Origin: a virus
Taxonomy: Duplodnaviria > Heunggongvirae > Uroviricota > Caudoviricetes
Reading direction: 5' to 3' (one strand)
DNA: 21,533 nucleotides
Virus record (IMG/VR): IMGVR_UViG_2713897073_000007
Shown: positions 1 to 21,533 of the stretch, piece by piece
How positions within the stretch are numbered: position 1 is the stretch's first letter
How the letters are laid out: the number at the start of each line of letters is the position of its first letter
The notes under the pieces: generated by a model
The model's input: the letters and a program-made list of their open reading frames with translations, nothing else
Told to the model about the DNA's origin: nothing
The model's database searches: none
Position numbers and translations under genes: made by a program

Positions 1-996
1 TTAACGAACCAGCCAGACCAGCATCAGGATAATCGCGACTAACAGTATCCACAGCGCGGGACGCGTTGCCATATTTTGCAACGTGTCCATCATCGGTGGA
101 AAAGGATTAAGCAGCGGTTGCATAACACGCGGATCAATCCCTTTAACCCGCCGTTGATAAAGCTGATTAAGAATATCCTCGGCCTGGGCAGAAGAAAGCG
201 ATGATTGCGCAGAAAGACCATATTTTTGCTGGATATATGCCGATAACGCCGCCAGTTCACTGGCATCTAAAGGTTGTTTTAGCGTCATCTGTAGTGATTC
301 CAGCGTCGGCGTATTTTGCTGGCTTAGCGTCTGACGCGCCTGTAGCCAGGTCACCAGATGGTTAAACAGTTTCGCTGGAATTAACTCGCCATCTTTCACC
401 CCGGAAAGTTCCAGCATCGATTGCCAGATCTGTTTGCTGGGTTCCCCCGTTGCCGCCGCAAGTTTGGTCACCAGCTGTTTTAGCGCATTGTGCTCCGCCG
501 GTAATAAAGGACGGTCGGTCGCCTCGCGCTGCTGTGGTTGCGGAATAACCATCTTCCCTTCCTGCAACAGGGTGAGAATGGTTTTTAATTGCTCCGGTGA
601 GAGCTGATTCAGCGGCGTCTGACCAAAGTTATGACGGATATAATCCGTGACCGCCTGACGATTATTCCCCAGACGTAAATACTCCCCTAATTGCGCTAAA
701 AGCTGGCGGGCAGAATGGCTTTTTTGCGCGGCCAGCAGACGTTGCGCCAGATTATGCTCAGCGGCAGGGAAGTGACGCGAAAGCAGCGGTGAATCTCCCG
801 ACAGACCAATATCGTGCCTGATACCCGCCCACAGTTCTGCTCTTTGCTGTTGCGTCAGTGAGGTCACTTTCGTCATTAAGCTTTCCAGCGAAGTACGTTG
901 CTGACTGGATAAAGGCTGATTGCCCGTGCCAGACGGCAGATTATCTCCCTGACCTGGTGGTTGCCCAGGAGGAGGGCCGGAAATAGGTTGTATCAT
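1..996 (-). CDS. flk: Flk-like tail-anchored inner-membrane protein (flagellar biosynthesis regulator Flk family); probable host core gene flanking the island
   Basis: 331-aa ORF with Pro/Gln-rich N-terminus (MIQPISGPPPGQPPGQ...) and a single hydrophobic helix at the extreme C-terminus (ALWILLVAIILMLVWLV); size and topology match Flk. Identification is from memory of the family, not a search. Confidence 0.45.
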   Translation of the reverse strand: MIQPISGPPPGQPPGQGDNLPSGTGNQPLSSQQRTSLESLMTKVTSLTQQQRAELWAGIRHDIGLSGDSPLLSRHFPAAEHNLAQRLLAAQKSHSARQLLAQLGEYLRLGNNRQAVTDYIRHNFGQTPLNQLSPEQLKTILTLLQEGKMVIPQPQQREATDRPLLPAEHNALKQLVTKLAAATGEPSKQIWQSMLELSGVKDGELIPAKLFNHLVTWLQARQTLSQQNTPTLESLQMTLKQPLDASELAALSAYIQQKYGLSAQSSLSSAQAEDILNQLYQRRVKGIDPRVMQPLLNPFPPMMDTLQNMATRPALWILLVAIILMLVWLVR

Positions 997-1199
997 TACG
1001 TATCCTTATACCTGAAATCTTCGCAAGTATGCCTGGCCGCGAGATTATGGCACACTTGTCCGGTTAACTCTCGTCTCATACAGGTAACACAAACGTGAAA
1101 ATCCTTGTTGATGAAAAAGATGTTGATTTAACTTTTTGATATAAAAGGATTTGTATCGGCGCATGTCCACGCAGTGACCACATTTTCGAGTTATAGATA

Positions 1200-1231
1200 A
1201 CACAAAGCCCGTTTTCACGGGCTTTGTGTTA
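1200..1231. terminator. Perfect 13-bp inverted repeat hairpin (AACACAAAGCCCG - 6 nt loop - CGGGCTTTGTGTT) just downstream of the minus-strand accessory operon and upstream of flk
   Basis: Read directly from sequence; GC-rich centre with U-rich stem ends; lies 15 nt after the stop at 1246. No clean T-run follows, so terminator function is inferred. Confidence 0.35.
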
Positions 1232-1245
1232 TCTGTGATTGTGGC

Positions 1246-2156
1246 TTAGCCGCATGATTTATACTGTTTCCAGTTACAGGCTTCTTGAAGCGGTTTTAGC
1301 GTGGTTGACAGGCCGTTTAAATTGAAAGTTGCACTTACAGGGCTTTCATTATAAGGGGTTATTTTTGCATACATTTTGTTTGAGTTGGCTAGTTTTCTGA
1401 TGAAGTTAATGTCATTGCCTTTATAAAAAACAGCCTTTGTATCTGTAGATACTAGCCAGTTTCGCTCAACTGCTTTCTGTTTATCAAGGCGATACAGCAT
1501 GCTGGTTTGTTCAAGGCCTAAATATACATCCCAATTAAGAAATACTTCGGTTTTCTTTTCTCGGCAAGCTATAAACAGAGTAGGGGTAACCGCTTCTCCA
1601 AATGGAGTTCTTATATAATCATCACTTTCTAACGATAAAATTACATTTTTCGAATCATCAATTGGCGATGTAGTAATGGATGTGTGCCATTTTCCTGTGT
1701 CTGTGGCTTTCTCTAATTTTGATTTAGATTGCGCAACTTTTTCCTGTGGAAATGGTTTATCGTAGCAGTTTATTCTAGTTTCTTTATCGTTTTCTGCTCG
1801 GCATTTAGATATCTCAGAAAGATTTGGTTGCTGAGCCTCTGTTGTTACTAGCTGTTTCGCTTTAGATTTTGAGCTTACAGGCGGAGTAAATGTTGGAGAA
1901 AAAAACGGTCATAACAAGATAAACGTCTGTCATCATCTTTCTCATCAGGGCATTGATCTCTGCTTTCGAATTTTTCAGCAACTGTCGTTCGAGTCGGTTG
2001 TATTGACTTATCATAACAAGAAAGTCTTTCTTTATTATTTTCTATTGCTCGGCACTGGAGTGATGACTTAAAGTTATTATGCTCAGTTGCTGCGTGAGCA
2101 GGTAGCACACTAATTGATATAAATGATGCACCTATAGAAATAATCATATTTTTCAT
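1246..2156 (-). pseudogene. Secreted Cys-motif repeat protein interrupted by a frameshift at a homopolymer (ORF 1875..2156 carries the signal peptide and two C-x8-9-RLxCYD motifs; the frame open from 1908 down to 1246 carries a third motif and about 220 further codons)
   Basis: N-terminal signal peptide MKNMIISIGASFISISVLPAHA-A. Motifs CRAIENNKERLSCYD, CPDEKDDDRRLSCYD in frame A and CRAENDKETRINCYD in frame B. Frame B has no ATG start of its own before 1500 and opens immediately after a stop at 1909-1911. The A7 run at 1899-1905 (T7 on the coding strand) sits exactly where the frames switch; one extra base would fuse them into an ORF of about 300 aa. Confidence 0.55.
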
Positions 2157-2160
2157 TTTG

Positions 2161-2493
2161 TTATCCCTTTGGTTTAGTAAGAAATACTAAATTTCCGATA
2201 ATGATATTGCAAATAACCCATAAGCCTCCAATAGCAATTAAACCTAAGCCCGTACCAATAACTGTACCGGCTTTTTCGGCATCGGATGTGGCGTTGTTTA
2301 TTATTTCACCCACCTCTCTTAGCCCAACACAAATCGTGTAGATTATAAAAATATTAAATAATATGAAAAAATACTTAATGAGTTCTCCAAAAAATGAACG
2401 TTTAAGTTTTTTCAGTTGTTTGCCACAAGCAGGGCAAGACAATACTGAATCGATCACCTCTTTCTGGCATTCAGGACATTTGATTAATGCCAT
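2161..2493 (-). CDS. Zinc-ribbon membrane protein (N-terminal CPxC...CPxC ribbon followed by two predicted transmembrane helices), AT-rich accessory gene
   Basis: ORF-track ORF 2161..2538; preferred start at the internal Met of MALIKCPECQKE..., which is preceded by AGGAGG at 8-nt spacing. Motifs CPECQ and CPACGK; hydrophobic stretches FFILFNIFIIYTICVGL and LGLIAIGGLWVICNIIIGNLVFL. Ends 4 nt before the downstream gene start at 2156 (operon). Confidence 0.6.
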   Translation of the reverse strand: MALIKCPECQKEVIDSVLSCPACGKQLKKLKRSFFGELIKYFFILFNIFIIYTICVGLREVGEIINNATSDAEKAGTVIGTGLGLIAIGGLWVICNIIIGNLVFLTKPKG

Positions 2494-2640
2494 ATAATCT
2501 GCCTCCTTTGGCTCTCTACTAGCTGACGTTTGTAACAAAACATTTTGATTTTATCAGACTTTTTATTGATATGTGTCAATTGATTAGCTGGTATAGAGTG
2601 AGACAGGATGCCTTATCGACCTTACTCTGGCAACTGATTG

Positions 2641-2660
2641 ACGGGGGATTGCTCCCCCGT
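2641..2660 (-). terminator. Stem-loop ACGGGGGA-TTGC-TCCCCCGT located 10 nt 3' of the hok-like stop; probable 3' structural element or terminator of the hok-like mRNA
   Basis: 8-bp perfect inverted repeat read from sequence; position relative to the toxin ORF matches the structured 3' end known for hok mRNAs. Confidence 0.4.
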
Positions 2661-2670
2661 CGCGGTTTCC

Positions 2671-2811
2671 TTACTGCTTACACTGTAAGAACGCCGCAAA
2701 CTCCGCTCCCCAGAAACTCATCCGTATTTCACACAGCGAACCGTGCAGCATCCAGATGATGAGGATTGCCGTCACGCAGAACGTGATGGCCGTAAGCGAT
2801 TTTTGCGACAT
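2671..2811 (-). CDS. hok: Hok/Gef-family type I toxin, 46 aa (MSQKSLTAITFCVTAILIIWMLHGSLCEIRMSFWGAEFAAFLQCKQ); below the ORF-track length cutoff
   Basis: Hand translation from ATG at 2811-2809 to TAA at 2673-2671, anchored on the ORF-track frames 2729..2941 and 2571..2759. Strong SD AAGGAG 8 nt upstream. N-terminal transmembrane helix followed by the family signature SLCEIR and a C-terminal E-x-AAF-L-x-C motif, as in Hok, Gef and HokA. Confidence 0.7.
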   Translation of the reverse strand: MSQKSLTAITFCVTAILIIWMLHGSLCEIRMSFWGAEFAAFLQCKQ

Positions 2812-2941
2812 AGCACTTGCTCCTTTTCCGGAGAGGCGCTAACCTTTCACTTGTCAAGGTAATGCGGTTAGGGCCTCGGTTAAACAGATATGTTTTCCGG
2901 GGCCTTTCCACATCCGGCCTTCGGGTATTCCCTCCGACCAT
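2729..2941 (-). CDS. mok: mok-like overlapping reading frame (70 aa) that starts upstream of and overlaps the hok-like ORF in another frame
   Basis: ORF-track ORF 2729..2941. The architecture (a roughly 70-codon frame overlapping most of hok, start about 130 nt upstream of the hok ATG) matches hok/mok/sok loci. The sequence itself is low-complexity, so the call rests on architecture. Confidence 0.45.
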   Translation of the reverse strand: MVGGNTRRPDVERPRKTYLFNRGPNRITLTSERLAPLRKRSKCYVAKIAYGHHVLRDGNPHHLDAARFAV

Positions 2942-3001
2942 CAGCCGAAAGGCACCCGCACGTAATCTATCGCTTTTTTGTTACTCCGGCAATTCTGCCT
3001 G

Positions 3002-3262
3002 TTAATCCTGAGGTAAAGGCAAACTCATCTGATTGTTTCCCCTGTGTGAAGCTGGCAGCTCATGCCACGGGATACCTTCTGATGAGTGAACGCCGGAGGC
3101 GTGTTTCGATGTGAATTTATGGAAAGCTTCCAGTGTTGAGAAGCATACGCCGCATTCCAGATTGTTACACTGGTAATACTTTTGCCGCACGGTGTTTGAA
3201 TCATTTTCCGGACGACTGGTGCGGATACGGGCAGATGCGCCACAAAGCGGACAACGGAACAT
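3002..3262 (-). CDS. ogr: Ogr/Delta-family zinc-finger late-gene transcription activator
   Basis: MFRCPLCGASARIRTSR...YYQCNNLECGVCF matches the P2 Ogr pattern MFHCPLC...RTSR...HQCQNVNC as recalled; Cys4 zinc finger; sits directly downstream of gene D as in P2. At 86 aa it is longer than P2 Ogr (72 aa). Confidence 0.85.
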   Translation of the reverse strand: MFRCPLCGASARIRTSRPENDSNTVRQKYYQCNNLECGVCFSTLEAFHKFTSKHASGVHSSEGIPWHELPASHRGNNQMSLPLPQD

Positions 3263-3304
3263 AGCGACCTCCCTTAACGTGGTGCTGCCGCTATTCTAAG
3301 TTGC

Positions 3305-4414
3305 TCACTCTGTTTCCGCTATCCATTCCGGGATTTTTGCCTCAAGCTCAAGCTGCGTGGTAAAGCCGCTGTTATCAATGGTGTGCCCGGCTTTTGCAAT
3401 AATCCAGTCCTGATTATCAATCTCGCTTTTAAATCCTGTTACCGTGCCATGCATTTCGGGGTAGAGCTCTGCACGTCCACGCGCCAGCGTGATGGAGAAT
3501 GATGCGGCTCCGCGTTGTAGTTGCTGCCACTTTGCCGCCGCTGCGCGTCTTGCTGCCTGCTCGTTCTGATAAGTCTTGCGTAACACAAACACATTGCCTT
3601 CCGCGCCTTCCATATAATCACCTTCACGGCTGCTGCTTTTCTCCTTTTTGGGTTTTGGCGGTTTACGGCGTTTCACGCTGACTTTTTTCTTTTTCCCGTA
3701 ATTAAGATCAAGCCAGTAGGCGCGTACCCCCGTATACGCCTCGCGGTCAGCAATGCGGAACTGATGGCGATCGCCGCTGCTGCGTGTAATGGCGAACGAG
3801 GGCAACGGCTGGCCCTGTGCGTTCACGCCACCACCTGGCATGATGAATAACAGATTGCCGCTTTTTACCGTGGTGATTGCACCCAGCATTTCCGCCATGC
3901 GCGTAAGGAAGGACATGTCGCTTTCTTCGGTCTGGTCGGCGTGGTCGATTTCGATATCCATCAGCATTTCGCTGATTTGCGGTTTCAGACCATACCGATG
4001 AGCGATGGCGGATACCACACGCTCAACGGTCACATCATGCCAGGACACCTCACGTTTAACGTTAAATTCATCCCAAAAATCTGCGCTTCTGGCTGAAACA
4101 GTCAGCCTGTCCGGCGGTCCTTCGTGAGCGATTTCATCAACAATGTAAGTGCCTTTTTCTGTCAGCGGTTCTCCCTTCCAGCCAATGAGAACCGTCAGGC
4201 GCGCGCCCCGTGGCGGTAGCTGCAACTGACCATCCGCATCATCCAGCGTGATGGTGAGCTGGTCCGCCTCAAATCCCCGGTTGTCGGTCAGTGACAGGCT
4301 CATCAGGCGCTCTGCCACGCCTGACAGCGTTTTACCCTCCGCGAGAATATCAAAATCCGGCATTTTTACGGGGTCTGTGCCCTGACTGAGCAATTGCATG
4401 GTGGTGTCGGTCAT
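3305..4414 (-). CDS. D: P2 gpD-like tail protein (late control gene D family)
   Basis: ORF-track ORF 3305..4546. Protein has the conserved SLSLTDNRGFEADQL block, a central Lys-rich stretch (KKKKVSVKRRKPPKPKKEK) and C-terminal NSGFTTQLEL typical of gpD. Preferred start is the internal Met of MTDTTMQLLSQ (about 4414), preceded by GGGAGGGAG. Confidence 0.85.
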   Translation of the reverse strand: MTDTTMQLLSQGTDPVKMPDFDILAEGKTLSGVAERLMSLSLTDNRGFEADQLTITLDDADGQLQLPPRGARLTVLIGWKGEPLTEKGTYIVDEIAHEGPPDRLTVSARSADFWDEFNVKREVSWHDVTVERVVSAIAHRYGLKPQISEMLMDIEIDHADQTEESDMSFLTRMAEMLGAITTVKSGNLLFIMPGGGVNAQGQPLPSFAITRSSGDRHQFRIADREAYTGVRAYWLDLNYGKKKKVSVKRRKPPKPKKEKSSSREGDYMEGAEGNVFVLRKTYQNEQAARRAAAAKWQQLQRGAASFSITLARGRAELYPEMHGTVTGFKSEIDNQDWIIAKAGHTIDNSGFTTQLELEAKIPEWIAETE

Positions 4415-4571
4415 CTGCTCCCTCCCTGTGCGGCATGGTCGCATGTGCGTGCGGAGGGGGTTACTGCTTTTTGTTGTCGCCGTGGCGAGAGAACGGCGCA
4501 GGGGTGAGATTACGCGCGTGGTGGGTGATGATTGTTGCCGAATCATTTAACGGATACAAGGGGCTGAAGCT

Positions 4572-5756
4572 ATGAGTGAAACTCGTTTTCATGGTGCCCG
4601 TGTTACGGAAAATACCGACCTGGTAACAGCGATTAACGATGTTGATTCCAGCGTTATCGGTATCGTGGCAACGGCGGATGATGCGGACGCGAAGCTGTTC
4701 CCGCTGAACAAGCCCACACTGCTGACCCGCGTCAATGACGTGCTGGGAAAATGCGGGACAACGGGGACGCTTTATCGTGCGCTTAAGGCCATCGCAGACC
4801 AGGTGAGTACAAAGGTGATCGTCGTTCGCGTGGCTGAACACAAAGAAGAAGACGGAAAAACGCAGGATCAACTGGTTATCGGTGGTTCTGAATCTGACGG
4901 CAGCTATACGGGGATGTATGCGCTGCTTGTTGCAGAGCAGGATGAAAGCATCGGATACCGTCCGCGTATTCTGGCCGCGCCGGAGCTGGACACGGAGGCG
5001 GTAACAAAATCCCTGTGCGTGATTGCGGGTAAACTGCGCGCGTTTGTGTATGCCTCATGTCACGGCTGTAACACGATGGCTGAGGCGATTACCTACCGCC
5101 AGAAATTCAACGAACGTGAGGTGATGCTCTTATGGCCGGACTTCATCGCCTACAACCCGAAAAGTGGCAAAAACGAAACGTTCCCCGCGCCTGCCTATGC
5201 GTGCGGCCTTCGTGCGTACATTGACCATGAGCAGGGTTGGCACAAATCGCTGTCCAACGTTCCGGTTAAAAATGTGCTGGGGATGTCCAGGCATGTGTTC
5301 TGGTCGTTGCAGGCCGAAGACAGTGATGCCAACAGCCTCAACAACAAAGAAATCACGACCATTATTCGTCGCAACGGGTTCCGCTTCTGGGGCAACCGCA
5401 CACCGGAAACGAACGCCTACATCTTTGAGGTGTATACCCGAACCGCACAGGTGCTGGCTGATTCAATTGCGGAAGCGCAGTTTGAAACCATCGATAGTCC
5501 ACTGACGCCTGCGAACGTGAAGGATGTTATCAGTGCCATCAGGGCAAAACTGGATTCACTGGTGACTGCCGGGAAACTGATTGGGGCGTCGTGCTGGTAT
5601 GACGTGGTGGATAACAGCACCACGAATTTACGTCAGGGGCGTGTGCGTATTCGCTACAAATATACGCCCGTTCCTCCGCTGGAAGACATGGAGCTTTACC
5701 AGTCGTTTACTGATGAATTCTTTGGTCCCGCATTTGCGGTGCTGGGAGGTGCCTGA
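4572..5756 (+). CDS. FI: Contractile tail sheath protein (P2 gpFI family)
   Basis: 394 aa; N-terminal region ...ADDADAKLFPLNKPTLLT... aligns with recalled P2 FI (...ASDADAETFPLNKPVLIT...); SD AAGGGG upstream; followed immediately by the tube gene. Confidence 0.9.
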   Translation: MSETRFHGARVTENTDLVTAINDVDSSVIGIVATADDADAKLFPLNKPTLLTRVNDVLGKCGTTGTLYRALKAIADQVSTKVIVVRVAEHKEEDGKTQDQLVIGGSESDGSYTGMYALLVAEQDESIGYRPRILAAPELDTEAVTKSLCVIAGKLRAFVYASCHGCNTMAEAITYRQKFNEREVMLLWPDFIAYNPKSGKNETFPAPAYACGLRAYIDHEQGWHKSLSNVPVKNVLGMSRHVFWSLQAEDSDANSLNNKEITTIIRRNGFRFWGNRTPETNAYIFEVYTRTAQVLADSIAEAQFETIDSPLTPANVKDVISAIRAKLDSLVTAGKLIGASCWYDVVDNSTTNLRQGRVRIRYKYTPVPPLEDMELYQSFTDEFFGPAFAVLGGA

Positions 5757-6268
5757 TGGCTGTACCAAAACATCTTCGCTTTTTTACGCTGTTTGTGGAT
5801 GGTGAAAACGAAGTGGGTAAGGTGACGTCCGTCACCCTGCCTAAACTGACGCGCAAAACCGACAGCTACCGGGGTGGTGGCATGATGGGTGCGGTAAGTA
5901 TTGATCTCGGTCTGGACGACTCCGCGCTTGATGCGAGCTTTGTCATGGGGGGCGCAGTTCGTGAGCTGTTCCTTAAGTATGGCGGCACGATTGACGGCAC
6001 GCTACTGCGTTTTGCGGGTGAATACTACACCGATGCAGAAAGCGACCTGTATGAAGTCGAAATGCGCGGACGCGTGACGGAAATTGATATGGGGGAAGCC
6101 AAACAGGGCGAAGCCACATCACACACTTACGCCATTAAAAACACCTACTACAAGCTGAGTGTTAACGATCGTCCGTTGTGGGAGATTGACCTGCTGAACT
6201 TCATTTACCGGAAGGACGGCAAGGACATTGTGCCCGATCGCATCCGTTCCGCGCTTGGGCTTGGCTGA
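5756..6268 (+). CDS. FII: Tail tube protein (P2 gpFII family)
   Basis: 170 aa; start overlaps the FI stop (TGATG); position and size match FII; N-terminal pattern ...FVDGENEVGKVTSVTLPKLTRKTDSYRGGGM resembles recalled P2 FII. Confidence 0.85.
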   Translation: MAVPKHLRFFTLFVDGENEVGKVTSVTLPKLTRKTDSYRGGGMMGAVSIDLGLDDSALDASFVMGGAVRELFLKYGGTIDGTLLRFAGEYYTDAESDLYEVEMRGRVTEIDMGEAKQGEATSHTYAIKNTYYKLSVNDRPLWEIDLLNFIYRKDGKDIVPDRIRSALGLG

Positions 6269-6322
6269 TAAGTAATATGCAGGCGGCGCAGTGCGTCGCC
6301 TCTGACTGAAAGGAGTTTCCTG

Positions 6323-6688
6323 ATGAAAGAGACGAAAAACATCGATACCGAAAACACGGTAGTTGCTGACACTGTGAAAGAAACCAGTGAGCGTGGCGTA
6401 AAACTTACCCAACCAATTGAGCGAGGCGGCGAAAAAATCACGTATGTGGAGATCACCGGGGCTATTGAGCAGGCTGGATCTCTGCGAGATTTGTCGCTGT
6501 CTGATGTGCTGAATCTGAAAGCGGAATCCATGTTTACGCTGCTGTCACGAGTGACATCACCGCGACTGGATGAAGTGACGATCAAAAAAATGGCATCCCG
6601 TGACTTTATTCAGTTATGTGTGGTTGCCGTAAATTTTTTGAGCGGTGCGGACTCTGGCGGGAAGAACGAACAGGCGACGGAAGCCTGA
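6323..6688 (+). CDS. E: Tail assembly chaperone gpE (zero-frame product)
   Basis: 121-aa ORF between the tube and tape-measure genes; contains the T TTT TTG slippery heptamer in frame; synteny with P2 E. Confidence 0.8.
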   Translation: MKETKNIDTENTVVADTVKETSERGVKLTQPIERGGEKITYVEITGAIEQAGSLRDLSLSDVLNLKAESMFTLLSRVTSPRLDEVTIKKMASRDFIQLCVVAVNFLSGADSGGKNEQATEA

Positions 6689-6852
6689 TCACGGTTGTGT
6701 GCTTTGAGCACATAGAAGACTTTGTGGCAGATATTGCCGTTATTTTTAACTGGTCGCCCGCCGAAATCTTCATGATGACGCCCGGCGAAGTGGTTAGCTG
6801 GCGTGAGCGGGCGGCACTTCGCAGCGGGAATGCAGACAATGAAGACTCTTGA
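6323..6852 (+). CDS. E': gpE+E' fusion product made by programmed -1 ribosomal frameshift at 6634-6640
   Basis: ORF-track frame 6616..6852 is -1 relative to E and is closed by a TGA at 6601-6603, so it can only be entered by slippage downstream of that point. The heptamer T TTT TTG at 6634-6640 is in the correct zero-frame register. The E' frame ends by overlapping the tape-measure start. Confidence 0.7.
6634..6640 (+). other. Slippery heptamer T TTT TTG (programmed -1 frameshift site for E/E')
   Basis: Read directly; E-frame codons AAT TTT TTG (N F L), -1 frame codons TTT TTT GAG (F F E), matching both ORF-track translations (VNFLSGADS and KFFERCGLW). Confidence 0.7.
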
Positions 6853-9646
6853 TATCCGGGTCGCTTTCAGCGCCGTTGACAGGCTGACCCAGCCTGCCGA
6901 AAACGCCCGCCGCCTGATGGGGCAGTTTGGTGACTCCATCCAGCGAACGCAGGGGGCGATCAAAAATCTCGAGCGTCAGGCGCGTTCATTTGAGCGCGCC
7001 CGCGACGCTGTCAGTAAAGCGGATGCGGGTATCGTGAAAGCACGACGCCAGCTTAACGCCCTTAATCAGTTACAACGCACGGGTACAGTGCTCAGCGAAA
7101 AACAACAAAAGCTGATGCAGCAGTTAAGCACCCGGCTTGAACGCCTGAATGAATCGCGCACGCGGGAAATTCAGAAAATGCGGGAGCTTGGCGGAGAGCT
7201 GAAACGCCACGGCATTTCCCTGACAGGCAGCGATAACACCATCCAGCAGGCCATCAGACGCACCGAACAGTACAACAATCAGCTTGAACGCGAACGGCAG
7301 GCGCTTGCGCGTGTAACGCGGGCGCGTGAGCGGTATTCGCGCGCGCAGGAAACAGCGGGAAAACTGAAAACAGGTGGTGCACTGGCAATTGGTGCGGCAG
7401 CGGCGGGCGGCTATGCTGCCGGGCGTTTTTTGCAGCCTGCGATCGGGTTCGGGAAAGAGATGTCCCGCGTTCAGGCACTGACGCGAATCGACCAGAACAG
7501 CCCGCAGTTTAAGGCGCTGCGTGAGCAGGCGTTAAAACTTGGCTCTGAAACGCAGTTCACCGCAGGCGATGCCGCCAGTGGGCAGGCATTTCTGGCAATG
7601 GCTGGCTTCACACCGCAGGCCATTCAGGCTGCGCTTCCCGGCGTGCTGAGCATGGCAACGGCTGGCGGTATGGACCTTGGCGAGACGGCAGATATTGGCT
7701 CAAATATCCTGACGCAGTTCGGCCTCTCCGCTGACCAGATGGACCGGGTCGGTGACACGCTTACAGCAGTGTTTACCCGTACTAACACTGACCTTCGCGC
7801 ACTGGGCGAAACCATGAAATATGCAGGTCCGGTGGCGGGTAAGCTGGGAATATCGCTGGAGCAGGCCGCAGCGATGGCGGGCGTGCTGGCGAATATGGGT
7901 ATCAGAGGGAGTGATGCCGGGACGGCAATGCGTGCCAGCCTGGCTCGTCTGGCATCACCGCCAAAGGCGGCAGCAGAAGCGCTGAAAGAGCTGGGTGTGT
8001 CCGTCTCTGATGCGAACGGCAAAATGCGCCCGATGGAAGATGTGCTGGCCGACCTTTATAAAGCCACCCGTAAATACGGGGAAGTTGACCGGGTATCGTT
8101 CTTTAAGGACATTGCCGGGGAAGAGGCTTTCACGTCGTTTATGGCTCTCGTTGATGCGGCGGGTGACGGCTCCCTGCCCAAACTGAGAAAAGAACTTGAG
8201 GGCGCACGCGGTGAGGCTGAACGCACGGCAAAGGTTATGGCCAATAACCTTGATGGCGACCTGAAATCACTCGGCAGTGCATGGGAAGGGCTGCGTATCC
8301 GCATTGCAGATCTGATTGATGGTCCGCTGCGTTCTGTCACGCAGTGGCTCACGCGGGTGGTCTCAAAGGTGACGGCGCTGGCACAGGCCCATCCGGTACT
8401 GACGCGCCAGTTACTGATAGCAGGCGGTGCGCTGCTGGCAATGACTGCAACGGTTGGCTCGTTGTCGCTGGTTATTGGAGTGCTTCACGGGAAGCTGGCC
8501 ACGTTGCGTCTTGGTTTTTCTCTCCTGACCGGATCAATGAATGCTGTCAGGCTCCTGCCAGCACTATGGGGAATGGTGACGGGTTCCGTTTCGTTACTGG
8601 GGGGCGCTATCGGGGCGCTGTTCAGCCCGGTCGGATTGATTGCTGCTGCGTTTGTGGCTGCGGCAGTTCTCATCTGGAAATACTGGGAACCCATCAAGGC
8701 GTTTTATGCCGGGGTGTTCAGCGGGATTATGGAGCGGCTGGCCCCGTTACGCGAAACCTTTGAACGGTTTGGTCCTGTTTTTGACGCAATCGGAAGCGGG
8801 ATAAGTCAGGTGTTTAACTGGTTTAAATCGTTGCTGTCACCGATGGAGTCCAGCAAGGAAACGCTGGATAAATGTACCAGTGCTGGCGAGATATTCGGTA
8901 ACGTTCTTGGCGGTGCGTTACAGCTTGTTCTGACGCCCGCAAAAATGTTGCTGGATACGCTGGCGTGGATACTTGAAAAACTCGGTGTGCTTCCGGATGA
9001 AGCGGAAAGGGCGAGAAAGAAAATCGAAGACGCACAGCGTGCGGCCATTCTTCAGGACAAGGTTGCTCTGTTTCAGGGAGACATTGCGAAAATCAATCCG
9101 CCGAAGTCTGCGGAAAATGGCAATGGCACCGGAGGTGATAAACCCAAAGACAATAAACCGCTCACAGACAGCAATACCGGTACGCTACGCAGACTCAGCA
9201 AAATTGCTGATAACACAGGTAAGCTGGTTGATGAGACGAAAAAACGTATTGGCCCCGGCGATATTGTCTTTAAGAACCTGCCCCGCGCACTTGCCGTTCG
9301 TGGGGAGTGGCAGGAGCGGAAGATTGTGCAGGTCAGTAAGCCTGCCCCCGCAATTAATATCACACCCGTGGTCCCGGCTCCGCTGCCTCCGGCGCTGGTC
9401 CCTGTTGTTGCGGCCAGCTCCCGCCCGGTGGCGGAGGCCATACGATCTCCAGTGGCATCAGTTCCTGTAACTTCCCGTAACCGGGAGCCTGTTGCCTCCG
9501 GATTTGGTGGTGAAATTCATGTTCATCTGCATAACGTTGTTACGCAGAATCCCCGCGAACTGGCGAAACTGGTCGGTGAAATGGTCAGGGCAGAAATGGA
9601 ACGGCGCGCCCGTGCCGGGCGTGGCAGTTTTTACGATAAAGATTGA
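6803..9646 (+). CDS. T: Tail tape measure protein (P2 gpT family)
   Basis: 947-aa ORF; long N-terminal coiled-coil-like region, central hydrophobic segments (LLIAGGALLAMTATVGSLSLVIGVL...), Pro/Ala-rich C-terminus; located between E/E' and U. True start may be the in-frame ATG at 6830 or 6839, overlapping the E' stop. Confidence 0.9.
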   Translation: MSGRHFAAGMQTMKTLDIRVAFSAVDRLTQPAENARRLMGQFGDSIQRTQGAIKNLERQARSFERARDAVSKADAGIVKARRQLNALNQLQRTGTVLSEKQQKLMQQLSTRLERLNESRTREIQKMRELGGELKRHGISLTGSDNTIQQAIRRTEQYNNQLERERQALARVTRARERYSRAQETAGKLKTGGALAIGAAAAGGYAAGRFLQPAIGFGKEMSRVQALTRIDQNSPQFKALREQALKLGSETQFTAGDAASGQAFLAMAGFTPQAIQAALPGVLSMATAGGMDLGETADIGSNILTQFGLSADQMDRVGDTLTAVFTRTNTDLRALGETMKYAGPVAGKLGISLEQAAAMAGVLANMGIRGSDAGTAMRASLARLASPPKAAAEALKELGVSVSDANGKMRPMEDVLADLYKATRKYGEVDRVSFFKDIAGEEAFTSFMALVDAAGDGSLPKLRKELEGARGEAERTAKVMANNLDGDLKSLGSAWEGLRIRIADLIDGPLRSVTQWLTRVVSKVTALAQAHPVLTRQLLIAGGALLAMTATVGSLSLVIGVLHGKLATLRLGFSLLTGSMNAVRLLPALWGMVTGSVSLLGGAIGALFSPVGLIAAAFVAAAVLIWKYWEPIKAFYAGVFSGIMERLAPLRETFERFGPVFDAIGSGISQVFNWFKSLLSPMESSKETLDKCTSAGEIFGNVLGGALQLVLTPAKMLLDTLAWILEKLGVLPDEAERARKKIEDAQRAAILQDKVALFQGDIAKINPPKSAENGNGTGGDKPKDNKPLTDSNTGTLRRLSKIADNTGKLVDETKKRIGPGDIVFKNLPRALAVRGEWQERKIVQVSKPAPAINITPVVPAPLPPALVPVVAASSRPVAEAIRSPVASVPVTSRNREPVASGFGGEIHVHLHNVVTQNPRELAKLVGEMVRAEMERRARAGRGSFYDKD

Positions 9647-9652
9647 GGAGTC

Positions 9653-10147
9653 ATGGCCATGATGATGATCTACGGCATGTTTGTTTTTGAGCTGCGCACG
9701 CTGCCGCATCAGCAGTTACAGCAAAACAAAAGCTGGCGGCATGTGAAAAATGAACGCGTTAACCGTTCAGCAAGCTGGCAGTATATCGGTGCAGGTGATG
9801 ATCGCATCGTTCTTTCTGGTGTGCTTTATCCTGAAATTACAGGTGGCGAAGTGTCGCTGTCGCTGCTGACCACGCAGGCGTATACAGGACGACCCTGGCC
9901 TTTGATTGATGGCGTCGGGCAGATTTACGGCATGTATGTCCTGACCGGAACGAACACGACCCGTTCCGAGTTTGATCGCTACGGTAAGGCGAAAAAGATA
10001 GAATTTTCACTGACCCTTGAACGCTGTGATGAGGATTTGCGGGAGCGCCTGCAATCCTCATCGTTCAGCGATATGCTGTCCGGCTTCAAAGATAAAGTGA
10101 CATCATCCCTTAACAGCGCGGCCAGTTCAGTTAAAGGGCTGTTCTGA
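9653..10147 (+). CDS. U: Tail protein gpU
   Basis: 164 aa directly after T; N-terminal FVFELRTLPHQQLQQNKSWRH and LSGVLYPEITGG resemble recalled P2 U. Confidence 0.8.
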   Translation: MAMMMIYGMFVFELRTLPHQQLQQNKSWRHVKNERVNRSASWQYIGAGDDRIVLSGVLYPEITGGEVSLSLLTTQAYTGRPWPLIDGVGQIYGMYVLTGTNTTRSEFDRYGKAKKIEFSLTLERCDEDLRERLQSSSFSDMLSGFKDKVTSSLNSAASSVKGLF

Positions 10148-10159
10148 TTTAATGCTGGC

Positions 10160-10191
10160 CACTCATACCTGGTAATAAGTGGCCAGTCTTA
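10160..10191. repeat. 9-bp inverted repeat CTGGCCACT - 14 nt - AGTGGCCAG immediately 3' of U, at the transition from GC-normal phage DNA to AT-rich cargo
   Basis: Read from sequence; could be a terminator for the late tail operon or a remnant of a recombination site. Confidence 0.3.
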
Positions 10192-10309
10192 ACACTCACC
10201 ATTTGATTGCACCCGCGTTAACGATTTGTTACTGGGTATCAGACATGCTGGATAGCCAGTAGAAACATACCATTAAAATTATTACAATAATTGGTCACAT
10301 GATTATCTT

Positions 10310-10795
10310 ATGCTGAATAATAGAGATATGAATATTAATGAACTTAAAGACTGTATTCACTATGAAGTAATCGGTAGCGAGCGTCCTTTCTCCTGGCGAA
10401 AGGCAATTGTTCGCGCAATAAAACATAGAAGACTTCGTTATTTATTTTGGTGGCGCATAGCCAAATACCTTTTTGATAAAGGCGGATACTGCCGGAAGAT
10501 TGCGGGGAAAATAGAACGTTTCATTCTTGATAAATATAATGTAACAGTCCCTTTAACTGTAAATATAGGGAAAGGCTTTGATATTTCTTATCTCAACAGT
10601 GTTGTTATCGGTCACAAAGTAACAATCGGTGAAAATTGTTCAATAAAACCGGGGGTAACTATTGGGCTACGTGGTGATTTTAATGATATGGATATTGTTA
10701 TAGGACATAATGTGACCATTGGTTGTAATGCCACCATTCTTGGTGGCAAAGTGCGTATAGGAAACAATGTCACAATAGGTGCTCATGCATTGGTA
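10310..10795 (+). pseudogene. 3'-truncated hexapeptide-repeat (left-handed beta-helix) acyltransferase, AT-rich cargo gene
   Basis: Tandem hexapeptide repeats VTIGENCSIKPGVTIG / IVIGHNVTIGCNATILGGKVRIGNNVTIGAHALV; the last 23 aa of the ORF (TTTFKNFKESLTITSFFRIVAVK) are the reverse-strand reading of the tail-fibre fragment, so the gene is cut at about 10795. Confidence 0.6.
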
Positions 10796-11290
10796 ACCAC
10801 CACCTTCAAGAACTTCAAGGAGTCCCTGACCATAACTTCCTTCTTCCGGATAGTTGCGGTCAAATGAAGCGATTGAGCCACTACTGTTTCGCCATAAACC
10901 AAGATGCTCTGCGCCTCCGAGCGTGTTCAGGTCAATGGTTGTGCTCAGGGGGCGTGTTGCAGACTGAACCTGACGCCAGTAACTCCACGGACCGTCTGAA
11001 CCATTCCATGTGCCAGAAAGGTTGCGCATATAAACATTGCCTGTTCTGGTGGTGTAACGCTGCATTCCTGCAAAATTACCGCCATTGAATACCTCCAGTA
11101 CACCGACTGCACCGTCTTCAGGGAAATTTTTAGCAGCCGTCGCGTTAGTGGATGTAGCTTTAGACCAGACGCCAAGATAAGCCTTAACGGGACCAAATGT
11201 ATTCAAGTCAGCATCAAGCGGCATTTCGCCATTGTTTTTCATAAACGTCAGGCTGGTAACGCCAACATTGTCCAGAAAAGCGCCCTTATC
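10796..11290 (-). pseudogene. Internal fragment of a phage tail fibre gene (gpH-like), truncated at both ends
   Basis: ORF-track ORF 10667..11242 with its frame open upstream to about 11290. Gly/Asn/Thr/Ser-rich fibre-like sequence (GVLEVFNGGNFAGMQRYTTRTGNVYMRNLSGTWNGSDGPWSYW...GQGLLEVLEGGGY). The final 40 aa are an antisense read of the acyltransferase DNA. Family assignment is by composition and synteny only. Confidence 0.45.
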
Positions 11291-11835
11291 TCCACGCGTT
11301 GCACACCGTGCACATGCAGTGCGGCAGCAATGGCGGACAACGCCACGTCCTGACCGATAAGCCCCTGCTCAGCCAGCCACTTCCTGAACGACGATTCAGC
11401 CGCAGCCAGAATAGGTTCGGATTCCGGGCCGGGATAAAAGTACAGTTTTGCATTCAGCCGCCATGTCACGATTCTGGCGCTCTGTACGGTCAGGCGGTCG
11501 GCCACCGGGCGGGTATCCTCTGCATTCAGAACGGCACGAACGGTATTAAGCAACGCCTCCGTTGCTGTGCCGTCGCCTTCAGTGGACAGGATGGAAACCG
11601 TCACACAGGCCGGAGACGGGCTGATGGCCCGCGCATCACGCACCAGACCGCTGGCGCTGCGTGCAAAATACTCGTATGCACCTGACGGGCCAGCAACACT
11701 CAGGCCGTCGTACGCCCGCTGCGCCCGCAGTCTCAGCGAGGTGTCGCTCTCCATCACCGCGTCGGTGGTATCCGTTGCCGGAGTGATAACCAGGCGCTTT
11801 GTGTTCATATTGCCCGCGAGGTTGTCCAGGTCTGT
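11248..11835 (-). pseudogene. J: Baseplate protein gpJ fragment lacking the N-terminal third and probably the C-terminal end
   Basis: ORF 11248..11886; the segment TKRLVITPATDTTDAVMESDTSLRLRAQRAYDGLSVAGPSGAYEY...SPSPACVTVSILS...RPVADRLTVQSA...YFYPGPESEPI...LHVHGVQRVEI matches recalled P2 J residues from about 100 to 270. The first 17 codons of the ORF are an out-of-frame read of capsid-gene DNA. Confidence 0.65.
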
Positions 11836-12463
11836 CATCCAGCAGGGATGAGCGCGCGTCCTGTACCAGTGCATCAGCGTTCGCATACTTACCCGCGTGC
11901 GCCACTGTGTTGTCCATGTTGCGGGAAGTCAGCGTCACGTCATTCATTACGCGTTCACTGGCATCGGTTCTGATGTGCTCCAGCCAGCCCACGTTAACGT
12001 CCTGAAGCAGCTTGTTGGTGCTGAAATTGGATTTTTCCGCGTGTGATGTGCCGTTAAAGCCGATCATGATGCGGTCAAGCGCCACCTGCCGGGCAATCTG
12101 TGTGCTGATGCGCGACTGAAAATCGCTGTGAGCCGCCCAGGCATCAAGCTTCGGGTATGAAATAAACGTGTCGTAGTTCACCTGTTCACACTGGTACTGA
12201 CGAGCCTTCATATCGACAGCGTTAATCGGATTACGGCGATCTGTGCCGTCATAACTGGTATTCGTGCGCGCAATCGGCCCGGTGGTGTCCAGGAGAACTT
12301 TTTCGCCTTTCTGGTCAGTTACACCGATTACATTAATTCTTTTCGTAAATTCGGTACTTTCCTTTGAAGCGTTTTCAAAACGCTGTTGTACCGATGGATT
12401 GACGGTAAATCGCGATACCAGCGCAGAAACCGGGATATTGTTAAGCGACGCCTGCTGCGTCAT
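11836..12463 (-). pseudogene. N: Major capsid protein gpN fragment (N-terminal about 210 aa)
   Basis: ORF 11636..12463; FTVNPSVQQ...RINVIGVTDQKGEKV...YQCEQVNYDTFISYPKLDAWA...IMIGFNG...LLQDVNVGWLEHIR...ADALVQDA matches recalled P2 N N-terminal region. Homology stops near 11836, after which the frame reads J-fragment DNA. Confidence 0.65.
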
Positions 12464-12508
12464 GTAGCAGCCCAGCTTGTTACGGGCATTAATTACTCAG
12501 GGGGAGCA

Positions 12509-13765
12509 ATGATTCAGGACGCTTTTGTGCGCCAGCGTGCGCGGCAACTTTACTGGCAGGGTTATCCGCCCGCAGAAATATCACGTCTGATGGGAATAAA
12601 CCCGAACACGATTTATGCGTGGAAAAAACGCGACCAGTGGGATGAAACGCCCCCCGTGCAGCGTGTCACGCAGTCCATCGATGCGCGCCTCATCCAGCTT
12701 ACTGAAAAACAGAATAAAACAGGCGGTGACTTTAAGGAAATAGACCTGCTGACCCGGCAGCTTAAAAAGCTGCATGATGGCCAGCCGGATGTGATGGCCG
12801 CAGGAAAGAAAGGCCGGGCGAAAAAACTTAAAAATCATTTCACGCCGGAACAGATTGCCGCACTGCGGGAAAAAATCATCAGCAGGCTGGAGTGGCATCA
12901 GCGGGGCTGGTTTGACTCCCTGACACTTTGCAGGGAAGCCGGGATACGTAACAGGATGATCCTGAAATCCCGACAGATTGGGGCGACCTGGTATTTTGCA
13001 CAGGAAGCTCTGCTGATGGCGCTGCGTGACGATGTGGCGCAACCTTACCAGCGTAACCAGATTTTTTTGTCTGCGTCGCGTCGTCAGGCGTTCCAGTTTA
13101 AAAGCATTATTCAGAAGGTCGCGGCTGAAGTTGATGTGGAGCTGAAAGGGGGCGATAAAATCATCCTCTCCAACGGCGCAGAGCTGCATTTTCTCGGCAC
13201 TTCTGCTGCGTCGGCACAGTCCTATACGGGCAATTTTTATTTTGATGAATTTTTCTGGGTCAGTCGCTTTGCTGAACTGCGCAAGGTGGCTGGCGCTATG
13301 GCAACCCTCAGCGGACTGCGGCGCACCTACTTCTCCACGCCATCCACCGAAACGCACGAGGCGTACGCCTACTGGAACGGCGACCGCTGGAACGAGAAAA
13401 AGGCCTCGCATAAACGCCAGCGTTTTTCTGTGGACTGGAAAACGCTGCATAACGGGCTTATCTGCCCTGACCGGACTTGGCGGCAAATTGTCACGCTGGA
13501 AGATGTGGTTAATCACGGCTGGAAACACACCGATATCGACGAAATTCGTGATGAAAACACCGAAGACGAGTTCCTCAATCTCTATATGTGTGAGTTTGTC
13601 CGCGAAGGGGAATCGGCATTTAACCTGAATATCCTGATTGGCTGCGGTGTTGACGGATACGACGACTGGAAAGACTGGAAACCTTTTGCTCCCCGCCCGA
13701 TGGGGAATCGTCCGGTATGGATTGGGTATGACGCAAACGGCAGCAGTGGCAACGGCGACACCGTG
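12509..13765 (+). pseudogene. P: Terminase ATPase (large) subunit, P2 gpP family, 3'-truncated
   Basis: ORF 12386..13840; preferred start MIQDAF at 12509 with SD GGGGGAG; Walker-A-like KSRQIGATWYFAQEA; the last roughly 25 aa (RMPYQRRPSRFSFLRTAAKNELTR) are an antisense read of the gpA fragment. Family size is about 590 aa, so roughly 170 C-terminal residues are missing. Confidence 0.7.
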
Positions 13766-15042
13766 CGGATGCCATACCAGCGCAGGCCGTCGCGGTTCAG
13801 TTTCTTGCGGACCGCCGCAAAAAACGAGTTAACCAGGTAATCGCTGGAGTCGCGCATAGTGGCCCCGTTCCATTTGGGATTCGGATGACCGTTCTCCGTT
13901 GTTGCGTGGTATTTTGACGGGCAGGTGACAGTCAGAAACACCGCTCTGTCGCCACGGGCTTCGGCCAGAAGTTCCAGCCCCTTCATGGTGGCCATCATTT
14001 CTGCCTTACGGTGAACCGGGTTACTTACTCCCGCGTAATACACTGTCTCAAGATCAATCGTGAACCCGTCTTCGTTTTCCAGCATGAAACTTTTCAGGAA
14101 ATCGCGTGTTTTCTCGCGCTGTGCGCGAAACTCGCTTAACGCATCCTGGCTCAGATAGGGCGATGTTTTTCTGGAAACCAGACAGGCGGCGCGGAGTTGT
14201 TCTTCTCTCCACTCGCAACGTAACAGCCACAGTTTGCGTTTCCACCATTCCGCACAGGTCAGGCGAAGGATTGCGCCCGGCAGCAGCTCCGTGTCTGGTT
14301 CGTTCCTCCGGCCTTTGTCTGTTGTCAGTGCGTCATAATGCGGAGGCATGGCGTGCAGGTGTAACGCCATGCGGGCCAGCATCTGATACGCCTTCAGCGT
14401 TACATCCATGGTCAGCTCGCCATCAGTCGCACCAAAGCCATCGCAGAGTTTTTCGAAGGTGCTGCTGAACATCGCCGCCGTCATGGTGGCCAGCGTCTGT
14501 ATCTGGTGTTTGTTGAGCTGCGGCAGGTAAAGCAAATCGTCCAGGCGTTCGCGTCCGGCAAGGGAGCGATAACCCGGTGTCAGCCAGTGTCCGTCAGTGC
14601 GATCCAGACGTTCGAATATTTTGCGCAGGGTTCCGCGTGCATAGCGTTCTGCCTGCCAGCTCTTTTTGCCTTTCCGGCGATCGACTTCCTGTTTTTTGCG
14701 CAGGAAGGAGAGGTGGCGAATAAGCGGATCGCGCAGATAGGACGGCAGCAGGCGCAGCGAGGCCATGGCTTCATCCACCGCGCCGCGTGCCTGTCTTCTG
14801 GCGTCTCCTGCCAGCGTGATGGTTTTGTCCTGTTTTTCCTGTGCGTCCAGGCTTTTATTAATCAGGTTGCCCAGTGGCGTGGCAGAGAACGCCGCATCAG
14901 CCTTTTCCTGTCGGCGCTCGTTCTCTGCCTGGTAGGCATCCAGCCAGGAGGAAAGCGCGGATTCAGGTGCGGGGATCCCCGTTCCTTCACGCCCCACTGC
15001 GTGGCGCGGTTGTTGCCAGTCCCTGATGTACTCTGTCGTCAT
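13759..15042 (-). pseudogene. A: Replication initiation protein gpA family (rolling-circle initiator), 3'-truncated after about 428 aa
   Basis: ORF 13582..15042 directly downstream of the early operon; sequence up to ...GLRWYGIRTV is protein-like, the following 58 aa are Pro/Ser-rich antisense of terminase DNA. P2 A is about 760 aa. Convergent with the P fragment. Confidence 0.65.
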
Positions 15043-15048
15043 ACTGAT

Positions 15049-15414
15049 TTACTGCGTCATACCGTTCAGGGTGTCACGGCAAACGGCAGCCAGCCGCTGA
15101 ATTTCCAGCACGGTGTCTTCTGTGTCGGCATAGCGATGTGTGATGCGGATGCTGTCGGCAATCACATCGACGATTGCAGAGGATGGGCGCTGGTAAATGC
15201 CAATAACGGACGGAGTGCCACCTTCAATGCGGTAAAGCCTGTAATTTCCCTCGTGGCTGTCAATCATGTAGCGACCATCAATAACAATCTTTCCGTCAGC
15301 GAGCTGCGGTACAGGCAGGGATTTCAGGTACATGTCATAACGTTCACGCACGCGAACGGCAAGATCACGCTCTGTGTTGAGCAGGTATTCAAGAAAGTCG
15401 TTGGCGAGAATCAT
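15049..15414 (-). CDS. Hypothetical early-operon protein (121 aa), immediately upstream of the A fragment
   Basis: ORF-track ORF; position corresponds to the orf83-like slot before gene A in P2-family early operons; no recognisable motif. Confidence 0.5.
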   Translation of the reverse strand: MILANDFLEYLLNTERDLAVRVRERYDMYLKSLPVPQLADGKIVIDGRYMIDSHEGNYRLYRIEGGTPSVIGIYQRPSSAIVDVIADSIRITHRYADTEDTVLEIQRLAAVCRDTLNGMTQ

Positions 15415-15486
15415 TGCGGCAATCCTCTTGTTACAGATGTGCGAAGGCCTCCTGCCGCAAGGTGCAGGAAAGGCCCGGAACAGGAA

Positions 15487-15717
15487 TTAATGGAGTTTGT
15501 TTTGCTGCTGGATGAGCTGCTGAAGCTCGCGCAGATCATCCGCCAGATAACTGAAAACAGCGGATGAGTAGAGGTTTGAAAGTTCGCAGCTACGCTCATG
15601 CAGCATATTGATGTGCATGATTTTAGCGACGCGGAATGCGCGGGAAAGTCTGCGGTTGATTTCAGTCTGGATGTGACGACGCTCCGCGATAGCGCGGTGC
15701 TGTTTGCGGTTTGCCAT
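15487..15717 (-). CDS. Hypothetical small basic protein (76 aa)
   Basis: ORF-track ORF; Arg/Lys-rich N-terminus (MANRKQHRAIAERRHIQTEINRRLSRAFR) suggests nucleic-acid binding; function unassigned. Confidence 0.4.
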   Translation of the reverse strand: MANRKQHRAIAERRHIQTEINRRLSRAFRVAKIMHINMLHERSCELSNLYSSAVFSYLADDLRELQQLIQQQNKLH

Positions 15718-15896
15718 GGTGTGGCCTCTTTGGTTGTAAGTTTTGAAAACTCACCATCCAGAGCTGCGAAACTGTGGGTGGCGAGACGTACGGGGTTCGC
15801 AGTACCGGCAACCAAAGAACCCGGCCCGACCGAAGTCGGCCCCGTACGCCCCGCCATAATTCTGACGCGAAAAAAACGTGGCAATACAGTACGCAC

Positions 15897-15917
15897 AAAA
15901 AAACCGCTGGCGCGGTT
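15897..15917 (-). terminator. Hairpin ACCGC-NNNN-GCGGT followed by a T7 run on the minus strand
   Basis: Read from sequence (plus strand shows A7 then ACCGCTGGCGCGGTT); lies in the 367-bp non-coding gap between the SPFH module and the 76-aa gene. Confidence 0.4.
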
Positions 15918-16053
15918 GTGCGCTTTGGTTGTCAGCAGGCTGCGAAACCCGGCACCCGTTTTATGAGGTGCAGCGAAAATGTAACCTGACTGATTGCGGC
16001 ATGGCAAGCGGTTTTTTTGTGAGAACGGCATACTAAAAAATCCTGATACTGCT

Positions 16054-16078
16054 CCGGCCAGCGGTTTGCACTGGCCGG
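16054..16078 (-). terminator. 8-bp inverted repeat CCGGCCAG - 9 nt - CTGGCCGG starting 7 nt after the SPFH lipoprotein stop
   Basis: Read from sequence; a T6 run follows on the minus strand only after a 13-nt spacer, so intrinsic-terminator function is uncertain. Confidence 0.35.
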
Positions 16079-16084
16079 GTGTCA

Positions 16085-16915
16085 TTACTTCACGGGAACG
16101 AACGGAACAGCGGTGTTACTGGTCATGTATTGCGGCAGCGTGCCGTTCCATTTGTTGATTGCTTCCAGCTCCATAACGCCGGGATTCTGGCGCAGAGCTT
16201 CGCCGCGTAAACGAATGGCGTCGGCTTCAGCCTGGGCTTTTGTGCGAATGGCATCGGCCTGTCCGGCAGCTTCTGCGCGCAACATGTTGGCTTCTGCTTC
16301 GCGTTGCTTGACTTCCTGTTCGCGTTGCAGGGTTTTCTGGTTTGCCGTGACTTTGGCGTTAATGCTGTCGATAACGGTTGGCGGATATTCCGGTTTACCG
16401 ACATAAGAGAGGCTCATGACCTGAATACCGATGGGGGTCATCTCTTCCTGAATATCTTTAAGTGCTGAATCCAGCAGTTCAGACTTACCACCGTCGATAA
16501 ACTTATCGGTGGTCATTTTGCTGGCCAGTCGGTTGAGTGCATCGGCGATCTTCTGGCGCAGGTCAGTGTCGGTAATGTCGTCCACGCCTTTGCGGTAGGT
16601 CTGAAACACCGTGGTAACTTTGGATGGATCAACTTTGTAGGCCACGCCGATGTGATAGCCGATGGTTGTGCCGTCACTCATCTGGAAGTTGAACGGCTCA
16701 TCGTAACTCTTCATTTGTTTGAAGGTCGGGAAGATGTAAACCTCTGTATTCCAGCCTGTCCAGTAGCGGCCAACGCCAACCACTTCACCGACGCCTTTGT
16801 CGTCGCCCAGTTTGTTGACTTTGATGCCCACATTACCTGGCTCAACGCGATCGCAACCAACCAGCAGGATGGCGGCAAAAAGCGGGAGAATCTGAAAGAG
16901 TCTGAATTTCTTCAT
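16085..16915 (-). CDS. SPFH/band-7 (stomatin-prohibitin-like) domain lipoprotein
   Basis: 276 aa; signal peptide with lipobox (LLVGC); central band-7-like region; C-terminal Ala/Glu/Gln-rich coiled coil (QREQEVKQREAEANMLRAEAAGQADAIRTKAQAEADAIRLRGEALRQN). Start overlaps the upstream gene stop (ATGA). Confidence 0.75.
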   Translation of the reverse strand: MKKFRLFQILPLFAAILLVGCDRVEPGNVGIKVNKLGDDKGVGEVVGVGRYWTGWNTEVYIFPTFKQMKSYDEPFNFQMSDGTTIGYHIGVAYKVDPSKVTTVFQTYRKGVDDITDTDLRQKIADALNRLASKMTTDKFIDGGKSELLDSALKDIQEEMTPIGIQVMSLSYVGKPEYPPTVIDSINAKVTANQKTLQREQEVKQREAEANMLRAEAAGQADAIRTKAQAEADAIRLRGEALRQNPGVMELEAINKWNGTLPQYMTSNTAVPFVPVK

Positions 16916-17115
16916 TGTTTGATTTCCTTGATGTACTTACTGAAAAGGCGAACAACGCCTGCCGGGTACAGCATGGCAATGAAAATTCCCAGCAATACCA
17001 GGAAGGAGCTGTCTGATGAAATCATTCGGGGGAGTAGTCCTGCATACAGAATGAGAGAGACGAGGACGCATACCAGCGCCCACATGTATGCGCGAAACCA
17101 GGTCTTTTTGTTCAT
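16912..17115 (-). CDS. Small membrane protein (67 aa, two predicted transmembrane helices), translationally coupled to the SPFH lipoprotein
   Basis: Hydrophobic segments WALVCVLVSLILYAGLL and FLVLLGIFIAMLYPAGVV; 4-nt overlap with the downstream start. Confidence 0.6.
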   Translation of the reverse strand: MNKKTWFRAYMWALVCVLVSLILYAGLLPRMISSDSSFLVLLGIFIAMLYPAGVVRLFSKYIKEIKQ

Positions 17116-17126
17116 ATCGCGGTCCT

Positions 17127-17426
17127 TTACTGGTTAAGGAAAAAATCGAAAACGTTGTCGATGCGTTGCAGCGGCTCCTGCTGCATTGCTTCCGGCGTTT
17201 CTGATTCACCTGGTGACTCCAGCGTCGCGCAAAAATCCTTGATTTCATGATGGAGCGTCAGACGAATGGCAGGAGCCATGGTTCTGGCGTGCTCCAGCTC
17301 ATCCAGCAGTGCCAGCACGGCAGATGGCGAGAGCATTGCGCGAAACGCCAGTAATTTTTGATGCGTTGCCATTCGTTGCAGGTCAGTCGCCAGTTCGCGT
17401 AATTCCTGGTGGTTGATGGCGCTCAT
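17127..17426 (-). CDS. Hypothetical early-operon protein (99 aa, acidic C-terminus)
   Basis: ORF-track ORF; ATGA overlap with the upstream gene; no recognisable motif. Confidence 0.5.
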   Translation of the reverse strand: MSAINHQELRELATDLQRMATHQKLLAFRAMLSPSAVLALLDELEHARTMAPAIRLTLHHEIKDFCATLESPGESETPEAMQQEPLQRIDNVFDFFLNQ

Positions 17427-17689
17427 GCTCTGGCTTCCTTCAGTAGCAGGTTAAACATGTGAGTAAGTGGATTGCTACACCCGAACGGCATCGGGTTTAC
17501 GTGGTAAGAAGCCTGGCCTCCTGCTTTGCGAGCGCGACCACCTGTGCTGCGGTTTGTTCTGATGACTAAGCCGCCGCGCCAGAGTCGGCGTAACTCAGCA
17601 TTGATGGCTGTGGTTGGGGTATTCAGTGCTGCGGCGATTTCTCCGCCGCTACAACCCGGATGGGTAGCGATGTAGTCCAGAATGGTCAT
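17423..17689 (-). CDS. Small winged-helix-like DNA-binding protein (88 aa)
   Basis: MTILDYIATHPGCSGGEIAAALNTPTTAINAELRRLWRGGLVIR resembles a helix-turn-helix/wing pattern; coupled overlaps on both sides. Confidence 0.5.
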   Translation of the reverse strand: MTILDYIATHPGCSGGEIAAALNTPTTAINAELRRLWRGGLVIRTNRSTGGRARKAGGQASYHVNPMPFGCSNPLTHMFNLLLKEARA

Positions 17690-17889
17690 CTGCGTGACTC
17701 CTGTACCTGTCGGATAAGGTTCACCCGCACCACATTCGTGGCGCAGAAGTAAGTGCCGTCAGTGAGATAGATGTGATGTGCATCCTTTTCCGAACGATGT
17801 TTGTCGATAGTGGTAATCAGTCGTTCGTCGACCTCGTATTCGCGGTCTCTGGAGGTGAAGCGAACGACAGGAAAATGCTTAATTGCCAT
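17686..17889 (-). CDS. Hypothetical early-operon protein (67 aa)
   Basis: ORF-track ORF; overlaps neighbouring genes by 1-4 nt. Confidence 0.45.
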   Translation of the reverse strand: MAIKHFPVVRFTSRDREYEVDERLITTIDKHRSEKDAHHIYLTDGTYFCATNVVRVNLIRQVQESRR

Positions 17890-18206
17890 TACACCCTCTT
17901 GGCTTTATGTCTGTATTTGAGCTTTTCTATTTCTTCTTTTTGTTCTTTTAATGTTCTTATGGCTGTGAAAACATTAAAGCCCATAAAATGTGCTCTGTTC
18001 GCTAATGTAATACTGGCACCTTTGTTAGCTATATCATCTTCAATATCAGTGAAATACTGACTGATTTCTTTTAGTGCGGCGCAAAGCTTTGCGAGATCTC
18101 GCCCCCTGTCAAAATATGCATCCTTCAGTATTTTTTGATTTGTCCTGAGCATGCTAACCTCGTGTTTATATATATGGATACCTCCGCGAGTGCGGATTGT
18201 TTTCAT
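17889..18206 (-). CDS. Hypothetical protein (105 aa) encoded in an AT-rich insert within the early operon
   Basis: ORF-track ORF; local base composition is markedly more AT-rich than the flanking phage genes; charged, Lys/Glu-rich C-terminus. Confidence 0.5.
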   Translation of the reverse strand: MKTIRTRGGIHIYKHEVSMLRTNQKILKDAYFDRGRDLAKLCAALKEISQYFTDIEDDIANKGASITLANRAHFMGFNVFTAIRTLKEQKEEIEKLKYRHKAKRV

Positions 18207-18241
18207 GTTTTCTTATTTAATCGTGTGTTTTATTTGTGCTG

Positions 18242-18355
18242 TTATTCTTCAGTGAAAAAACGCTCAATCTTTTTTACTGAATGAATAATTCGCATAATCC
18301 CAATAGCGCAGGCCACCGAAATAATCAGAACAAGCCATGAGATAAATATACTCAT
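18242..18355 (-). CDS. Small hydrophobic peptide (37 aa, MSIFISWLVLIISVACAIGIMRIIHSVKKIERFFTEE), not in the ORF track
   Basis: Hand translation; ATG overlaps the stop of the upstream 81-aa gene in an ATGA arrangement; one predicted transmembrane helix followed by a basic/acidic tail; AT-rich. Confidence 0.4.
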   Translation of the reverse strand: MSIFISWLVLIISVACAIGIMRIIHSVKKIERFFTEE

Positions 18356-18597
18356 GCGATATTCCCCAGCTTATACGGTTCAATATGTTCCCCGCATTCT
18401 GCGGCACAGATCAGCTCGGAAAGTTCGTTAAGTGCATCCAGATCATCAGCGTAAAAAGCCACGTCATACAGACTTCGGATTGCTCTGGTCAATGAGTCAC
18501 GGGCCGCACGTTCAGCATGAGCGCCTGATGCACTTAAGCGAAAATAAAAACGCTCAAGTGCTTTGTTAATGAGAGTTTTATATTCTTTGCCCATCAC
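18352..18597 (-). CDS. Hypothetical early-operon protein (81 aa)
   Basis: ORF-track ORF; no recognisable motif. Confidence 0.5.
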   Translation of the reverse strand: MMGKEYKTLINKALERFYFRLSASGAHAERAARDSLTRAIRSLYDVAFYADDLDALNELSELICAAECGEHIEPYKLGNIA

Positions 18598-18605
18598 AAC
18601 GCCCT

Positions 18606-18893
18606 TTAATCTGCTTTCTGTATTTCAGCTTCTGAATCCATACAAATAATTTCGATATAGGGTTCATCGCCATTAACCTGGCGTGCCTTTTCAGCTTCGC
18701 TAATGATTTCTCGTACGGTCTGGTACGGAAGTTCCACAAGCAGCCGTGTGCCGTTCAGATAAATGTAAGTGGCTTCGGCGGCTCCGTTTTTACCCGCCGG
18801 AGTCACTCCATCAATAGCGGATGCGCGTAATAACAGTTCACCGCGAAAATCAATAAAACGGATAAATACACCTTGTGCATGCTCTTTGGTCAT
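18606..18893 (-). CDS. Hypothetical early-operon protein (about 95 aa)
   Basis: ORF-track ORF 18606..19007; preferred start at the Met of MTKEHAQGVF, which avoids overlap with the upstream gene. Confidence 0.5.
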   Translation of the reverse strand: MTKEHAQGVFIRFIDFRGELLLRASAIDGVTPAGKNGAAEATYIYLNGTRLLVELPYQTVREIISEAEKARQVNGDEPYIEIICMDSEAEIQKAD

Positions 18894-18903
18894 AAAGCAC
18901 CTG

Positions 18904-19245
18904 TTATAAATCAGCCTGTTTAATAAAACTTTGCCCGCGAAGCAGACGATCAACCGTGCGAAGTGCTTCGTATAATGTGAAATCCTGCCCGAACTGATTG
19001 TCGCCACTGCTTAGAGCAAAAATGCGGTTTCCGGTAAACGGATTGCGTGGGCATTTGTGGATCACGATTCCAGCTTTCTCAATCAGCCAGGCATGCTCGC
19101 CGATTTGTTTTACTGGGTAGCCATCCGGCGTTGCGTGTGTATCACTCAGGCTGTAGCGGATGTTGCTGCGTGATGCACTGGTAGCAAAACGGTTAGCGTG
19201 GCGTTCTGCACCATTGCGAAAGCGTGAATTACGTTGCTGTTTCAT
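18904..19245 (-). CDS. Hypothetical early-operon protein (113 aa)
   Basis: ORF-track ORF; basic N-terminus; function unassigned. Confidence 0.5.
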   Translation of the reverse strand: MKQQRNSRFRNGAERHANRFATSASRSNIRYSLSDTHATPDGYPVKQIGEHAWLIEKAGIVIHKCPRNPFTGNRIFALSSGDNQFGQDFTLYEALRTVDRLLRGQSFIKQADL

Positions 19246-19404
19246 GTTAAAGACTCTGTACAGATTTAATTATTCCGGCATAGAGGCCGAACTCAAAATA
19301 TTTGCGATTAAATCGTATCGCATTGTTTTCACGTTTTGCGGACTGCTGGTTCATTTTCGTTTGCCTCCGCACATGAGAATTGCGCCGCTTAAGAGGTAAC
19401 CGAA

Positions 19405-19429
19405 GTTAATTGATAGTATTACAATTAAC
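19405..19429. promoter_or_regulatory. Perfect palindrome GTTAATTG - 9 nt - CAATTAAC in the 250-bp gap inside the early operon (candidate operator or protein-binding site)
   Basis: Read from sequence; AT-rich; about 160 nt upstream of the 113-aa gene start on the minus strand. Confidence 0.35.
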
Positions 19430-19497
19430 ATAAGGTCCAATTTGTCCATGCCACACATAATTACCCTCATTGCAGTAGTTGTGGGTTGTCAGGTTTC

Positions 19498-19704
19498 TCA
19501 CCCGATAAACCAGATAACAAACGCTATAAACATCGCCCCAATAGCTGCCGGGAAAAGTCCTTTGGTATAAGCGGCGATATATTCAATGCTGAGTTCAATA
19601 AAGCGTTCTTCATGTCCCGTTAACTTGCGAAACAAATAGATCTCTATTACGCCTATCTCAATAAAAACAAGGGTCAGAATGGCGCTGATGATATGGCTGG
19701 TCAT
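19498..19704 (-). CDS. Small membrane protein (68 aa, two predicted transmembrane helices), second gene of the early operon
   Basis: Hydrophobic segments IISAILTLVFIEIGVIEIYLF and FPAAIGAMFIAFVIWFIG; starts 6 nt after the cox stop. Confidence 0.55.
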   Translation of the reverse strand: MTSHIISAILTLVFIEIGVIEIYLFRKLTGHEERFIELSIEYIAAYTKGLFPAAIGAMFIAFVIWFIG

Positions 19705-19710
19705 TTATGA

Positions 19711-19998
19711 CTAAAGTCCCAGCCACAACAACCATGCGTCGCGGCGTTCTTTCGGTTGCTCAAAAAACGCTTTGCGCATGCCTTCGTTAAATGCTGGCAG
19801 ATATACCCAGTTTTCTGATGCACGCGTCTTCACTGAACCTGGTTTCACAAAGTCAATCGTTGGTAACTTTGCAGCGTCAATCATGGTTCTGACGGTTGAT
19901 TCTTTGCGACCAATCATCTTGGCAAATAGTTGATATGGCACCGCTTCAAGTGGATATGGTGCTACCTGAATGAACCCCTCAAGCTCTGATTCGCTCAT
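19711..19998 (-). CDS. cox: Cox-family excisionase / early-promoter repressor
   Basis: ...WVYLPAFNEGMRKAFFEQPKERRDAWLLWLGL matches recalled P2 Cox (...YWVYLPAWNNGLKLAYESRPKEIRDGWLMWLGL); divergent from the C repressor gene; SD GGGAGA 8 nt upstream. Confidence 0.85.
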   Translation of the reverse strand: MSESELEGFIQVAPYPLEAVPYQLFAKMIGRKESTVRTMIDAAKLPTIDFVKPGSVKTRASENWVYLPAFNEGMRKAFFEQPKERRDAWLLWLGL

Positions 19999-20111
19999 TG
20001 TGGTAATCTCCCTAATTCGTTCGAATGGCTCAAAATGGCTTATATCGGCTTATTTGAGTGTTTTTATGTTTGTGCCCGATGTGGCATGTTGCGATGGAGG
20101 ATATGCCCGAT
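19999..20111. promoter_or_regulatory. C/cox divergent switch region (expected Pe and Pc promoters with operators); contains short direct repeats and two copies of a 15-16 bp near-palindromic element
   Basis: Position between divergent cox and C starts. Direct repeats AATGGCT (x2) and GGCTTAT (x2) at 20024-20053; elements TGCCCGATGTGGCAT (about 20073-20087) and TGCCCGATATGGCAT (about 20104-20118), the second overlapping the C start codon region. No promoter hexamers could be assigned with confidence. Confidence 0.45.
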
Positions 20112-20432
20112 ATGGCATCTTTGTCAAGCATGGGTGAAAAATTTCGCCTGATTCGTGAAGCAGAAGGTATGACCCGCCAGGAGTTTGCGGATTGTGTTGG
20201 GCTGCCTTATGGGACGGTAACTAACTATGAGGTGAGGGGGAAGCAAGTAACAGAGGGTGCCTTACTTAAGGTTACGAAACACCCTAAATTTAAGAAGTAT
20301 GCTTATTGGTTATTAACAGATGAAACGATGCCGGAGGTCGGGCAAATTTCTCCGGCTCTCTCTCTTGATGGTTCCTGCAATTCGGAGGGAGATCGCGTTT
20401 CAACCGAAACAATCCAAAAATTATCCCGCTGA
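20112..20432 (+). CDS. C: Immunity repressor C (P2 C family, helix-turn-helix)
   Basis: ORF-track ORF 20058..20432; ...GLPYGTVTNYEVRGK...KYAYWLLTDETMPEVGQISPALS matches recalled P2 C (...GVPYGTLSYYESGR...KYTLWFMTNQIAPESGQIAPALA). Preferred start MASLSS at about 20112, with GGAGG 11 nt upstream; alternative starts at 20094 and 20103. Confidence 0.8.
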   Translation: MASLSSMGEKFRLIREAEGMTRQEFADCVGLPYGTVTNYEVRGKQVTEGALLKVTKHPKFKKYAYWLLTDETMPEVGQISPALSLDGSCNSEGDRVSTETIQKLSR

Positions 20433-20528
20433 GGCCAGAAAACTGGTTAGACCTGCTTTTTGTCTGGTCTGATTATTGCTGGAAAGAGGCTGGAGAAATT
20501 GTAGAGCGGTTCATTGGAGGGCTTCGTA

Positions 20529-21533
20529 ATGTCGATTAAGAAGCTCGAAGATGGTCGTTATTTGCTGGACATCAGGCCGAACGGACGCAAGGGAAAGCGC
20601 GTGCGTAAGGTATTTGACAAAAAATCGGTAGCGGTGGCCACTGAACGCTACATCATGGCGAACGCTGAAAAGCGGGAATATATACAGGGCTACCGTGATC
20701 GTCGAACGCTAAATGATTTGCTTGAGTTGTGGTGGATGTATCACGGCCAGCACAGGCGTAAGGCGGAAGAAGACCGAAAACAACTGCGCAACATAATCAA
20801 TGAGCTTGGCGCTGATATGCAGGCTGTGGATCTTGATAAGCTGAAAATTATCGCGTGGCGTTCTCAAAAGATAGCTGAAGGATTGAAACCGTCATCTGCT
20901 AACAGGTACATGAATCGGTTATCCGGAATGTTTACCGTGCTGAAAAAAATAGGTCTTTGGGATGCAGAACATCCAGTAAGGGGAATTTCTATTCTTTATG
21001 TATCTCCACGAGAAATGGCGTTCCTGTCACAGAAGGAAGTGGCGCTATTGCTCGATACACTGGAGGGCGACTACTGGCGTGTTGCGCTTTTGTGTTTAAG
21101 CACAGGGGCGCGCTGGAGTGAAGCTTGTAAGCTTCGTGGTGAACAGATAGTTCATAACCGTGTAACGTTTCTTGAAACCAAAAATGGCCGGAAGAGAACA
21201 GTGCCAATTTCGCAGGCAGTTTGTGAGGCGATCAAAACCAGAGAAACAGGCGGCTTGTTTGAGGTGAAGTACCGGGAATTCTGCCTGGCGCTGAAAAGAG
21301 TTAAGCCCGATTTACCAAAAGGCCAGGCTGCACATGTGCTGCGGCATACGTTCGCCAGCCATTTTGTGATGAACGGAGGAAACATTATTGCGCTTCAGAA
21401 GATTCTTGGTCACGCAACCATTCAGCAAACAATGGCATATGCGCATTTTGCACCGGATTACCTGCAGGATGCGGTGGCCCTTAATCCGCTGAAAGGTGGC
21501 GTAAGTGTCCACGCAGTGTCCACGGGGGATTAA
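20529..21533 (+). CDS. int: Tyrosine recombinase, P2-type integrase
   Basis: ORF-track ORF 20514..21533; MSIKKLEDGRYLLDIRPNGRKGKRVRK N-terminus, LSTGARWSEA, HVLRHTFASHF...GGNIIALQKILGH...MAYAHFAPDYLQDAVALNPL catalytic-domain motifs match recalled P2 Int. Preferred start at 20529 (GGAGGG 7 nt upstream). The stop coincides with the window end, so the att site lies outside the window. Confidence 0.9.
   Translation: MSIKKLEDGRYLLDIRPNGRKGKRVRKVFDKKSVAVATERYIMANAEKREYIQGYRDRRTLNDLLELWWMYHGQHRRKAEEDRKQLRNIINELGADMQAVDLDKLKIIAWRSQKIAEGLKPSSANRYMNRLSGMFTVLKKIGLWDAEHPVRGISILYVSPREMAFLSQKEVALLLDTLEGDYWRVALLCLSTGARWSEACKLRGEQIVHNRVTFLETKNGRKRTVPISQAVCEAIKTRETGGLFEVKYREFCLALKRVKPDLPKGQAAHVLRHTFASHFVMNGGNIIALQKILGHATIQQTMAYAHFAPDYLQDAVALNPLKGGVSVHAVSTGD

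What the first reader, a model, noticed from the sequence alone, without database searches (positions are those of the whole stretch)
19246..19497. 250-bp gap inside the early operon with a perfect palindrome and a possible 32-aa peptide
The only sizeable gap in the early operon contains GTTAATTG-N9-CAATTAAC (19405-19429), a good candidate for a dimeric DNA-binding-protein site. Overlapping it on the minus strand is a short ORF (about 19351..19449) encoding a hydrophobic peptide with a KRK tail, but it lacks a convincing ribosome-binding site.
Basis: seen in the sequence. Interest (0 to 1): 0.4.

Follow-up and report, generated by a model that had tools for sequence, protein, structure and literature searches.

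The report
Two tiny genes, not a gap
The supposed 250-bp gap in this P2-like prophage's early operon is filled by two back-to-back 35-codon genes, one encoding a conserved single-helix membrane peptide, and the "perfect palindrome" is a non-conserved by-product of that peptide's Leu/Ile/Asn codons, so the finding is ordinary.

Summary
The sequence features are real. GTTAATTG-N9-CAATTAAC sits at 19405-19429, and a hydrophobic KRK-tailed ORF overlaps it on the minus strand. The "gap", however, is an artefact of an ORF-length cut-off.

It holds two tightly packed genes:
- ORF-a (19351..19458, 35 aa): SD GAGGG lies 5 nt upstream.
- ORF-b (19247..19354, 35 aa): joined to ORF-a by an ATGA overlap and to DUF4761 by TAA-C-ATG.

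Only 39 nt (19459-19497) is non-coding.

ORF-a occurs in three diverged clades at about 67% nucleotide identity. All keep exactly 35 codons, the start, the SD and the ATGA overlap. dN/dS is 0.22-0.29. It is predicted as one transmembrane helix.

The palindrome is absent from the other two clades (4/8 complementary). It lies inside codons 10-18, has no other copies, and arises by chance in 4-8% of controls. No promoter, terminator, Rfam RNA or antisense promoter was found above chance.

Both ORFs are already deposited as "hypothetical protein" in phage and GenBank records; RefSeq PGAP omits them. The slot between the 68-aa membrane-protein gene and DUF4761 is a variable accessory slot. Function is unknown; a small inner-membrane accessory peptide expressed early is most likely. 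Interest is low.

The parts
19351..19458 (-). ORF-a: 35-aa small membrane peptide gene, MCGMDKLDLMLIVILSINFGYLLSGAILMCGGKRK, including the TGA stop at 19353-19351
   Evidence: Annotated as a CDS in NC_049391 (YP_009877431.1) and PV340564. A called gene in 10,593 blocks of public assemblies. Three diverged clades keep 35 codons, the start and the stop; dN/dS 0.22-0.29, Fisher p=0.002. AF2 gives a single helix at residues 4-31, pLDDT 82. Best 19-residue KD window 2.13.
19464..19468 (-). Shine-Dalgarno GAGGG for ORF-a, 5 nt upstream of ATG 19458
   Evidence: Read from the sequence. Relatives have AAGGAGA at the equivalent place although the rest of the spacer has diverged.
19459..19497 (-). The only truly non-coding stretch: a 39-nt spacer between the stop of the 68-aa gene and ORF-a. 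An IS3-family element is inserted here in one lineage.
19405..19429 (.). Perfect inverted repeat GTTAATTG-N9-CAATTAAC, lying inside ORF-a from the 3rd base of codon 10 to codon 18 (M-L-I-V-I-L-S-I-N)
   Evidence: Not conserved in the L055/L051/L053/L094 clades. Chance 4-8.5%.
19247..19354 (-). ORF-b: 35-aa basic peptide gene, MNQQSAKRENNAIRFNRKYFEFGLYAGIIKSVQSL. Its ATG overlaps the ORF-a stop (ATGA). Its stop TAA lies 1 nt before the DUF4761 ATG.
   Evidence: Annotated in NC_049391 (YP_009877432.1) and PV340564. Core [FL][RN]R[KN]YFExGxYAG is conserved in L055 and Shae-type relatives at 52-71% nt identity. pS 0.63-0.87 against pN 0.21-0.43 in this frame only. Fused in frame to DUF4761 in P0005/P0007.
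19364..19368 (-). GGAGG inside the last codons of ORF-a (G31-G32), 9 nt upstream of the ORF-b ATG: probable SD for the coupled downstream gene
   Evidence: Read from the sequence. Relatives keep GGGG(A/T) at this place.
19243..19252 (-). Junction CTT TAA C ATG between ORF-b and DUF4761: a stop/start coupling site. The heptamer resembles the prfB +1 frameshift site.
   Evidence: Read from the sequence. The variant CTTTAAA exists.
19498..19704 (-). Upstream neighbour: 68-aa protein with two hydrophobic segments (phrog_14475, function unknown). It precedes ORF-a in every locus seen.
18904..19245 (-). Downstream neighbour: DUF4761 protein, 113 aa
   Evidence: PF15958, E=2e-69.

Best explanation
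The window is a P2-like (Peduoviridae, Xuanwuvirus P88_4B11-type) prophage. The 19246-19497 interval of its leftward early (Pe) operon is not a regulatory gap.

**ORF-a (19351..19458)**
- Shown: it makes a 35-aa peptide that is essentially one transmembrane helix, with an acidic N-terminus (MCGMDKLD), a hydrophobic core carrying a conserved LS-x-NFG-x-LL face, and a basic tail K(R/Q)K.
- Inferred: it is transcribed from Pe and translated from its own SD early after infection or induction. It inserts in the inner membrane N-out/C-in (positive-inside rule). It acts there through helix-helix contacts, either with the 68-aa membrane protein encoded just upstream or with a host membrane protein.
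- It is accessory and non-essential, because sister phages (P88, Chuche, Shae_phiSM) lack it.

**ORF-b (19247..19354)**
- A 35-aa basic peptide coupled by ATGA to ORF-a and by TAA-C-ATG to DUF4761.
- In some relatives it is simply the N-terminal extension of DUF4761, so it probably works with that protein.

**Palindrome**
- It is an incidental consequence of AT-rich Leu/Ile/Asn codons (TTA ATT G.. / ..C AAT TAA C) in the window-type allele of ORF-a. It is not a protein-binding site.

**Locus**
- The whole interval between the 68-aa gene and DUF4761 is a variable accessory-gene slot. It is remodelled by recombination at the first ~7 codons (MNKQQ...) of DUF4761.
For: **Identity of the element**
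- 99.7% identical to Xuanwuvirus P88_4B11.
- Cox (PF10743), HTH repressor, integrase and Phage_GPA flank the region.
- A Pe-like promoter lies at 20127-20098 on the minus strand.

**Both ORFs are already called as genes**
- Annotated as CDS in two phage records.
- Called in thousands of assemblies, always in the order cox, 68aa, ORF-a, ORF-b, DUF4761.
- Deposited as hypothetical proteins ART17483.1 and ART17484.1.

**ORF-a coding signature**
- Six DNA variants fall in three clades at 67% nt identity between clades.
- All have 35 codons and the same ATG.
- An SD lies 5-7 nt upstream in a spacer that is otherwise diverged.
- The stop always sits in an ATGA overlap with the next gene.
- Nei-Gojobori pS 0.60-0.63 against pN 0.24-0.28, dN/dS 0.22-0.29, Fisher p=0.002.
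- The other frames and the opposite strand carry stops.

**ORF-a is a membrane helix**
- GRAVY 0.98; best 19-residue KD window 2.13.
- AF2 predicts a single helix at residues 4-31, pLDDT 82.

**ORF-b coding signature**
- pS exceeds pN only in its own frame.
- Fused to DUF4761 in P0005 (1217 member sequences) and P0007.

**Palindrome is not functional**
- Absent from the other clades.
- No extra half-sites.
- Chance 4-8.5%.

**No alternative element**
- Promoter-like sites are not above shuffles, and none lies on the + strand in the gap.
- No Rfam hit.
- RNA-fold z-scores are -1.75 and -1.08.

**Variable slot**
- Intergenic lengths of 23, 87, 128, 157, 252, 580, 748 and 1587 nt occur between the same two flanking genes.
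Against: - There is no direct evidence of translation or membrane localisation; everything rests on sequence conservation.
- Only three independent ORF-a clades exist, and dS between them is near saturation. The dN/dS estimate rests on 35 codons.
- ORF-b is weaker. Within the window-type clade 4 of 5 polymorphic sites are non-synonymous, and codon 24 is L/R/S/I. One lineage carries a frameshift in it (L024/L048). Its first codons are a duplicate of the DUF4761 start, so it could be a tolerated recombination scar.
- Within the window-type clade the palindrome is invariant, but only 10 sites vary in 252 nt, so this says nothing either way. A clade-specific binding site cannot be excluded by comparison alone.
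- The molecular target of ORF-a is a guess.
Confidence: 0.75

Rival explanations
1. The palindrome GTTAATTG-N9-CAATTAAC is an operator for a dimeric DNA-binding protein of the phage (C, Cox or the winged-helix protein) or of the host. It controls an internal promoter or roadblocks early transcription.
For: - Perfect 8+8 inverted repeat with a 17-bp centre-to-centre spacing.
- Occurs in only 4-8.5% of randomised controls.
- Invariant in all 78 window-type loci.
- AT-rich DNA is a common target of nucleoid proteins (general knowledge).
Against: - Lies entirely inside a conserved coding sequence.
- Lost in the two other ORF-a clades, although the peptide is kept.
- The natural M10I allele removes the outer base pair.
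- No second copy or half-site enrichment, and none at Pe/Pc.
- The putative C operators are unrelated direct repeats, as in P2.
- No promoter-like site is associated with it.
- Invariance within the clade is uninformative: only 10 variable sites in 252 nt.
Confidence: 0.07
2. ORF-a is the toxin of a type I toxin-antitoxin-like module: a small hydrophobic, basic-tailed, membrane-depolarising peptide held in check by an antisense RNA.
For: - Its size (35 aa), single transmembrane helix and basic C-terminal tail resemble Ldr/TisB/ShoB-class toxins (resemblance from general knowledge).
- An IS insertion just upstream in one lineage would be compatible with counter-selection.
Against: - No + strand promoter-like site in or near the ORF.
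- No Rfam antitoxin or toxin-leader family.
- No Pfam, NCBIfam or PADLOC toxin family hit.
- No long structured 5' UTR: the spacer is 39 nt and the fold z-score is -1.75.
- The gene is translationally coupled inside a long operon rather than being a stand-alone cassette.
Confidence: 0.06
3. ORF-a is real, but ORF-b is not a functional gene. It is a recombination scar: a duplicated DUF4761 start codon region plus inserted DNA. It is translated only incidentally and serves at most to couple ribosomes from ORF-a to DUF4761.
For: - ORF-b starts with the same MN(K/Q)Q codons as DUF4761 in L051/L053/L054. Every insert in the slot starts that way.
- Beyond residue 7 there is no similarity to DUF4761.
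- L051/L053/L094 lack ORF-b, and ORF-a is coupled directly to DUF4761.
- Within-clade polymorphism is mostly non-synonymous.
- There is a frameshifted allele.
Against: - At deeper divergence the frame shows pS 0.63-0.87 against pN 0.21-0.43, with a conserved RRxYFExGxYAG core. The other frames show no such contrast.
- The ORF is kept open, separate or fused, in window, L055 and Shae-type phages.
Confidence: 0.25
4. The interval carries an internal promoter or terminator that splits the early operon (cox and the membrane genes versus DUF4761 and the replication genes).
For: - A sense-strand promoter-like site TTGAGT-16-AATAAT lies at 19296-19269, 24 nt upstream of the DUF4761 ATG.
- A weak hairpin plus T-run lies at 19322-19303.
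- P2 has a putative terminator inside its early operon after B.
Against: - Promoter-like sites in the region number 2, against 3.7 expected from shuffles.
- The -10 is not kept in Shae (GGAAGT) and the hairpin is not kept in L055.
- The hairpin has only 3 G-C pairs and an interrupted T-run.
Confidence: 0.08

Closest known systems
Small single-pass inner-membrane proteins of enterobacteria and their phages (e.g. AcrZ, MgrB, MgtS; small membrane ORFs of phage early operons)
   Same: - Fewer than 50 aa, with one transmembrane helix and a basic cytoplasmic tail.
- Has its own SD.
- Overlooked by standard annotation: PGAP omits it.
- Conserved polar residues (Ser16, Asn18, Gly20) inside the helix suggest helix-helix binding to a larger membrane protein.
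   Different: - No sequence relationship to any curated family.
- Encoded in a repressor-controlled lytic operon, not a stress regulon.
- The partner is unknown.
Type I toxins (Ldr, TisB, ShoB, Ibs, Hok)
   Same: About 30-35 aa hydrophobic helix with a Lys/Arg tail.
   Different: - No antisense RNA promoter, no leader structure and no family match.
- Embedded and translationally coupled in an operon.
P2 Orf78 (the small ORF directly after cox in phage P2)
   Same: A small, uncharacterised ORF in the same part of the early operon, between cox and the replication genes. It overlaps the next gene.
   Different: P2 Orf78 is 56 aa, highly basic and not hydrophobic. There is no sequence similarity.
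P2-type operators (C sites O1/O2; Cox boxes)
   Different: - P2 C binds direct repeats flanking the -10 of Pe. This phage has an analogous direct repeat at 20073-20121.
- The palindrome has a different sequence and symmetry and lies about 650 bp into the operon.
Phage 'moron'/accessory-gene slots
   Same: The same pair of flanking genes encloses 23 to 1587 nt in different relatives. The inserts include oppositely oriented genes and an IS element.
   Different: ORF-a and ORF-b have no promoter or terminator of their own. They ride on the early operon by translational coupling.

Membership tests
Genuine protein-coding small ORF (ORF-a) | Start codon with a Shine-Dalgarno at proper spacing, conserved in relatives | tested here: met
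   GAGGG-5 nt-ATG in the window; AAGGAGA-6/7 nt-ATG in L051, L053, L055 and L094.
Genuine protein-coding small ORF (ORF-a) | Reading frame and length preserved across diverged sequences; excess of synonymous change | tested here: met
   35 codons in all 6 DNA variants at 67% nt identity. dN/dS 0.22-0.29, Fisher p=0.002. Stops in the other frames.
Genuine protein-coding small ORF (ORF-a) | Direct evidence of translation (Ribo-seq, mass spectrometry, tagging) | not testable with these tools
   No paper in the library contains the peptide sequences.
Genuine protein-coding small ORF (ORF-b) | Frame-specific purifying selection across relatives | tested here: inconclusive
   Between clades pS exceeds pN in this frame only. 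Within the clade changes are mostly non-synonymous, and one allele is frameshifted.
Operator / dimeric-regulator binding site | Inverted repeat conserved in related elements that keep the same regulators | tested here: not met
   Relatives have CTTAATCA...CAGTTAAC (4/8 complementary). No inverted repeat of 6 nt or more at that place.
Operator / dimeric-regulator binding site | Located in non-coding DNA next to a promoter; further copies of the half-site | tested here: not met
   Inside ORF-a codons 10-18. Promoter scan not above shuffles. Half-site 22 observed against 19.5 expected, none at Pe/Pc.
Operator / dimeric-regulator binding site | Statistically unexpected symmetry | tested here: inconclusive
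   8.5% of dinucleotide shuffles and 4.0% of synonymous recodings give an equal or better inverted repeat.
Operator / dimeric-regulator binding site | Specific protein binding | not testable with these tools
   Needs EMSA or footprinting.
Type I toxin-antitoxin | Small hydrophobic membrane peptide | tested here: met
Type I toxin-antitoxin | Antisense or divergent sRNA gene with its own promoter; toxin with its own promoter and structured leader | tested here: not met
   No + strand promoter-like site in the gap. No Rfam family. 39-nt spacer with an unremarkable fold. Operon-embedded.
Type I toxin-antitoxin | Sequence membership in a known toxin family | tested here: not met
   No Pfam, NCBIfam or PADLOC hit.
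prfB-type programmed +1 frameshift (ORF-b into DUF4761) | CUU-stop-C slippery/stop heptamer with the downstream ORF in the +1 frame | tested here: met
   CTT TAA C ATG at 19252-19243. The +1 frame reads Leu-Asn-Met-Lys-Gln into DUF4761.
prfB-type programmed +1 frameshift (ORF-b into DUF4761) | Strong SD-like stimulator about 3 nt upstream of CUU; conservation of the heptamer | tested here: not met
   Only AGAG sits 1 nt upstream. The variant CTTTAAA exists.

The most novel reading that the evidence does not exclude
Two readings are not excluded.

(a) ORF-a is an early-expressed phage effector. It binds a host inner-membrane protein, or the phage's own 68-aa membrane protein, through its conserved Ser16-x-Asn18-Phe-Gly20 helix face. 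It would thereby alter the envelope (exclusion, anti-defence or host takeover). It would be the founding member of an uncurated small-protein family carried by about 4% of complete E. coli genomes.

(b) The CUU-UAA-C junction allows low-level RF2-type +1 frameshifting. This would produce the ORF-b::DUF4761 fusion in window-type phages. Shae-type phages encode that same fusion directly.
Probability: 0.1. Interest if true: 0.45.

Novelty: new member of a known kind. Interest (0 to 1): 0.15.

Why it matters
- **Annotation.** An apparent regulatory gap in a very common E. coli prophage is coding sequence. The full interval is present in 234 of 5426 complete genomes, and the exact peptide occurs in more than 10,000 assembly blocks. 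RefSeq's pipeline leaves it blank, while phage submitters and the gene calls behind the public assembly collection include it.
- **Biology.** The finding adds one conserved but uncharacterised 35-aa membrane peptide, and a probable 35-aa partner of DUF4761, to the list of phage small proteins worth testing.
- **Evolution.** It shows a recombination-prone accessory slot at the 5' end of DUF4761.
- **Limits.** It does not reveal a new regulatory mechanism.

Tried and rejected
- **Family searches.** ORF-a and ORF-b gave no hit in Pfam, PHROGs, NCBIfam or PADLOC.
- **Exhaustive phmmer of ORF-a** against 1.84 billion representatives found one true relative and one spurious hit in a 2121-aa protein.
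- **Length limits.** The search for homologous proteins and the search for related loci refuse queries under 40 aa. I worked around this with a concatenated ORF-a+ORF-b query. It returned only two odd variants, a fused 70-aa form and a stop-codon read-through form.
- **GTDB species representatives.** No ORF-a DNA pattern and no relative of the 68-aa protein.
- **tblastn of ORF-a in phages.** Only the same three records, plus a chance hit in a Bordetella phage protease.
- **Plasmids.** One near-identical copy, unannotated.
- **RNA.** The Rfam E-value scan was empty. RNA folding of both strands was not significantly stable.
- **ORF-b as a diverged duplicate of the DUF4761 N-terminus.** Rejected beyond the first 7 residues (shuffle p 0.14-0.60).
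- **Literature.** Searches for Xuanwuvirus, small membrane proteins of the P2-like early operon, and the peptide strings found nothing relevant.
- **P2 Orf78 as a homologue.** Rejected: it is basic and soluble.
- **Within-clade polymorphism as a test of the palindrome.** Too few variable sites.
Full report
**What the window is**

The interval lies in a P2-like prophage. The 321 bases around it are 99.7% identical to Xuanwuvirus P88_4B11 (Peduoviridae). The neighbours, in order, are:
- an integrase (20514.., +);
- an HTH repressor of the C type (+, ending at 20432);
- a Cox protein (19711..19998, -; PF10743, E=1e-22);
- a 68-aa protein with two hydrophobic segments (19498..19704, -; phrog_14475, function unknown);
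- the "gap";
- a DUF4761 protein (18904..19245, -; PF15958, E=2e-69).

A good sigma-70 match sits at 20127-20098 on the minus strand, upstream of cox (TTGACA-18-TATCCT). It is flanked by an 18-nt direct repeat, TGCCCGATRTGGCATNTT, at 20073-20090 and 20104-20121. This mirrors the P2 arrangement, in which the C operators O1 and O2 are direct repeats around the -10 of Pe.

**Checking the observation**

The palindrome is exactly where stated. The arms are 19405-19412 and 19422-19429, 8 nt each, 100% complementary, 9 nt apart. The minus-strand hydrophobic ORF ending GGKRK is also there.

Three parts of the description do not hold.

1. The interval is not empty.
   - Phage records NC_049391 and PV340564 each annotate two 108-nt CDSs in it. 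These map to window 19351..19458 (ORF-a) and 19247..19354 (ORF-b).
   - Gene calls in public assemblies show the same pair. The exact ORF-a peptide is a called gene in 10,593 blocks of the collection, always in the order cox, 68 aa, 35 aa, 35 aa, DUF4761.
   - Both are deposited as "hypothetical protein" (e.g. ART17483.1 and ART17484.1).
   - RefSeq PGAP leaves the interval blank.
   - ORF-a's stop and ORF-b's start share ATGA. ORF-b's TAA lies one base before the DUF4761 ATG. Only 39 nt (19459-19497) is non-coding.
   - An in-frame ATG at 19458 has GAGGG five bases upstream.
3. It is not the only such gap. 18207-18351 is another, and it holds a 37-aa hydrophobic ORF.

**Is the palindrome more than chance?**

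- At least one perfect 8-nt inverted repeat with a loop of 20 nt or less appears in 8.5% of dinucleotide-preserving shuffles of the 252 nt.
- One appears in 4.0% of synonymous recodings of the ORF-a peptide using local codon usage.
- The window has about 14 other sites of this class.
- The half-site with up to one mismatch occurs 22 times against 19.5 expected, with none in the Pe/Pc control region.

The palindrome is mildly unusual at best.

**Relatives and the coding test**

Scans of IMG/VR and metagenome contigs gave 78 loci with the window-type interval (9 distinct sequences) plus two diverged clades of ORF-a:
- L055/L056: MCGLDKMDLFLIITLSVNFGVLLGLAVVMQGYKRK
- L051/L053/L094: MCGLDK(M/V)DLFLII(I/T)LSVNFG(V/M)LLASMIFMRGYKQK

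At about 67% nucleotide identity to the window, all of these features are kept:
- exactly 35 codons and the same ATG;
- an SD (AAGGAGA) in an otherwise diverged spacer;
- a stop embedded in ATGA with the following gene.

Nei-Gojobori counts give pS 0.60-0.63 against pN 0.24-0.28, so dN/dS is 0.22-0.29. Synonymous against non-synonymous change gives Fisher p=0.002. The other frames and the opposite strand contain stops. This is the signature of a translated gene.

The peptide is hydrophobic (GRAVY 0.98; best 19-residue Kyte-Doolittle window 2.13). AlphaFold2 models it as one helix at residues 4-31 (pLDDT 82). The N-terminus is net acidic and the tail is K(R/Q)K, which by the positive-inside rule predicts N-out/C-in. 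This topology is an inference. Ser16, Asn18, Phe19 and Gly20 are invariant inside the helix. Polar residues in transmembrane helices typically mediate helix-helix association (established biophysics, not tested here).

**The palindrome in relatives**

In both other clades the corresponding DNA is CTTAATCA-N9-CAGTTAAC. Only 4 of 8 positions are complementary, and no inverted repeat of 6 nt or more exists at that place. A natural M10I allele in the window-type clade removes the outer base.

The palindrome spans the third base of codon 10 through codon 18 (M-L-I-V-I-L-S-I-N). It is built from TTA ATT and ATT AAC codons. The peptide is conserved and the symmetry is not. I therefore read the palindrome as incidental.

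Within the window-type clade it is invariant. Only 10 of 252 sites vary there, so this carries no weight.

**ORF-b**

- The window sequence is MNQQSAKRENNAIRFNRKYFEFGLYAGIIKSVQSL.
- It aligns without gaps to L055 (MNKQKKNSEPRYTRFRRKYFENGRYAGKVKSV...) and to Shae-type phages (MNKQQRNGKPHNTGLRRNYFENGRYAGEVNRYGVFD-M...).
- At 52-71% nt identity, pS is 0.63-0.87 and pN is 0.21-0.43 in this frame. The two other frames show no such contrast.
- In Shae_phiSM, L058, P0005 (a cluster of 1217 sequences) and P0007 the same peptide is fused in frame to DUF4761. This suggests a functional link.

The case is weaker than for ORF-a:
- Within the clade 4 of 5 variable sites are non-synonymous, and codon 24 is L/R/S/I.
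- L024/L048 carry a 1-nt deletion.
- L051/L053/L094 lack ORF-b altogether, with ORF-a coupled directly to DUF4761.
- ORF-b's first codons, MN(K/Q)Q, equal the DUF4761 start of those phages.
- Beyond residue 7 there is no detectable similarity to DUF4761.

**A variable slot**

Between the same two flanking genes the relatives carry the following:

| Length (nt) | Locus | Content |
|---|---|---|
| 23 | L054 | neither ORF |
| 87 | Chuche | neither ORF |
| 128 | Shae | ORF-b only |
| 157 | L051, L053 | ORF-a only |
| 252 | window type | both ORFs |
| 580 | L055, L056 | both ORFs (ORF-b extended to 62 aa) plus an oppositely oriented gene |
| 748 | L059 | a 136-aa forward ORF starting MNKQQ plus an oppositely oriented gene; neither ORF-a nor ORF-b |
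| 1587 | L010, L052 | an IS3-family element in the 39-nt spacer |

P88 lacks the 68-aa gene as well. Every insert begins MNKQ. Recombination within the first codons of DUF4761 therefore seems to be the junction. ORF-a and ORF-b are accessory cargo, dispensable for the phage type.

**Alternatives examined**

- *Operator.* See above. Not conserved, inside coding sequence, no further copies, and unrelated to the probable C operators.
- *Internal promoter or terminator.* The region has 2 promoter-like sites against 3.7 expected. The one in the gap (19296-19269, sense strand) and the weak hairpin at 19322-19303 are not conserved in Shae or L055.
- *Structured or known RNA.* No Rfam hit at E<=1. Fold z-scores are -1.75 and -1.08.
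- *Type I toxin-antitoxin.* The peptide looks the part. However, there is no antisense promoter-like site, no leader, no family match, and the gene is coupled inside an operon.
- *Defence gene.* No PADLOC hits for ORF-a, ORF-b, the 68-aa protein, DUF4761 or the slot inserts.

**How it most likely works**

Shown:
- two ORFs with SDs and stop/start coupling;
- purifying selection on ORF-a, and more weakly on ORF-b;
- a single predicted transmembrane helix in ORF-a;
- position in the Pe operon;
- dispensability among relatives.

Inferred:
- on induction or infection, Pe transcription passes cox and the 68-aa gene;
- ribosomes initiate at the ORF-a SD, terminate at UGA within AUGA and reinitiate on ORF-b, helped by GGAGG at 19368-19364 inside ORF-a's last codons;
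- they then reinitiate on DUF4761 one base after UAA;
- ORF-a inserts into the inner membrane and acts by helix-helix contact with the phage 68-aa protein or a host membrane protein;
- ORF-b acts with DUF4761.

The actual cellular effect is unknown.

**Comparison with the known**

- ORF-a works like the growing class of bacterial and phage small single-pass membrane proteins.
- It belongs to no curated family. It has only one detectable relative cluster among 1.84 billion representatives.
- The family is narrow. It was not found in GTDB species representatives.
- It is nonetheless abundant in E. coli: the full interval is in 234 of 5426 complete genomes.
- P2's positional counterpart Orf78 is unrelated.

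**Verdict**

The regulatory interpretation is not supported. The peptide interpretation is supported with a corrected start. The finding is ordinary: two already-deposited hypothetical small genes in an accessory slot.

The residual interest lies in the uncharacterised, conserved membrane peptide, and in the speculative RF2-like CUU-UAA-C junction between ORF-b and DUF4761.

Noticed in passing
window 19243-19252 (minus strand): ORF-b ends CUU UAA C AUG. This heptamer has the form of the prfB (RF2) +1 frameshift site CUU UGA C. A +1 slip would read Leu-Asn-Met... and fuse ORF-b to DUF4761, the same fusion that Shae-type phages encode directly (P0005, P0007). The upstream SD-like stimulator is weak (AGAG, 1 nt away), and a CTTTAAA variant exists.
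   Followed up: partly
window 18242-18355 (minus strand): A second sub-threshold ORF sits in another apparent gap (18207-18351) of the early operon. It encodes a 37-aa hydrophobic peptide, MSIFISWLVLIISVACAIGIMRIIHSVKKIERFFTEE, overlapping the DUF4754 gene. It is called 'membrane protein' in phage P88. With it, this operon encodes three small membrane proteins (68, 35 and 37 aa).
   Followed up: partly
window 20073-20121: An 18-nt direct repeat, TGCCCGATGTGGCATGTT / TGCCCGATATGGCATCTT, spaced 31 nt apart, brackets the -10 of the predicted Pe promoter (-35 at 20127-20122, -10 at 20103-20098). These are probably the C repressor operators, analogous to P2 O1/O2.
   Followed up: partly
window 20024-20043: A tandem 10-nt repeat, AATGGCTCAA / AATGGCTTAT, lies between cox and Pe. 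It may be a Cox box or a Pc-region element.
   Followed up: no
L010/L052 (IMGVR_UViG_2874920711_000009), equivalent to window ~19484: An IS3-family insertion sequence (two overlapping transposase ORFs; rve and HTH_21 domains) is inserted in the 39-nt spacer just upstream of ORF-a. It separates ORF-a from cox and the 68-aa gene.
   Followed up: partly
L055/L056 and L059, slot between the 68-aa gene and DUF4761: These larger versions of the slot (580 and 748 nt) carry oppositely oriented small genes. One has a weak, sub-threshold BssS-like match (E=0.006). They share a GC-rich hairpin (GCGCCGGGCATGGCTAAAACCCGGC) before DUF4761. L059 also has a 136-aa forward ORF starting MNKQQ. This looks like a moron-type insertion hotspot whose junction is the first ~7 codons of DUF4761.
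   Followed up: partly
P0029, P0063, P0079, P0089 (Salmonella / E. albertii): These 211-aa proteins are fusions of DUF4761 with the product of the next gene downstream (the window 18606..18893 homologue). The two neighbours can therefore also occur as one polypeptide.
   Followed up: no
L097-L102 (E. coli chromosomes): The prophage is integrated next to pdxB (2-Hacid_dh + DUF3410) in every chromosome inspected.
   Followed up: no

Follow-up and report, generated by a model that had tools for sequence, protein, structure and literature searches.

In the prophage examined here, the short spacer between the divergent genes cox and C carries two sets of repeats, one arranged in tandem with a period of 10 bp and the other made of a pair of near-palindromic elements, and the question that this locus raises is which regulator would read which set. 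The preliminary description of this DNA offered two alternatives for the sites of the repressor: the tandem repeats, in the manner of phage P2, or the near-palindromes, in that of phage 186. P2-type C proteins use two repeats that flank either the −10 or the −35 box of the early promoter Pe and lie 22–34 bp apart from centre to centre: the half-sites of P2 (8 bp, spaced 22 bp) and WPhi (10 bp, spaced 34 bp) flank the −10 box, and those of P2 Hy dis (8 bp, spaced 26 bp) flank the −35 box (PMC1904268). CI-type repressors can be separated from P2-type C proteins by their size, sequence similarity and control (PMC1904268), and switch regions of the 186 type contain an additional cII gene (PMC3448106). 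The half-sites of P2 C have been stressed as non-palindromic, a trait said to be common to seven classes, and in its crystal structure P2 C forms a symmetric dimer that would fit into two consecutive major grooves and is similar to proteins that bind palindromes (PMC2995052). That a symmetric dimer should read asymmetric repeats has been called puzzling (PMC4752584).

The lysogeny module is intact in a decayed P88-like prophage

The window, by which we mean the whole stretch of 21,533 nucleotides that we analysed, begins with the host gene flk (positions 1–996, minus strand; NCBIfam equivalog, E 1e-151), and from position ~1098 to its end it matches P88-like phages of the genus Xuanwuvirus (Peduoviridae). 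It consists of this host gene and a decayed P88-like (Xuanwuvirus) Escherichia coli prophage. BLAST comparisons with phage P88_4B11 and with E. coli 99-3165 revealed large deletions, which bear out the earlier view of this prophage as a remnant: the capsid, terminase and baseplate genes and part of a replication gene are lost or truncated, and 4.2 kb more of 99-3165 are absent. The 841-bp stretch containing cox, C and int is 98.5% identical to P88_4B11, 97.3% identical to PhiR44_2 and 100% identical to 99-3165, in which int is followed by pdxB. This stretch was matched in 295 of 5426 complete E. coli genomes, and all the places were chromosomal.

As had been proposed, the lysogeny module is intact, with the cox, C and int genes all complete. 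The cox gene (95 aa; 19711–19998, minus strand, start codon at 19996–19998) matches the Pfam family Phage_Cox (E 1.3e-22) and the structure of P2 Cox (4LHF, E 3.4e-26), and in identical genomes its product carries the annotation Cox family protein. It is predicted to be the first gene of the early operon and to encode an excisionase that would also act as the repressor of the promoter Pc. A scan of the genome contigs with Cox returned one distant locus only, and the ORF adjoining cox (19498–19704) had no match in Pfam. The C gene (106 aa; 20112–20432, plus strand) was assigned as the immunity repressor by its homology to P2 C. In a phmmer search of the PDB, residues 6–88 of its product matched P2 C (2XCJ/2L49, E 1.6e-16), the identity to the C proteins of P2 and WPhi is 33–42%, and the Pfam search gave a weak HTH_3 match under Pfam's cut-off. 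A single residue change, L68S, separates it from the C protein of P88_4B11. Downstream lies int (20529–21533, plus strand), the second gene of the lysogenic operon, which encodes a tyrosine integrase (Pfam Int_N and Phage_integrase) that is 100% identical to that of P88_4B11.

The order cox (minus), spacer, C (plus), int (plus) is the order of P2, and the spacer is 113 nt long (19999–20111), compared with 114 nt in P2, for which about 110 bp has been given (PMC3936717). The homology of C and Cox to P2 C and P2 Cox upholds the identification of this region as the switch spacer of a P2-family prophage. It also removes the 186-type inverted-repeat repressor that had been offered as an option, since the 106-aa C protein is homologous to P2 C and is not of the CI type.

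Two sets of repeats occupy the spacer

All the repeats that had been reported for the spacer are present where they had been placed, and all are above chance in shuffle tests. The heptamer AATGGCT starts at 20024 and 20034, and GGCTTAT starts at 20037 and 20047; the two pairs are best seen together as three 10-bp units in phase on the plus strand, AATGGCTCAA (20024–20033), AATGGCTTAT (20034–20043) and ATCGGCTTAT (20044–20053), with the core (T)GGCT. Weaker in-phase units lie on both sides of this set, at 20014–20023 and 20054–20063. At a lag of 10 the units match themselves at 16 of 20 positions, a value that none of 3000 dinucleotide shuffles equalled even when the best of lags 9–11 was allowed.

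The near-palindromic elements are two 15-mers, TGCCCGATGTGGCAT (20073–20087) and TGCCCGATATGGCAT (20104–20118), which can be written jointly as TGCCCGATRTGGCAT given that they differ at one base. They lie 31 bp apart from start to start, and the second includes the ATG at 20112 with which C starts. When the spacer was shuffled with its dinucleotides preserved, 2 of 2000 shuffles contained a direct repeat of at least 15 nt with at most one mismatch. The 15-mers are direct repeats of one another and each is also internally dyad-symmetric, with TGCC-N6-GGCA present in both copies. Extended to 16 bp they give the candidate operators O1, ATGCCCGATATGGCAT (20103–20118), and O2, GTGCCCGATGTGGCAT (20072–20087), in which 6 and 5 of the 8 pairs are symmetric, respectively; the symmetry is weak for a single site and reaches a joint p of ~0.013 at the register of the repeat. 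A search of the whole 21.5-kb window found no further copies of the 15-mer, and none within three mismatches beyond chance; such extra operator copies could have suggested looping as in 186 or lambda.

The near-palindromic pair flanks the −10 box of a predicted early promoter

A promoter scan gave a single match; it lies on the minus strand, and the gap between its two boxes is exactly where O1 is found. This predicted Pe has a −35 box TTGACA (20122–20127), inside codons 4–6 of C, and a −10 box TATCCT (20098–20103) at a spacing of 18 nt. The match is not significant by itself, as shuffles give 0.5 matches on average; the same scan recovers the annotated Pe of P2. We also surveyed 80 IMG/VR loci with C relatives, which fell into 23 groups, and 22 of these together with P2 and WPhi made up 24 classes. 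The prediction is supported by the scan of these classes, which finds the same promoter layout: in most of them a TTGAC(A/G/T) hexamer and, at a spacing of 18 nt (or 17 nt), a −10 hexamer that is most often TAnnCT lie in the same place. The TTGAC(A/G/T) hexamer occupies the position of the −35 box in 18 of the 22 IMG/VR classes and also in P2 and WPhi. Three classes share the backbone of the window, namely class A (the window itself), class B (Shae_phiSM) and class C (Chuche), and the counterparts of the Pe −10 box are TAAACT in class B and TATACT in class C.

Relative to this promoter, the 15-mers lie one on each side of the −10 box. O1, which fills the 18-nt spacer of the putative Pe and holds the C start codon, matches the position of the annotated O1 of P2; O2, its direct repeat, would cover roughly positions +4 to +19 of the transcript predicted from Pe. 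In its GenBank record P2 is annotated with the order seen in the window, that is, O2, the Pe −10 box, O1, and the Pe −35 box over the first codons of C. On these grounds the two 15-mers are most likely the operators O1 and O2 of C around Pe. The literature that we searched contained no description of this specific operator, and nothing relevant on the P88/Xuanwuvirus switch or on palindromic C operators.

The position of O1 depends on where C begins. We favoured the ATG at 20112 over that at 20130 because a GGAG lies 16 nt upstream of the former in all three backbone classes, because class B has no second in-frame ATG, and because 20112 is the start chosen by PGAP in a 100%-identical E. coli genome. 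The GGAG belongs to the Shine-Dalgarno sequence GGAGG of C (20096–20100, plus strand), which overlaps the −10 box of Pe on the other strand.

Dyad symmetry appears in both repeats in many classes of the C family

In each of the 24 classes we located the best direct-repeat pair and scored the symmetry of its two copies at one shared register, with shuffles as the background. A joint dyad with p ≤ 0.02 was found in 15 of the 24 classes, which are not all independent (p 0.013 for the class of the window). The repeat finder took cox-proximal repeats with a spacing of 20 in L076 and L106, and L108, L128, L139, L140 and L145 gave no clear repeat pair, so that these classes count as uninformative and not as negative. 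At the same position, class C (TTTCTCATATGAGAAA) and L136 (GGATTACATGTAATCC) have perfect 16-bp palindromes. Even P2 reaches a joint p of 0.015, with its O1 lying within TTGAGATCTAAA, a 10-of-12 palindrome; for WPhi the joint dyad is not significant (p 0.125). The sites of the window, with TGCC-N6-GGCA twice, depart from the non-palindromic half-sites by which P2 C has been characterised. This dyad in each repeat is the one departure from the textbook picture, and judging from the survey it appears to be common in the family and not special to the window.

We then considered the variation within classes. Class A comprises 22 sequences, 11 of them distinct, and both 15-mers are invariant in the 10 close distinct ones; the bases between the 15-mers (GTTGCGATGG) are variable and include a 1-nt indel, and the immediate flanks vary too. 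The locus L050 encodes a C protein with a recognition helix identical to that of the window and a Cox that is 75% identical. Its sites, TGCC-ACATAT-GGCA and TGCC-CGATAT-GACA, are also 31 bp apart, and they combine conserved arms with a different centre. Among the variants of class C, the differences are restricted to the central bases of O1.

These observations bear on how C would read its operators. One possibility is that most half-sites of the P2 C family are complete dyad operators, each bound by one symmetric C dimer, and that the non-palindromic reading of P2 reflects a degenerate special case; we hold the chances of this generalisation to be evenly balanced. The closest competing explanation accepts the 15-mers as C operators and takes them to be read purely as direct repeats, with one subunit per dimer in specific contact and the symmetry incidental. 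Such a model has been published for P2 C (PMC2995052, PMC4752584), and it would agree with the non-symmetric centre CGATRT that O1 and O2 share (CGATGT, CGATAT) and that a dyad confined to the arms does not require, with the just 5 of 8 symmetric pairs in O2, and with the joint p of WPhi. It is harder to reconcile with L050, where an identical recognition helix goes with conserved arms and a changed centre, or with class C, in which the variation is confined to the centre and a perfect 16-bp palindrome is found, as it is in L136; the significant joint dyad in 15 of 24 classes also argues against it. We therefore regard a reading as direct repeats only as possible but unlikely.

The near-palindromic pair is exchanged together with C

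The classes that share Cox and differ in C allowed the two sets of repeats to be considered separately. The 44 IMG/VR loci used have Cox proteins 95–100% identical, bar L050 at 75%, and those of Shae_phiSM and Chuche are 98–99% identical to the Cox of the window. The three C alleles found on this backbone are only 42–48% identical, with the recognition helices (helix 3) YGTVTNYE, QYNLKNYE and LNTIQKYE. In all three classes the cox-proximal ~55 nt, including the phased GGCT units, are kept. The near-palindromic pair is different in each: O2 TGCCCGATGTGGCAT and O1 TGCCCGATATGGCAT in class A, O2 ATYACATGTAAC and O1 ATCACATATGATC in class B, both with a spacing of 31 bp, and TTTCT-N6-AGAAA for O2 as well as for O1 in class C, with a spacing of 24 bp. 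A dyad at O1 overlaps the start codon in every class on this backbone.

Sliding identity outlined a putative exchangeable immunity cassette of ~20057–20340, which encompasses O2, Pe, O1 and codons 1–76 of C. Identity to Shae_phiSM and Chuche is 90–100% outside this segment, ~45–60% within it, and recovers on both sides. The comparison indicates that the near-palindromic pair is exchanged along with the DNA-binding part of C. Because the operators are swapped with the N-terminal part of C and the GGCT units stay with Cox, we assigned the 15-mers to C and the GGCT units to Cox. Of the preliminary proposal on the repeats, it stands that both sets are real; the idea that they are alternatives for one repressor is not supported, as the phages that share Cox and differ in C show that the sets go with different proteins.

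The conserved cox-proximal segment could also merely mark where recombination happened.

The exchange weighs most heavily on the notion that the 10-bp tandem repeats (AATGGCT / GGCTTAT) are the half-sites of C and that the near-palindromes serve something else. P2-type repressors have indeed been described as direct-repeat binders (PMC1904268), and the tandem repeats are statistically real. They remain unchanged, however, beside C alleles that have diverged to 42–48% identity and carry different recognition helices, and they track the 98–99% identical Cox instead; they lie 45–75 bp from the predicted core of Pe, and known C half-sites are spaced 22–34 bp apart, not 10 bp (PMC1904268). We consider this assignment very improbable. 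Little can be said for the view that the dyads are RNA hairpins in the leader of C that mask the start codon and limit translation. The AUG at 20112 does lie within O1, and the O1 dyad covers the start codon in every backbone class, but the leader (20053–20140) folds no better than shuffles (z −0.77, with 41 of 200 folding at least as well), the stems would be just 4–5 bp long, and O2 has no start codon to mask; we give this view only a very slight chance. Equally far-fetched is the suggestion that the repeats are functionless leftovers of duplication, or chance, in a dead prophage: the degraded state of the prophage, in which genes for the capsid, terminase and replication have been cut short or lost, would allow it, but chance is at odds with the shuffle tests, a sequenced phage genome carries an identical spacer, the sites show no variation within the class, and the same architecture recurs across the family.

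The phased units are candidate Cox boxes

With the near-palindromic pair assigned to C, the 10-bp phased units at 20024–20053 are candidate Cox boxes. The Cox protein of P2 uses at least six 9-bp boxes, with starts 10–11 bp apart, to protect a minimum of 70 nt over Pc (PMC3936717). We used the P2 boxes as the positive control of a lag-10 test, in which they scored 20 matches out of 30 at an offset of +19 from the cox ATG; the window gave 20 of 30 at +18. A comparable lag-10 signal (p ≤ 0.05) was found in 17 of the 22 testable classes. The window has three clear phased units, and up to five, where P2 has at least six. Both the GGCT core and the phase are kept in L050 despite a Cox identity of 75%.

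A weight matrix built from the boxes of the switch was also run over the two strands of 29 kb of P88_4B11. Outside the switch, the highest-scoring phased cluster was TATAGCCTGAAACGGCTTAAAGGGCG, located in the att arm, 6 nt past the stop codon of int, with a score of 16.4, as against 12.6 for the next best and 37.4 for the switch cluster itself. This arm lies just beyond the end of the window and is present in 99-3165. The cluster is identical in all the relatives that we fetched, so it carries no independent conservation signal. PhiECO5 of E. coli UTI89, which has a different Cox, shows phased TTTGTT units in two places, its switch and the stretch that follows int; these putative units repeat independently the pattern of a cluster in the switch and another adjacent to int.

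The candidate boxes lie where Pc would be expected. We place a possible −10 box of Pc, TATATC, at 20041–20046 on the plus strand with low confidence, based on its position and on the local similarity to the annotated Pc −10 of P2, which has GTCTTATAATGCC where the window has GGCTTATATCGGC. The distance from the −10 box to the cox ATG is 38 nt in P2 and 43 nt for TATATC, which lacks the final T of the −10 consensus. A consensus scan found no promoter on the plus strand, and among hexamer pairs inspected by eye none was convincing.

Discussion

Taken as a whole, the locus is probably a P2-type Xuanwuvirus switch in which the 15/16-mer pair would be the operators of C and the 10-bp units the boxes of Cox. 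The spacer would then work as a transcriptional switch with sites for two mutually antagonistic regulators, C and Cox. O1 and O2 would bracket the −10 box of the leftward Pe, and C bound there would exclude or trap RNA polymerase; with Pe blocked, cox and the early genes would be off, a state that would amount to maintenance of the prophage and immunity to superinfection. Most probably each dyad site would take one symmetric C dimer, as suggested by arm centres that are 10–11 bp apart, and two dimers placed three helical turns apart on the same face of the DNA could bind cooperatively. In the opposite state, Cox made from Pe would polymerise on three to four (T)GGCT units in 10-bp phase, which cover the region where a weak rightward Pc for C and int must lie, and would shut off the synthesis of C. 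The similar boxes beside int, in the att arm, may serve excision. What the analysis shows directly are the sequence features with their statistics, the homology of the proteins, the agreement of the layout with annotated P2 and the way in which the sites co-vary with the proteins; the binding of C and Cox, its stoichiometry, the activity of the promoters, the position of Pc and the immunity are what we infer here from comparisons of sequence.

This is a known kind of switch with an ordinary layout, save for its symmetric repressor sites, and no new kind of system. The Pe/Pc switch of P2 has a homologous C, the same order of cox, Pc region, O2, Pe −10, O1, Pe −35 over the start of C, and int, and two repeats of one sequence that flank the Pe −10 box (PMC1904268). 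It differs in that its repeats are 8 bp long, non-palindromic and 22 bp apart, whereas the sites of the window are dyads of 15–16 bp and 31 bp apart. Since the operator sequences are unrelated, the phage of the window and P2 should be heteroimmune. WPhi (immunity class III), whose C is 40–42% identical to that of the window, also has half-sites that flank the Pe −10 box about three helical turns apart, at 34 bp compared with 31 bp here (PMC1904268, PMC1904263), but these are the 10-bp half-sites GTCACCAATA, and the pair is without a significant joint dyad. As for the Cox boxes, P2 resembles the window in its homologous Cox, the 10-bp phase, the same offset from the cox ATG and a putative second cluster beside int (PMC3936717). 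The boxes of P2, TTAAA(G/C)NC(A/C), lie at Pc and attP and number at least six at a phase of 10–11 bp; the candidate boxes of the window have a (T)GGCT core and three to four clear copies, all in one orientation.

A dyad pair is also present in PhiECO5, a 37-kb P2-like prophage of UTI89 with a tentative immunity class IX (PMC3448106). Its C is 42% identical to that of the window, and a dyad CTTCACC-ATGT-GGTGAAG and a weaker copy 32 bp away flank a TATCCT. It differs from the window in its operator sequence, in a different and longer Cox (173 aa) and in its integration site between serS and dmsA, and as the immunity class of the window it was set aside, being a different class. C.Esp1396I, a small dimeric HTH protein, has been described as resembling P2 C in structure and as binding directly repeated palindromic sites, one dimer per repeat (PMC2995052), which is the stoichiometry that we propose for C here; it belongs to an unrelated restriction-modification control, and the centres of its sites are separated by 15 bp. 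In phage 186 the lytic and lysogenic promoters face each other; the repressor recognises inverted repeats, and the excisionase, Apl, binds to direct repeats separated by one helical turn (PMC7498355, PMC1904268). The repressor of 186, though, is of the CI type, and the C of the window is of the P2 type, of about 100 aa.

It had been suggested that the remnant may still confer immunity. The region 19990–20140 is identical in the window and in the sequenced phage P88_4B11, and C is intact, which makes it plausible that the remnant could retain immunity. For the biology of E. coli, the analysis defines a candidate operator for an immunity class that is carried by a few percent of the complete genomes, and it predicts that even decayed copies of this prophage could still exclude phages of the same class. 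The natural chimeras assign each set of repeats to its likely protein, beyond what analogy alone would allow. If most C half-sites are indeed dyads, the puzzle of a symmetric C dimer at an asymmetric site would largely dissolve, and the exchangeable immunity cassette of the family would be defined as the two operators together with the N-terminal domain of C. If many C-type switches have repeated operators that are dyads, this would offer a simple, testable answer to the question raised by the structural papers on P2.

Gene content of the remnant

The window starts within the host flk gene, and its far end coincides with the int stop codon; therefore, nearly the whole remnant is contained in it. 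This remnant spans ~20.4 kb, compared with 37.1 kb in the sequenced relative phage P88_4B11. When we compared it with the prophage of E. coli 99-3165, which is otherwise 100% identical, we found that a further 4.2 kb are absent between window positions 11836 and 11863, a piece that in 99-3165 carries baseplate, tail-completion and lysis genes.

After tail gene U lies a plus-strand ORF (10310-10867) resembling hexapeptide-repeat acetyltransferases, with matches to the serine O-acetyltransferase and WcaB-type families that fall below the family cut-offs. In P88_4B11 this place is taken by a DNA invertase and tail-fibre genes, so the ORF may be a cargo gene. The early operon, on the minus strand, includes an SPFH/HflC-like gene (16085-16915) and a small gene (17423-17689). 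In the identical 99-3165 prophage, RefSeq lists the latter as a MarR-family regulator. Neither gene is known to have a P2 counterpart. Directly after cox, also on the minus strand, a 68-aa hydrophobic ORF (19498-19704) gave no Pfam match, and its position after cox is kept in Shae_phiSM, Chuche and P88_4B11.

Candidate regulatory signals of the lysogeny module

At the start of the repressor gene C, the base pairs at 20096-20103 are common to the C Shine-Dalgarno (GGAGG, plus strand) and to the −10 box (TATCCT, minus strand) of the predicted early promoter Pe. The candidate operator O1 fills the 11-nt gap between the Shine-Dalgarno and the ATG of C, and the GGAG-N12-ATG spacing is unchanged in all three C classes found on this backbone. 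The predicted Pe −35 box, TTGACA (20122-20127), lies within codons 4-6 of C. A TTGAC(A/G/T) hexamer is kept at this place in 18 of the 22 C classes among the IMG/VR relatives (L066-L145), as well as in P2 and WPhi. This conservation is at the DNA level; the N-terminal peptides of C vary (MASLSS, MIHKSS, MRNVSI, MSNTIS) despite it.

In phage P2 (locus L006, stretches 679-690 and 657-668), the annotated O1 8-mer lies within TTGAGATCTAAA, a 10/12 palindrome, and O2 lies within TCTACATCTAAA, which is 8/12 palindromic. The joint dyad p, which scores symmetry at the same register in both repeat copies against shuffles, was 0.015 for P2, yet its operators are described as non-palindromic.

Within the final codons of int, two copies of AGTGTCCACG lie 11 bp apart (21504-21513 and 21515-21524), and their reverse complement matches the P2-type Int arm-site consensus tgTGGaCa (PMC3448106). 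A like pair, TGTCCAC / TGACCAC, is present in the opposite att arm of P88_4B11 (locus L001, 10020-10380). Both pairs are probably arm-type Int binding sites.

Finally, in E. coli UTI89 PhiECO5 (locus L065, ~1915-1945 and 3385-3425), GGTTTGTTTT units in a 10-bp phase adjoin a cox-like gene, and TTTGTT units, likewise in a 10-bp phase, lie directly past int. PhiECO5 thereby offers a second Cox type with the same arrangement of putative boxes in both the switch and the att arm.
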